Source of the DNA: a virus | Lineage: Duplodnaviria; Caudoviricetes | IMG/VR virus record: IMGVR_UViG_3300031555_000867 | Coordinates: 4,383-68,382 of that record | Length of the DNA: 64,000 bases | Reading direction: 5' to 3' (one strand) | Part shown: piece by piece, positions 1 to 64,000 of the stretch | Numbering within the stretch: position 1 is the first letter of the stretch | Layout of the letters: every line of letters begins with the position of its first letter | The notes under the pieces: model-generated | Database searches by the model: none | Seen by the model: the letters and a program-made list of their open reading frames with translations, nothing else | What the model was told of the DNA's origin: nothing | Made by a program: the position numbers and the translations under genes

Positions 1-8385: not shown

Positions 8386-9134
8386 GCCGGGGTTTTATAC
8401 GCATCCGGTAATGCAAACAGCCACTCGATTACATCCTCAGGAACTTCCTCTTTAATCCATGCTGTTCCATAACCATATCCACATACCGGGCATTTTTTAC
8501 CAAGGAAACCAAGTTCATGCTCTGAGCATCTAATCCAACCTCTCGTCTTGTATTCCACATTCGGTTTTCCGAGACAATCACGCTCTTTCAATTCATAAAA
8601 CTCCGGATGCTCCGGTGTTTCATCATTATACATCGTCACTCCGTAACCGAGATTAGCATACATGGTTTCTTCCGGTGTCGGTACGAATGTTTCGCCATTT
8701 TTCAGACACTCAAGTGCTCTCTTTTCAGCATCTCTTGCTTTATCTCGTGCTTCTCTCGTGACATCCCATTTCGCAACCTTGACCTTTTCTTGGAACAATT
8801 CTGTCCAACCGAGTTCTTTCATGTGGTGGCAATACGCTCTCATATCATTCAGATGCCACATATCCCAAATGTCGCATAACTTCTGAAGCATTTCCTCGTT
8901 CCATCCCCACTCTGCAACTGGTATTCCTTTTCTTATTTCATCCACACATTGTCCTGCACTTCCTGAACAATCTCCGTTGCTTTTAGGTCCGATTACTCCG
9001 CAGATACTAAGTCTGCCATCTTCATAGGTAATCTTGCAAAACGCATCAGCATCAATTTCTCTTCCGGTGCAAGTGTACCCTTTGCCCTTGCAAGGACTAA
9101 TCACTTTGCTTCTTTTCATCTCATCTACCTCCAA
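8376..9134 (-). CDS. hypothetical protein
   Basis: 252-aa ORF; operon packing. Confidence 0.7.
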   Translation of the reverse strand: MEVDEMKRSKVISPCKGKGYTCTGREIDADAFCKITYEDGRLSICGVIGPKSNGDCSGSAGQCVDEIRKGIPVAEWGWNEEMLQKLCDIWDMWHLNDMRAYCHHMKELGWTELFQEKVKVAKWDVTREARDKARDAEKRALECLKNGETFVPTPEETMYANLGYGVTMYNDETPEHPEFYELKERDCLGKPNVEYKTRGWIRCSEHELGFLGKKCPVCGYGYGTAWIKEEVPEDVIEWLFALPDAYKTPAWV

Positions 9135-9420
9135 ATACTCTGATGCAAAACACTGACAATCTGTTCCACATCGTAAGTTCGTCTGATGTCATCTGAACCG
9201 TACCTTTCAATCCGGTTCTATCCCATCTTGCTGCTTTTTGAGCCAACTCCTTGCAGATACCCTGCTCCTCAGGAGTGAACTCGGCCTGAAACTTTCTTCT
9301 TTTCGAGAATGTATTCAGGTGTCTATCAGACATTCCGTAGACTATCAATCCAATCGGTATCATTCGTCTGATTTCTTCAGGTTCGAATTCATATACAACT
9401 CTGATTCCTACCACCTCCAC
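9121..9420 (-). CDS. hypothetical protein
   Basis: First ORF after promoter module 1. Confidence 0.6.
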   Translation of the reverse strand: MEVVGIRVVYEFEPEEIRRMIPIGLIVYGMSDRHLNTFSKRRKFQAEFTPEEQGICKELAQKAARWDRTGLKGTVQMTSDELTMWNRLSVFCIRVFGGR

Positions 9421-9436
9421 ATTGCCAAACTGGATT

Positions 9437-9545
9437 AACCATTTGGTTATTTCCTTATCTTAACTATACAATAATACCGGCATAAGTCAAGTTAAAAACG
9501 GATATTTTTACAAATTATTTTCTTTTACATAAACAGAAACGATTA
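9437..9545 (-). promoter_or_regulatory. repeated promoter/operator module, copy 1
   Basis: -35 TTGACT (9490-9485), 16 nt, -10 TATAGT (9468-9463); palindrome AACCATTTGGTT 9437-9448; upstream ATAAAC box at 9531. Confidence 0.8.
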
Positions 9546-9721
9546 CTCATAATGCAATTTACACTTTCTTGTAAACGTGCTGACAATATGGATTGTGTCC
9601 GTCCTGCTCATTGTACTTCTTGCATAACTCCTTAGCTTCTTCCTCTGTTTCTGTCCAAACACCGGTATAACTAAGTCCGGCCGCACTGCTGATGTAAATT
9701 TTGTACATATCGCTCTACCTC

Positions 9722-10051
9722 CTAATATTCTGTGCTGACAAACACGATTTCCATATTCTTCTCTAACTGGAATGCTTCCAACACCTTATCTCTAATCACC
9801 GCTACGAGATCAAGTTCCGAATCAGGGTCCATCTTCAATGTCAGGTCTTCCTTGACTTCCTCATTCCATCTTTCGATGAACGAATATGCTGCACCTTCTG
9901 CCATTGCTTCAATCAGTTCCGGTGTCGAACATACACAAACTATCTTGTCGATGCTCTTAATCTTGACTACTGCGAACTGATTTCTTGTCAGTTCCATGCC
10001 CTCTTTCACGAACCATTCCGTGTACTGCTCCATATTTTCAAATTCTCTCAT
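9722..10051 (-). CDS. hypothetical protein
   Basis: ORF track; RBS. Confidence 0.65.
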   Translation of the reverse strand: MREFENMEQYTEWFVKEGMELTRNQFAVVKIKSIDKIVCVCSTPELIEAMAEGAAYSFIERWNEEVKEDLTLKMDPDSELDLVAVIRDKVLEAFQLEKNMEIVFVSTEY

Positions 10052-10060
10052 CTCTGCCTC

Positions 10061-10264
10061 CTACTGCACTTCAACTACGAAGTATCTGTTTTCTGTAATT
10101 ACTATCATGCCGGTCATTCCGTTCGGCTTAATCTGTGCACCTCTCTCTTTCGCTCTGTTGTACCACTCACAGAACTCCACGAGATTCTTGCTCATTACAT
10201 TTATGACTTCTCCGTATTCTTCCTCACGGACATAAATCTTTACACTTCTACCAATTCCGGTCAT
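10061..10264 (-). CDS. hypothetical protein
   Basis: ORF track; RBS. Confidence 0.6.
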   Translation of the reverse strand: MTGIGRSVKIYVREEEYGEVINVMSKNLVEFCEWYNRAKERGAQIKPNGMTGMIVITENRYFVVEVQ

Positions 10265-10275
10265 TTCATCTCCTC

Positions 10276-10500
10276 CTATCTGAATGCGTACTTAAACTTG
10301 TATTCGAACTCCCAATGTATCATTCTGTCCGGGTATGCCTGAGCGGTTTCGTGAAGCCATCTCGCTTCATTTCTGATTGCTTCAACCGTTTCACTCTTGC
10401 ATCCATGTTCCTTTGCTCTCCAAGCAAGTCTGAACAATTTCGTTGCTTCCTTTTCGGCCATCTCCTTGAGTTCCTGACGGATTTCATTGATTCTTTTCAT
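10276..10500 (-). CDS. hypothetical protein
   Basis: ORF track; RBS. Confidence 0.6.
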   Translation of the reverse strand: MKRINEIRQELKEMAEKEATKLFRLAWRAKEHGCKSETVEAIRNEARWLHETAQAYPDRMIHWEFEYKFKYAFR

Positions 10501-10509
10501 CTTCGCCTC

Positions 10510-10752
10510 CTATAATCTGAACAAATCGCAGTAGCTGTTTCTGAATGTCGCCTTATCTCCGTCTTCGAGTTCGATAACGAGATATTCATTGTAGTCATCC
10601 CTGCTATTTTCATCTGTTTCAAGTCCGATTGCGGTTGCTCTTTCACCGGTTACAACTTCAAAACCTTTGATGTTCTTATATTCAACTTCTGCCACCTTAA
10701 CCGAATCTCTTTCGTACTTAACCTTATCGTAAATCTTAACCTTTACATCCAT
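10510..10752 (-). CDS. hypothetical protein
   Basis: Start trimmed from 10821 to ATG 10752 (GGAGG RBS). Confidence 0.6.
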   Translation of the reverse strand: MDVKVKIYDKVKYERDSVKVAEVEYKNIKGFEVVTGERATAIGLETDENSRDDYNEYLVIELEDGDKATFRNSYCDLFRL

Positions 10753-10875
10753 CTTTCTACCTCCGTCTGTGCTACCGGCTTCTATCTTGTTACTTTTCAT
10801 GTCCGAGACCGACTCGTTCATCTTCCTCGACCATTACTGCTTCACTTAGGTTAGTCACCTTTGGCACCTTGTATT

Positions 10876-10985
10876 AACCATTTGGTTTATTTATCTTATC
10901 TTTACTATACAACACCTACACCTAAATGCAAGTGTTATTTCGGATTTTTACTAAGATTTTTTATCGTAATAAACAATGTCGTTTA
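10876..10985 (-). promoter_or_regulatory. repeated promoter/operator module, copy 2
   Basis: -35 TTGCAT (10931-10926), 16 nt, -10 TATAGT (10909-10904); AACCATTTGGTT 10876-10887; AAACAATGTCGTTT at 10971. Confidence 0.8.
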
Positions 10986-11072
10986 CAATATGACTCCTAA
11001 ATCCATTATCCGTATGGTTAATGTAGGAATATAGGGTTACAGTGTCTGAAAATGGCTCCTAAGTCTTTATGC

Positions 11073-11109
11073 AACAAAAAAGACCTTCAGGATCAATTCC
11101 CAAAGGTCT
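11073..11109 (-). terminator. intrinsic terminator
   Basis: AGACCTT...AAGGTCT stem followed by a T-run on the minus strand. Confidence 0.75.
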
Positions 11110-11124
11110 CGTACAAACTATCTT

Positions 11125-11634
11125 CTATTCACTAACTACTTTCTTTTCGATTACGGTTCCGTACTTCTCAATAAAGGCGGCTGCCATTTCCGCAGGTACT
11201 GAACGAACTCTGTCTCGCCCACCTTCTGCGTTGGAGTATTCTGCCATAAAATATCTGCCTTCTCTATCGATATACAGTTCGAAAGCCTCACCACTATCAC
11301 TATATTCATTAACACCATCTGCATAGAAGCTATTCGCCAATGCTTCGGCATATTCTGTATCGTACTGGATGCCGTCCGATACACCTTTTACTCTTCTACC
11401 ATGTCCGGATATATGGGGCTTGATAGTCTTTCCTGTCTCTCTAACAGTGAATGTAATATCTATTCCCATTGAATCCATCAATCCAATAAACTCATCTACT
11501 CTAAGTGAGCCACGAACAATTCGCTGACTCAACTGCTGTGCACTCCATCCATAATTCTTGGCTGCTGTAGCCTGTGTAATACCGATTGTGTCGAGTGCTG
11601 CACTGATGATTTCCTTAGCAGTCATACCAATCAC
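11125..11634 (-). CDS. HTH-domain protein (XRE-like N-terminus)
   Basis: IISAALDTIGITQATAAKNYGWSAQQLSQRI; has its own promoter and terminator. Confidence 0.6.
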   Translation of the reverse strand: MIGMTAKEIISAALDTIGITQATAAKNYGWSAQQLSQRIVRGSLRVDEFIGLMDSMGIDITFTVRETGKTIKPHISGHGRRVKGVSDGIQYDTEYAEALANSFYADGVNEYSDSGEAFELYIDREGRYFMAEYSNAEGGRDRVRSVPAEMAAAFIEKYGTVIEKKVVSE

Positions 11635-11653
11635 CTCCTAACCATCTGAGCAC

Positions 11654-11682
11654 ATCGTACACCAAATCAAATATAAAATCAA
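11654..11682 (-). promoter_or_regulatory. sigma70/SigA-type promoter
   Basis: TTGATT-17 nt-TACGAT upstream of an AGGAGG RBS. Confidence 0.55.
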
Positions 11683-11700
11683 GATTTCTTTCGAAATTAT

Positions 11701-12210
11701 CTAAAAATGTTTATTTCGCCTATAATTATTGCGGTTATATTTGTTCGGTCTAGGACCGGTATTCTTATGGCTGACTTCTTTCAGGAGACGCTCGTACATC
11801 TCCTTATAAGTATCTCGCTCTGCACGAACACGGATGAGTTCTGCCGTACTTCCGGTGTCATCCGTCAAAATATCTAACGAGAACACCATCGCTTTTCCGA
11901 TGCGTTCCATCTCTTCTTCTGTGCATCTGCCAACTCGCTTATGCAATCTTGCCTTATCCACGGTTGACACCTGCTCGCACAATACGGTACTTTTCTTCGG
12001 AGTGCTATTCACTTCCACATGACAGCCATTTACTTCTTTCGGCTGAGTGGTACAATATACAATTTCCACAGTATCTAACTTTCCATTCATATCATCACTC
12101 GATACGATGATTGCCGGTCGGCCAGAGTGTTGCTCACTGCCTACTTGGTTCCAAAACTTCTCAACATAAACAATATCTCCTCGTCTGTACTGACTGCAAT
12201 ATCCGTTCAT
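11701..12210 (-). CDS. PemK/MazF-family endoribonuclease-like protein
   Basis: RRGDIVYV...GSEQHSGRPAIIVS...TT...STVLCEQVSTVDKARL; extra coiled-coil/Asn-Arg tail. Confidence 0.85.
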   Translation of the reverse strand: MNGYCSQYRRGDIVYVEKFWNQVGSEQHSGRPAIIVSSDDMNGKLDTVEIVYCTTQPKEVNGCHVEVNSTPKKSTVLCEQVSTVDKARLHKRVGRCTEEEMERIGKAMVFSLDILTDDTGSTAELIRVRAERDTYKEMYERLLKEVSHKNTGPRPNKYNRNNYRRNKHF

Positions 12211-12212
12211 TC

Positions 12213-13601
12213 CTATTCCGCTCCTTTTTCATATAATTCATAGGTTCCGTCTACGATTCGCTCTGTATCTTCATCACTGAAGGACCAACCATATTTCTCC
12301 AAGATTTCAAACGCATCGAGGAGCATCTTGCCGATCTGCTCTTTGTATCGCATCTCGTAATCGAAAGGTTCATCTATCTTACAAATCTCATTACAAACCG
12401 CCATCAACATCTGTTTTGCTAATGATGCGTTATCGAGCTTCTCCTTGAGTGCCGCCTTTTCCTCATCTGTTCTCTGATAGTCGCTCTTGCCATCAATCAT
12501 AGTTCTAATGCCGGAAGGAGATATATAACTACACTGCATCAGCACTTCCCACAGTTTCTCAGGCAAGTCAGGTTCTTTTACTTCTGCAACTTTTCCGTCC
12601 ATTACATATACCGCAAAATCTTTTACCTGTGCGTGTAACTCTTTCATCATCGCCTTGACCTGCTTTTTATTCTTGTCACGCTGCTCTTTCTTCAGTTCCT
12701 CTGCGGTTTTCTCTTTCTTCGGTTTGACCGTCTTCTTGATAATTCGCATCTTTCGGAAATATTCCATATAGAACATACCTTTTTCATGGATCAATCCGAG
12801 GTCTTCAGGAATTTCTTCATCCAAACTGAACTCCTTAATCGTAGTCCACTTGTCTCCATACTGCTCATTTTGAGCATTCTCAGGTGCAGCTTCAAATCCT
12901 AACTTCTTGAGAGTTTTCGTGATTTCCTTACATCTCTTCTTTCTCTCTACTTCTTTCACCGCATTCTGTGCTCTTACGGCAATATCCCTTGAGTCACGAG
13001 CATTCTTGAGGATTTCGTTTCTCTTTTCAACACTCTCTACCTTTTCTAATTCGTAGAGGTCTGTGAGCGACAACTGGAAACTTCCGTCATCCTGTCGCTT
13101 CTTCAATTCGGTCTGGTCCAGTTTGGCAATGTTCAATCGTCTTTTAACTGTTCGCTTGCTGAAACCGGTCTTTTCTGCGATGCTATCCTCGGTTTCGCCC
13201 AGGTCAAGCATCATCTGAAATCCCTGAGCCTGTTCAAGAATCGTCAGGTCGCTTCTCTGCATATTCTCTTCCAACATAATGCCAATCTGCTCTTTTCTCG
13301 ACAGATTGCTGACAATCACGCAAGGCATCGTTTCGAGTTCTGCTAATTTACCACCGGCTAATCTTCGATGTCCAATCAATACATGGAAATCACTGCTGAG
13401 CGAAATCTTGTCTGCTTCAGGCTGATTCTCCGGTTCCTCTGTCAATGCCGAAATCGGAATTACTGTCAGGTTCTGCATGACTCCGTTCTTCTTCAGGGAT
13501 TCTGACAGTTCCGTGACATCTCCTACATCCTTACGAGGATTGTCCGGGTGCGGAAACAATCGTTTCACATCAATGTTTACTAATTCGCTTGTCGTTCTCA
13601 T
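12213..13601 (-). CDS. ParB/RepB/Spo0J-family protein
   Basis: PHPDNPRK...ELSESLKKNGVMQNLTV...LIGHRRL...ENMQRSDL, followed by an HTH. Confidence 0.9.
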   Translation of the reverse strand: MRTTSELVNIDVKRLFPHPDNPRKDVGDVTELSESLKKNGVMQNLTVIPISALTEEPENQPEADKISLSSDFHVLIGHRRLAGGKLAELETMPCVIVSNLSRKEQIGIMLEENMQRSDLTILEQAQGFQMMLDLGETEDSIAEKTGFSKRTVKRRLNIAKLDQTELKKRQDDGSFQLSLTDLYELEKVESVEKRNEILKNARDSRDIAVRAQNAVKEVERKKRCKEITKTLKKLGFEAAPENAQNEQYGDKWTTIKEFSLDEEIPEDLGLIHEKGMFYMEYFRKMRIIKKTVKPKKEKTAEELKKEQRDKNKKQVKAMMKELHAQVKDFAVYVMDGKVAEVKEPDLPEKLWEVLMQCSYISPSGIRTMIDGKSDYQRTDEEKAALKEKLDNASLAKQMLMAVCNEICKIDEPFDYEMRYKEQIGKMLLDAFEILEKYGWSFSDEDTERIVDGTYELYEKGAE

Positions 13602-13602
13602 T

Positions 13603-13938
13603 TCATCTACCTCCGTTCATACTGAATTTTTCCCAAGCCTTATCAATATCTCTTCTGAGGTCTGCCAATCGCTCGTAATCCTTAGCATTGTACAACATAC
13701 CTCTGATTTGCATTCCACCGCCTACGAAGTTGAAACCAAAATCATCTTCGTGAAGCACATCATCATTCAGTGTTATAGGCAAATCGCCATATCCCATGGC
13801 AACCATTTTGTTGAGCTGTTCACTCAATTTTGCAATAGTCATTTTCTGTCCTATCACTTCGCTGCCTCCATTTCTTTCATCACTTCCATTACCGGTCGGC
13901 CTTCCTCTTCTGCCAGTATCTTCATAGCATCGTTCCAA
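13603..13938 (-). CDS. hypothetical protein (start uncertain)
   Basis: ORF track. Confidence 0.55.
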   Translation of the reverse strand: MERCYEDTGRRGRPTGNGSDERNGGSEVIGQKMTIAKLSEQLNKMVAMGYGDLPITLNDDVLHEDDFGFNFVGGGMQIRGMLYNAKDYERLADLRRDIDKAWEKFSMNGGR

Positions 13939-14186
13939 TCAGACATCCACATCTTGCTTTCCTTACCGCAATAAATACATCTGCTCGTAATCAGACAAGC
14001 GTTCTGATGTACCGTTTCTCCTCGCTCGTGCTGAAGACTGGCCGAAACTCTAAAACTGTGGTCTGTCGAGATAATTGTACACTTCTCATAATCCACATTG
14101 CGGAACACATGAGGAACCCATACCCCATGCAGGAACAAATCGCCCACCGCTTTCAAATAACATTTCATTGTTGCTAAAATCTTCAT
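13854..14186 (-). CDS. hypothetical protein
   Basis: ORF track. Confidence 0.55.
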   Translation of the reverse strand: MKILATMKCYLKAVGDLFLHGVWVPHVFRNVDYEKCTIISTDHSFRVSASLQHERGETVHQNACLITSRCIYCGKESKMWMSDWNDAMKILAEEEGRPVMEVMKEMEAAK

Positions 14187-14199
14187 CTCTTCGCATCTC

Positions 14200-14958
14200 C
14201 TATTCGATATACTGTTCTGCCTTAAACCGGTCTCCGATGTCCATAAAGTAACCGTACAGAAATTCCTTTTGCTTCTTTGTCAGTGGCTTCACATTTGATA
14301 CTATGTACCCACCAGCTCCGGCCGGATTGTGAATAAGGCAATAGCCTTTTACTTTGCTGAGGAAATCTCTGCAAGTAAAGGTCGTTTCTTTCCCCATGAG
14401 CCACTCATTATATTCTTCACCGAAGCCTTTCTTTTCGATAATTCGCTCCGCTACCTCTTCATGCTCTGCGAAATCACCTTCTGTAAATGTACCGGTTGGA
14501 GATAACCAACCAAATGGCTGAGATTCTTTCTTCGGTTTCTCCTTTTTGATTTCAGGCATTTTACCTTCTTGGAACTCCCGATACAATCTGTTGAACACCT
14601 CATCGTCAATACCCTTTGCGATAATGTCTTCGTATCTCATCGGCGGTCCATCTTCTCCATCTTTTAACTGTAACATTCTGCAGAAGCCCCATTCCCTTTC
14701 AGATACACCGATGTGATACACGCTCATCACATAGAACAATCCAATTCGCAGATCATCATTCATCTTTATCATATCAATAAAATTCGAATTGCCGAGTGCA
14801 TCCCATACCTTGTGGAAGTAATATACGAAACCTTTTTCAAATGACTGACACACTCCATTGCTCCCGATTTTCACTGTCGTATCGCACATATCGCCTTTGC
14901 AGTGGAATTTACACGAAGTGTTATTGCAATACACTTTCCTCGCCATCTCAATCACCAC
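14200..14958 (-). CDS. hypothetical protein with Cys-rich N-terminus
   Basis: CNNTSCKFHCKGDMC...C. Confidence 0.65.
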   Translation of the reverse strand: MVIEMARKVYCNNTSCKFHCKGDMCDTTVKIGSNGVCQSFEKGFVYYFHKVWDALGNSNFIDMIKMNDDLRIGLFYVMSVYHIGVSEREWGFCRMLQLKDGEDGPPMRYEDIIAKGIDDEVFNRLYREFQEGKMPEIKKEKPKKESQPFGWLSPTGTFTEGDFAEHEEVAERIIEKKGFGEEYNEWLMGKETTFTCRDFLSKVKGYCLIHNPAGAGGYIVSNVKPLTKKQKEFLYGYFMDIGDRFKAEQYIE

Positions 14959-14977
14959 CTTCCCTGTCCGACATCTA

Positions 14978-15313
14978 CTAAATCAAACCATGCTCTTCCA
15001 TGAACTTCTTGGTGTAATCGTACTGCTCAGGCAGGAACTCTTTCACATCATCAAGCGTGATACCGATTTCCAACAGATTCATAAAGAAATCCAACTCATC
15101 CATTCCCACTTCCGCAGCATGGTCGAACTGAGCACCGATTTCCTCTCTCATATCATTGTCACTCTTATCTTCGATGAACACGATATTTTCCATTCCGGGA
15201 ACATTTGTTACTTTCAACACAAACAGTGCATTGTTTCCGGTATAATGATGCAATCTGACTTCATCGTCAGGATTCATCTTCTGCAATTCTTCAATCATTT
15301 TTCTTACTTTCAT
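14978..15313 (-). CDS. hypothetical protein
   Basis: ORF track. Confidence 0.65.
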   Translation of the reverse strand: MKVRKMIEELQKMNPDDEVRLHHYTGNNALFVLKVTNVPGMENIVFIEDKSDNDMREEIGAQFDHAAEVGMDELDFFMNLLEIGITLDDVKEFLPEQYDYTKKFMEEHGLI

Positions 15314-15327
15314 GCCGTTCTCCTCTC

Positions 15328-15918
15328 CTATTCGTATTCTTCGAAAGTCGGATATACACCGCCGATGAACTTCAGCTCTCTTACTGTTGTCAGCGTAACA
15401 ATGCCGATAATCTCATGCAGGTAGCCATTCAAATCAGACGGAACCTTTACAATCACACTCTTCTCGGCAATCTTATGGACATATTCCTTTGTCAGCTCAT
15501 CGATTTCTTTCCAATACTGAGCATTATCCTCTTTGTTTCGCGCAATCTTGTATGCTTCATCCTCTTTATAACCGCAATTCGTACAGTTATGGTCCGGACA
15601 GGTGCTGCACGGTAAAATCACTTTCTTGCAGTTCGGACAAATCTGAGGTCCGATGCTTCTGATTTCCACTTCTTCATTGCACCAAGGGCAATACTCCGTA
15701 GTCATTTCATCTGTAATTTCTTCTCCGAACTCACCGCCCGCATCGTGATGTCGGTAGAGGTCATCCAAATCATATCCGGATTCAATCATCCCTTCGGTTC
15801 CATCCTCATACAACTTGAAACATCCAACGATTTCATTGTTCTTAATCAGTTCCTTTACTTCATCCCAAGGAATCTTTCTCATGCCCGGCCAATTATATGC
15901 CATATCATCTGCCTCCAT
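15328..15918 (-). CDS. hypothetical protein with central Zn ribbons
   Basis: CPWC, CPNC, CSTC motifs. Confidence 0.65.
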   Translation of the reverse strand: MEADDMAYNWPGMRKIPWDEVKELIKNNEIVGCFKLYEDGTEGMIESGYDLDDLYRHHDAGGEFGEEITDEMTTEYCPWCNEEVEIRSIGPQICPNCKKVILPCSTCPDHNCTNCGYKEDEAYKIARNKEDNAQYWKEIDELTKEYVHKIAEKSVIVKVPSDLNGYLHEIIGIVTLTTVRELKFIGGVYPTFEEYE

Positions 15919-15920
15919 TT

Positions 15921-16124
15921 CTACTCGCTTATCTCATCAATGTATTTTTGCACCTTGCTTACATTCCACAACACACGCTTCCCTACCTGCACTCGTGCTT
16001 TTGCGTTTTTCCCGATTTTGACTGCTGTTTGTCTTCCCACACACAAAATAGCTTGCAAATCCTCGGTATCTACCAATTTCTTGTCTTCCGGTTTAACATC
16101 CGAAAATTTCTTTGTTGTTCTCAT
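15921..16124 (-). CDS. excisionase-like small HTH protein
   Basis: LVDTEDLQAILCVGRQTAVKIG...RVQVGKRVLWNVSKVQKYID. Confidence 0.6.
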   Translation of the reverse strand: MRTTKKFSDVKPEDKKLVDTEDLQAILCVGRQTAVKIGKNAKARVQVGKRVLWNVSKVQKYIDEISE

Positions 16125-16135
16125 TCTTTCATCTC

Positions 16136-16462
16136 CTAACTGATAAAAAATTCAATGTCAGTGACTTCATAGTCACTGTCTGCATCATCTTCCAGATTCA
16201 ATGCTACCAACTTCGCTCCCTCGAACAACTCTGCTCCATATTCGTTCAAGTATGCCGGTGCATCAAACACACCGATGTCATTTACTTCCCACAGGTAACA
16301 TTCTCTCCACTCCATTGCCAACTTACCGTCTTCGATACCCCAATCAGTTCTATCTCTATCAACGGTAACTCGGATGCCGCATTTCAACTGAAATACAGCC
16401 GTGTTTATCATCACATAATCTTTATTCGTTTTCGCATTAAAACAAATTCTCATATAAACCAC
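16136..16462 (-). CDS. hypothetical protein
   Basis: ORF track. Confidence 0.6.
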   Translation of the reverse strand: MVYMRICFNAKTNKDYVMINTAVFQLKCGIRVTVDRDRTDWGIEDGKLAMEWRECYLWEVNDIGVFDAPAYLNEYGAELFEGAKLVALNLEDDADSDYEVTDIEFFIS

Positions 16463-16464
16463 CT

Positions 16465-16869
16465 TTACCCATAAACAATGTCATCAAACAATGCGATCTG
16501 CACGATACCATCTGCACAATCCGCATCACAGTTGCACATATCCAACTCGGTTCCATCGACAACTCCCTCTGTGTCGTAGCCTTCTTCAACCCATTTTGTG
16601 AATCCGGTCAATAACTTCTCTAAGGTCAACTCGAAGACTTCATCTTCATCTTCGTTATCAATCAATGTCAGGCTTCCACCGCCAAGCAGAATGTGTGCTG
16701 CTCTTTCTGAGATGGATTCATTTCTTTCAGGACTCTCCCATTCAGGACCACTGCAATCCAACTCACACCAGTACCCAATACCGCCTTCCAATGCGGTAAT
16801 CATCAAGTCAACCACATTTTCTTCTGTCACTACAACTTCTTTGTTCAATCTCAACTTCATATCGCTCAT
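16465..16869 (-). CDS. hypothetical acidic protein
   Basis: ORF track. Confidence 0.65.
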   Translation of the reverse strand: MSDMKLRLNKEVVVTEENVVDLMITALEGGIGYWCELDCSGPEWESPERNESISERAAHILLGGGSLTLIDNEDEDEVFELTLEKLLTGFTKWVEEGYDTEGVVDGTELDMCNCDADCADGIVQIALFDDIVYG

Positions 16870-17007
16870 TCAAATTCGCCTCCTATTCGCTTTTTTTCAT
16901 TTCCTTATGAGGAAATTATGGTTCAATGCCGTAAAACCTCGATTTGAGGATTTAGCGAGGTTCTGAAGTATACTCTGTGGCATTTCCGATACTCCAGTCG
17001 GTAATCT

Positions 17008-17250
17008 TTATGCAAACAAAAAATATACACCAGTCACTACGAGAAGTGTGCATACAATGACAACCGCATCATGTACGATTTCCTGTGTTCTCTGCTTCTG
17101 ATATGCCACCTCACGAGCAACTCTCTGTTTCTCCAAGTATTCAGGCGAATTGAAAATCTTTGCTATATCCGCAAACACGATGCCGCCATTTTCTTTTCTT
17201 TCTCCAACTACTACATTCATTCTTTCTACCTCCGGTTTAATCTCCTGCAT
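17008..17250 (-). CDS. small membrane protein
   Basis: C-terminal hydrophobic helix AVVIVCTLLVVTGVYFLFA. Confidence 0.6.
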   Translation of the reverse strand: MQEIKPEVERMNVVVGERKENGGIVFADIAKIFNSPEYLEKQRVAREVAYQKQRTQEIVHDAVVIVCTLLVVTGVYFLFA

Positions 17251-17574
17251 TTAATCAAAACCTCTTTCATCTAAAATTCTTCTGTAACAATCCGGACAAG
17301 CCACTCCATTCGGTGCTCCAAATTCATTGTGAATTCGCTTCATCACGATCACTCTGACACGATTACCACATACCGGACACTCTTCTTTTGCGAGCTTATG
17401 TGGCTGAACTCTGTACTTCATACCCTTTACAGTATCGTGTACGGACAGGATTTCATCCTTGCCTGTCTGATACATTTTCGCACATACATCCATGGCTTCT
17501 GCAAAACTTTCAAAAACCATATTCGGAATATCTTCACACACTCCAAGTGCGACTGCTCTTCTAAGCTGATACAT
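17251..17574 (-). CDS. hypothetical Zn-ribbon protein
   Basis: CPVCG...CPDC. Confidence 0.6.
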   Translation of the reverse strand: MYQLRRAVALGVCEDIPNMVFESFAEAMDVCAKMYQTGKDEILSVHDTVKGMKYRVQPHKLAKEECPVCGNRVRVIVMKRIHNEFGAPNGVACPDCYRRILDERGFD

Positions 17575-17815
17575 TGCACTGCTCCTCCTTTCCGTACAAT
17601 CTCGTTACTGCTTCTATTCCTTTCCGGATTTCTTCATCCGGATTGAAACCTATCTGTCTGTAGAATTCGGGATGAACCATGCACTCATAGCCCCTTGTCA
17701 TCGCATCTACATCTGCCTTGCTGATACCGAGCCTAAATCCCTTGGAGATTGCGAGTGCTTCCTTGAATCGGTTCTCCTGTACCAATCTGCGTACCTTGTC
17801 GGATTTCTTCTCCAT
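17561..17815 (-). CDS. hypothetical protein
   Basis: ORF track. Confidence 0.65.
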   Translation of the reverse strand: MEKKSDKVRRLVQENRFKEALAISKGFRLGISKADVDAMTRGYECMVHPEFYRQIGFNPDEEIRKGIEAVTRLYGKEEQCNVSA

Positions 17816-17826
17816 ATCATCTGCTC

Positions 17827-18333
17827 CTATCTGATGTTGAACTCGCTTACTGTGCCTTCTTCTTCAGTGATGTCTGCTACTTCACTTCCGTTCAGGATTA
17901 CTGTGATACTGCCAGCTTCACCTTCGATTTCGTAACCTCTGCGTTCAAGCATCCCTTTCACACACTTAACAGTTGCGTATGTCTCCTTGCCGTACTGGAT
18001 TGCGAACCATCTGATTGCTGCGAGTACCGGGTCTGCACATCCTTCTTCTTCCATCATTTTCATTACAGTGCTGAAATTCTTTCTCTTGGAATCATCGGCT
18101 TTCTTTTCCACCTTTGCTTCAGGTTCTTCTGCCGGTTTCAAACGAGCAACTTCCTTGCGGATTTCTTCGATTGCGTTGCTAATCTGAGTGACTGTCTTGT
18201 CTGCCCAATTACCTGCATCTGTTGCCATACACTTGATTGCGGAATCGAGAACTTCTACCATTTCTCCGTAATTTCTTGTGTTTCTGCCTTCTCTTACTTC
18301 CTTAGCGATTTTCTTGATTTCATTTGCGTTCAT
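17827..18333 (-). CDS. hypothetical protein
   Basis: Start trimmed to ATG 18333 (GGAGG RBS); the longer ORF overlaps promoter copy 3. Confidence 0.65.
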   Translation of the reverse strand: MNANEIKKIAKEVREGRNTRNYGEMVEVLDSAIKCMATDAGNWADKTVTQISNAIEEIRKEVARLKPAEEPEAKVEKKADDSKRKNFSTVMKMMEEEGCADPVLAAIRWFAIQYGKETYATVKCVKGMLERRGYEIEGEAGSITVILNGSEVADITEEEGTVSEFNIR

Positions 18334-18370
18334 CCTACTACCTCCTATGACTGGTTCGGTTGTTTCAATC

Positions 18371-18481
18371 AACCGAATGGTTGTTTTGTTCTTATCTTTA
18401 CTATACAATACCGGCACCTAAAGTCAATTATTTTTTCGGATAAATTCAAATATTTTTCTTCAAAATAAACGATAGCGTTTA
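18371..18481 (-). promoter_or_regulatory. repeated promoter/operator module, copy 3
   Basis: -35 TTGACT (18427-18422), 16 nt, -10 TATAGT (18405-18400); AACCGAATGGTT 18371-18382; AAACGATAGCGTTT at 18467. Confidence 0.8.
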
Positions 18482-18901
18482 CAAAACATCTGTTACTTCT
18501 ATTTTAGGAAGAGGTCGGTCAGAGAACTGCATCGGCTCCCTTGCATCCACGCACCAGTCATCCTTGGCTCCACGGTCAATCCACTGCTGATGTCTAATCA
18601 CCTGCCAAATATCTTCAGCAACAAGCATCCTTTTGGTTTTCTTCCTAAGTCCATCACAAAGGATTCGTGACACACTTTCGAATATCTCCTTAATGCAATC
18701 TCTCGTGTTGATATATCTGTCGAACACCTTGCTATGCACCACCGGATTATCTCGGCAAAAATCAACATTCTGAGAGGACAAATCGTTTGCCAAATCCGAC
18801 CACTGCCCCATACGGATTCTGAAGTATTCTTCCAAGGCTTCATTCACAACCGATAACTGCTCTTCGTCCAGTTCCAATTTATACTTCTTCATTACCATCA
18901 T
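18479..18901 (-). CDS. hypothetical protein
   Basis: ORF track. Confidence 0.65.
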   Translation of the reverse strand: MMVMKKYKLELDEEQLSVVNEALEEYFRIRMGQWSDLANDLSSQNVDFCRDNPVVHSKVFDRYINTRDCIKEIFESVSRILCDGLRKKTKRMLVAEDIWQVIRHQQWIDRGAKDDWCVDAREPMQFSDRPLPKIEVTDVL

Positions 18902-19091
18902 TTCCTTTCATTAAGTTTTCTTCCAGTTCCTTGCTCTTCTTCCCGGCTGCATACATGAACAACATTATGAATGCTGCTATCAATATCCAACCGATTACAA
19001 CTAATGCAATCACAATTCCCATATCATATTCCTCCACAATGACTGTGTATGCTTTTTTTCGAATGCCTAAGGTAATTTTGGTTCATTGGCA

Positions 19092-19328
19092 TTACTGAAA
19101 AACGCACCTAAACTTTTTGCATTTCACTATGTACTCTTGCAATGCAATTTCTATCAGGTGCAGGATCTGTTCATCTGTCATCCAGTCCTGCATATACCAT
19201 CTTCTTACTGAGTAACAAATAATTTCATACTCGGCATTGCTTATCAAACATCCTCTTTCTTCTGCATCTGCACGGATTTTATCCGCTTCATGCCGGATGT
19301 CATGCCATCTTCCATTTCTTTCTGCCAT
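19092..19328 (-). CDS. hypothetical protein
   Basis: ORF track. Confidence 0.55.
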   Translation of the reverse strand: MAERNGRWHDIRHEADKIRADAEERGCLISNAEYEIICYSVRRWYMQDWMTDEQILHLIEIALQEYIVKCKKFRCVFQ

Positions 19329-19533
19329 GGTACACCAACCTTTTTATCCCTTCCAAAACCACACAAGTCAATATAAGCACCATCGGAAATACGAACATCT
19401 CCCCTCCAAGTGCTTCATATCCTCGTTGAGCAAATGCCGCTCTTACGGCCAGATTGTGTGCAAATGCCGCCACACAGAAACTGAAACATACATTAAATAC
19501 ATCAAACAACTTCATTCCATCCACCTCTTTCAC
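19300..19533 (-). CDS. small membrane protein
   Basis: Two hydrophobic segments. Confidence 0.55.
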   Translation of the reverse strand: MKEVDGMKLFDVFNVCFSFCVAAFAHNLAVRAAFAQRGYEALGGEMFVFPMVLILTCVVLEGIKRLVYHGRKKWKMA

Positions 19534-19781
19534 GCTCTTACAATAGTCTTGGTTACATACAGTTCAATAAGCCATTCTTCCAAGTCTTTTCTTTCATCTC
19601 GGTCCATGCAACAAGACTTCTCATAATCGAAGCTCCATTTACCCATGACATTCTTTTTGAACAGAACTGTTACAACTCCTGCATGGCAATCAGTTCTGTA
19701 ATATACCGAAGCATATCTGACACCTGATACAAAGGTGTTGAAATTCTGCATTCTGATTTCTTTTATCACTTTCATCATCAA
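19530..19781 (-). CDS. hypothetical protein
   Basis: ORF track. Confidence 0.55.
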   Translation of the reverse strand: MMMKVIKEIRMQNFNTFVSGVRYASVYYRTDCHAGVVTVLFKKNVMGKWSFDYEKSCCMDRDERKDLEEWLIELYVTKTIVRA

Positions 19782-19787
19782 TTCCTC

Positions 19788-20774
19788 CTAAGCCGATTTC
19801 TTCGCAGGTTCCTCGATGCTTTTCACTGCATCTTTCCATGCGGACCGGCACATTCCATAAACACTCTTTATCGAATATCCATCTCCACCGTCAGGTAACG
19901 CAGAACGGATAAACTTAATCGGCAGCTCCACATCTTTTTCCAGTTCGATTTCAAAGCAACTGCCACCGCCGCTCCAAGGGTCATACAATCCGGCTTCTGC
20001 ATTCTTGCTGATTGTCACCGTTCCGCAATCAGGATTCTCTCTGCTGTCATAATGAACACCGTCCACCGACTGCAACTCTACCAATTCATTCAGCTTCATC
20101 AATCTCTCAACATCCATTTCTACGAGGAATGTCAGTACATTCATGTGTGATGCTTCATTCGCAACTTCCACTCGGACAGACTCCAAAAAGCCGTTCGGGT
20201 TCGACATATCTCCTTCGGCTAATGCTTCAGCCAATCTTTCCTTGCTATATCCCTGCGTGGATGCCAACCATACGATACTTGCTTCATCATCAATCGGATT
20301 TTCAAGTCTGCCATCGTATGCCGGATATACATGGTTGCAAACATAATCGTAATTGCCATCGCCGGTATCTACCATGATGTTCACACATACACGCTGCTTC
20401 AGATAATGTTCGACCGGAACTTTGAATACGATCAGCTCATCTATAATTTCTCCAACCGCTTCCTTTTCCGCTTCACTGAGTCCTTCAGGATAATTTTCTT
20501 CATCATCTTCTAAGTAGTCCATTATCTCACTGGTTAAATCTGCTCTACATTTCCATTCTTCGTCATCATACCAACTCGCTATCTGTCCAACTAATTTCGT
20601 ATATGGAGTTTCACCTTCGTCCAAATCTTCCATGCATTCCTTGACAGTACTATCAGAAATCGTATCTCGATAATCTGCATAAAATTCGTACTCCAAAGTG
20701 CCGTCTTCCAGTTCTGTTAAATGCGGGTACTCCTGTGCCAATTTCTCCTTAATTATCTCTCTTAATTTCTCCAT
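19788..20774 (-). CDS. hypothetical acidic protein
   Basis: 328-aa ORF. Confidence 0.75.
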   Translation of the reverse strand: MEKLREIIKEKLAQEYPHLTELEDGTLEYEFYADYRDTISDSTVKECMEDLDEGETPYTKLVGQIASWYDDEEWKCRADLTSEIMDYLEDDEENYPEGLSEAEKEAVGEIIDELIVFKVPVEHYLKQRVCVNIMVDTGDGNYDYVCNHVYPAYDGRLENPIDDEASIVWLASTQGYSKERLAEALAEGDMSNPNGFLESVRVEVANEASHMNVLTFLVEMDVERLMKLNELVELQSVDGVHYDSRENPDCGTVTISKNAEAGLYDPWSGGGSCFEIELEKDVELPIKFIRSALPDGGDGYSIKSVYGMCRSAWKDAVKSIEEPAKKSA

Positions 20775-20788
20775 TTTTCATCAGCCTC

Positions 20789-21466
20789 CTAATCAAATTC
20801 TGTGCCACATACCGGGCAATTCTCTATGTCTTCGCCTTGGATGTCGTAGAACTTCTTGCATTTTCTGCAGAATGCCCACTCTCCATTGCGAACCCAATCT
20901 TCCTGAAGCGACTCCGGATGTTGCCAGTCGCAACTGCCAAATAATTCATCTGCAAATTCTTTCTGCCCACAGCACATATCCAAGAAATCTTTTGCCGTAT
21001 ATGCTGCATCTGTCAGTTCCGGCACATAACACACTTCGTCTGGCCGGTTCTTGTAGGCATCCTCATTCTTGTAGATATTGCCCTGCCCATAGAATCTGCG
21101 ATAAATCACCGCTTCTTTATCATCTGTCTCCGGTTCATACTCACCAACCTTGAGATAGATTTCGTTATCTCTCAAAATCAGGTTGTGTTCCTGTCCAACA
21201 AATTCACATTCGCCCTCGGCAATCTCACAACGCTCATCTGTCTTGATGTAGAAACTCTTGAAATCGATGTTGGCTACGGTCAATCCTGCTTCAAGCACAT
21301 CTCCGTAACATTCCGTTTCTTCTTCCCAATATCTGTCATAAAACTTACTGAGTACCTTGACAGCATCATCCACTTCTTTTTCATTCACTATCAGGAACAA
21401 CGCATCTATCCAATCATTGAGTTCTGAGCAAACTCGGATGTACTGTCTTCCTATCTTCTCTACCAT
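20789..21466 (-). CDS. hypothetical protein with C-terminal Zn ribbon
   Basis: CRKC...CPVCG. Confidence 0.7.
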   Translation of the reverse strand: MVEKIGRQYIRVCSELNDWIDALFLIVNEKEVDDAVKVLSKFYDRYWEEETECYGDVLEAGLTVANIDFKSFYIKTDERCEIAEGECEFVGQEHNLILRDNEIYLKVGEYEPETDDKEAVIYRRFYGQGNIYKNEDAYKNRPDEVCYVPELTDAAYTAKDFLDMCCGQKEFADELFGSCDWQHPESLQEDWVRNGEWAFCRKCKKFYDIQGEDIENCPVCGTEFD

Positions 21467-21646
21467 ACACTCTTCCTTTCTCTGCCAATCCCAAAATTCA
21501 AATCAACCAACTGGCAATCATTTCTTTCAAAAACACCGCCTAATTTGCCCTATTTTGCCATTTTGATTGCCCTGTGGTAATTTGTGTGCCGGAGCAATTT
21601 TGACAGGAATACGAGGATTTAGGCGGTTTTTGCACCCATTCCTAGC

Positions 21647-21994
21647 CTATACTATATTGAGATTATCTTCTGCTTTCTTAACCAGTTCGCTCTCTTTCAC
21701 ATAGAACTTGGTTTCGAGGACCTTACCGTCCTTTTCTCTTGTCACGATAGCATCCAGTTCGTACATATACTCCTCTTCTGAAGCGATAGTTTTCACCTTT
21801 GCTACCTTTGCCTTGAAGTCGATTGCGGTCACACCGAATATTCTTCTGCTTCTATCAGAAACATAAAAGGATTCGCCCACCTCGTACTTTGGTACGGCTG
21901 TGTTTCTCCAAATCAGATGCTTCAGGGTTTCTTTTCCTTTGAAGTCCGGGTCTGCGACCAGTTCATTCAAAACCTTTAACTGCCGTTCTGTCAT
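21647..21994 (-). CDS. hypothetical protein
   Basis: First ORF after promoter copy 4. Confidence 0.65.
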   Translation of the reverse strand: MTERQLKVLNELVADPDFKGKETLKHLIWRNTAVPKYEVGESFYVSDRSRRIFGVTAIDFKAKVAKVKTIASEEEYMYELDAIVTREKDGKVLETKFYVKESELVKKAEDNLNIV

Positions 21995-22023
21995 ATCGAC
22001 ACCTCGCTCTCTATAATCAAATC

Positions 22024-22134
22024 AACCAAGTGGTTAATTTGTTCGTAACTTAACTATACAATATCTACCGTCTAAGTCAAGTGTAATTACGGATAATTTC
22101 AAATTTATTTTCATTTCATAAACAGTTTCGTGTA
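22024..22134 (-). promoter_or_regulatory. repeated promoter/operator module, copy 4
   Basis: -35 TTGACT (22080-22075), 16 nt, -10 TATAGT (22058-22053); AACCAAGTGGTT 22024-22035; ATAAAC box at 22120. Confidence 0.8.
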
Positions 22135-22135
22135 T

Positions 22136-22173
22136 AAACAAAAAGAGAGCGGAAAGGTTTATCCTCTCCGCTC
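22136..22173 (-). terminator. intrinsic terminator
   Basis: GAGCGGA...TCCGCTC stem plus a T-run on the minus strand, after the dUTPase gene. Confidence 0.75.
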
Positions 22174-22192
22174 ATGCCCATATCTTATTCGA

Positions 22193-22984
22193 TTACTTGT
22201 TTCCGGTGCTTCCCCATCCACCTCTATCAGGATTGCCGAGCGACTCTACCGGTACGAACTCCGGCATAACCTCTTTCTTACACAATCTGAACTGGCAGAT
22301 TCTTGTGCCTTTCGGAATTGTCGTATCACGGATAGCAACCGCAGGAAATCCCCATACATCGTTATCTCCGCAGTATGTATTCTCGATGATACCTACTGAG
22401 TTCGCCATGATGATGCCCCAATTCTTGCAGGTAGAACTTCTCGGTACAACCTGAGCATAATAGCCTTCCGGCAGTTCCATTGCATATCCAAGCGAGATAA
22501 TCTTGAAATCTAACGGTCCGAGCGTTACATCCTCTGCCGTATACAAATCCACCCATTCTCCATGAGATACCGGCATTTCATTTCCGTGCAAATTGATTCT
22601 TACTACTTCTGTTTTCATTTCCTTTTCTTCCTCCAACCAATTCTTAAATCCTTTTACCTTATCTACCAATGCTTTTGCATTTCCATCAAAACAGATTGCT
22701 CTGTCATCGATGTAAACTATTGCCGGTGGCTTCTCTTTCATAACTCGGTCTACTACAATGCCATTCTTATCAAGGTACTGCTTTACGGCCAAGATGCCAC
22801 ATTCTTCAGCACATCTCGTTGATACCACTACTACTTCATATCCATCTGCTCTCAATTCTGCAATGGTATCTCCGATTCCGTCTACTGGCGGGTCAGGTAT
22901 TACATCAATCCCTTTCCAACCACTCTTGTAACTATGGATTACTCCATCAAAATCAAATACTACTGTCTTCATGTCTATCTCCAT
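22193..22984 (-). CDS. dut: HAD-like phosphatase fused to trimeric dUTPase
   Basis: N-terminal VVFDFDG...YIDD; C-terminal [24 protein letters not shown] dUTPase motifs. Confidence 0.85.
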
Positions 22985-23169
22985 TCTGTTTAATCAGGAA
23001 CTTCTACAGGAAATGCCATTTCGCCACTTACCAGTTCCACACCATCAAATTCCACGATAATTCTATCGTGCGGACAACCATTCTTGTGCAGCCATTCCAC
23101 TGCCGGTCTGAGTGCCTTTTCGAACTCTTCCAAATTTCTTGTCTTTTCCATTGCGTATTCCTCTCTTTC

Positions 23170-23415
23170 TCAGTAATTCAATTCGATTGTCACCTTTGGG
23201 TTGTAGACATTGTTTTCCTCGTTACAGATACCATCATAAGATACTGTATCGTTAAATTCTGCAGTCACTGTTACATCCTGCTCATCCTTTTCGTTTTCAC
23301 GATCAAAATGTGCAGTAACATCAGCATCAAATATTGCCTTCACTCGAAATTCTACCGGTGTATTTGCCTTGAATCTCGACAAATGCTGAATCAGTTCGTA
23401 TACCGTCATGCCCAT
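23170..23415 (-). CDS. hypothetical protein
   Basis: ORF track. Confidence 0.6.
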   Translation of the reverse strand: MGMTVYELIQHLSRFKANTPVEFRVKAIFDADVTAHFDRENEKDEQDVTVTAEFNDTVSYDGICNEENNVYNPKVTIELNY

Positions 23416-23463
23416 ATTTCATCACCTCGCTCTCTATGTGACCGACATAAATGTCGGGAACAT

Positions 23464-23856
23464 CTAATCTTCTAACACCAATTCGTCATCATCAGCCTTT
23501 TCCTCTTTCGGTTTCGCTCTCCACTCTGAGAAATCTATGGCCTGTAGGCAGGTGCTGCATCCGTTCAACTGCGGGTGGATGCCACCGCCACGAAGATGGT
23601 CTGTTTCATAAACACCAACAATGAATCTTCCGCAGGACGGACAGTACATATACAACAACCGTCCATAATTATGTGTCCGGGGAACTTCCTTTGTGGTTTC
23701 AATTCTCGGCCTTACCGGAATCTGTTTCGATATGGCATTTCTAATGGCAAGCCACCACGATTTGCCACCTCTTCTTCCCTGCGGTTTCTGTTCATCCCAT
23801 GCTTTGAGAACATCCTCATAATTAACTACCATTTTGCACCTCGTCTTTCCAATCAC
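23464..23856 (-). CDS. hypothetical Zn-ribbon protein
   Basis: AISKQIP..P...CPSCG...CSTC. Confidence 0.6.
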   Translation of the reverse strand: MIGKTRCKMVVNYEDVLKAWDEQKPQGRRGGKSWWLAIRNAISKQIPVRPRIETTKEVPRTHNYGRLLYMYCPSCGRFIVGVYETDHLRGGGIHPQLNGCSTCLQAIDFSEWRAKPKEEKADDDELVLED

Positions 23857-24007
23857 CGTATGTTATTTCCCTGCTAACAACTTTCCAGTGCGTAGGGTCC
23901 GGTCTTTTCAATCGATACGCTTCTGCTTCTTCATGTGTTGCGAACTGTTTCGGGAAAACCTTGTTTGTCGCTACTGCAGCTATAGCAAATTCAGTTTTTC
24001 TTTCCAT
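23822..24007 (-). CDS. hypothetical protein
   Basis: ORF track. Confidence 0.5.
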   Translation of the reverse strand: MERKTEFAIAAVATNKVFPKQFATHEEAEAYRLKRPDPTHWKVVSREITYGDWKDEVQNGS

Positions 24008-24028
24008 ACACTCTCACCTCACAAATGG

Positions 24029-24217
24029 CTATTTTACATTCCATTTAATCTTAGTCTCCAAGCACTTCTTACAGCTATTATTCTTATCCAAGAAACAAGT
24101 CTTTGCTGTTCTTGGGAACAAGCATGGAATAGGCATAACTTCCAATGTTTCGATTATCTTTTTCTTTTCCGTCTTATTACAGGTAATTTCAATCATTCGT
24201 CCGCACCTCTTTCCCAC
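24029..24217 (-). CDS. hypothetical protein
   Basis: ORF track. Confidence 0.5.
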   Translation of the reverse strand: MGKRCGRMIEITCNKTEKKKIIETLEVMPIPCLFPRTAKTCFLDKNNSCKKCLETKIKWNVK

Positions 24218-24450
24218 AACTTAATACATCGCTCCTCACAGAGCGTTCCCAAAATACTCGACTTTTCGCCCAAATACTTCTCATGTTTCTCCCGCTCTTC
24301 GATGTCTCGGATGTCATATCCACGCTCGTACATCTCCTCGGTCTGACTGCCTAAGGAATCGTATACCGCATCGTAGTATGCCTTTTCGAGTTCCTCGTCT
24401 GTCAGGGATGCTGCCCATTTCACAATGGCATTCTTTTCTGCTTTATTCAT
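24193..24450 (-). CDS. hypothetical protein
   Basis: ORF track. Confidence 0.6.
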   Translation of the reverse strand: MNKAEKNAIVKWAASLTDEELEKAYYDAVYDSLGSQTEEMYERGYDIRDIEEREKHEKYLGEKSSILGTLCEERCIKLWERGADE

Positions 24451-24453
24451 AGG

Positions 24454-24840
24454 CTACTCCTCTCTGTGCATATTTCTTATCTGCTCAAGTGTTGCCAAAT
24501 GCTCTTTCCACCGCTTCGCAGCCTTACATTCACTACCACAGTAATCTTTTCTTCGGCAGAACTCGCATCGTCCACTCCATAACCACTGGTCTTTGTAACT
24601 GACTTCTTCAGTGTCTCCATCCCAATTCTCCAACTGTACATCAAATCCGCATTCCTGCAATCTTACAGTCGAATACTGGTAGTCATGTCCGTAAAATGTA
24701 TGAGTGCTGAGGTACTCAAAGAAATCCTTATCTGTTTTACTCCGGATGTGACCGTTGCAATGTTCCAAGTCAATCTCCAAGTAATACTCATCATTTTCTA
24801 ATCCGACCAATTCTTCCCACGATTTAATCAACTTTGCCAC
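24454..24840 (-). CDS. hypothetical protein
   Basis: ORF track. Confidence 0.65.
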   Translation of the reverse strand: MAKLIKSWEELVGLENDEYYLEIDLEHCNGHIRSKTDKDFFEYLSTHTFYGHDYQYSTVRLQECGFDVQLENWDGDTEEVSYKDQWLWSGRCEFCRRKDYCGSECKAAKRWKEHLATLEQIRNMHREE

Positions 24841-24851
24841 TTCGTCACCAC

Positions 24852-25061
24852 CTATCTATTACCTATGAGCAACATCTCCACTACCGCTTCGCATATCTGC
24901 TCATTCGTTCCATCTACCATTGCCGCCAGTTCCTTGTATGTATCAGTATCTACATCTTCAAGTCGAGGATCAGTGCATAAACATAAATCCTCATACGGCT
25001 CCGCACAGTAATCAATCAACGGACATTCTCCGCAATGTTGGTCCAACTGTCCTACTTTCAT
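24852..25061 (-). CDS. hypothetical Cys-rich protein
   Basis: CGECPLIDYC...CLC. Confidence 0.55.
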   Translation of the reverse strand: MKVGQLDQHCGECPLIDYCAEPYEDLCLCTDPRLEDVDTDTYKELAAMVDGTNEQICEAVVEMLLIGNR

Positions 25062-25235
25062 AACCGGCTTTCCTACCTTTCTTTCGTTTTTCCTGAATGA
25101 ACATTCCGTAATCTCTCGGAGAAATCACGGTACATTTTTCTCTGTGTGCCATGCAGTAACCATTGCGGCCACGCTTCTTATTCTGTTCTTTCGTATACTG
25201 AGTTGAAATATCCATTCCCATATTGCCTCCTATCT

Positions 25236-25694
25236 CTACTTGCCGAAGTACAACCACCACTTGCTAACACGGGCATTTATCTTCGCTTCTTTCAATTCCT
25301 TCAGCTTCGCATTATTCGACTGATATGTAGCAATCTGTGTCTGCACTAATTCATCCGCTTTCAGTTCCGGATATAGACTTACCATTGCAATCGAACTGTC
25401 AGCTTGCAATTCCTCAAAGGTTCCACTCTCATACTCCATGTACTCACTGACAATCAAATCAATCTGATTTTCGATTTTCTGATTCTCCTCAGTGTACATA
25501 GCGATTTTCTCATCGATAACCATTGATGCACTGAAATCATAAGCTACAATCACAAAAGCAATTATCGTAATTGCAGCACCAACGGCCGTGCATAACTGTA
25601 TGATGAATCTGAAAAAGCCATGGTCGTAATCGTCAATAAATACTGATGCCAAAATGAACAATGCTACAAAAATTACAAATAACAAAATTAACAT
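25236..25694 (-). CDS. membrane protein
   Basis: Two N-terminal transmembrane segments, then a coiled coil. Confidence 0.7.
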   Translation of the reverse strand: MLILLFVIFVALFILASVFIDDYDHGFFRFIIQLCTAVGAAITIIAFVIVAYDFSASMVIDEKIAMYTEENQKIENQIDLIVSEYMEYESGTFEELQADSSIAMVSLYPELKADELVQTQIATYQSNNAKLKELKEAKINARVSKWWLYFGK

Positions 25695-25708
25695 ATCTTC
25701 ACCACCTC

Positions 25709-25930
25709 CTAGTATTCAGTTCTGTTTACCAATGCAATCGTTGGAACAATCAATCTTTTACCTTCATATCCTGCTGTTCCTTCCATGCCCCAAGTAACTT
25801 CAATAGGTTCCGAAAATGCACACACTTCCTTGTTGTAGGCAGCCATATAATTCGCAACACCTATGAGTGCTTCTCGAAAACTATTCGCATCTTTGATATC
25901 ATCTCTACTCATTACTCTCTGCCTCCTCAT
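25709..25930 (-). CDS. hypothetical protein
   Basis: ORF track. Confidence 0.5.
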   Translation of the reverse strand: MRRQRVMSRDDIKDANSFREALIGVANYMAAYNKEVCAFSEPIEVTWGMEGTAGYEGKRLIVPTIALVNRTEY

Positions 25931-26234
25931 TTCCTAAATACTTTCTTAAAATTCGTTCAACCTTATCAGCAAATCTTGCTGATGTTACTGTTGGATGTCC
26001 TGCCAGTGCATTCATAACAAGTTCTATTTCGCTTTCAGACATTTCTTCATCTCGCACTATGTCCACATCCTCAATCCACACACGGACTTCTTCGTCCGTA
26101 TCATAACCTTCTTCCTTTAATTCATCATCTTTGGAACTTCTCGCTCTGTAGCCGTCATCATCACTTTCATAAACTCCGATGATTTCAGGTTCTTCTGCTC
26201 TATCCTTCCAGTCTGTGTATACGACCTTTGCCAT
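25905..26234 (-). CDS. hypothetical acidic protein
   Basis: ORF track. Confidence 0.6.
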   Translation of the reverse strand: MAKVVYTDWKDRAEEPEIIGVYESDDDGYRARSSKDDELKEEGYDTDEEVRVWIEDVDIVRDEEMSESEIELVMNALAGHPTVTSARFADKVERILRKYLGNEEAESNE

Positions 26235-26255
26235 ATCTGCTCCTTCCTACGCTCC

Positions 26256-26669
26256 TTAAATCAATTTGCCATTACAATGGTCTACTTCATGCTGTATGAT
26301 TTCAGCCGTCAATCCATGGAATGTGGACTTATGGCTCTTGAAATTCGCATCTGTCCATAAAAGCATAATGCTCTGATGTCGCTTAACTTCTCTTGTTCCA
26401 TCCAAAGACAAGCAGCCTTCCTCAGCTATGTAGGTTGATTTGCTTTTCTGCATGATTACCGGGTTGATAAACGGAATGTATTTATCATCCATTTTTACAA
26501 CGATAATTCTCTTGTCATAGCCAATCTGATTTGCTGTCAGTCCAAGGCATCTATCATTATTTGCTATTGCCGTATCAAGCAAATCCTCGACAATGTGTGA
26601 ATCTGCTTTTGTCGCACTCTTTAACGGTTTCATCAGAAACTCTGTGTCTTTTACAATCTCCTTTACCAT
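26256..26669 (-). CDS. def: peptide deformylase
   Basis: GLTANQIG, EGCLS and QHEVDH motifs. Confidence 0.92.
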   Translation of the reverse strand: MVKEIVKDTEFLMKPLKSATKADSHIVEDLLDTAIANNDRCLGLTANQIGYDKRIIVVKMDDKYIPFINPVIMQKSKSTYIAEEGCLSLDGTREVKRHQSIMLLWTDANFKSHKSTFHGLTAEIIQHEVDHCNGKLI

Positions 26670-26871
26670 TCCTTTACACCTCCGGTTTGTTCAATCTATT
26701 GTCTGCCTTTATTTCAGGCATACGCACTTCCGATGCATTCGTTACATCAAAAATCCCAATCACCCAACTCGCACCTTCAGGCTTATTGCTCTTCGTGGTA
26801 ATGCTGATTACTTCCACATCATCGTCACACACAACTGTAATTTCTCTTGCCATTTCCTTTTCCTCCGTTTC

Positions 26872-27126
26872 TTATTTGCTCTGCTCAAATTCCTTGAGTA
26901 ATTCTTCTGCGTTAATCTCCCAATAATCTTCGGTGAAACCGCAATCTGAGAAGATTTTGTTTTCGTCCGTATCGATTGTACAAGCCGCATACTTATCGTT
27001 TGTCAACAACCATTCGATAAAATCCCTTGCTCCTCGGAAGTAATCATTCTGTCTTCCCTGCGACCAATGCTTCACACCTTTGTTTCGGCCAATTCCGTCA
27101 CCCAATGCCATCTTCTTCACCTCCAC
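26872..27126 (-). CDS. hypothetical protein
   Basis: ORF track. Confidence 0.55.
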   Translation of the reverse strand: MEVKKMALGDGIGRNKGVKHWSQGRQNDYFRGARDFIEWLLTNDKYAACTIDTDENKIFSDCGFTEDYWEINAEELLKEFEQSK

Positions 27127-27482
27127 TAACTAAACGGCTGAAATTCTCTTGCTAATTTATTGAGACATTCATTGCATAACGAGAAAGAAACAATGTTATC
27201 TCCTTTGTGACTTCCTTTGTCACGGTTGATATGTATTTTTCTTGTCGCCTTTCCTTTTTCACAACATGAAATACATCCATCTTCACTCTTTGTTACTTCT
27301 AACATTCGATATCCTCCATTTCTGGTATGGTTCCTATGAACTCGCAGAACTCATCGTACTCATCATCTCTTACGAATTGTTCAATCATGCTTTCGCCATC
27401 AATCCACTGTGTAACCATAAATCCATCTCTGTCATTGAATACGGTTTTTTTCGCCGTAAATCCATTTTTCATCAGGCACCTC

Positions 27483-27749
27483 CTAAATTGTCATATAGTC
27501 AATTCCTTTGTGTCTGCCTATCTTGAAGTGCTTTTCGTAATAATCAATGGACATAAACAAGTACTTATCACCATTCTTGTGTTCGATTTCGATAGGCATA
27601 AACCGTTGATTCACTCTTTTGATTTCTTGCTCATGCTCTGCGATATGTTCCTTCGACCAAGCATAAGCATCTCTGACATTAAATGCCCGACTTACATAAA
27701 CCATTTCTGCTCCTCTCAACTGTTTCTTCCAGTTCCACATACTCATCAA
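27483..27749 (-). CDS. hypothetical protein
   Basis: ORF track. Confidence 0.55.
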   Translation of the reverse strand: MMSMWNWKKQLRGAEMVYVSRAFNVRDAYAWSKEHIAEHEQEIKRVNQRFMPIEIEHKNGDKYLFMSIDYYEKHFKIGRHKGIDYMTI

Positions 27750-27850
27750 TCAGGTCCAACACAAAATCTAAGTTCTTCTGTTGGATGCCACCTTCGAGGT
27801 GTGCATCTAAATATTCTGTTACGACCGTATCATCGCCGCCGGTTCCATAT

Positions 27851-28036
27851 CTATGCGTTTCCTTCATCCGGCACCCACTCTCTTTTATGCCGGTCATAGT
27901 GCATGAACGCTCGGCAGGTATGCCCATCTCTGTCGATAACTAACGTACATTCCTTGCAATGAACCAATCCATCCTTATCTTTCGCACTATATTTCCGACA
28001 AATCTTAGCCTGTTCCTTTGTCAGCATCAGCCTCAC
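27851..28036 (-). CDS. hypothetical Cys-rich protein
   Basis: ORF track. Confidence 0.55.
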   Translation of the reverse strand: MRLMLTKEQAKICRKYSAKDKDGLVHCKECTLVIDRDGHTCRAFMHYDRHKREWVPDEGNA

Positions 28037-28042
28037 CTCCGA

Positions 28043-28426
28043 CTAAGATACTGCCTTACCACAATCTCTGATGATTGCTGCATAACTGTCCATGTTGATA
28101 TTCACCTTATGAGTACCACCGCCCTTGAATGCTACAGTGACAATCTCATTGTCATCCAGTTCCATCCCGACAACACCATCTCGTGTCTGTGCAGCTACCT
28201 TGCCCAAGTTTCTTACGAATGCCTTGCGGTCATCGAGTGATATCTGCTCATCCTTTTCGAACATCATCTTCGCTTCGTCAGCTTCATCCAAGATCAGGTG
28301 CTGATTCTTTTCCAACACTGCCAGTACCGCATCCACTGCGTTATCCCAACCTCTTGCATATCCACCGTCATTTACTACGGTCGCACTGCCGATTAACTTT
28401 CTGATTTCTGTTTCGATTGCATTCAT
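28043..28426 (-). CDS. hypothetical protein
   Basis: ORF track. Confidence 0.6.
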   Translation of the reverse strand: MNAIETEIRKLIGSATVVNDGGYARGWDNAVDAVLAVLEKNQHLILDEADEAKMMFEKDEQISLDDRKAFVRNLGKVAAQTRDGVVGMELDDNEIVTVAFKGGGTHKVNINMDSYAAIIRDCGKAVS

Positions 28427-28974
28427 TTCTGTTCCTCCTTATTTCGATACAATTTGTATTTCACGCTCGACTCCGAGCGTTTCATCTGTTCTGCGATTTC
28501 CCTGATGCTATAACCTTGATACCTGAGGAGCCTTAACTGTGACATTTCGTATTCTGTCCAGTAATACGATTCTTCCTTGTCATTCTTCAGCTTCTCTTTG
28601 TACCATGGCAATCCATAGAACAAACTGTCATTCGTTACTTTGGTTGCGTTCCAATCTTCCGGATGCTTTTTCAGATAATCGAGTAAGTTCTCCTGCCTGA
28701 CTACGAGGTAATTTCCTTTCCTCATTATCCGGAGTCCTTTGGACACCCATTTCTTTTTCACGGTACGACTCTGAACTCCGAGTGTCAGACACAGTTGGTT
28801 CATGGTTAGCAAATCAGTACTTTTTTCAAATCCCGATAGACCCATCCGGTTCAGCTTCAGATTTACCGAATCAAATGACCGTCCCAACTTCTTTGCTATC
28901 GTTGCTACCGTGAATGTATCAATCGAGTTTTCGAGGTAGTCCATTTCCTCTTGGGTCCAAGCCTGTCCTGCCAA
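28423..28974 (-). CDS. DNA-binding protein with two Myb/SANT-like HTH repeats
   Basis: WTQEEMDYL...IAKKLGRSFDSV and WTEYEMSQL...IAEQMKRSESSVKYKL. Confidence 0.7.
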   Translation of the reverse strand: MAGQAWTQEEMDYLENSIDTFTVATIAKKLGRSFDSVNLKLNRMGLSGFEKSTDLLTMNQLCLTLGVQSRTVKKKWVSKGLRIMRKGNYLVVRQENLLDYLKKHPEDWNATKVTNDSLFYGLPWYKEKLKNDKEESYYWTEYEMSQLRLLRYQGYSIREIAEQMKRSESSVKYKLYRNKEEQK

Positions 28975-28985
28975 AGTTCTTCCCC

Positions 28986-29174
28986 CTAACTTCCATCAAA
29001 ATTCGGTACGAACCTTGTGTCGAGGGTCTTCCCACATTTGGTACAAACCTTATACTGAGTCTCGCCGGAGAGATTGAAGAACTTCGATTCTCTCCTGCAC
29101 CAAATACCATTATGTCTGCAAAACATCTGCAGTATTTTTGGCTTCGGATTGTTCAATCTGTTTTCTTCTGCCAT
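28986..29174 (-). CDS. small Zn-binding protein
   Basis: CRH...CTKCG. Confidence 0.55.
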   Translation of the reverse strand: MAEENRLNNPKPKILQMFCRHNGIWCRRESKFFNLSGETQYKVCTKCGKTLDTRFVPNFDGS

Positions 29175-29185
29175 GTCATTACCTC

Positions 29186-29455
29186 CTATCCTTCAATGTA
29201 TAAACTTTCACATTTTCTTGCTTTCAGATAGCCTTGTACTGTGGTATCTGAAAGAGTAGGTACAATCTCCACATACAACTCTATTCCCAACTCTTCCCTT
29301 AATACACGATTGATACCTTCAATGCTCTTATGCACTTCACAGTTCATGGCCGAAACAGAGGTCGCCGTATAAGGTTCACCCAAGAAGTAAGGAAGTACAT
29401 CTCTTGCTCTTGCTTCTGCTTCTATAATCAGTTTTATCAATCTACCTGCATCCAT
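29186..29455 (-). CDS. hypothetical protein
   Basis: ORF track. Confidence 0.55.
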   Translation of the reverse strand: MDAGRLIKLIIEAEARARDVLPYFLGEPYTATSVSAMNCEVHKSIEGINRVLREELGIELYVEIVPTLSDTTVQGYLKARKCESLYIEG

Positions 29456-29469
29456 ACTATTTCTGCCTC

Positions 29470-29919
29470 CTACTCTGCCTTGGAATCATCTTCGATGAAC
29501 CAATCGTAATCGAGATTGTACTTCGCCATATACAACGATTTCGCCATATCTTCCAACAACTGATGCTGCATCTCCTGATAGAACAATCCTTCAAGTGAAC
29601 CGCATTCTGCACCAAAGAACTTGAAATGCAACAACTCGTGAATTACAGTCAATTCATGTGGCTGTTTCAGGTTCATATCGTTCGGCATATCCTCTTTCGT
29701 TAAAATACTGATGGTGCCGCATCGGTTTACCCACTGGCAGTTACTCTGCCCGGCAAAATTCTTATCATCCAAATCTGCTCGTTTCACGAATGCAATGGCA
29801 ATGTGCCAATCTCTCAGGAGCAGTCGTTTCTGCCACTCTTTCATGCAATTATACAACTCTCTATCAGTATCAAAGTAAATCTGTGGCTTCAGCGGTGTTT
29901 CTGCTGTCAAATCACTCAT
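29470..29919 (-). CDS. putative zinc metallopeptidase-like protein
   Basis: WQKRL.L.DW.I...TVIHELLH (HExxH). Confidence 0.6.
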   Translation of the reverse strand: MSDLTAETPLKPQIYFDTDRELYNCMKEWQKRLLLRDWHIAIAFVKRADLDDKNFAGQSNCQWVNRCGTISILTKEDMPNDMNLKQPHELTVIHELLHFKFFGAECGSLEGLFYQEMQHQLLEDMAKSLYMAKYNLDYDWFIEDDSKAE

Positions 29920-30172
29920 TTCCGTACACCCCTTTCAGAATTTCGTACAATCCTCTTGCTTCATCATCTCCAAGGACGATACCTTTCAGCATCTTGCCTT
30001 CTTCGGTTCGTCTATCCCACTTGCGGATATCCAACTTCGCTTCCTTGCCGCCGTAGGAAATCATATTGACTTCGGTGGTAAATTCCCCACCATTCTTGTC
30101 TGTTGATGTACTGAGTACACCGAGTTTCTCCTTGATTTCGTAACTAAAATCACTCATTCTTATTTCCTCCAA
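29912..30172 (-). CDS. YdbC/PC4-like ssDNA-binding protein
   Basis: YEIKEKLGVLS...EVNMISY...KLDIRKW...KGI.L. Confidence 0.85.
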   Translation of the reverse strand: MEEIRMSDFSYEIKEKLGVLSTSTDKNGGEFTTEVNMISYGGKEAKLDIRKWDRRTEEGKMLKGIVLGDDEARGLYEILKGVYGNE

Positions 30173-30177
30173 TTCTT

Positions 30178-30489
30178 CTATTCTGCCTTATCGAGAAGAC
30201 AATCCGTGAAAATCTCCCGAACTATCTCCTGCATATCTTCTACTGTTTCTGCTCCGATGATGGCCAACTGCTGTGCCGGGTTAATCGCCTGATAACCGCC
30301 CCATTCATCGTCTGTTTCACCTAAAATCGTGGACCACACCCACTTCTGGTCGAAATCGAAGTAACATTCCTTTACTTCGTACTGCTTTCTCTTCGGACTG
30401 AGGAATGTCATCAGCGATGCTGCCAACTCCAATCTCTTTCGCTCTTCCGTTCCTTTCGGGAACTCCTTAATCTGCTTACTCATCTGCAA
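30178..30489 (-). CDS. hypothetical protein
   Basis: ORF track. Confidence 0.6.
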   Translation of the reverse strand: MQMSKQIKEFPKGTEERKRLELAASLMTFLSPKRKQYEVKECYFDFDQKWVWSTILGETDDEWGGYQAINPAQQLAIIGAETVEDMQEIVREIFTDCLLDKAE

Positions 30490-30497
30490 TCTCCTTT

Positions 30498-30875
30498 CTA
30501 TCCGAGGATGAATTTCAACTCGGAAATTCTATTCTTTGCAAATCGGATGGTGTCTTTCAGGTTCTTGATACATCTCTTCCATTCCTTCACCCAGTAATCT
30601 TCAGTTTCATCTGCGAGCAGGTTCTGATATCTTTCGATTTCTGACTTCAGATACTGAATCTGTTCCTTGTATTCTGCTATCTGCTTCTTCATGTCTTCTT
30701 CGAGTGCTATCTGTTCAGGTGTCTTGCTGTTATCTACGAGCTTTTTGCCGTATTCGTAAATTTCAGTCTTACTGAGATTACTGTTCATGTACATCACTTC
30801 CAAATTCTTGTACACCTGATAGTTATGCTCGTTGTCCTTGCATCCTGTTCCGTTGATAAATTCTGTATATAACAT
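30498..30875 (-). CDS. hypothetical coiled-coil protein
   Basis: First ORF after promoter copy 5. Confidence 0.65.
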   Translation of the reverse strand: MLYTEFINGTGCKDNEHNYQVYKNLEVMYMNSNLSKTEIYEYGKKLVDNSKTPEQIALEEDMKKQIAEYKEQIQYLKSEIERYQNLLADETEDYWVKEWKRCIKNLKDTIRFAKNRISELKFILG

Positions 30876-30907
30876 CCCGACTACCTCCTATTTGGCTATT
30901 TACAATC

Positions 30908-31017
30908 AACCATGTGGTTTATTTATCTTGACTTTATCTTACAACACCAATCGCCTAAGTCAAGATGTTTTTGAATATTTTTCTAAAATATTTTCTTTTA
31001 TATAAACGATTTCGTTT
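30908..31017 (-). promoter_or_regulatory. repeated promoter/operator module, copy 5
   Basis: -35 TTGACT (30963-30958), 16 nt, -10 TAAGAT (30941-30936); AACCATGTGGTT 30908-30919; AAACGATTTCGTTT at 31004. Confidence 0.8.
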
Positions 31018-31023
31018 CAAGAC

Positions 31024-31071
31024 AACAAAAAAAGCCCCCGCAACAACCCATCAGGGCTGAAGCAAGGGCTT
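31024..31071 (-). terminator. intrinsic terminator closing the late/lysis operon
   Basis: AAGCCC...GGGCTT stem plus TTTTTTTGTTG on the minus strand. Confidence 0.7.
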
Positions 31072-31147
31072 CTAAGTGCTGCTTTGTACGAACCACAAGG
31101 GGGTGTGGCTTCACAGCACTACATAATAACGGCCGGAGGTAGACCGA

Positions 31148-31648
31148 TTATGCCTTATTCAATGCGGCGGTCAGAATCTCTTTTACGATATCTTCCTTCG
31201 TGGCATTATCCTGAATTTCGATACCATATCCTGATGCCTTTTCTTTCAGAGCATCCATGGACAACTCAATCAATTCCGCAATCAACTCTACTGAGGTATT
31301 CATTAACTCCTCTTTCAACAATTCTGCGGCGGCCTCTTCGCCTTTTTCCTTTTTCGCTTCGATATAGTTGTCTGCATACTCTCTCATCCAATCGAAAATA
31401 TACTGTGCAATCTTTCGGACTACCTTTTCACTCAGGATTTTCTTGAGTGGAGCCGGAATCTTGAGCATAAGCTGCTCAACCACGCTGTTCATCTTCTCGA
31501 TACCAGTCAATCCAGTGGATTCTGCCAGTGCGATCAATTCACTTACTGCTACGAGTACATTTCCTTTTACCTTGAAATACATCATAACCGCATAGGTTAC
31601 AACGCATACAATGATGATAACTAAATCAATGATTTCTTTTGCGTTCAT
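31148..31648 (-). CDS. putative holin-like membrane protein
   Basis: N-terminal TM helix, LIALAE...G.EK...V pattern; directly after the endolysin. Confidence 0.55.
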   Translation of the reverse strand: MNAKEIIDLVIIIVCVVTYAVMMYFKVKGNVLVAVSELIALAESTGLTGIEKMNSVVEQLMLKIPAPLKKILSEKVVRKIAQYIFDWMREYADNYIEAKKEKGEEAAAELLKEELMNTSVELIAELIELSMDALKEKASGYGIEIQDNATKEDIVKEILTAALNKA

Positions 31649-31667
31649 AAGCTACTCCTTTCAGTGC

Positions 31668-33218
31668 TTAGACCTTCTCGCAATAATCGAGAGAAATCCA
31701 TCCTGCACCGGACTTCAGCTTGCCCCAACCTTTCGTTGAGCCTTTGCCAGTTTTCTCCTCGACAATCGTGAAGGAACCAATACCGGTACACTGACCGGTC
31801 TTATCATAGTTCGTGCCGGGTCCTTTGCGGATATTCAAATCCGTAATGGACACTCTTACCTTGTATGGTACATTACTCTTCGGAGTCTCTACTGTTGCAG
31901 TAGACTTCCCGATTTTCACATACTCCGGATTTTCGAGATAAATCCAACCTACTCCTGACTTCAATTTACCCCATCCATTGCTTACCTGAGTAATCGTGAA
32001 TGAGCCTTTGCCAGTCTGCCCTTTGACAGTTCCTTTCATCGAAGGTTCTGAACGATAGTTGAGGTCTGTAATCAATACCTGCACCATGAATGGAGTCTGA
32101 GGAAAGTCTGTATTCTCTTCCTTCTTCTCCTCAGCCACGGAACCGCCGAGTGCAGCCGTAACTGCATTTGCCAGTTCGCCATATCTTGAATAGAGCCACT
32201 CACCGGGGCAAGACTTATTCGCAAACCATCTGTGAGCAGTCAGCACCATCTCGTCATCTGCCGGTTTATATGCAAGGGTTTTCTCCTTGCTGCCAAGCCA
32301 TAACAGTTTTGTTTTGCCGTTTCTACGGCAGATATCGATACACAACGCTTTTAACTTGCTGTATACCACATCTTTGATTGCATACGGATGAGTCTTATCC
32401 GATGCACACTCGATTGTAACTGCCTGTTGGTCGTTATCATTCGAAGAACTGCACCAACTTCTGTTCGCTTCATCGACACACAAGCACACTCTTCCATCAT
32501 AGCCAATGCCGTAGTTACAGCTTGCCTGTCTGCTCGGACTGGTAAAGCATCCACCGATGCGTTCTGCCGTAAGCTGGCCTACAACTACATGAGGTGTGAT
32601 TCTGCAAAGTTTCTTCGTTCTCTTGCCACTGTGGTTAGGACTTAACACAGTGCAATCTACTAATGGACTGTTACTCATTTTTGTCTCCTCCTTCACTGTC
32701 GTTTTCGCATACTTGTCGTAATAGACCTGACCGTAACCGGCTCTCTTCTGCTGTACAGAGGTTCCCTGATTTGCAGGACGCTCATATTGCAACAAAACGG
32801 CATTGGATGCTTCCAATACCGTCTTTGCTGATTTCAATATGTTCAATACTCCCTTGTAGCCTTCGCTGAGTTCCTTCCACAGGAAATCCAACTGTACTTC
32901 CAAGTCTCCGATTGATTTGCCAGTTCCTTTTACGAAGTTATACAAATTCTGCTTTCTGCTCCAATAAGTCCACTGAGCCAAGCCATATCCGGCCTTATCC
33001 CTGACAAAATTGCCATAGGAACCGTTGTCTACCGCTTTCGTGTACTCATCGTCTGTCATACCGAGTTTCTTCTCGTATGTATTCTGCAGATTGTTCGGTC
33101 TGAGTCCGGATTCTGCATACAGATTGCCCATCAATCCGGCAATTCCATAAGCATTCAATCCCTTTTTGCTGAGAAAATTCCAAATTTTCTCTTCGTTCGT
33201 GCTTCCAATAAGTGACAT
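31668..33218 (-). CDS. endolysin: phage lysozyme-2 domain + amidase-2 domain + two SH3b
   Basis: GIAGLMGNLYAESG/GLAQWT; ITPHVVVG...HRWFANKSCPG; two GWGKLKSG.GWI repeats; start trimmed to ATG 33218 (AAGGAGG). Confidence 0.92.
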   Translation of the reverse strand: MSLIGSTNEEKIWNFLSKKGLNAYGIAGLMGNLYAESGLRPNNLQNTYEKKLGMTDDEYTKAVDNGSYGNFVRDKAGYGLAQWTYWSRKQNLYNFVKGTGKSIGDLEVQLDFLWKELSEGYKGVLNILKSAKTVLEASNAVLLQYERPANQGTSVQQKRAGYGQVYYDKYAKTTVKEETKMSNSPLVDCTVLSPNHSGKRTKKLCRITPHVVVGQLTAERIGGCFTSPSRQASCNYGIGYDGRVCLCVDEANRSWCSSSNDNDQQAVTIECASDKTHPYAIKDVVYSKLKALCIDICRRNGKTKLLWLGSKEKTLAYKPADDEMVLTAHRWFANKSCPGEWLYSRYGELANAVTAALGGSVAEEKKEENTDFPQTPFMVQVLITDLNYRSEPSMKGTVKGQTGKGSFTITQVSNGWGKLKSGVGWIYLENPEYVKIGKSTATVETPKSNVPYKVRVSITDLNIRKGPGTNYDKTGQCTGIGSFTIVEEKTGKGSTKGWGKLKSGAGWISLDYCEKV

Positions 33219-33231
33219 GCCTACCGCCTCC

Positions 33232-33639
33232 TTATCCTCTGCCATCCTCTTCGGAATCAACTTCCGTTTTGTGGCTTTCACCTAATATCTTTCCGTCATT
33301 GTGCTCAAAGATATTGCCCACCGTCTTCATCACAGTCACACCCAAAATTGCAACAATCGCCTGTTCAGACAAACTCTCGACCGGATATACCATTCCGTAC
33401 TGAAGAGTTCCTACAAAAGCAATCAGATATGACAACGATACCCATACCAGTGCGGCAATCTGAGTCGTTACATACAGAAACTCTGTGATGCCTTTGATTG
33501 TGATTTTCTTCTTTGCTCGGGAGCCTTTGATGATGTTTCTATACTTCCGATACTCTCTTCTATGTAGCAAGTAATTCAACAACGCTCCCATAAGAAAGGC
33601 ACATACTGCTACTACAATTACTGCTTTTTCCATCTGCAC
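33232..33639 (-). CDS. membrane protein in the lysis cassette (holin candidate)
   Basis: Three hydrophobic segments; upstream of the endolysin. Confidence 0.6.
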   Translation of the reverse strand: MQMEKAVIVVAVCAFLMGALLNYLLHRREYRKYRNIIKGSRAKKKITIKGITEFLYVTTQIAALVWVSLSYLIAFVGTLQYGMVYPVESLSEQAIVAILGVTVMKTVGNIFEHNDGKILGESHKTEVDSEEDGRG

Positions 33640-33644
33640 ACCTC

Positions 33645-34118
33645 CTACAGAAAATCATGCTTTTTCATTCGTTCTTTGAACGACTCACGGATCAATTCGA
33701 TGCTTGTATTCGTGATATCATTCTTGAACTCCGGATGCTCCCTACAGTAAGCCGTATACCTTGCGATATCTTCCATCGTTTGGTCGAAATGGTCCTTACT
33801 GTGTTTTATGTCGCACCCTAACTCATCTGCAAAACGCAAAATTCTGACTCGTGACTGCACCACGGATTCTTCGAGGATGTCACCTTTCAATTCCTTTCGG
33901 GTTTTCTCCAATTCGGTTTTGACAATACCGACATCCTCTTTAATTCCTGCTACATCACCTTTCAAATCTTTGATGGCTTCCAGAACTTCCTTGTTCTCTT
34001 CTGTCTTGTCATCCTCCAATTTGTCCTTCCTTTTCCGTCTGTCCATGATGTAGTCGATTATGCCTTTGACAATAACCACACCGATGGCAGATGCCAGTCC
34101 AATAAGTGCCTCATTCAT
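33645..34118 (-). CDS. membrane-anchored coiled-coil protein (lysis cassette)
   Basis: N-terminal TM helix, coiled coil, RVRILRFADE motif. Confidence 0.65.
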   Translation of the reverse strand: MNEALIGLASAIGVVIVKGIIDYIMDRRKRKDKLEDDKTEENKEVLEAIKDLKGDVAGIKEDVGIVKTELEKTRKELKGDILEESVVQSRVRILRFADELGCDIKHSKDHFDQTMEDIARYTAYCREHPEFKNDITNTSIELIRESFKERMKKHDFL

Positions 34119-34144
34119 CTTTGCTCCCTTCTGATACCCGAAGA

Positions 34145-34315
34145 CTATTCTTCTTCGGTTGCAGCACTATCCTCAGGCTGCGTATCAATTTTCTTATTAG
34201 AGCCGACTACCACATAACTATACTTGCTTGAAATGATGTTGCTTTCCGGTACTTCGAAGTACTTAGCAAGAATGCTCTTGATGTCGCTCTGATTTACTAC
34301 AATTCCGTTTTGCAT
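34145..34315 (-). CDS. small hypothetical protein (56 aa)
   Basis: Manual translation MQNGIVVNQSDIKSILAKYF...; GGAGG RBS; overlaps the RT stop. Confidence 0.55.
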   Translation of the reverse strand: MQNGIVVNQSDIKSILAKYFEVPESNIISSKYSYVVVGSNKKIDTQPEDSAATEEE

Positions 34316-35481
34316 AATCCATCTTCCTCCTGTAATTTCTTTGCCTTTTCTCTTTCAAAGACATAGATTTCATTTAATCGTTTCTTTATCTGTTCGTTTG
34401 CCACATTCTCCACCATACCTGAGTAGGATGCCACTCGTCTGTCAAAGTCCTCCTGCGTGATTTCTCCTGCAAAGTAGGCACGGCATATCTCATGGAACGA
34501 TGACTTCATCCTGCGGATTGTCTGCTTTCTGAGTTTCAGCTTATTAGCATCAACGATATGTCCAACAAACTCAATCTTTCCAAGTGGCCGGATAGCCGTT
34601 TTCTTATTCAAATCCAAGTGCAGTCTGCTCATCAGAAACTTCTCAATCTCCGTTTTGTAGTACACCGCTTCACTCTTAGAGCGAGCAATGACGATTACAT
34701 CGTCCATGTACCGCACATACATCTTTATCCTGAGTGTGTGCTTGCAGAACTGGTCCAACTCATTCAAGTAGATATTCGCAAACAACTGGCTTGTCAGGTT
34801 GCCAATCGGCATCCCCACTTCTGACAGCCATTCTTCCTCGGCAACTTCCTCTGCCGACATAAATCTTGGTAATCCAAACTTTGCACCGCCCGAATCAACA
34901 ATCACTCTGAGCAATCCCATCAACTGCGGGTCATCTATTCTCTTCGAAAGAATGTCCAACAAAACTTCATGGTCTACTCTGTAGAAATACTTACTGATGT
35001 CGATTTTGAGGTAATACCATTCTCCGGGCTTATTCTCTGCCATCTGCATCCAGTACTGTAAACGCTTTACTGCTTTATGCGAGCCTTTGTCCTTCCGGCA
35101 AGCATAACTGTCCTCAATCATCATCCGGTCAAAGAACGGATTCAGCTCAAGGTACACCGCCCATTGAACTACTCTGCTTGCGATAGGCAATGCCATTACA
35201 AGCCTTTTCTTCGGTACATACACCCAATGCTTTCGGTACGGTCCAAATACGAATGTGCCATCCCTGACTTCCCTTTGGATTCGAAGCAGATTACTGTCTA
35301 GGTCATTGCTAAATTCAAGCATCTCTATACGGTATCTCTTCTGCTTTCTTGCATTCAGGTAGGCTTCATTCAATCTTTCAAATTCAGTCATCGAATAGAA
35401 CACATCTTTCAGCATCTTACGATCATCTGAATCAATGCGTGTGCCGTTTCCGGCTCCGCAGCAAATCGTCATTTCTTCCAT
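34297..35481 (-). CDS. DGR reverse transcriptase
   Basis: YLKIDISKYF, GMPIGNLTSQLFANIYL (DGR-type GxxxSQ), YVRYMDD; no maturase or endonuclease tail; next to TR and avd. Confidence 0.96.
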   Translation of the reverse strand: MEEMTICCGAGNGTRIDSDDRKMLKDVFYSMTEFERLNEAYLNARKQKRYRIEMLEFSNDLDSNLLRIQREVRDGTFVFGPYRKHWVYVPKKRLVMALPIASRVVQWAVYLELNPFFDRMMIEDSYACRKDKGSHKAVKRLQYWMQMAENKPGEWYYLKIDISKYFYRVDHEVLLDILSKRIDDPQLMGLLRVIVDSGGAKFGLPRFMSAEEVAEEEWLSEVGMPIGNLTSQLFANIYLNELDQFCKHTLRIKMYVRYMDDVIVIARSKSEAVYYKTEIEKFLMSRLHLDLNKKTAIRPLGKIEFVGHIVDANKLKLRKQTIRRMKSSFHEICRAYFAGEITQEDFDRRVASYSGMVENVANEQIKKRLNEIYVFEREKAKKLQEEDGLCKTEL

Positions 35482-35570
35482 TTACTCAAACGGAAAGGCT
35501 AACAGACCCCTTTGACCTCTAAACCTGCATGGTTCCTTGAAACCATACACCTATGTCCGTTAGAAGGCAG

Positions 35571-35683
35571 AGCAGAGCGGCCACCAATGTTCGTGTTGAC
35601 ATTAGAACGAGGGTTGTTGAGGTTCGAGTTGAACACCCCTGCATTACCGCCATTGTTCCAGTTACCGCCACGATACAGGCACC
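35571..35683 (-). repeat. DGR template repeat (TR)
   Basis: AAC/AAT-rich; 26 adenines in 113 nt; identical to VR1 and VR2 at all 87 non-A positions. Confidence 0.96.
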
Positions 35684-35698
35684 GCACTGGCCTGTTCC

Positions 35699-36157
35699 CT
35701 ATTTTTCTTTATTCTCTAAACTCTTTGAATAACCGCCAATCATTCTGCCGATTTCATCATTGAATCTAGCCCATACTTCTCGCTCATGCATAGTGAGAGG
35801 TGGAGCAAACTTATCTCCGCAGTATGCCTTATCTGATGCCAGTACAACGAGTTCTTTCAGAACCGCCAACTCTACATCAAGATTCTGCACCGTAGTCTTC
35901 TTGTAGATTTTCTTCTCGATTTCGGTGGCATACTTGAACATATTCAGCATACAATCCCTCATCATGTCTGCCAGTTTTCGGTTCCTTCTCGGAAACTTAT
36001 TTACGACCGGCATTCCATACTTCATCATCTCGCTGATTTTCTCCTTGAGGACGAATTTGTGTGGCTCGATGCCTACTTCCTCAGCATTCTGCGGAACCTC
36101 GTAGCTGCCTCCATAATTCTTCGTAGGTCGGTTATTTCGGCTGTGTTTGTTATCCAT
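35699..36157 (-). CDS. avd: DGR accessory variability determinant (Avd-like four-helix bundle)
   Basis: Lies between target and TR; LDVELAVLK and EIGRMIGG motifs. Confidence 0.9.
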   Translation of the reverse strand: MDNKHSRNNRPTKNYGGSYEVPQNAEEVGIEPHKFVLKEKISEMMKYGMPVVNKFPRRNRKLADMMRDCMLNMFKYATEIEKKIYKKTTVQNLDVELAVLKELVVLASDKAYCGDKFAPPLTMHEREVWARFNDEIGRMIGGYSKSLENKEK

Positions 36158-36191
36158 TCTCTCTCCTATTCATAGATTTTTTCAAAAGAAT

Positions 36192-36213
36192 AGGACGCAC
36201 TCTCGTGCGTCCT
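36192..36213 (-). other. DGR hairpin/cruciform downstream of VR1
   Basis: Perfect 9-bp stem AGGACGCAC/GTGCGTCCT, loop GAGA (coding strand), 43 nt beyond VR1. Confidence 0.85.
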
Positions 36214-36244
36214 TCCAGTTATTCAGCAACCAGTTTGCAGTTTA

Positions 36245-37327
36245 CTACTCAATCAAAGCAGAGCGGCCACCAATGCTCGCGCCGACATAAGAACGAGGGT
36301 TGCTGAGGCCCGAGCTGAACACCCCTGCATAACCGCCATCGGTCCAGCGACCGCCACGAAACAGGCACCGCTCAGCTTCGCCGTTGTTCACATAGAAATG
36401 GTCGCCGCCATAGTTAGCATCGATACCGTCTCCTGTTAAAGCGGTGTCGGCTAACATAGCCAGTGTCTGTAACAATAACTTCGCAGCAGCACCGATTGTG
36501 CTGTCGCAAGCTACACTTGCAAAGGAACATCCGTTAGATGTAGTTGCATTTGCTATTGCAGTTGTGTAAGTCCACTTACCACTAACCCAATCGAGCTTAA
36601 CAGTACCTGCAGTTGTACCATTGCCATCAGGAGTTACTAATTCACCGGTAGCGGCATTGATAGCCTTCCATTCTGCTGAGGATGCGGAAAGGTCGCAAGT
36701 AGGGTCTGCCGCATTGTTATCCGGAATAATCTGCAACTCGCCATATACGAGTCTGAGACCGGTGCACCATTCCCATACATTGCCGTTCATATCCCAAATA
36801 CCTTCAACAGTACCATCGTGGGACCATGTCACAGGGCCTGTGCCAGTAGCAACACGACAAATCTTACCATCGCCATCCTTGTAAGTAGGGATTGCTTTGT
36901 ATACGGTTTCGGAAGTGTCCTTACCGTAGTTGTTGTTACCCTTAGGCTCACAACCATTCTTGTGACACCATAATGCCACTGCCGCCCATTCAGCCGCAGT
37001 TACTTCATGCCACTTATCACCTTTTGCTCTCGCATAAGCAACAAATGTATCAAGACCGGCACTTGCTGCAGGATCTTCTCCGGGAACACTGTATGCTCTG
37101 CCATTTCTGTGGCAGGTCTGGAATTTTGCAAACCAAAATCCATCAATCTCCTTGCCATTCACACGGAATGCAGGAAGAACGGATGTATCTGTCGAACTGA
37201 GTACATCGCAGATACGGAACTTAGGAATATACACCATAACAGAAGGTGCTTCCTTATCGTCATACTTCAAAGCATTGTTCGGGCAGCTACACTTGAGTGC
37301 AAATTCTGCCATATTGTAATTTGACAT
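36245..37327 (-). CDS. DGR target protein 1 (FGE-sulfatase / C-type lectin fold), probable receptor-binding tail protein
   Basis: Last gene of the tail cluster; GTGPVTWSH, DMNGNVWEW, LFRGG.W...IGGRSA; C-terminal VR1. Confidence 0.92.
   Translation of the reverse strand: MSNYNMAEFALKCSCPNNALKYDDKEAPSVMVYIPKFRICDVLSSTDTSVLPAFRVNGKEIDGFWFAKFQTCHRNGRAYSVPGEDPAASAGLDTFVAYARAKGDKWHEVTAAEWAAVALWCHKNGCEPKGNNNYGKDTSETVYKAIPTYKDGDGKICRVATGTGPVTWSHDGTVEGIWDMNGNVWEWCTGLRLVYGELQIIPDNNAADPTCDLSASSAEWKAINAATGELVTPDGNGTTAGTVKLDWVSGKWTYTTAIANATTSNGCSFASVACDSTIGAAAKLLLQTLAMLADTALTGDGIDANYGGDHFYVNNGEAERCLFRGGRWTDGGYAGVFSSGLSNPRSYVGASIGGRSALIE
36257..36369 (-). repeat. DGR variable repeat VR1
   Basis: 113-nt ungapped alignment to TR; 15 mismatches, all at TR adenines. 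Confidence 0.96.
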
Positions 37328-37344
37328 CTTTCATACCTCCGTAA

Positions 37345-37713
37345 TTAAATGTTCATGCCATCGATACTGAAAAGTCTGAGTTCAACATCGTCAGTATTCA
37401 ATGCAATCTTTGTGCGGGTGATTTCTTCCACCTCTTTGGTTACTTCTTCGCCGCTTTCAGGGTCAATCTCTGTCTTCTCGACCATCTCAACAGTTTCATC
37501 ATACTGCGTTTCAGGAATGACAACCTGAGCCACATAGAATCTGCCGTCACCGATAACAAGGAAACCTTCGTTATCAGCCATGATATCCTTAACTACTTCG
37601 TAGTCTCTCTGATACTTGTCAAGTCTGATAGTCAGTTCATCATTAAAGGTGAGCTTGTAGCCGTTGAGTTCGTAATCGACCTTAGTACCGGCATTCATTT
37701 CAACGATTTTCAT
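37345..37713 (-). CDS. hypothetical tail-region protein
   Basis: ORF track; RBS; position. Confidence 0.7.
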   Translation of the reverse strand: MKIVEMNAGTKVDYELNGYKLTFNDELTIRLDKYQRDYEVVKDIMADNEGFLVIGDGRFYVAQVVIPETQYDETVEMVEKTEIDPESGEEVTKEVEEITRTKIALNTDDVELRLFSIDGMNI

Positions 37714-37733
37714 TCTAAGAGTCCTCCTTTTTC

Positions 37734-38189
37734 TTAGTGATTTTTAGATACCATCGGTTCAAGCATACCGCCTGTAACCTTTACTCTAATACGGACATGA
37801 GTTGCACTTCCATCGTGTACTAACTTGAATCCGTTCAAAGCACGCTCTTTTACCTTGATGCAGCCTAACAAACCACCGCTATACTCGATGACATCGATGT
37901 CAACACTGTAGTTCGTATTTTCTCTCAGGATGCTCAATGCGACAGTCGTTTCCTTGTTGTTGAACGGCCATTCGTAGCTGTTCATCGCAAGGTCAAGAAC
38001 ATGAACTTCACTTCTGTTCTCGTACTCTGCCTGTCTCTGCTGAAACATCATAATCTGACGAGAAAAGGCTTCATCATCAATCCCTGTCTCCATGTTATTG
38101 AAGTGGGCTTGGTCCTGCAGAGTACCCTGCTGAATTACCTGACCGGACTGGTCTTCAACATGGTCCTGCCAATAAGTTCTCTTATACAT
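37734..38189 (-). CDS. short tail-fibre-like/adaptor protein
   Basis: W.DHV...QQGT...A.HFNNME.GI N-terminus resembles fibre N-termini; position. Confidence 0.55.
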   Translation of the reverse strand: MYKRTYWQDHVEDQSGQVIQQGTLQDQAHFNNMETGIDDEAFSRQIMMFQQRQAEYENRSEVHVLDLAMNSYEWPFNNKETTVALSILRENTNYSVDIDVIEYSGGLLGCIKVKERALNGFKLVHDGSATHVRIRVKVTGGMLEPMVSKNH

Positions 38190-38192
38190 GAC

Positions 38193-38528
38193 TTACACCT
38201 CCTCTATCGGTAATACAATCTTGAGCAATACATTCTGAATGCTCGACCTCTGGACAGATACATTCCATTCTGCCGCAAGGGTTCCGTTAATGTCGTAGGC
38301 ACGAACTTTCGAAATCGTACCGCTTTTGCCTTTGTTCTCTACATAGACCATGGCAATAATGTCACTCCCTTCCACCTTCTTGGAGTTCACCACCGCTTCT
38401 GTCCATGCTCCGTTTTCATAGACCATAAACTTGCCAATGGAATTCATCCATTCGATTCTTCTCTTGTTGAGGAAGTCACTACTGTAATTACTCATTTCAC
38501 TTGCTCCTTTCCTGCGGGATTGCCGCAA
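38193..38528 (-). CDS. hypothetical tail-region protein
   Basis: ORF track; position. Confidence 0.6.
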   Translation of the reverse strand: MRQSRRKGASEMSNYSSDFLNKRRIEWMNSIGKFMVYENGAWTEAVVNSKKVEGSDIIAMVYVENKGKSGTISKVRAYDINGTLAAEWNVSVQRSSIQNVLLKIVLPIEEV

Positions 38529-38558
38529 TATTTGAATACGACACCATGCTCATATAAT

Positions 38559-39473
38559 CTACGGCTTAGTGCCGCACTCATCTTCTCCGGCTTCTCCCAC
38601 CTGATATGCAGTTGCTTCTGTCTGTGCATCAATACTTACGGTCACTACCGATGTGTAACCGCTCGTTGTCACCTCAGGATAGGTTCCGCAGTTCTCCGTT
38701 CCACTCTGTTCCGTAGCGTATGTAATCGGCTCTGCTACTGCATCTGCCTGTACATTTGCTTCCTGAGAATATCCTTGAGTCGCAGTCACCGGTTTCGTTC
38801 CGGTAAATACAGGTTCATATACTGTACTTTCCGTACCGATATCCACTTCAACATCTGCATTTTGGCTATTACCTAAGGTCGCTCTTATCGGAACAGTACC
38901 GCACAAATGCTGTCCGCACTGTGGTACTTCAGCCGTGTATAGAGTAACCTCACTTGATACTTCTACATAGGCACTCAATCGGAACTGATAGCTGCAGTTT
39001 ACTCCGGCCGCCTTTACTGGCAGAAGGTTTCTGAGGATGACTTCTCTGCCTTCCTCTACTTCCAATTCCAAGAAAAACGATGCAGGGTACTCAAGGCTTT
39101 CCGAATACCGAATCGGATATCTGTTACAGAAATTTTTAATGCCACGAACTATATCATAGTAAGTGGCATCTCCATAATTCAGCATTATCTTGTAGCCTAA
39201 GATTGCACGGTAGTCCGTGTCATCCATAGCGAACTCTGCACCCTGTTCGCTTATCATCGAGGCTTCTTTTCTTGTCAGGCACAGAATGTCACCGATTGCA
39301 TCCAGTTGAGCACCGGTGGCATTACTAAGCGACCTCTGAAAATTCAGTTGCTCATAGAACACCTGAATATCCTGCATTTGCTTTCCGATTACAGCCATCA
39401 ACGCTTCAATTCGTTCCCTTCCTCGGAACTGCTCCGGCAGGTCACTTATTAGCTTTTTACTGTAATCAACCAT
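38559..39473 (-). CDS. baseplate wedge protein (DUF2612-like)
   Basis: Follows baseplate J; A.G.QLD.IG.I and D..YR..L..KI..N...T motifs. Confidence 0.75.
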   Translation of the reverse strand: MVDYSKKLISDLPEQFRGRERIEALMAVIGKQMQDIQVFYEQLNFQRSLSNATGAQLDAIGDILCLTRKEASMISEQGAEFAMDDTDYRAILGYKIMLNYGDATYYDIVRGIKNFCNRYPIRYSESLEYPASFFLELEVEEGREVILRNLLPVKAAGVNCSYQFRLSAYVEVSSEVTLYTAEVPQCGQHLCGTVPIRATLGNSQNADVEVDIGTESTVYEPVFTGTKPVTATQGYSQEANVQADAVAEPITYATEQSGTENCGTYPEVTTSGYTSVVTVSIDAQTEATAYQVGEAGEDECGTKP

Positions 39474-40911
39474 TGATAACCACCTCGACCATGCTTTCTG
39501 CCGTGATGGCTCTCTGTCTTTCAGTTACATATACATTTTTTGAATCGTAGGAGTCAGGCTTATCGTTGCCGGTTCCCATCGTAATCTCTACATAATCGAT
39601 TCCGCTTACCTTGGCATAAATCTTAGCCATGAAGATATTCTGAGGAATTACATCATCTCCACATTCCAAGGTTTCAATCGTATCAACAATGATAGTCTTC
39701 ACGATATCGGCATAGTCAGCAACAATAGTCATTCCCCTTGCAATCGTCAGTTCCACATGGAACCATGTCTTCACATATTCCGGTCTATTGAATCGGATTG
39801 TGATTTCATCGTCTGCATCTCCATGTACTACTATCTCGGTACTACCATAGGTGTTGATACCACCGGCTTTTGTCTCAAGAATCTGTTGTGCAATCTCGGT
39901 CGCATCGCCACCGTCACACACAACCTCAACACTATGCGGATATCTTCCGAGTGCATCCACAACATCCGTGCAGTTTTCATATACCGTTACCGATGTTACA
40001 CCCTGCACATTTGTGAGGATTGCACTTCTGATACTGTCTTTCATTCGTGAGGAGTGACTGAAAATCTTATCAATGTAGGACCTGCGGAAATCATCATCGG
40101 TTTCTTCAAGTCTACCCTTGATGTAACTTCCTACATTCAGTACGGTATCTAATCCGGTTACGGACTTGATAATCTCCGTCACTGAACCTTCCGGCAAGTA
40201 GATGTCACCATATTCAACGGTTTCGAATACGAATACGCATCCCACATTCTCCGTTGTCAGATTCTCCGACAGGATCATTACATTCTGCGATGTAACTTCA
40301 TTCGCCACGATATTCAAAACCATATTGCTCTCATCTACTGATGCGGTAAAACTCGCATCAACGATTTTCTCTGCCAGTGCTTTCAAACCGGCGAGTGTAT
40401 CTGAGCCTTTCGCAGGAGTAACAGAATAAGACAATCCATTCAGCACTACTGTAAATGGGTTCCCATCTACTGATGCAGCTTTGATACTCGCCTTGTTAAA
40501 GGCATTTCTCATCAACTGTATCTCATTCGTAGGCTTCAACTGTGTTACCGGATTCATATTCGTACAAATCAATGTACTGGCCGGAATTACCGTACCTTCC
40601 TTGCCGGTACAAAGAATATGGTAATATGACTTCGCTTCTTCCTCTCTCGAAATACCGGCAAACTGTGCTGCATTGTCGAGATACATACCTTCGGCACTGG
40701 TCGGATAGGTATTGTTATACACATCCTGACCGAGTTCCCATAATTCAGCGAGCGAATCTGCCACATCCGTAATCAGAGCATTCAGCAAAGAGGTTGTATT
40801 CTGCCTTGTGTTTACTCCCCACTTTTCTGATAACTCCGTGTGCATCTCATCGAGAATTACATCAAGTCTTTTGATATTCACACCTTGTGGTGTCAATCCG
40901 TAATCAGGCAT
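39466..40911 (-). CDS. baseplate J-like protein
   Basis: SAEG.YLD, G...ETDDDFRR, VYEN.T..D..G..PHS.EVV..GG motifs. Confidence 0.88.
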   Translation of the reverse strand: MPDYGLTPQGVNIKRLDVILDEMHTELSEKWGVNTRQNTTSLLNALITDVADSLAELWELGQDVYNNTYPTSAEGMYLDNAAQFAGISREEEAKSYYHILCTGKEGTVIPASTLICTNMNPVTQLKPTNEIQLMRNAFNKASIKAASVDGNPFTVVLNGLSYSVTPAKGSDTLAGLKALAEKIVDASFTASVDESNMVLNIVANEVTSQNVMILSENLTTENVGCVFVFETVEYGDIYLPEGSVTEIIKSVTGLDTVLNVGSYIKGRLEETDDDFRRSYIDKIFSHSSRMKDSIRSAILTNVQGVTSVTVYENCTDVVDALGRYPHSVEVVCDGGDATEIAQQILETKAGGINTYGSTEIVVHGDADDEITIRFNRPEYVKTWFHVELTIARGMTIVADYADIVKTIIVDTIETLECGDDVIPQNIFMAKIYAKVSGIDYVEITMGTGNDKPDSYDSKNVYVTERQRAITAESMVEVVING

Positions 40912-41269
40912 TTAATGTCACCTCCTCCGTAATAGTCTCTCCATTTACAACTGCGGTGTACTGAAACACCACCGTTCGTAATCTTCTGTCAAACTCTATG
41001 ATTTCAACAGAGCATTCTTCCACTCCGTCTACATCCATAACAGCCTCTCTGATGTCGGACATTATGATGTTCATGTTTGGATTCTTCACAAACAAATCTT
41101 CGAAAGCAGGAAATCCCAAGGACGGACCAAGTCTCCATTCACCTGCAATCCATCGCAATCGCATCTTTATTGCCTGACTGATATCATTTTCCACAAGCTG
41201 AAAATCTCCATCCTCTGTGATTACGATGTCGTTGTCATTATCGACCTTGATATCCAACAAGTCTCTCAC
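40904..41269 (-). CDS. baseplate wedge gp25/W-like protein
   Basis: QAI..RL....GEW......G pattern; position. Confidence 0.75.
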   Translation of the reverse strand: MRDLLDIKVDNDNDIVITEDGDFQLVENDISQAIKMRLRWIAGEWRLGPSLGFPAFEDLFVKNPNMNIIMSDIREAVMDVDGVEECSVEIIEFDRRLRTVVFQYTAVVNGETITEEVTLNA

Positions 41270-41295
41270 TCCCTTCTCTCATAATTGCCGCAACA

Positions 41296-41937
41296 TTATT
41301 TCGGACCGCTCGTGTCATCGCCTACTATCGCACTCGTATGAGTATGCTCTTTCAACGATATATCACCGGCAGTCACATCTTCTTTAGCCGTGATACTCTC
41401 AGCTTCGATGGTTTTCTCTGCTGTGATTTCCTCGGCTTCAATCTTCCCTTTTACCTTCAGGTTGCCTACCATCTCTATTCCATCCGGCTTTACAATCAGC
41501 CTTGTCGTGTCAGCTTCAACGATAACCGCATCCAACTCACACGCTTCTCCGAATGTGGCCGGTAACTGTTGAAACAGTCCGGGTATACAGATGGCATTCG
41601 TTATATCAAACCTCAAATCCGAGTCGGTCTCTCTTCCATACAGCCAGTAATCAATGGACTGCTCTGCGACTATAATCAAACATCCATCTCCTGAACTTAC
41701 CGGATATACCACTGAGCATCCCTGACCGCTTCCCTGAGGGAATACAAGCGGAACCCCACTTATCTTAGGGTAATCAACCAAAGAACCGTTGCTGGCCTTT
41801 TTCTTCATTACTGGCAGTACTGTACAGGTTCCTGACCCTGCATCTACTGATACAATCTTGCCCGGAATGGCAGTATGCACATCAGCCAGTTCTTCCTTAA
41901 CGGTGTCCTTGATATTCTGAACAAATTCCTGCATCAT
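41296..41937 (-). CDS. baseplate spike (gpV/Gp138-like)
   Basis: HTAIPGKIV...GDGCL...E.SID...D..AI.IPG; C-terminal SL..HTH. Confidence 0.85.
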   Translation of the reverse strand: MMQEFVQNIKDTVKEELADVHTAIPGKIVSVDAGSGTCTVLPVMKKKASNGSLVDYPKISGVPLVFPQGSGQGCSVVYPVSSGDGCLIIVAEQSIDYWLYGRETDSDLRFDITNAICIPGLFQQLPATFGEACELDAVIVEADTTRLIVKPDGIEMVGNLKVKGKIEAEEITAEKTIEAESITAKEDVTAGDISLKEHTHTSAIVGDDTSGPK

Positions 41938-41947
41938 AAGGCATCAC

Positions 41948-43051
41948 CTACACTTTCTGCAAATAGGTCTGATGCGAATATCCCCATGTGCCGTTATAGC
42001 AAACATGAATCCATTCGCCCGAACTCTTGCCATCCGATGATACTGTCGTGCCATTCGGCATCTTGGCGAGTATCTTGGTATATCCTGCGGATTCTCGCAA
42101 CATAAGTCTGCCACCATTTGTCTTGACCTTGTATGTCACAGTTGTGCTTGCTGCACCACCGCCTGAGGATGCTTTTGGCTTAACTTTACTGAGTTCAAGT
42201 AACCTTGCCTTGCAGGTCCAGTCACCGCTCTTGTTATCTCCGTTTATCTGAATGGAGTACACATAGAAATATCCGGTCACTTGCTTGCTCACGAGCTTCA
42301 CATAATCGTTGACATCGATTGCACCATTCAGGAAGAATGTAACATCCCATCCAATTCTTGTTATGGACGAATCATTGCTATCCTTTACCGCCACTTTCTC
42401 CGGTGTACCAATCAATCCGGTTTCAGCAGAAAGCAGATAACCTTTCGTATTCACCGCATCTCCGGCTCTCTTAATTTGAAGCACACCATTCTGAATGCTC
42501 CAACTGAGTCCACAGCAGTTACAACCTTTCGTCAGTACATTCTTTGCAAGACCGACATAGCTGAAGCCATTCGTAACATTTGCAAAGGTGGCATTGTAGG
42601 AATACACCGGAACCACACCTATCTGTGCAGCGATGTCATCGAAGATTGTCTTCCAACTCACAGTGCCTTTGTACGAAATCGAAACATTCGTATCTCGAAT
42701 AGCAATCAGGTTATCAACTACTTCGATGCTCGTTTTCACATCAGCTCCGTCCTTTGTGCTTGTCGCAAAACTGACGATACCTGCAAAAATTAAAGGCAGG
42801 TTGTTTCCGTAACCGGCTCTCAAGCCGACACAACAATCTGCCTTCTCTAATTCTGCCACATGGCTAGGACTGAGATTCCAAATCTCAATCTTACCGGTGT
42901 TCTGTGTTTCGAGGTCTGATTTCTCTAAGCGAAAAGTAATATGGAGTGGGTCAGGCTGTGATGGCGATGTCGCTCCAATCTCAAAACCTACCCTACCGGC
43001 AGGTCCTGCAATCAATCGATACTGTCTGTCAAAATTCGTATATCCCGCCAT
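41948..43051 (-). CDS. baseplate hub/tail protein with C-terminal SH3b domain
   Basis: WSIQNG.LQI and LS.ETGLIG.P motifs; C-terminal LMLRESAG...W..V.YNG.WGY. Confidence 0.75.
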   Translation of the reverse strand: MAGYTNFDRQYRLIAGPAGRVGFEIGATSPSQPDPLHITFRLEKSDLETQNTGKIEIWNLSPSHVAELEKADCCVGLRAGYGNNLPLIFAGIVSFATSTKDGADVKTSIEVVDNLIAIRDTNVSISYKGTVSWKTIFDDIAAQIGVVPVYSYNATFANVTNGFSYVGLAKNVLTKGCNCCGLSWSIQNGVLQIKRAGDAVNTKGYLLSAETGLIGTPEKVAVKDSNDSSITRIGWDVTFFLNGAIDVNDYVKLVSKQVTGYFYVYSIQINGDNKSGDWTCKARLLELSKVKPKASSGGGAASTTVTYKVKTNGGRLMLRESAGYTKILAKMPNGTTVSSDGKSSGEWIHVCYNGTWGYSHQTYLQKV

Positions 43052-43146
43052 TTCTGATTAACTCCTTTCCGCAAAAATGATACGAGCATTTGCGAGTATA
43101 TTATATATAAATATACGGTTTGGTTTGGTTAGGTTTGGTTAGCAGT

Positions 43147-43202
43147 GGATTATCCGCAGATTTTCCAACAGAATGTCCAGTGGATTGTCCGATGGATTAT
43201 CC
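43147..43202. repeat. iteron-like array 1 (five GGATTRTCC-like 9-mers, ~12-bp period)
   Basis: Copies at 43147, 43158, 43170, 43182, 43194; beside an AT-rich run and a GGTTT repeat. Confidence 0.75.
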
Positions 43203-43388
43203 AATGGACACAAAAAATCGTATTCAAATGCAAATATTCGCACCGAATGTTCCGTTTACAATAAACGAAATCGTTTGTAAACTGTACTTTTCGAAATTTG
43301 GTTAGAAAACCCTAAAAGTTTTTCGATGATTTGCATTAAATCCACGATTATCTACCTCATCTTACGGAAATTACATGGACATTTTTAT

Positions 43389-43421
43389 GGACTGTCCTCA
43401 GGATTGTCCAGTGGATTGTCT
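43389..43421. repeat. iteron-like array 2 (three copies, 12-bp period)
   Basis: Copies at 43389, 43401, 43413. Confidence 0.7.
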
Positions 43422-43434
43422 TGCGGACAAGAAA

Positions 43435-43761
43435 CTAACCCTCATCCTCCCCTTCTGCCGGAACGAATACGAACTTTGCTTTGCCATTCAGGAAATCATT
43501 TCTTCCAACTCGTTCGAGTTTCGTGATAACACCAAATGCACCTTTCGGTAATTTGCTTCTGCCAAAGAACATATTCAAAACCGCACCGGGAACTATCTTA
43601 ATTCCTATCGCAACCGGATTGTCCTGATCGTCATACAATCCGAAGCTCCAATAATCTTTCGTGTCATTATAGGTAAATCGTATCTGAAAAAACTGCCCAT
43701 TCAGTACAAGGCGGGATAGACTATCGTTCATATCAGGTACTTCAATAATCGTATAATCCAT
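43435..43761 (-). CDS. baseplate-associated small protein
   Basis: Position between the hub gene and tape-measure-linked genes. Confidence 0.65.
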   Translation of the reverse strand: MDYTIIEVPDMNDSLSRLVLNGQFFQIRFTYNDTKDYWSFGLYDDQDNPVAIGIKIVPGAVLNMFFGRSKLPKGAFGVITKLERVGRNDFLNGKAKFVFVPAEGEDEG

Positions 43762-43772
43762 ATTCCCTCCTC

Positions 43773-44369
43773 CTACAGAATGCCAGTGGTCTTACCTGCG
43801 TTATACAAGATGCTTCCATTTGAACCATTCGAAGCACTGTTTGAGGAAGAACCACTTCCCGAACCACCACCAGAGCCACTGCTTCCACTCGATGTGTTTG
43901 CAGTTCCTGCATTCGCACCAGTAGCACCACTCTTGCCATATTCGGCCGGAATAATCGTGGTCTGTGTGGATGTCGTTCTGATTTTTCTAAACGATATCGG
44001 GATTTCTCGTGCATATCCGGTCTCAAGGCTCTTACTAATCTTGATAGATTCAATCGCCATATTCGTATAAGTCTTCTCGGATGTGATTACCGTAACAGGC
44101 TGTTTGGAGTAATACAAACTCTCAAGCATTGCCGTAACCGAACTTACACGATTTCTCCCTTTGTTGTGTCTGTCATACCATGTAACCGGATTGTCGGTCA
44201 CATAGAGCACCATACTGAGCGTTTCCGATTTCAGTATGATTGCATCGCTGACATGGAAACCACTTTCCACCGCATACTCGGGTACGGTGGCCTCCATGCT
44301 ATAGTCGGAGCTGATGAGGGCATCAAACTCTATTCCTGCAACTGAGACAGGTCTTTTTGCTCTTGCCAT
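43773..44369 (-). CDS. baseplate/tail-tube initiator-like protein
   Basis: FDALIS......T..Y.VE.G..VSD motif; directly after the tape measure. Confidence 0.7.
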   Translation of the reverse strand: MARAKRPVSVAGIEFDALISSDYSMEATVPEYAVESGFHVSDAIILKSETLSMVLYVTDNPVTWYDRHNKGRNRVSSVTAMLESLYYSKQPVTVITSEKTYTNMAIESIKISKSLETGYAREIPISFRKIRTTSTQTTIIPAEYGKSGATGANAGTANTSSGSSGSGGGSGSGSSSNSASNGSNGSILYNAGKTTGIL

Positions 44370-44379
44370 CTTCTACCTC

Positions 44380-47300
44380 CTATCGTGCATAAGCCAATCC
44401 TCTTGCAAGGGATGCAGTAACATCATCTGCCGATTTGTTCATCGTAGTCGCTGCTTCCTGTTGGATTGCTCTATCGCCATTGAATGTATTTTCAATAGTT
44501 ACTGTCTGATTTACGCTACTATTGTTCGTGGTTGCACCCATTGCCGCCGCAGAGGTTGCCGGTGATACTGCATCTGCTCCTGCAAATACTGACATCGTAT
44601 CTGCCAGTCCTGCAACTGCACTCTTAATCGTTCCCTTATTGTTCTCGATACCCTGAGCCAAACCGCCTACAAAGTCAGGCATCCATGATTCATAGGATGT
44701 CAGAGGACCTTCATCAGGAACTGAGAAGTGCAGGAACGAACTGATGATACCGGCGATGTTGATTGCCGCACCCCTTACCTGACCGGATGCAGCCATCATT
44801 CCGCTTGCGATACCCTGAACCATATCCACTCCCCAAGAATGAGCCTTGGATGGCATCTGTGCCATAATGGAATCTAAGCCATTCATCAGATTGCCCATAC
44901 TTCCCTGAAGCATAAAGCCACCGGTGAGGATTGCAATATTCATAGCGAGCATTGCCGCTTGCACCTTGTTCACCATATCTGATGTCGATGAAGACACCTG
45001 AGCATTGATTGCTACCAGTGCCATTGTCATAATCGCAAGGATGAGTGCCATCTGTGTCTGTGTCACGGTTCCTGCCTGAAGCATTGCACTCGTGAACGCA
45101 GAACCGATAGTTGCAGTCAGAACCATTGCCGCCGCAGTTATCATTGTGAATCCGGCCTGAACTAACAGTAATACCGCCGCCAGTGCCGTTGCTGATGCCA
45201 AGATCACAACGAACGAACCTGCCGTTGCTACTGAGGATGCTGCAAATGCGAGCATTGCCGTGGACACCAGTGTCATAGGAACCATCAGAGCCATCATTGC
45301 TGATGCCATAGGTCCTGATGCTTTCTGCATCATTCCGAATGCAGTCTGCATGATTATTGCCGATACGAGCAATCCTGCAATCTGTGTCCTTAACAAGGTC
45401 ATTGCTAAGGTTGATGCAGTCAGTGCCAGTGCCATAGCAGTCAATCCTAAAGCGTTTGCCGTTGCTGATGTTGCCATCAATAACAATCCGGCCGCCGCCG
45501 CAGTTGCCGCCACACCACCTGCTACTGCTGTTGCTGAGAACGGAACGAGTGCTCCTGAACCAACGAGCAATGCTGCAGTCAGTAAAGCCATACTTGCCGT
45601 AGCACCCTTTCCTGCATCAACAATCTGTTTGAGTGCCGATGCCGCCGCAGTGCCTGAGGTTGCCATGATTGCGACTGCCGCTCCTACGGCTACCATTTCT
45701 GCCGCAAACGGTGCAAACAATACCATTGCCGCTACCGATGCCGCAGCCAATGCAGTAAATCCTGCCATGGCTACCAGTGCCGCCGCTCCTGCCGCTATCG
45801 CACCCGGCGAGAACACCAACATTGCCGCTCCTAAAGCAACAATACCGGCCGCCGCAGCCGCTCCATATTCTGCAAATGCCGGTAATGCAGTTGACATGAT
45901 TACCAATGCCGCAGAGCCAAGAACTGCCGCTAATGCTACCACCATGAGTGCCGCACCAAATGCCGCCAGTGCAACCGCACCGGTAAGCATTAGAGATGCC
46001 AAAGCACCACAGGCCACACCAAAGGCTACGATGATTACCATGAGTGCCGCCAAGGTTACGATTGCCGGAGCACCTGCATTAGCGAGGTTAATCGCCGTAT
46101 TTGCCAACAGTGCCATTGCCGCCGCACATAACAGAAGACCGGCTCCCATGAGTGCAAGTCCTGCACCACCCGATACCATTGCACTGCCAAATGCACCTAC
46201 AATGGCGGTCAGGGCAACAATTACTACCAACATTCCTGCCAGTACACCGATTGCCGCACCACCTGAGTTTGCCATCTGTACTGCAGTGTAAGCCATCAAT
46301 GCAAATGCGGCCGCTACCATAAGAACTCCTGCCCCAAGGGCTGTCATTCCTGCGGCTCCTGCCTGAATCTTTGCACCCATTGCACCTACGATTGCGATGA
46401 TACCTGCTACTGCCGCTAACATAAGTGTCAGTGCGACTGCCGCTCCGGGTCCTGCTTCGCTCACTCTGATTGCAGATTCTGCCAAGAGGAAGATACCTGC
46501 AGCAATAGCAAGGATTCCAGTGCCGAGACCGGAAATAGTCTTACTGATACCGCCTAATGCCGATGATGTTCCACCAAGTCCTGATGCCGCCGCTTTACCA
46601 CCTGATGCAATCGTCTTCAGTGTAGTGCCGACATTCATAAACTTTTTCATAATCGAGAACGCTGCTACCAATGCGGCGATTGCAACTGCAATCTTACCAA
46701 TCATATCCTGCAAGCCTTTGTTCTCTGCGAGCTTCGATGTCAGTTTCTCAAGCACATTGATGAATCCGGCCAGACCGGTTCCAACTCCTTCAAAGAAGTC
46801 ATCTCCGAATACCTCTTCCATCTTGCTCTTGATGAAGTCAATAATCGGAGCAAAGATTGCCTTAATCGAATTCCAAATACCCGAGAAGAACGATTTCAGG
46901 TTGTTCCAAATGTTGATAATCTTCTTTCGCATTTCATCTGCATCGATACCGGCTTTTTCGAAGCAGTAACCGATAACAGAGTCATTGCCTTTCATAAAGT
47001 TGATGAAGTCATCAATCAACAGGAACAGTAATGCAAGCACCGCAACGAGAAGTACTGTTGACAGTTTTATCGCTGCGATCATCTTCACGATGCTAGTCAA
47101 AACACCGAGGAAATTCTTCGCAACAGTGACGATTTTGGACCAGTTCAATACCACAAGGATTGCTGATGCCAGTGCGAAGATAATCTTCAATAGGTTCTCG
47201 GAACCACCAACCTTTTCTGCCAGTGACTCGAACCCATTCTTCACCTTGTTGAGCAATCCCATAATCCGGTCGAATCCCTTAACCATAATCTTCGCTACGG

Positions 47301-48042
47301 TCTGACTAATTTTGAGAGTACTGTCTATATCAGTAATCCAAAATCCCCATTCATTACGGATATGGAGAAGTGCATCTGATACTGTATACTGAACACCGGC
47401 GAAACCACTCTCGATAGCATCCAAATTATTGACAAACGCATCTCTCAGGTCTGCTACACTCATAGCACCCGAAGATGCCATTTCTTCCAACTGACTTGAT
47501 GTTGTACCAAGCTGTCGGTTCAACAACTCAACCGCTTCCGGAGAACGCTCTAATAACTGGCTGATGGTTTCACTGTCAACATATCCCTTTTGGAACGATT
47601 TGTTGATGGCTTCCATCAATCCGGCAATTTCTTCGTTCGTTTTACCGGCTGTCTTGAACAGCATGGTCGCTGCGTTATTGAACTTCACTGCTTCATCGAC
47701 ATTACCAAACAGTTCCTGATTACCTTTTACGAGATTAGATACTGTCTGTGCTGTCAAGGCATACGATGTTCTTGTCAAATCGGCCGCCTTCAGGATTTGC
47801 TCCTGAATTTCCCTTTGGTCGCCAAGTGCTGCTGTCGAATTCTTAATCTGATTGTTCACTCGTCCGAACTCTTCAACCATTTGGTTTAACTGAGTCAGAC
47901 TAATTCCAATACCGATGGCACCAAGCAGTTTGGTTGCCGTGCTCTTGATATCGGTTATCGTGCCCTGTACCTCTTGAACGGTAGATTCATCTACTTTGAA
48001 TCCGACTTTGTTTATAAATTCAGCAACAGTCACGATTTTCAC
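44380..48042 (-). CDS. tail tape measure protein
   Basis: 1220 aa, tape-measure N-terminal domain, long Ala/Gly-rich hydrophobic repeats. Confidence 0.93.
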   Translation of the reverse strand: MKIVTVAEFINKVGFKVDESTVQEVQGTITDIKSTATKLLGAIGIGISLTQLNQMVEEFGRVNNQIKNSTAALGDQREIQEQILKAADLTRTSYALTAQTVSNLVKGNQELFGNVDEAVKFNNAATMLFKTAGKTNEEIAGLMEAINKSFQKGYVDSETISQLLERSPEAVELLNRQLGTTSSQLEEMASSGAMSVADLRDAFVNNLDAIESGFAGVQYTVSDALLHIRNEWGFWITDIDSTLKISQTVAKIMVKGFDRIMGLLNKVKNGFESLAEKVGGSENLLKIIFALASAILVVLNWSKIVTVAKNFLGVLTSIVKMIAAIKLSTVLLVAVLALLFLLIDDFINFMKGNDSVIGYCFEKAGIDADEMRKKIINIWNNLKSFFSGIWNSIKAIFAPIIDFIKSKMEEVFGDDFFEGVGTGLAGFINVLEKLTSKLAENKGLQDMIGKIAVAIAALVAAFSIMKKFMNVGTTLKTIASGGKAAASGLGGTSSALGGISKTISGLGTGILAIAAGIFLLAESAIRVSEAGPGAAVALTLMLAAVAGIIAIVGAMGAKIQAGAAGMTALGAGVLMVAAAFALMAYTAVQMANSGGAAIGVLAGMLVVIVALTAIVGAFGSAMVSGGAGLALMGAGLLLCAAAMALLANTAINLANAGAPAIVTLAALMVIIVAFGVACGALASLMLTGAVALAAFGAALMVVALAAVLGSAALVIMSTALPAFAEYGAAAAAGIVALGAAMLVFSPGAIAAGAAALVAMAGFTALAAASVAAMVLFAPFAAEMVAVGAAVAIMATSGTAAASALKQIVDAGKGATASMALLTAALLVGSGALVPFSATAVAGGVAATAAAAGLLLMATSATANALGLTAMALALTASTLAMTLLRTQIAGLLVSAIIMQTAFGMMQKASGPMASAMMALMVPMTLVSTAMLAFAASSVATAGSFVVILASATALAAVLLLVQAGFTMITAAAMVLTATIGSAFTSAMLQAGTVTQTQMALILAIMTMALVAINAQVSSSTSDMVNKVQAAMLAMNIAILTGGFMLQGSMGNLMNGLDSIMAQMPSKAHSWGVDMVQGIASGMMAASGQVRGAAINIAGIISSFLHFSVPDEGPLTSYESWMPDFVGGLAQGIENNKGTIKSAVAGLADTMSVFAGADAVSPATSAAAMGATTNNSSVNQTVTIENTFNGDRAIQQEAATTMNKSADDVTASLARGLAYAR

Positions 48043-48050
48043 CTCCCTGC

Positions 48051-48218
48051 TTAGTGTCTGCTTTCGCTCTTCGCTTTCATTTCTTCCATCTCACCTCTCT
48101 GTATGTCTTGGTCCATCTGCCACAAGGCATACAGTTTCAAGGCTTCATCCAGTGTGTAGTCGGATTCCAACTCCGATTTGGATGCAATTCTCGCCTTAAT
48201 CAAGGTGTACATTCTCAT
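48051..48218 (-). CDS. tail assembly chaperone, -1 frame (GT-like) segment
   Basis: Manual translation MRMYTLIKARIASKSELESDYTLDEALKLYALW...; frame open back to the slippery site at 48335-48329. Confidence 0.75.
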   Translation of the reverse strand: MRMYTLIKARIASKSELESDYTLDEALKLYALWQMDQDIQRGEMEEMKAKSESRH

Positions 48219-48220
48219 TT

Positions 48221-48748
48221 CTAATTCGCTGAATCTGCTGAGGTCGAGTTCGCCCCATTTGTTAATCTCCTCTTCACCTGATCCGTATACTCTTGCAGGT
48301 CGCCAGATGGGAGATTTAGCTTCGAGAAAAAACCCCCGAAATTCACCTTACATACCTCAATACATAACTTAACCATGTCGATAAGTTCGCCACAGAATAC
48401 TTCGTTTGCGAGGTCGTATGTAAGGATTTCAACCTCATTTTCTGTGGCCGGACCGCTCACACTTACATTCTTGTAATCACTGATGAGCTTCTGCACCAGT
48501 CTTTCTAACTGGTCGGGATCAATGTCTGCGAGTGCTCCTGTCATTGCAGGAAGTACTTCACTCAAGTCACTGTCCATGATTTCTTCTGCTGTCATACCAT
48601 TCTTAGTGAGACCGCCAAGACCGCCTAAGAGAGGTCCGATTGTCTTAGCAAGCAATGCAGTAATATTTGCTGCAGTGAATGCCGGGAACGGTTTGATGTA
48701 AAATGTGTTCTCTCCGATTTTCTTCTTCGTTGTTTCCATCTGCTTCAT
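48221..48748 (-). CDS. tail assembly chaperone (G-like)
   Basis: Between tube and tape measure; contains G GGT TTT TTC; start trimmed to ATG 48748. Confidence 0.8.
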   Translation of the reverse strand: MKQMETTKKKIGENTFYIKPFPAFTAANITALLAKTIGPLLGGLGGLTKNGMTAEEIMDSDLSEVLPAMTGALADIDPDQLERLVQKLISDYKNVSVSGPATENEVEILTYDLANEVFCGELIDMVKLCIEVCKVNFGGFFSKLNLPSGDLQEYTDQVKRRLTNGANSTSADSAN

Positions 48749-48897
48749 AGTAAGTAGCCCCTTTCTGTTCAAATTTGGATTTCTATGCAGACTTTGCCGA
48801 CTTCGATATTTGATGCCGACCTCCGATAACAGCTATCGAGCCGACAATAAAGGAGCGGCACTAAACCGCTCCCACATCATCGTTATTCACTCTTCAA

Positions 48898-49314
48898 TTA
48901 TTCAGTCAATGTGCCTGAACCAGTGTGGAGTTCCCACTCACGGTTACTAGACTCCTTGCCGAAACCACGAGATGCCGGTTTTGCAGGCCATGCCTGTGCC
49001 GCCTTAAACACTGTGCTTCCGCTCAAGTCTTTCACGAGAATAGGGAACATACCTGTACCGTTCTCAACATCAGCAGCAAACATTCTCTGAAGCCAAGCAT
49101 TCGTAGGAGATGTCTGAAGCACACTGAGTTTAACGATATAGGTATCATCAGGGCTGATACTTCTGACAATTTCGCCATCACATCCAACCTTTTTGGTAAC
49201 ACCGTCACCATTAGGGTCGATAGTTACGAAAGAGTCATCCGCAAAGCCGGTTACGATATGGTTTCCCAAGGAAATCGTAACTTTCTTAGGATTGTATGTT
49301 GCAATCTTACCCAT
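48898..49314 (-). CDS. tail tube protein (DUF3277-like)
   Basis: TYNPK.V.I......TGF; follows the sheath; 138 aa. Confidence 0.8.
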   Translation of the reverse strand: MGKIATYNPKKVTISLGNHIVTGFADDSFVTIDPNGDGVTKKVGCDGEIVRSISPDDTYIVKLSVLQTSPTNAWLQRMFAADVENGTGMFPILVKDLSGSTVFKAAQAWPAKPASRGFGKESSNREWELHTGSGTLTE

Positions 49315-49331
49315 CTTTCATGTCCTCCTTA

Positions 49332-50438
49332 TTACAATGAATATGCAAGCGTACCCTTCAATTCTGCGAAGTGGATAGCACCTGCTAATCTAGCCTTGAA
49401 TGTGCAACCGCTCAACTTACGGCTCTGCTTTTCAGAGTCGCTGAGACTTGCTGCCTTAGGCACATTTACGATATAGCCAAGGGTTTCATTGCCCTCGTCA
49501 TCGTATTCTGTCTTGCAGACACCGCCCTTGTCCTGACCGGACTGAAGGGATGCTTCCATTGCATTCTGAACCAAGGCAATGCCGTCATCAGTGAACGGAA
49601 CCTTAGGCAGAGACAGGAATACATTCACTGCTCTTACCTGCATATCGTTCTTCAGCCAATCACGGAAACGGATGATGTCACACCATTCTCCGGATAACAC
49701 CTTGCCAATCATGGTAACTTTCTTATTACCGATGGCAGTGAAGAAGCTGATAGATGCAGTTTCAAGTGCCTTTCTTTCGGTTGTGCCGAGATCAGAAACA
49801 TTCACACCTGCCAACGCTTTGAAAGCGGCAGTTTCAGAACCGGATTCATGGGCAAGCCATGCTACTGCAAAGGCAACATTCATATACAGATTTTCCACAG
49901 GTGTCTCTTCGTCAGGGTCGTTTGTAACTCTTCCGTAAACACCGGCAGTTCTGTTGTACTTGTCACCAAGTGCAGCTTTATTCTCCTTGAAGAAGTCGAG
50001 TTCGGTATACACCATCATCTTCTCCTGAGTTTCGATGAAATCAGCGAGCGTTTCAAGCTCATCTGCTGCTACACCGGCAGGAGTAACTACATACCATCCG
50101 GCAGTGTCCATTGCTCTCTGTACAGCAGAAACGGCATATTCTGCAGTTCCTTCTGCTACCTGCTGAGGAGCAATGTAGATGTTCGTAGGCTTAGGGTCCT
50201 GAGAGAATGCAATTCTCGCTGCAATACCTACAGGATCAGCGTTCTCTCCGGTTACAACCCATCCTGCTTTGATTACCTCTTCGATGTCAGAGTATGCTCC
50301 TACTTTTGCAGGTGCAGTTGTCGGTGCAACCTTAGGGAGCGGACCAACAATCAGAATGTTGTCAAAACTTTTACTGTCCACAACTACTGATGCAATGTCG
50401 ATGCTCACGGTCGCAATCTGGTCATAACTATTGCTCAT
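49332..50438 (-). CDS. tail sheath protein (DUF3383-like)
   Basis: FSQ.PKP..IYI and D.IRF.DWL...Q...PFTDDGI motifs. Confidence 0.85.
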   Translation of the reverse strand: MSNSYDQIATVSIDIASVVVDSKSFDNILIVGPLPKVAPTTAPAKVGAYSDIEEVIKAGWVVTGENADPVGIAARIAFSQDPKPTNIYIAPQQVAEGTAEYAVSAVQRAMDTAGWYVVTPAGVAADELETLADFIETQEKMMVYTELDFFKENKAALGDKYNRTAGVYGRVTNDPDEETPVENLYMNVAFAVAWLAHESGSETAAFKALAGVNVSDLGTTERKALETASISFFTAIGNKKVTMIGKVLSGEWCDIIRFRDWLKNDMQVRAVNVFLSLPKVPFTDDGIALVQNAMEASLQSGQDKGGVCKTEYDDEGNETLGYIVNVPKAASLSDSEKQSRKLSGCTFKARLAGAIHFAELKGTLAYSL

Positions 50439-50462
50439 TTTGGATATCCTCCTTATAACTTT

Positions 50463-50999
50463 TTAATCTTCAGTCCAGTGGATGTCTTCATCACTGAACG
50501 AACCAACATTTTCAATGCCTATCGTGGATGCCGTGTCCTGAGTGAAGTACATCTGAATTCTAAGGCGGGAACGATACTCATAATTCGTATCATTCACAAT
50601 GCCGGTCAAATCTTCTGCATCTCCATCTATCAGTAACGAAACATCGTGCTGATGGCAGAAATCAACGGTCTTGATGCTATTGATGTAATCTGCGAATGCG
50701 AGTATTTCATCCATCGCAGTGTTCTCGTAAGCAACAATCGTACCGTTTTCCGTGATGGGTTCTCCATTCGTGAACAAATCCACCACGATTGACAGCCGTG
50801 ACAGGTAATGGCCTATCGGTTCACCGTCTTGGATTTCATAGTTTGCAGATTGAGGTCTGCTCACATTACCCGGCGACAATGTCACCAACGGAACCTGAGG
50901 CTTTGGTGTACGGCTTTGCTTGGAAAAAATAACTGTGTAATTCCTAAAGAACCCTTTCGCTATCTGACGGAACAGTTCTTTAGCTTCTGATGCTTTCAT
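50463..50999 (-). CDS. neck/tail terminator protein
   Basis: Position immediately before the sheath. Confidence 0.65.
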   Translation of the reverse strand: MKASEAKELFRQIAKGFFRNYTVIFSKQSRTPKPQVPLVTLSPGNVSRPQSANYEIQDGEPIGHYLSRLSIVVDLFTNGEPITENGTIVAYENTAMDEILAFADYINSIKTVDFCHQHDVSLLIDGDAEDLTGIVNDTNYEYRSRLRIQMYFTQDTASTIGIENVGSFSDEDIHWTED

Positions 51000-51011
51000 A
51001 AACGGTTCCTC

Positions 51012-51401
51012 CTACTCCTGAGATTCCTCAGGAAAACCAGTGTCTATTGTTCCTGCCGCATCCTTTGGCACAATAACGAACTGATAATTCAGGTGGGATA
51101 ACAATGTGTGGTCCCACTCTACGGCTGAAACACATTCATACCACTCTCCGTGGTACAGTAACAAATCGCCTTTAACTCCTGCATTTACATCAGCAACTAT
51201 CAGCTTTTTCGAACTGTGTCCTTCCAACCGTTTGATTTTTCTTTCACCTTCCGGCAGTGCCTGAAGAGCATCTGTGCCAAGCGGATGCACATTCATACTT
51301 ACCGTCATGTCTTCGTGCGTAGTTGTCATGTAGCCACGAACTTCCTTCGGTTCCCCGAATCTCCGCACGGTATAGTCCTTGTTGAAGATTTCAATGTTCA
51401 T
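51012..51401 (-). CDS. head-closure/head-tail adaptor protein
   Basis: V.P....LQALPEGER...GD.L.Y.G.WYE pattern. Confidence 0.7.
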   Translation of the reverse strand: MNIEIFNKDYTVRRFGEPKEVRGYMTTTHEDMTVSMNVHPLGTDALQALPEGERKIKRLEGHSSKKLIVADVNAGVKGDLLLYHGEWYECVSAVEWDHTLLSHLNYQFVIVPKDAAGTIDTGFPEESQE

Positions 51402-51407
51402 GGTCTA

Positions 51408-51863
51408 CTAACTCCTTTGCTTTACTTGGTAATTTACTGACTGCCTCATAAAACCGGTGTCAATCAGTGGCTTGTCGGAACCTTTCTTCGCTATGGTAGA
51501 ATCGGCATTCGGTGCAAAGTCACCGCTCACAATCTCTTCCTGTACAAGACCTTTGACAAACGCTCCGAGTTCGTCCAATGCTTGTTGTGTTGTTCCCCCT
51601 TTGGCGAGTGTTTTGTTCACTTGGTCGCAGGCATTCTGCAACTCTTTCTCGTGATTTTCAAAACTCTTCCGCATGAACGGTCTCGCCGGTGTTGAGGAAG
51701 TTCCGAGTTCGTTATAAGCGGCAACTTCGGCCAATGTTGCTCCATTTTCATAACTTCCGGAGTCGGTTTGGAAACCCACTTGGACTTCCATCTTTGCCAA
51801 CTGTTCCAGTTCCTTGAAGTACTTCTTGCCTTCCGGTGTGAGGTTGGACCAACCTAAACTCAT
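51408..51863 (-). CDS. neck protein (HK97 gp10-like)
   Basis: A.YNE.GT...PARPFMR and PN..ST.AKKG..KPLIDTG.MRQSV motifs. Confidence 0.8.
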
Positions 51864-52255
51864 ACGCTCTCCCTTTCTCCACTGATGTGGATAGGTACGA
51901 TTACAGACCGTCTCAGTTGGAGAAACTGCAATCCGTATGTAGTCAGTCCTAATTCGGCATCCTTTGCAAGGTTCGAACTCTGATTTGCTCCAAAGCTGAC
52001 AGAACTGCCGCCTTCAGAAACACTGTTCACAGCGAATCCGGTGCCAATGATACCGATATCTCCGAGTGGATTCTTGCCCTTTCCTACCATCTTCATCTTG
52101 TGACATACGAGATAGGCCAAGCCATGCTCGTACAACTTCCCGAACTGCTTCTTACTAACCATAGGACGGACCATTTCAATCCACTTATTCACTTCATCAT
52201 CGCTGATGTCTGCAAATTCCTCAGCAGTCAGTCTGATAATCTCGATGGCTTCCAT
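51860..52255 (-). CDS. head-tail connector (DUF4054-like)
   Basis: L..T.YG.QF..L motif; position. Confidence 0.75.
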
Positions 52256-52266
52256 GGCGAACCTCC

Positions 52267-52575
52267 TTACTCGGCTTTCTTAGTAGCCTTCTTTGCTTCC
52301 TTCTGTGCTACTTCTTTGGTCTCTTCCTTAACCTCAGCAGCTTTTTCCTCTACCTTTTCCTCAGTAGCCTTCTCTTCTGCCTTAGTCTCTGCCTTAGCTT
52401 CTTCCTTCTGTGCTACTTCTTTAGCATCAGCGATGAGTTCGAGCTTCTTGTGCTTAATGAGTACCTGAATCGCAGGAGTATTCGCCTGTAATTCGGTGAT
52501 AGGCATGGTGTCCTCAGGCATAAGAACCTTTGTACCAACATGGATGATTTTTGTGCCGATATTCTTTAACTTCAT
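52267..52575 (-). CDS. hypothetical protein with K/E/A-rich tail
   Basis: Follows the capsid gene. Confidence 0.7.
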
Positions 52576-52604
52576 TTCGTTTACCTCCGTATTGTGATTT
52601 CATC

Positions 52605-52639
52605 AAAAAAGGAGCCAACACCATACAGTGCTGACTCCT
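52605..52639 (-). terminator. intrinsic terminator after the major capsid gene
   Basis: AGGAGTCAGCAC...GTGTTGGCTCCT stem plus a T-run. Confidence 0.7.
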
Positions 52640-52665
52640 CATATTCAGTTACACCTTGCCTTCGA

Positions 52666-53703
52666 TTAGCACACACCTACTGCGATGAGAGCAGATAAAG
52701 GATAGTACATAATCACACCCGCAGTACGTGCTTCACAAGGAATAACAGTTTCCAAGTTCTGCACCTGAAGAGGGTACTGATAGAAAGGCATAGGATTTTC
52801 AAGTGCCATCTTACGAGCATCGTTCTTGAATAAGAACGCTACACCGGAACCGTCAGTTTCAGCAGCGTAAGGGTTGGTGTCCACGCTGTCAGAATCAAGT
52901 TCTGCCGCAGATACGATGTTCTTGATGTAAGGAGAATGCTCCAAAAGGAATGCAAGAACAGTTGTTGCAGTATCAGGAATACGGCGAGTGCTGATGTCCA
53001 TATATACTTCTGCAGGTACGCAGAGAGTATCAGGTCTCTCAACATTCTTTGTAACCTTAGCAACCTGCTTAGCCATGCCGTTTACATCTGCGAGGATTTC
53101 ATCGGCATCCTTTTCAGTCCACTTAGTCTTACCGGAAGCGTTTGCACCGATAGTGTAAAGCGGAATGTTCTGACCGTCAGAAAGAACACCCATAAGACCG
53201 GATGCTTCATCACCTCTCCAAGCGATGATGTTGGTCTTGTTGTCGATTGCATAACGAGCAGCTTCGCCCTTACGAGCGTCAAGGCTCTTGCCAGCCAATC
53301 TTGATGCTCTCATCTCCTGAGCAGAGTAGCCGTAGCTATCGCCGAGAGACTTGATGGTAGCATAAGAAGGCTTACCGTTTACATCCGCACGAGGAAGGTC
53401 AGTGCTGTAGTTATCGATAACCTTAGCAAGACCAGTCTTATCGTAGGTGTAGTATGTGATTGTTTCTGCACCAGGATCTGCTTCAGATGTCTGAGGGAAC
53501 AGAGTCAATGCAGTAAGCTCAGGGTACTCAACATCGTAGGACTGTGCCTTTACATGGTCGAGTTCACGAGCGAAGAATACGGATGCTTCCTCTGCGGAAT
53601 CGAAACGAGTTCCTTCGGATGCGAGGATAGCAGCCGGAATAGCAGAAGCCTTCAGTGTTCTAGCTTCTGCACTGTCATAATGAGTATGCTTTACTTTTGC
53701 CAT
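52666..53703 (-). CDS. major capsid protein (DUF2184/encapsulin-like HK97 fold)
   Basis: FFARELDHV, YPEL.A..LFP, R.AG.I.YYP motifs. Confidence 0.9.
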   Translation of the reverse strand: MAKVKHTHYDSAEARTLKASAIPAAILASEGTRFDSAEEASVFFARELDHVKAQSYDVEYPELTALTLFPQTSEADPGAETITYYTYDKTGLAKVIDNYSTDLPRADVNGKPSYATIKSLGDSYGYSAQEMRASRLAGKSLDARKGEAARYAIDNKTNIIAWRGDEASGLMGVLSDGQNIPLYTIGANASGKTKWTEKDADEILADVNGMAKQVAKVTKNVERPDTLCVPAEVYMDISTRRIPDTATTVLAFLLEHSPYIKNIVSAAELDSDSVDTNPYAAETDGSGVAFLFKNDARKMALENPMPFYQYPLQVQNLETVIPCEARTAGVIMYYPLSALIAVGVC

Positions 53704-53724
53704 TATCTTAATCCTCCTTTACTC

Positions 53725-54228
53725 TTATGCCTGTGCCTGATTGAAAAGTTCAACCATGGCAATGTTGGCGGTAGTGTCTTTGCCGGACATGAAGCGACCC
53801 TTAACTGCTACAGTGTTGTCACCGGAAGCGTTAGTGAAGAAACCTGCTTCTTCGCCGGAAACGATGAGGTACAATGCTTCGCCGTATGCAGGAGTGATGC
53901 CATCAGCTACTCTGCCGTATACACGGCCGTATCTCATAACACCTACAGAAACTCCCTTGCGAACATGAAGTTTGCCCTCGATGTCGTACTCGGTTGTACG
54001 ATTGTTTACTGTGATACCTGCAAACTGAGCTGCAGTTGCTCCTTCGGCAGGCTTCTTGATTGTAGTACCGGCCTTAGTACCGTCTACAACACCAATACCG
54101 AATTTCATTACACCGGCCTCTTCCTCATTGATGAAAGAGTCGATTGCGTAAGGTGCGAGGTCTACGATTCCACCTGCAGCACCCATAGGAGTGGAATAAC
54201 CATATCTTGTCTGTGCACTCATTTTCAT
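53725..54228 (-). CDS. head decoration/cement protein
   Basis: Between scaffold and capsid; FG..V and V.V.R.GRV motifs. Confidence 0.75.
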   Translation of the reverse strand: MKMSAQTRYGYSTPMGAAGGIVDLAPYAIDSFINEEEAGVMKFGIGVVDGTKAGTTIKKPAEGATAAQFAGITVNNRTTEYDIEGKLHVRKGVSVGVMRYGRVYGRVADGITPAYGEALYLIVSGEEAGFFTNASGDNTVAVKGRFMSGKDTTANIAMVELFNQAQA

Positions 54229-54236
54229 AATCCTCC

Positions 54237-55709
54237 TTATGCTTTATTCTGGCGACGATCAATCATTCTCTGACGAGCAGACATAGAGGATGTTTCATCC
54301 TGTGCTTCTGCCTGTCGAGAGTCCTTATTGAACATCTGCTTTTTCTGATAATCAGTTCCCTTGCGAGTAGACTTGTTGATGTCATCGCAAGCACATTCGA
54401 ATGCGGCATTGATGAATGCGGCACTCTTTCCATCCAATCTCATGGAAGGACGAACAGCATTGATGATTGCTTTCTTAGCACCCATAATGCTCATGTTCTC
54501 AAGACCATCGAGGTTAATCTGCTTGCCAATCATGCCAAGTTTGATTCTTGTACGAATAATCTTGTCAACGGAATCGGCATTCATCTTCTCACCGGTAGGA
54601 ACATCGTCTTCATCCTGACAAGGAATCGCATCGTCATCCCCATCAAGAACAACTGCTTCACCAGTGCCTTCCTCTTCGTCTTCTTCGCCATCACCGGCAG
54701 GAACTGCTTCAGGGTCTTCCTGAGCTTCGCCCTCATCTTCGTTACCTTCAGCAGCAGGTTCCTCTGCGGCTTCATCGAATGCCTTTTCAGCGAGCAATGT
54801 GTCGATGATGTCAAACAAGATGTTCATGTCACAATCCTGCTGAGCAATCACTTCTTTTGCTCCTTCGATGTCCTCAGGTTCACCTTCCTCATCTCTGCGG
54901 TCACGGTTCTCCTTAACTGCAGCAACCTTTTCTTCTACAGTTGCACCTTCGGCAACCGGTGTTGCTGTGTCTTCACCGTCAGCTACTTTAACTGTTGCAG
55001 GATCAGTTTCAGCCTGAGCGGCATTGCCTTCGTCAGAATCAGCTACTGCTGTCTGTGCTGCACGGCGAGCTTTGTACTCCTCAATAGCCTTCTTGAGTTC
55101 TTCAGGAGACAAAACTCCGTCATTGCGGTTTACATTTCTTTTTGTCTTGCTCATTGCATTTCCTCCTTCTAAAGTTTTCTCACGGCTATCAATATTTAAC
55201 CGTGCATGGTCTCCTGCTCTAGCTTCTGACACTAAAGCAAGATGGTTAATGCGGATGTTCCTTTGGATAGCATCGTAAGGCTGACCGTTCCATTCTCCGG
55301 CCGTTTCTTCAAGGTCGAGATTGTAACCGAGTGACAACTCTTTCAATCCGCTCTTTTTCATTTCGTCCGTGTCGTGAATTACGATTTCTGCCCTGACATC
55401 ATCCCCGCTTCTGTACCCTTCCGTAAGAATCGTACCAATCTGCTCTTCATGCACATTGTCCTTTGTCACGAGTCCTGCATCATGCGTGACAATGATAGGT
55501 TTGCCCTTATACGAAGCCAAACTTTCGGGTGCAAAAACTTCCTCAGGTAATCTAAGTTCTCTCCTGATGGAGCCATCCTCATTTACATATTCGAAAATAC
55601 CTGTGCTTGTCAGAATCGGTCTGTCATTCAGGTAGCCTTCATCTGTGAAAATCGCCTTGGTTACAGGTGTACTGTCCAGACGCATCACGCTTGTTAATTT
55701 AGGTGCCAT
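54237..55709 (-). CDS. prohead protease/scaffold (DUF2213-like)
   Basis: T.EGYL...G.F.Y, SL.S..GKP....H, ELS.GY, I..NHLALV..ARAG; acidic scaffold tail; start trimmed to ATG 55709. Confidence 0.88.
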   Translation of the reverse strand: MAPKLTSVMRLDSTPVTKAIFTDEGYLNDRPILTSTGIFEYVNEDGSIRRELRLPEEVFAPESLASYKGKPIIVTHDAGLVTKDNVHEEQIGTILTEGYRSGDDVRAEIVIHDTDEMKKSGLKELSLGYNLDLEETAGEWNGQPYDAIQRNIRINHLALVSEARAGDHARLNIDSREKTLEGGNAMSKTKRNVNRNDGVLSPEELKKAIEEYKARRAAQTAVADSDEGNAAQAETDPATVKVADGEDTATPVAEGATVEEKVAAVKENRDRRDEEGEPEDIEGAKEVIAQQDCDMNILFDIIDTLLAEKAFDEAAEEPAAEGNEDEGEAQEDPEAVPAGDGEEDEEEGTGEAVVLDGDDDAIPCQDEDDVPTGEKMNADSVDKIIRTRIKLGMIGKQINLDGLENMSIMGAKKAIINAVRPSMRLDGKSAAFINAAFECACDDINKSTRKGTDYQKKQMFNKDSRQAEAQDETSSMSARQRMIDRRQNKA

Positions 55710-55719
55710 ATCACACCTC

Positions 55720-56121
55720 CTAACCGGAAACAGGAGCAGATTCTTCCGCTTCCTTTTCCTTTTCGCCAACAACACTATTCAGTTCACCCTCTGCAAATGC
55801 AGATTCGTCCATGGCAGTGTTTTCCTCATCAGGTCCGATTGTCACCCTTGTCATTTCAAGAGCGAGTACCTGAGCATGATGTACTTCATCCAAGAGCAAT
55901 TCTTCATAAACTGCTTCAAGGGATTCGTCCTGATTGCCTACAAACTCCATGCCGCATGACAGGGATGCAATCTTGTCACATACCACTTTCAACTGAGTAC
56001 TGATGTCTCTAATCAAATTCAGATTATTCATTGCTTCTCCTTTCCGTATGTTTCCGTTACAAGTGACTGTGGCCGTATCGGTCCTGCCTAAAGGCTTCTT
56101 GCCAACCTTTGTATTTGTCAC
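55720..56121 (-). CDS. hypothetical acidic protein (start probably MNNLNL near 56031)
   Basis: ORF track. Confidence 0.6.
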   Translation of the reverse strand: MTNTKVGKKPLGRTDTATVTCNGNIRKGEAMNNLNLIRDISTQLKVVCDKIASLSCGMEFVGNQDESLEAVYEELLLDEVHHAQVLALEMTRVTIGPDEENTAMDESAFAEGELNSVVGEKEKEAEESAPVSG

Positions 56122-56248
56122 GCTCTACGGTTTCCTTTTCGCAAGTCTTACAGTTGCATTTTCTCCGTTTCCGCAAACAGATACAGGCGGTCTTGCCATT
56201 CTCGTAACGAATGAATACGTCAATCTCTTCTTTACCTTCCATAGACAC
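56057..56248 (-). CDS. small hypothetical protein
   Basis: ORF track; RBS. Confidence 0.55.
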   Translation of the reverse strand: MSMEGKEEIDVFIRYENGKTACICLRKRRKCNCKTCEKETVERDKYKGWQEAFRQDRYGHSHL

Positions 56249-56263
56249 CGCTGCCTCCTTTCA

Positions 56264-56338
56264 TCAACTGAAAGTTGAGTGCATGGCGACATCTCCGGTG
56301 TTATCTATCATGCAGATGGGTCTACCTCGTATCGTCAT
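56264..56338 (-). CDS. possible 24-aa peptide
   Basis: MTIRGRPICMIDNTGDVAMHSTFS with a purine-rich RBS; fills the gap. Confidence 0.35.
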   Translation of the reverse strand: MTIRGRPICMIDNTGDVAMHSTFS

Positions 56339-56355
56339 ATCCGCACCGCCTTTCC

Positions 56356-56757
56356 TTAGTCTTGCTGAGGACTTATCCAGTCAACTCCCCATTTATCGAT
56401 TACATCTTTGAAATCTTCCAAGTCATGTGGTATAACCGTAAACTTCTCATCGACAGGATCATATCCAACGTGCTTCAATTCGTGATACATCAGATGCTCC
56501 ATTTGGACATCTCCGAGATGGAATGTATTGCCTTCGTAGAATGTGATAACAAAGTCATACGGCATAAACTCCTTGAACTTTTCCTTGACTCTCTCAGTGT
56601 CAGCAAATACTACCTTGCCACCACTCTTCTTCTCACCCTTGGCATACTGAAATGCTATACGGCATTTCCCATCCCTGAGCACTGCGAATATGTCATACTC
56701 ATTGATGACTTTCTTTGCGATTTCCTCAAGGATTTCGCTCTTCTGAAATTCTGCCAT
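56356..56757 (-). CDS. putative phage metallopeptidase
   Basis: YDFVI...L.YHELKH (HExxH)...HDLEDF..VI.KWG. Confidence 0.8.
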   Translation of the reverse strand: MAEFQKSEILEEIAKKVINEYDIFAVLRDGKCRIAFQYAKGEKKSGGKVVFADTERVKEKFKEFMPYDFVITFYEGNTFHLGDVQMEHLMYHELKHVGYDPVDEKFTVIPHDLEDFKDVIDKWGVDWISPQQD

Positions 56758-56758
56758 G

Positions 56759-57682
56759 TCAGTTATCTCCCTTCATAGGCACATCGATTGTGTTATAGTC
56801 AAATACCGGAATGGCTACGCATCTGCAGCAGTAATCCTCTCCGGGATGACATTTTCTGCCGGTATACACCCTGCCTTTCTTGGTTTCATACCATGCTTCC
56901 GGTGGGTTATCCCAACTGAATATCTTGCCATCAAAAGCATTGTGGCAATCTCGTACTCGTGAGTCCTTAGATGAGGACCATTTGTACTTCTTCACACCGG
57001 CATCATTCTGTTGCATCTTAGTGACCTGAGCATTCAGTGTCGCAACTTGGTCTCTCGCAAGCAATTCTGCCCTGCGTTTCTCCATGTTGTATTCTTCTTG
57101 TATCGCCTGTCTGATTTGCGTAATGGAACTACCTGATTTGTAGCCTTTCAGGATAATCTCCTGCAAATTGCCAAGCGTATTCGTTGGCATGGACTTTATA
57201 GCCTTAACATTCTCAGCAATCCATCGCTCAAGCAGTTCCGTGTACATCTCGCCTTTGTAGTAGTCCTGCGTGATGTCGATGCCGAGCGTAGTCTTAATCG
57301 CCCTTTTCCATTCTGACAGTGTGCAGTTGTTCGTCAGATTTGCTATCTTCCGAACCTTTGCATCCAAATCGAATGATGCCAACGAGTTTTCAAGGTTGAC
57401 GGCTATTTCCCTGAGGATTGCACGAATCTTAGCTTCGATATCCTTGTAGCCGTCAGTGTTCGTGCTATCATATCTGTCCTGCTTGTAAATCTCCATCATC
57501 TCAGGCAGTCGGTTCTTCAACTCCTTATTCAACAGTCTCATGTAGCTCCGGCCTATTCGTTGGAACTCACGCTCTGCTGATTCAGGGTATCTCGTATGGG
57601 TTCTGCTGACCCTTTCTGACTTGCCCTTAAATTTGGGTTTTACAGCCTCTTTTACTAACGATTGATTATTTGTTAGGTTCAT
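56759..57682 (-). CDS. head morphogenesis protein (SPP1 gp7 / Mu F family)
   Basis: RA.L.ARDQ...LN, Y.W....D.RVR..H, PGED..CRC.A.P; start trimmed to ATG 57682. Confidence 0.92.
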   Translation of the reverse strand: MNLTNNQSLVKEAVKPKFKGKSERVSRTHTRYPESAEREFQRIGRSYMRLLNKELKNRLPEMMEIYKQDRYDSTNTDGYKDIEAKIRAILREIAVNLENSLASFDLDAKVRKIANLTNNCTLSEWKRAIKTTLGIDITQDYYKGEMYTELLERWIAENVKAIKSMPTNTLGNLQEIILKGYKSGSSITQIRQAIQEEYNMEKRRAELLARDQVATLNAQVTKMQQNDAGVKKYKWSSSKDSRVRDCHNAFDGKIFSWDNPPEAWYETKKGRVYTGRKCHPGEDYCCRCVAIPVFDYNTIDVPMKGDN

Positions 57683-57777
57683 ACTGTTACCCCACTCTCC
57701 CGAGGATTTAGTGCTTTTTGGCGGGTACTTGTGACAGATACTTGGGCATAAAAATAGCAGATACATTTCTGCACCTG

Positions 57778-57876
57778 CTACTTATCCTTTCGGAGTACAT
57801 TTTCAATTTTCCATTTCAGGATGTACCATATCTGTTCAAGATAGGACACCCTGCGATAACCATGTTTCTGTCTCAT
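57778..57876 (-). CDS. possible 32-aa peptide
   Basis: MRQKHGYRRVSYLEQIWYILKWK...; GGAG RBS. Confidence 0.4.
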   Translation of the reverse strand: MRQKHGYRRVSYLEQIWYILKWKIENVLRKDK

Positions 57877-57891
57877 ATTTACTCCAATGAA

Positions 57892-58483
57892 TCAATATAC
57901 ATCCGATGATTCGACTGCATAGTATTTCTTGCCTTTTGATGAATTGTCAGTGTCTTTGGAAACATTGTATTCAACGGTTGCTCCGTTTTTACCCCATATA
58001 GAAAAATTCGTGGTCGGTTCGGTTGATTCAGTACCATTGCTTTTCCAAAACACTGTATCATACCCTGCTTCTCTAAACTTATTAGACAATCGGGTTGCCA
58101 TATCTTTTGCCGATGATACTGATGATGGTACTTCCACAATCGATGTATTTCCCCATCCATCAAAGAAATCTCCACCCGCTTCTTTGAGAACTTCGCTTTC
58201 TATCTTGGTTCTCGCCTTTGAAGAAGGTCTTGTGGTTTTCGGCTTACTCGGTTTTGCAACTGATTGAGTAGCCGCTTTGCTCTTCTTTCCACCCGACTTC
58301 TTGGAACTTGTGCTCTGTATCTTCTTCCCGATACTACCTTTAAGTTCTCCATTTTCATCAATAGGGATATGTGTTCCGTTGACCGTTATCCAACCATCGT
58401 CATCAGCTCTGCCCCCCCCCGAAACTGCGTTCGAGGTGTCTTGCTCGTATCATATTCAAATCATCTACCATGCTTTGTTTCAT
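57892..58483 (-). pseudogene. head-region gene frameshifted at a G9 homopolymer (58412-58420)
   Basis: ATG 58483 with GGAGG RBS; with 9 G it stops after 26 aa; with 8 G it is a 196-aa ORF (RADDDGWITVNGTHIPIDENG...) ending at 57892. Confidence 0.75.
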
Positions 58484-58508
58484 ACTTCCTCCTAATTTTT
58501 TGCACTGA

Positions 58509-58533
58509 AAAAGGAGCCGAAATCGACCCCTTT
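58509..58533 (-). terminator. possible intrinsic terminator
   Basis: GGGGTCGA-TT-TCGGCTCC stem plus TTTTT. Confidence 0.5.
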
Positions 58534-58545
58534 AATCTGCATTCT

Positions 58546-58788
58546 CTATTCCTCATCATCAAGACCTTCATCATATCTTGCCTTGCCATCCAGTTGGAAG
58601 TCAAGTTTACCATTCTCATACATTGACTTATACTCGTTCAAGCTGCATCCGTTGGGACCGTAATCTTTATCAGGATTTGCTTCTTGCACTGAGTCATCTT
58701 CCCATCCGCAGACATCACAGATATCATAGGAATCAATTTCTTCAAACATATACTTACCACATATAGGGCATAAATGCTCTGTTTTCAT
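58546..58788 (-). CDS. CPCC-family Cys-rich protein
   Basis: CPICG......YDIC.VCGWEDD........GPN..SL. Confidence 0.85.
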   Translation of the reverse strand: MKTEHLCPICGKYMFEEIDSYDICDVCGWEDDSVQEANPDKDYGPNGCSLNEYKSMYENGKLDFQLDGKARYDEGLDDEE

Positions 58789-58798
58789 AAACTACCTC

Positions 58799-61312
58799 CT
58801 AATTTCCTTGTCCGTAATCGGGTTCATTGCCAGTGTCTTGGAACATTCTGTCTGCAAAATATGCTCTTGCACGAACTATATCGTAACCACCGTTTTTCTT
58901 TATGCCGGGGTTGAAATAGGTGCAAAGCTGCTCTCCGGGATATCCTGTTGCGTATTCACCAGTTTCGTTATTAAATCGGCATATCTTACCATCCGAACAT
59001 CCATATCCTTTAACTGGATATTTACATTCTTTTGCGAGGAATTCTATACCTTTCTGTGTATACTCCTCAGGACTCTCACATCCCATCTGCTCTCCGTGGT
59101 CTTTGAAGTGCTTCTTCGCTTTCTTCTTGTTTGCAAAACCTTTACAAGGTTTATTAGCACCTGTAGGCAACGGATTCTTTCTTGCGTTTTGGTTTCCGTC
59201 AGGAGCACCAACTCGGTCTTGGTCTGCATGAGAATTATCCTTTGACTTTACTATATCAGTTTCCGTACTGATGTCAAGAGATTTTTCTTCGGAATATTCA
59301 TTTCCGTTTATAAATGCACCCATGAGAACATCAAGGCTGTCTCTAAACGGTTGGAACAGAGACGCTTCCATCTCCATAATCTCTTCCAGTGTCTTAAACT
59401 CCGGTCTTACCATCTCAAGGTCTACCGATTTAGGCACACCATCATAGTCAGTACATAAGAATACGATTGACTGCAACTTGGTGTCAGGTTCCTTTGGACA
59501 CATTCCAATCTGAATCAGTTCCTTAGGGCTGATACCAAATTCCTCTTCTGTCTCACGGTATGCAGCGACTTCCGGTGTTTCGCCTTTTTCAATATGACCG
59601 CCGGGTCCACAGAGCAATCCGTAGCCGAAGTCATTGTGTCGGGTTCCTACCAGTATCTTGCCATCCTTAACAACGAGAACTCCTACTCCGTACTGTGTAC
59701 TGTAGTCAATCTCATCGGTATTCTCTGCCTGTTGTAACTCCTCTTCACTCATATCCTGAGGAAGTTTCGTTGCAGTAGGTGCCGCATCCGGAGCATTGCC
59801 ACCATTTTCAGTGCCAAGTTCCTCTGTGCTGACTTCTTGGTCTAATATATGTGGATTGTCCGCAGGATTGTCTGTCGGATTATCCATCAGAATATCTGCA
59901 AACAAATCTGTCTCATCAACTTCATCAAGCATATTCTCCACATCAAACTCTTCGGAGTCTGCCAGTTTCTTTCTGACTTCGGAAGGGTCAATCGCTTCCA
60001 TGCCAACATAAATCTGAGCGGTTGTTGCTTTCGTCTGCTGAATAGTCGCTCTCTTCTGCTCCAAATCAGCCTGTTCCAAATCACTCAAGGACCAAAGCGG
60101 ATTGAACTTAACCTTGATGTTCGGAACTTCATCAATCTCACCGGTATATACACCCGCCTGAAAGATAATCGATAACAGATAGCGGAGATTCTTGCGAATC
60201 ATTCTTTTCTGTATTCTCTCAAGGTAGTTGTACCAGTTTTCAAGGTCAGATGTTCCGGTTGCATTCATACCGGCAGGACTTCTGCCGAACAGGATCGTCT
60301 GCGGAATACTTGTCAGTGCAGACAGATAGTTGCAGGTGGTATCAATAACATCAGGTACACCACCAAACTGGAATGTCCTGAAGTCGTAATCCTCACCTTC
60401 ACTGTCAATCGTGATACTGTTGAGCATACCTCTCGCCATATCAATGGTCTGAAGTCTTCTAAGTACTCTGTCCTCGCCTTCCTCAGTAGCAAGTTCTGCT
60501 GAGAGGTCCTTCATCTTGTACACCGCCTGAATGGAACGGTCGAGCAGTTTTACTGCACTTCCGTGTGCCACTTCTGCATCACGGATTGCCTTGTTGATTC
60601 TTACATACTCCGGAATGCCCCATATCTGATAGATGCTGTTCGTGGTATTCTCAGGGAGAGTACCATTCGGGAATACAAGGCATCTGCTGTCATGCACCCT
60701 AAAACTTCCGTACTTACTGAACACATCATAGTATTCCGGCATACCCAAACGGCTACCCCTTGTACGGAATGGGTCATCTGCCTGATAGTTAAACATACTC
60801 GAATAATCAGGCTGAATTAAAGAGCGGTCGTAAACTCGAATATCATCAATGGAGCGAATGTTCTTCCAGTCCAAAGGCTCTTCAAGTCCACGGCCGTCGT
60901 TTACGAGTAATACTGCGATTGAGCCACCAAACAACCTTGCCCATTTGATGCAGGTCATGGCGGTTTCTTCCCAATCCAATTCATCCAATGCTTCCACATA
61001 GAAGTTCTCGATTTCGGCATCCTTTAATCCGTCAAGGTGGAAACCATGTTTGATGGCTTCTTCTGCCGGTGTGTCGATAATCTTGGCGAACAATCCATTA
61101 CCTTCGTAATACTGTGTCAGCATATCGTCCGGAATGATAGGCTCCTGTTGGAACCGATACCCTTCCGATACATCTTTCTGTGTGCCGTATTTGTTCATCA
61201 GGTTGACATACCCATCAGCACGATACGGTCTCACTGCATGGCCTGTTTGCATTTCAATCAGGTGTGCGTATCTTCGCAACATATCCTTTTGTGAATTCTT
61301 ATCCTTGCCCAT
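58799..61312 (-). CDS. portal protein (DUF1073/HI1409-like) with C-terminal Nudix hydrolase and toxin-like domain
   Basis: Follows terL; IP.T.LFGRSP.G.NATG.SD..N.Y portal motif; Nudix box GGHIEKGETPEVAAYRETEEEFGI; distal HFKDHG...EEY...TYFNP domain. Confidence 0.88.
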   Translation of the reverse strand: MGKDKNSQKDMLRRYAHLIEMQTGHAVRPYRADGYVNLMNKYGTQKDVSEGYRFQQEPIIPDDMLTQYYEGNGLFAKIIDTPAEEAIKHGFHLDGLKDAEIENFYVEALDELDWEETAMTCIKWARLFGGSIAVLLVNDGRGLEEPLDWKNIRSIDDIRVYDRSLIQPDYSSMFNYQADDPFRTRGSRLGMPEYYDVFSKYGSFRVHDSRCLVFPNGTLPENTTNSIYQIWGIPEYVRINKAIRDAEVAHGSAVKLLDRSIQAVYKMKDLSAELATEEGEDRVLRRLQTIDMARGMLNSITIDSEGEDYDFRTFQFGGVPDVIDTTCNYLSALTSIPQTILFGRSPAGMNATGTSDLENWYNYLERIQKRMIRKNLRYLLSIIFQAGVYTGEIDEVPNIKVKFNPLWSLSDLEQADLEQKRATIQQTKATTAQIYVGMEAIDPSEVRKKLADSEEFDVENMLDEVDETDLFADILMDNPTDNPADNPHILDQEVSTEELGTENGGNAPDAAPTATKLPQDMSEEELQQAENTDEIDYSTQYGVGVLVVKDGKILVGTRHNDFGYGLLCGPGGHIEKGETPEVAAYRETEEEFGISPKELIQIGMCPKEPDTKLQSIVFLCTDYDGVPKSVDLEMVRPEFKTLEEIMEMEASLFQPFRDSLDVLMGAFINGNEYSEEKSLDISTETDIVKSKDNSHADQDRVGAPDGNQNARKNPLPTGANKPCKGFANKKKAKKHFKDHGEQMGCESPEEYTQKGIEFLAKECKYPVKGYGCSDGKICRFNNETGEYATGYPGEQLCTYFNPGIKKNGGYDIVRARAYFADRMFQDTGNEPDYGQGN
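59853..59885. repeat. iteron-like array 3 inside the portal linker (encodes DNPTDNPADNP)
   Basis: GGATTGTCC, GGATTGTCT, GGATTATCC at 59853, 59865, 59877. Confidence 0.6.
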
Positions 61313-61334
61313 GCGTCCATCACCCCTTTCGTTA

Positions 61335-62738
61335 CTAAATCAAATTTCCTACATTGAACGATGTCTTTGCTTCGATTTCTGCAAAACCGTTGGCAAGTGC
61401 ATCGACCATATCCTTGAACTTTCCTTCAGGGAAGTTTTCTAACTGCATGAGGAATGGCTCATTCCAATCTCCATACATTAGGTCGAAGTTACCTGCTTGC
61501 CACTGTGCAGCAACCGGCTCCGCTCTACTTTCCTTACTACCGCTTTCAGGTACGGCTGTGACATCGAACCCTGCAAGCATTTTGATATAACTTTGAGCCT
61601 GTTCCTTACCGGCCTGTCCGGGGTCCTTAGGGAGTCTGACTCGAACTCTCTTATATTTGGCTCTGTCTGATTGAGCCGTAAGTAATATGGTCTTTCGTAC
61701 ATCAACTGCCGCCATCTGCCTGTTGACTACATCTGCTACAAGGTAGCGACCATCTTTTCTCTTGCCTATGAGAACACCGGCTGTATAAGCCGCTTCTCCG
61801 TTTTCATCTTCTGATGTGGCTGCCAAGTCCCAACATCGTACCCACTGGATGACATCATTCGGAAGCACCTCAAGGATATTGCCAAGCTGAGTTCTTTTGA
61901 AGAACAGTCCGGCCGCCGATTTAATCTTCCAGTTACCATACAGTAGTCGCTCTCTGTCGATTACTGACAGTGCTTTCAGGTTTGCCAAGTAGCCGGGATT
62001 GACCTTTAACAATTCCTTGTTATCGGACAGCTTTGACATGATGAATGTTACTGAGCGAGGTTCGTTCCTCTCTTCTTCTGTAGTGAGGTTGAACTGCTTC
62101 CAAAGCTCCTGCCTTGTGTTCGCCCAATAGATTTTCTCATCCCTGCGAATGAACCATCGTATCTTGCCACTTCGTTCCGGTATCGGATAGCCAGTCTCCT
62201 GATCTATCCACCACTCAATGAATTTTGCCACCCAACTGTCTGCATCAGGGTTGCAAGTTGCCCTGACGAATGGAGTAACACCGCAAGTGGAACGGTTTCG
62301 GGATAGCATATAGAAGAATATCTTCTCCGAGAAGTGCGTCAACTCATCGAAGCCGATTTCACAAATCTGTGAACCTTGCCATTTATGCACTTCTATATCC
62401 TTTTCGATATGGGCGAATGTTACCTTCGATACAATCTGCCCTTCCTTGTTGCGGAACCACCACTGTCCTCTTGCAAACTTAGGCTCGGCACCTTCGATGT
62501 CACTGTAGATATGCGTTGATTCATCCCACAGACCACCTTGTGCGAATATCTGATTGAAATTCTTTCGGAATATGGTACAACCAAATCCGGGTACATTCTT
62601 ATACCTGAGTGCAGACATCAGCAAACCGAACGATTTACCACCACCTGCAGCACCACCGTATATGCAGATTGAAGCAGGAGTTGACATGAACTTCTCCTGT
62701 GGTCCGGGCTGTGGTTTCAGCATAGGCATCGACCTCAC
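61335..62738 (-). CDS. terL: terminase large subunit
   Basis: Walker A YGGAAGGGKS, Walker B IGFDEL, RNase-H domain WDLA...DMVDA. Confidence 0.95.
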   Translation of the reverse strand: MRSMPMLKPQPGPQEKFMSTPASICIYGGAAGGGKSFGLLMSALRYKNVPGFGCTIFRKNFNQIFAQGGLWDESTHIYSDIEGAEPKFARGQWWFRNKEGQIVSKVTFAHIEKDIEVHKWQGSQICEIGFDELTHFSEKIFFYMLSRNRSTCGVTPFVRATCNPDADSWVAKFIEWWIDQETGYPIPERSGKIRWFIRRDEKIYWANTRQELWKQFNLTTEEERNEPRSVTFIMSKLSDNKELLKVNPGYLANLKALSVIDRERLLYGNWKIKSAAGLFFKRTQLGNILEVLPNDVIQWVRCWDLAATSEDENGEAAYTAGVLIGKRKDGRYLVADVVNRQMAAVDVRKTILLTAQSDRAKYKRVRVRLPKDPGQAGKEQAQSYIKMLAGFDVTAVPESGSKESRAEPVAAQWQAGNFDLMYGDWNEPFLMQLENFPEGKFKDMVDALANGFAEIEAKTSFNVGNLI

Positions 62739-62762
62739 CTCCTCCGCATTCGTTGCTGTCTA

Positions 62763-63296
62763 TCACTCTTCCACTTCGTCCTCAGGTGGCATTTCACAAT
62801 CCTCTAACTTTTCAATCTCCGGCAGATAGATAACAACATCGTTATGCCCATCCTCATCGGACAGATTAACCGCATATCGTGCATCCTCTACATTGCCACC
62901 AAGAGCAGATACCTTGGCTTCCATTTCCAACTGTCTTCGAGCATCTGCCGCAATACTCTCTCGTTCTTTTCGGTTTTCTTCCGGTTCATAACCGCCTATC
63001 CTCATCAACTCCATATAAGCATCGAGATTACCACTCATTGCCATAGTGAATAACCTTGCGTGCAATGCAGCCATGTTAGTTCGTTCCGTTTCAGGGAATC
63101 CGAGTTCTTTCAGATTCGCTTCAATGGTTCCCTTGGCGGCCATATCAAGTAGGTATCGGATTGACTCTCTGGCTTCCTTTTTGGCTCTGCGAACCTCACC
63201 TGATTTGATACCACCATTTCGTCCTCTGCGTCTTGCTTCCTCCTTGGTTTTTACCGGGTCAAGGTTCTCTACTTTGCCCTTCTTTTTTTCAGCCAT
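62763..63296 (-). CDS. probable terminase small subunit
   Basis: Directly upstream of terL; NL.P......R..GR.GG..SG..RR motif; start trimmed to ATG 63296. Confidence 0.7.
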   Translation of the reverse strand: MAEKKKGKVENLDPVKTKEEARRRGRNGGIKSGEVRRAKKEARESIRYLLDMAAKGTIEANLKELGFPETERTNMAALHARLFTMAMSGNLDAYMELMRIGGYEPEENRKERESIAADARRQLEMEAKVSALGGNVEDARYAVNLSDEDGHNDVVIYLPEIEKLEDCEMPPEDEVEE

Positions 63297-63459
63297 TTCA
63301 TCACCTTCTTTTATACAAAAACAGGACAGTGTGGAGTGTTCCACATTGCCCTGAATTTTGCCCTGATTCATTTCATTGATAATTTGTGCCAACCCCCTAT
63401 GAGAAATTGAATTGCGGGGATTTTGCGAGGTTTGCCGAGGATGTTTCGGCACCCTTTAC

Positions 63460-64000
63460 TTAGATAGGCAGTGTCATCTGCTCGAATGACTCCTCATCGT
63501 CAGATGCTTCTGCCCCACCATCTTCTTCACTTACCGGAAACTTCATCTCTACCGTGAACTTACCATCATCGTATGGAATGTGACGGTTGCGAGGATTCCA
63601 CTTCTTGAGACATTCGTTAATATCTCGGTTCCATGTACAATCATCAAACAGATTCACTTCGAGTGGAGTAAGCAATCTTTGGTCTGATTCGATAGCGTGT
63701 ACTGCATCCCTTCTGAGTTTGTACTTCCCATACACCGTATGCCAGTTGTATGCCCATTCAGGGAACAATCCCTCCACTTTCTCACAGTCATCCAGTGATT
63801 TCTTGATACGGATTGATTGATAATCCATTACCCCATCAAATCTCATCCCATCGTATGCGAGCAATCTGTCCTTGGTAGGTTTCTCTGTCCAAAACAGTAC
63901 CATGGCTTTTGCAACGAAGATTGTCTCCTCTGCCGGTTTCGTCATGTTCTTATTCGATGTCTCCAATGCCTGAACTTCTGCAATCAGATGAGGTCTGTGT
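63460..64000 (-). CDS. hypothetical protein (frame open to the right edge)
   Basis: ORF track gives 63460-63966, but the frame has no stop up to 64000. Confidence 0.6.
   Translation of the reverse strand, partial: HRPHLIAEVQALETSNKNMTKPAEETIFVAKAMVLFWTEKPTKDRLLAYDGMRFDGVMDYQSIRIKKSLDDCEKVEGLFPEWAYNWHTVYGKYKLRRDAVHAIESDQRLLTPLEVNLFDDCTWNRDINECLKKWNPRNRHIPYDDGKFTVEMKFPVSEEDGGAEASDDEESFEQMTLPI

What the first reader, a model, noticed from the sequence alone, without database searches (positions are those of the whole stretch)
34297..37327. Complete DGR cassette (target-VR1, hairpin, avd, TR, RT) between tail and lysis genes
Seen: VR1 differs from TR at 15 of 26 adenines (10 A>G, 3 A>T, 2 A>C) and nowhere else. 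The RT has GNLTSQ and YMDD, Avd has EIGRMIGG, and all frames are intact. Established: this is adenine-specific mutagenic retrohoming as in Bordetella phage BPP-1. The theoretical DNA space is 4^26. Inference: an active receptor-tropism switch.
Basis: partly seen in the sequence, partly recalled or inferred. Interest (0 to 1): 0.7.

Follow-up and report, generated by a model that had tools for sequence, protein, structure and literature searches.

The report
Active two-target phage DGR cassette
This 68-kb uncultured tailed phage carries a complete and evidently working diversity-generating retroelement, an error-prone reverse transcriptase that rewrites the binding tip of a lectin-fold protein encoded next to its baseplate genes. 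It is a close counterpart of a module already described in Faecalibacterium phage Lagaffe and Bordetella phage BPP-1, so it is real but ordinary.

Summary
VR1 (36257-36371) and TR (35571-35685) are 115-nt copies on the minus strand. They differ at 15 sites, all at TR adenines (10 A>G, 3 A>T, 2 A>C; TR has 26 A; chance about 3e-12).

The RT carries the DGR signature IGNLTSQ plus YMDD. Its best solved relative is the BPP-1 bRT, not a group II or retron enzyme. Avd matches bAvd. The target is a homologue of the solved DGR variable protein TaqVP (E 4e-50).

In related metagenome contigs TR stays constant while VR1 differs at 10-17 adenine sites. One contig is identical to the window outside VR1 across the target gene but has 16 differences inside it. 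The element is therefore recently active.

The same TR also serves a remote VR2 (4925-5037). The whole module recurs in phages Lagaffe, Dulem virus 37 and Saumur, and the target-avd-TR-RT-lysis order also in BPP-1. This scan has met look-alike cassettes in at least seven other genomes.

The receptor-tropism role is inferred from position only. One small, possibly undescribed detail is a periodic CTG-repeat spacer between each VR and its GRNA-loop hairpin.

Verdict: new member of a known kind, low interest.

The parts
36245..37327 (-). DGR target gene 1 (360 aa), an FGE-type C-type-lectin-fold variable protein
   Evidence: phrog_2889 E 1e-111. Pfam FGE-sulfatase E 1.6e-5. PDB 5VF4 (TaqVP) E 3.8e-50, with its C-terminus aligned to the TaqVP VR. 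54% identical to Lagaffe gp26.
36257..36371 (-). VR1, a 115-nt variable repeat encoding roughly the last 40 residues of target 1
   Evidence: 15 mismatches to TR, all at TR adenines. Hypervariable in 12 cluster members and 7 related contigs.
36214..36256 (-). [quoted passage not shown]
   Evidence: WCTG enrichment P about 6e-4 against shuffles. The same array follows VR2 and the VRs of Dulem 37, Saumur, Lagaffe, BalMu-1 and L004, and is absent after TR.
36192..36213 (-). Hairpin/cruciform element: 9-bp GC-rich stem with a GAGA loop; also terminator-like
   Evidence: DNA fold z -5.5. Terminator-like hit. Fits the 7-10 bp stem and GRNA-loop consensus of Guo 2011 (PMC3240598).
35699..36157 (-). 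avd, accessory variability determinant (152 aa)
   Evidence: Pfam PF22296 bAvd 72.4 bits (cut-off 40). NCBIfam DivGenRetAVD 70.4 bits (below cut-off 80). phrog_3206 'Avd protein of DGR' E 4e-21.
35571..35685 (-). TR, template repeat (115 nt, 26 A, 11 AAY codons in the VR frame), starting 14 nt after the avd stop
   Evidence: In the five related contigs that carry TR it is identical to the window's, except for one A>T in the two contigs of one lineage (L011, L012).
35482..35570 (-). 89-nt spacer between TR and the RT start (non-coding; presumed part of the DGR RNA)
   Evidence: Identical in L009, L011 and L013. The predicted RNA fold is no better than shuffles (z -0.7), so no structure is claimed.
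34297..35481 (-). DGR reverse transcriptase (394 aa; relatives are called from Met4, 391 aa)
   Evidence: RVT_1 E 2e-20. phrog_1423 E 5e-118. PDB 8ub7 (328-aa RT whose numbering matches BPP-1 bRT) E 2e-39, against GsI-IIC group II RT 1e-19. IGNLTSQ 226-232, YMDD 258-261, and R93/I226 aligned to bRT R74/I181.
4901..6067 (-). Remote DGR target gene 2 (388 aa), a paralogue of target 1 (35% identity) with an extra N-terminal region
   Evidence: BLASTP E 1e-55. phrog_2889 E 6e-90. The exact 388-aa product is on record. Neighbours are HTH regulators and a Lar-like gene.
4925..5037 (-). VR2, a 113-nt variable repeat served by the same TR
   Evidence: 14 mismatches, all at TR adenines. Hypervariable in 9 cluster members.
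4855..4878 (-). Hairpin after VR2: 10-bp stem of different sequence with the same GAGA loop, 46 nt after VR2
   Evidence: DNA fold z -3.8. Sequence.
37345..40911 (-). Upstream context: baseplate J-like (39466..40911), baseplate I/wedge-like (38559..39473) and three small conserved ORFs (38193..38528, 37734..38189, 37345..37713)
   Evidence: PHROGs 6, 587/14404, 7177, 9010 and 8734. The same order occurs in Lagaffe gp21-25.
31668..34315 (-). Downstream context: a 56-aa ORF overlapping the RT end, two small ORFs read here as holin-like, and the endolysin (31668..33281)
   Evidence: Pfam Phage_lysozyme2, Amidase_2 and SH3_3 on the endolysin. The same order occurs in relatives, Lagaffe and BPP-1. 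'Holin-like' is my reading of the translated sequences; no family matched.

Best explanation
This is a diversity-generating retroelement (DGR) of the BPP-1/Lagaffe type in an uncultured 68-kb contractile-tail-type phage.

Proposed mechanism, inferred by homology:
- The avd-TR-spacer region is transcribed.
- The RT-Avd complex copies TR into cDNA and misincorporates opposite template adenines.
- The cDNA replaces VR1, and also the remote VR2. Each VR is marked by the shared GC-rich 3' end, a CTG-repeat spacer and a GRNA-loop hairpin.

Because TR adenines sit in 11 AAY codons plus three others, about 5e14 protein variants of the C-terminal lectin-fold surface can arise without stop codons.

Shown here: the anatomy, the family membership of all parts, and the population pattern (constant TR, adenine-site-only variation in VR1 and VR2 between near-identical phages). 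That pattern means the element has been working recently.

Inferred: target 1, encoded directly after the baseplate genes, is a virion-borne ligand- or receptor-binding protein, so diversification changes adsorption specificity. I put that part at about 60%.
For: - TR/VR: 15/15 and 14/14 mismatches fall on TR adenines. Chance is 3e-12 and 4e-11.
- RT: [I/V/L]GxxxSQ and YMDD are present, and the equivalents of bRT R74 and I181 are conserved (PMC7826257). The best solved hit, taken to be bRT, scores 139 bits against 74 for the best group II RT, and no retron structure matches. All phage-database relatives listed come from known or apparent DGR phages.
- Avd.
- Target: TaqVP homologue with aligned VR.
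- Hairpins: different stems, same GAGA loop. This matches the experimentally defined requirement for stem structure and a GRNA loop (PMC3240598).
- Activity: the 12 members of the 90%-identity cluster vary almost only at AAY-coded positions. TR is conserved in the five related contigs that carry it, and VR1 in those contigs and two more differs from TR at 10-17 sites, all at TR adenines except one C>T in L010. Contig L019 has 0/974 differences outside VR1 in the gene and 16/115 inside it. VR2 behaves likewise.
- Synteny: identical to Lagaffe, Dulem virus 37 and Saumur; BPP-1 shares the target-avd-TR-RT-lysis order downstream of a tail gene. VR variability in Lagaffe virion reads is published (PMC5883640).
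Against: - No reads or experiments are available, so activity rests on differences between assembled contigs from different samples.
- Nothing tested here shows that target 1 is in the virion. By sequence it matches TaqVP, which was monomeric in the crystal and in solution, over its whole length. It does not match Mtd and shows no separate tail-attachment domain.
- The AlphaFold model failed (pLDDT 29.6).
- Avd is just under the NCBIfam equivalog cut-off (70.4 against 80 bits).
- The hairpins lie 43 and 46 nt from the end of TR/VR homology, beyond the 4-34 bp range tabulated for phage DGRs.
- The TR-spacer RNA fold is not better than shuffles.
Confidence: 0.9

Rival explanations
1. The element is a genuine DGR, but target 1 is not a receptor-binding tail protein. 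It could be a virion decoration binding non-host ligands such as mucus or glycans, or a non-structural binder like the remote target 2. Diversification would then not switch host tropism.
For: - Target 1 aligns end to end with TaqVP, described as a single globular lectin-fold domain from Thermus aquaticus that was monomeric in the crystal and in solution, with no extra tail-attachment domain.
- Its paralogue, target 2, sits among HTH regulators and a Lar-like gene.
- The function of the equivalent Lagaffe proteins is stated to be unknown (PMC11792537).
Against: - The position directly after baseplate J/I genes and before lysis is the position of mtd in BPP-1, and it is conserved in four phages.
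- The three small conserved ORFs just upstream could act as adaptors. That is inference only.
Confidence: 0.3
2. The cassette is a fossil. It diversified VR1 and VR2 in the past but is now inactive in this particular genome.
For: - No read-level data exist for this genome.
- Gulyaeva et al. saw no read-level VR variation for Lagaffe_CP, CP11 and Lelie in culture despite between-genome variation (PMC11792537).
Against: - RT, Avd, TR and both targets are intact, and the RT is 92-100% conserved in its cluster.
- L019 differs from the window at 16 VR1 sites but at 0 of 974 other sites in the gene and 1 of the rest of its 1691 nt. Diversification is therefore more recent than any background divergence.
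Confidence: 0.07
3. The RT belongs to a group II intron, retron or defence RT, and the repeats are unrelated.
For: The strongest NCBIfam hit by E-value is the group II intron RT/maturase model (8.5e-36). PADLOC DRT/UG models also hit.
Against: - All those scores are far below the curated cut-offs (124 against 300; 37 against 235).
- Pfam reported no family other than RVT_1 on the RT, so no maturase or endonuclease domain was detected.
- The signature is IGxxxSQ, not QGxxxSP.
- The bRT score is twice the best group II score.
- Avd, TR and adenine-only VR differences are present.
Confidence: 0.01

Closest known systems
DGR of Faecalibacterium phage FP_Lagaffe (Lagaffevirus; gp26 target, gp27 Avd, gp28 RT, second target gp40)
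   Same: - Gene order is identical: baseplate J, baseplate I-like, three small ORFs, lectin-fold target, Avd, TR, RT, two small ORFs, endolysin.
- Target 1 is 54% identical over its full length and the RT 40%.
- TR is 115 nt with AAY codons and adenine-only differences.
- A second paralogous target lies in the early region (PMC11792537).
- VR variability in virion reads is published (PMC5883640).
   Different: - The genome here is larger (68 kb against 48 kb).
- The second target is about 31 kb from the cassette rather than about 9 kb.
- The hairpins here have GRNA (GAGA) tetraloops. The Lagaffe VR1 hairpin has a 7-nt loop, and Lagaffe VR2 lies inside the gene with no clear hairpin.
- The host here is unknown.
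Bordetella phage BPP-1 DGR (mtd-avd-TR-brt), the prototype
   Same: - Same order: tail gene, target with C-terminal VR, avd, TR, RT, two small ORFs, endolysin.
- The RT is 30% identical, with the same signature motif and the same adenine-mutagenesis residues.
- A GC-rich hairpin with a GRNA loop follows VR.
   Different: - By sequence the target matches TaqVP, not Mtd. BPP-1 has one VR; this element has two.
- The hairpin is 43-46 nt from the end of TR/VR homology, with a CTG-repeat spacer in between.
- The spacer between TR and the RT start is shorter (89 nt, against 144 nt in the BPP-1 record).
Dulem virus 37 (lemur faeces) and Clostridium phage Saumur (Enterocloster clostridioformis)
   Same: - These carry the closest RTs among deposited phages (51% and 49%).
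- Both have the same cassette and a second remote target next to HTH, Lar, methylase or replication genes.
- Both have CTG-repeat spacers and GRNA hairpins.
   Different: No more than 55% protein identity in any part compared. In their records the targets and TR are annotated as 'CalU17 / enediyne biosynthesis' or as hypothetical proteins.
TaqVP, Thermus aquaticus DGR variable protein (PDB 5VF4)
   Same: Homologous along the whole length (E 3.8e-50). It has the FGE-type lectin fold, and its C-terminal VR aligns with VR1.
   Different: TaqVP comes from a Thermus aquaticus genome, was monomeric in the crystal and in solution, and has no known ligand. It carries no information on phage tail attachment.

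Membership tests
Diversity-generating retroelement (DGR) | RT of the DGR type: [I/V/L]GxxxSQ in place of QGxxxSP, and a YxDD catalytic box | tested here: met
   IGNLTSQ at 226-232 and YMDD at 258-261. Motif definition from PMC7826257. Best PDB hit 8ub7, taken to be bRT, at E 2e-39.
Diversity-generating retroelement (DGR) | TR/VR repeat pair differing only at TR adenines | tested here: met
   VR1 15/15 and VR2 14/14 mismatches at A. P = 3e-12 and 4e-11.
Diversity-generating retroelement (DGR) | Accessory protein (Avd) adjacent to TR/RT | tested here: met
   Pfam bAvd 72.4 bits, above its cut-off of 40. PHROG 'Avd protein of DGR'. The NCBIfam equivalog scores 70.4 bits, just below its cut-off of 80.
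Diversity-generating retroelement (DGR) | VR at the 3' end of an ORF encoding a variable-protein scaffold (C-type lectin fold) | tested here: met
   Sequence homology to the solved TaqVP with aligned VR. My own structure model failed.
Diversity-generating retroelement (DGR) | Target-site cis elements: GC-rich 3' end or IMH, followed by a GC-rich hairpin with a 4-nt GRNA loop that is absent after TR | tested here: met
   9- and 10-bp stems with GAGA loops after VR1 and VR2, and none after TR. The distance of 43-46 nt exceeds the published 4-34 bp.
Diversity-generating retroelement (DGR) | Unidirectional TR-to-VR transfer with adenine mutagenesis actually occurring | tested here: met
   Population level only. 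TR is conserved and VR varies at A sites in relatives. L019 is identical outside VR1 in the gene. Direct cDNA or homing assays are not possible with these tools.
Group II intron RT/maturase | Score over the curated TIGR04416 cut-off; maturase (X) domain; QGxxxSP motif | tested here: not met
   123.8 bits against a cut-off of 300. Pfam finds only RVT_1. The motif is IGNLTSQ.
Retron RT | Score over the curated retron RT model cut-off | tested here: not met
   NF038233 scores 36.8 bits against a cut-off of 235. No solved retron RT appears among PDB hits at E <= 1e-3. msr/msd RNA was not searched for.
Mtd-type phage receptor-binding protein | Sequence or structure membership with Mtd (trimeric, with N-terminal tail-attachment domains) and presence in the virion | tested here: inconclusive
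   No Mtd chain matched at E <= 1. Only the wider FGE-type lectin-fold relation (TaqVP) is shown. Virion location cannot be tested here.

The most novel reading that the evidence does not exclude
In this clade of Firmicutes-phage DGRs the target-recognition element (the IMH equivalent) may be a periodic array of three to five (A/T)CTG(G) repeats at 7-8 nt spacing. The array fills the 34-46 nt between the end of TR/VR homology and the GRNA hairpin. It is present at both targets of the window and in Dulem 37, Saumur, Lagaffe, BalMu-1 and L004, and it is absent after TR. If it is functional it would be an undescribed addressing code that lets one RT serve several dispersed targets. Standard DGR finders that look for hairpins 4-34 bp from VR would miss it.
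Probability: 0.3. Interest if true: 0.45.

Novelty: new member of a known kind. Interest (0 to 1): 0.22.

Why it matters
It adds one more well-documented, naturally active two-target DGR to the Lagaffe-like group of gut-type phages. It also supplies natural VR variants: 12 for target 1 and 9 for target 2. It does not change what is known about DGRs. Its practical value is as a clean example for annotation, because homologous targets and TRs in GenBank records are named 'SUMF1/EgtB/PvdO enzyme' or 'CalU17/enediyne biosynthesis'. It is also comparative material for the cis elements that mark a DNA site as a DGR target.

Tried and rejected
- Megablast of the cassette against deposited phages found no match. 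Relatives were found only at protein level.
- Two scans of species genomes, with the target alignment and then the RT alignment, gave no close prophage. The only hit was the BalMu-1 prophage of Alkalihalobacillus at 46%. The host therefore stays unidentified.
- Searching the parent records of related contigs for VR2 failed because those records are not held. I used protein clusters instead.
- The AlphaFold2 model of target 1 from a 19-sequence alignment was unusable (pLDDT 29.6). The fold assignment rests on sequence homology to 5VF4.
- The RNA fold of TR plus spacer was not better than shuffles (z -0.7). No DGR-RNA structure is claimed.
- The promoter scan gave fewer hits than shuffles. No promoter is claimed.
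- A paper search for '8UB7' returned nothing. I take that chain to be BPP-1 bRT because it is 328 aa long and its numbering puts I181 and Q187 in the signature motif, as published.
- A formal RT phylogeny with group II and retron outgroups was not built, because no reference sequences were available through the tools. Score comparisons were used instead.
Full report
**Observation**

The region 34297-37327 holds four consecutive minus-strand features:
- a 360-aa gene (36245..37327)
- a 152-aa gene (35699..36157)
- a non-coding 115-nt repeat (35571..35685)
- a 394-aa gene (34297..35481)

An ungapped comparison of the non-coding copy (TR) with the 3' end of the 360-aa gene (VR1, 36257..36371) gives 15 mismatches. 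Every one falls at a TR adenine: 10 A>G, 3 A>T, 2 A>C. TR has 26 adenines. The chance that 15 random mismatches all land on the 26 A of 115 positions is 3e-12. No frame is interrupted.

A third copy of the repeat, VR2 (4925..5037), ends a paralogous 388-aa gene (4901..6067). It carries 14 mismatches, again all at TR adenines. The window is 64 kb of a 68,382-bp IMG/VR virus record, classed as linear and about 88% complete. That record holds only these three copies.

**What the parts are**

*RT.* It hits Pfam RVT_1 only and PHROG 1423 'reverse transcriptase' at E 5e-118.
- Against curated NCBIfam models it stays far below every family cut-off: group II intron RT/maturase 124 bits against 300, retron St85 37 against 235, and the DRT models lower still.
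- Against all solved structures the best hit is 8ub7 (E 2e-39, 139 bits). This is a 328-aa RT whose numbering places I181 and Q187 in the motif, as published for BPP-1 bRT.
- The best group II RT (GsI-IIC) scores 74 bits, and no retron RT appears.
- The [I/V/L]GxxxSQ motif is the published signature of DGR RTs, in contrast to QGxxxSP. The two bRT residues shown to promote adenine mutagenesis, R74 and I181, align with R93 and I226 here.

*Avd.* The 152-aa protein is an Avd: Pfam bAvd 72 bits (cut-off 40), PHROG 'Avd protein of DGR', and NCBIfam DivGenRetAVD 70 bits, just under its cut-off of 80.

*Target.* It belongs to PHROG 2889 (E 1e-111). It is homologous over its full length to PDB 5VF4 (E 3.8e-50), which is TaqVP, the Thermus aquaticus DGR variable protein with an FGE-type C-type-lectin fold. 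The C-terminal 40 residues align with the TaqVP variable region.

*Template design.* In the VR frame TR encodes 11 AAY codons plus TAT, ACG, ATT and a silent GCA. This is the classic design that yields about 5.5e14 protein variants and never a stop codon.

**Target-site elements**

TR/VR homology ends in a shared GC-rich stretch (…GGTGGCCGCTCTGCT). After VR1 come 43 nt, then a 9-bp GC-rich stem with a GAGA loop (36192..36213). After VR2 come 46 nt, then a 10-bp stem of different sequence with the same GAGA loop (4855..4878). Both fold far better than shuffled controls (z -5.5 and -3.8). TR is followed by neither element.

This matches what Guo et al. showed experimentally for BPP-1: stem structure rather than sequence, and a 4-nt GRNA loop, are required for homing. 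The distances tabulated there were 4-34 bp (PMC3240598).

The intervening spacers are not random. They carry (A/T)CTG(G) repeats at 7-8 nt period, significant against shuffles in each spacer. The same array occurs after the VRs of Dulem virus 37, Saumur, Lagaffe, BalMu-1 and metagenomic relative L004. The BPP-1 IMH also holds GTCTG…CCTG just before its hairpin. I therefore read the spacer as the IMH equivalent. Whether the periodic repeat has been described I could not establish. It is the only possibly new detail, and it is the subject of a separate note of this scan.

**Is it active?**

It fails clearly.
- Target 1 sits in a 90%-identity cluster of 12 proteins. These are nearly invariant over residues 1-320 and differ at almost exactly the AAY-coded positions of the last 40 residues.
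- At DNA level, the five related contigs that carry TR have a TR identical to the window's, except for one A>T in the two contigs of one lineage. VR1 in those contigs and in two more (seven contigs from seven samples) differs from TR at 10-17 sites. All of these are TR adenines except one C>T in L010.
- The most telling case is L019, a 1,691-nt contig. It differs from the window at 16 sites inside VR1, at none of the other 974 positions of the gene, and at one position elsewhere.
- VR2 behaves the same way in its nine-member cluster.
- The RT is 92-100% conserved in its cluster.

This is the pattern expected of ongoing or very recent mutagenic homing. It is still between-assembly evidence, not read-level or experimental proof.

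**Context and comparison**

- Upstream lie baseplate hub, wedge, J-like and I-like genes and three small conserved ORFs.
- Downstream lie a 56-aa ORF, two small ORFs I read as holin-like from their sequences, and a lysozyme/amidase/SH3 endolysin.
- Exactly this order occurs in Faecalibacterium phage FP_Lagaffe (gp21-gp31). There the target is 54% and the RT 40% identical.
- It also occurs in Dulem virus 37 (RT 51%) and Clostridium phage Saumur (RT 49%).
- The prototype BPP-1 has tail fibre, mtd, avd, TR, brt, two small ORFs, endolysin.
- All three gut-type phages also carry a second paralogous target in their early region.
- The two-VR layout of Lagaffe, CP11 and Lelie, and VR variability among cognate genomes, are published (PMC11792537). 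VR variability in Lagaffe virion reads is also published (PMC5883640).
- Within this scan, look-alike RTs led to at least seven other DGR notes on other genomes. The six with follow-ups were judged ordinary DGRs.

**What is not shown**

That target 1 is a receptor-binding tail protein is an inference from its position and from analogy with Mtd. By sequence it matches TaqVP, a protein from Thermus aquaticus that was monomeric in the crystal and in solution, rather than Mtd. It has no recognisable separate attachment domain. The Lagaffe homologues have no demonstrated function either. My structure prediction failed for lack of alignment depth. The host is unknown: two scans of species genomes found no close prophage. 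A gut Clostridia host is only suggested by the nearest deposited relatives.

**Verdict**

'Active' is supported at population level, and 'tropism switch' is plausible but untested. The element is a new member of a well-known kind and the interest is low. A modest open point is the CTG-repeat spacer in the target site.

Noticed in passing
window 36214-36256 and 4879-4924; L021, L022, L024, L025, L015, L017, L004 downstream of their VRs: Three to five (A/T)CTG(G) repeats at 7-8 nt period fill the gap between each VR and its GRNA-loop hairpin across this DGR clade. They are absent after TR. I could not find a description of this in the papers searched.
   Followed up: partly
L021 about 4590-4640 and L022 about 2625-2675 (Dulem virus 37): The last roughly 45 nt before and through the hairpin are identical after VR1 and VR2 of Dulem virus 37. 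In the window the two hairpins have different stems. This suggests recent duplication or conversion of the target-site element in Dulem 37.
   Followed up: no
protein P0031 (cluster of target 2; JGI contig of 3,244 nt): One relative of target 2 is frameshifted inside VR2 and ends differently. This is either a real disrupted variant or an assembly artefact of VR microdiversity.
   Followed up: no
window about 5038-5040 (codon before the VR2 homology block): The codon at the 5' edge of VR2 is TGG (W) here but R or G in relatives, and R (CGG, as in TR) in target 1. The base is not an adenine in TR, so the 5' limit of cDNA integration may vary between lineages.
   Followed up: no
L011 and L012, TR position 12: In one lineage TR itself carries A>T (TAT to TTT), and its VR1 has T at that site. 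The template is therefore not absolutely fixed.
   Followed up: no
GenBank records PP511443.1, NC_047911.1, NC_030945.1 (loci L021, L015): Homologous DGR targets are annotated as 'CalU17 biosynthetic pathway protein' or 'SUMF1/EgtB/PvdO family nonheme iron enzyme'. An ORF called across the TR is named 'enediyne biosynthetic pathway protein'. These look like misleading names for DGR parts.
   Followed up: no
window 34145-34315: A 56-aa ORF overlaps the 3' end of the RT gene. It is called in every related contig, and a longer ORF sits in the same place in Lagaffe, Dulem 37 (named XhlA there) and BPP-1. It has no family match here.
   Followed up: no
window 36192-36213: The VR1 hairpin is followed by a T-rich run and scores as the only intrinsic-terminator-like site on the coding strand of the region. 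It may therefore also end the tail operon transcript. The VR2 hairpin has no T run.
   Followed up: partly
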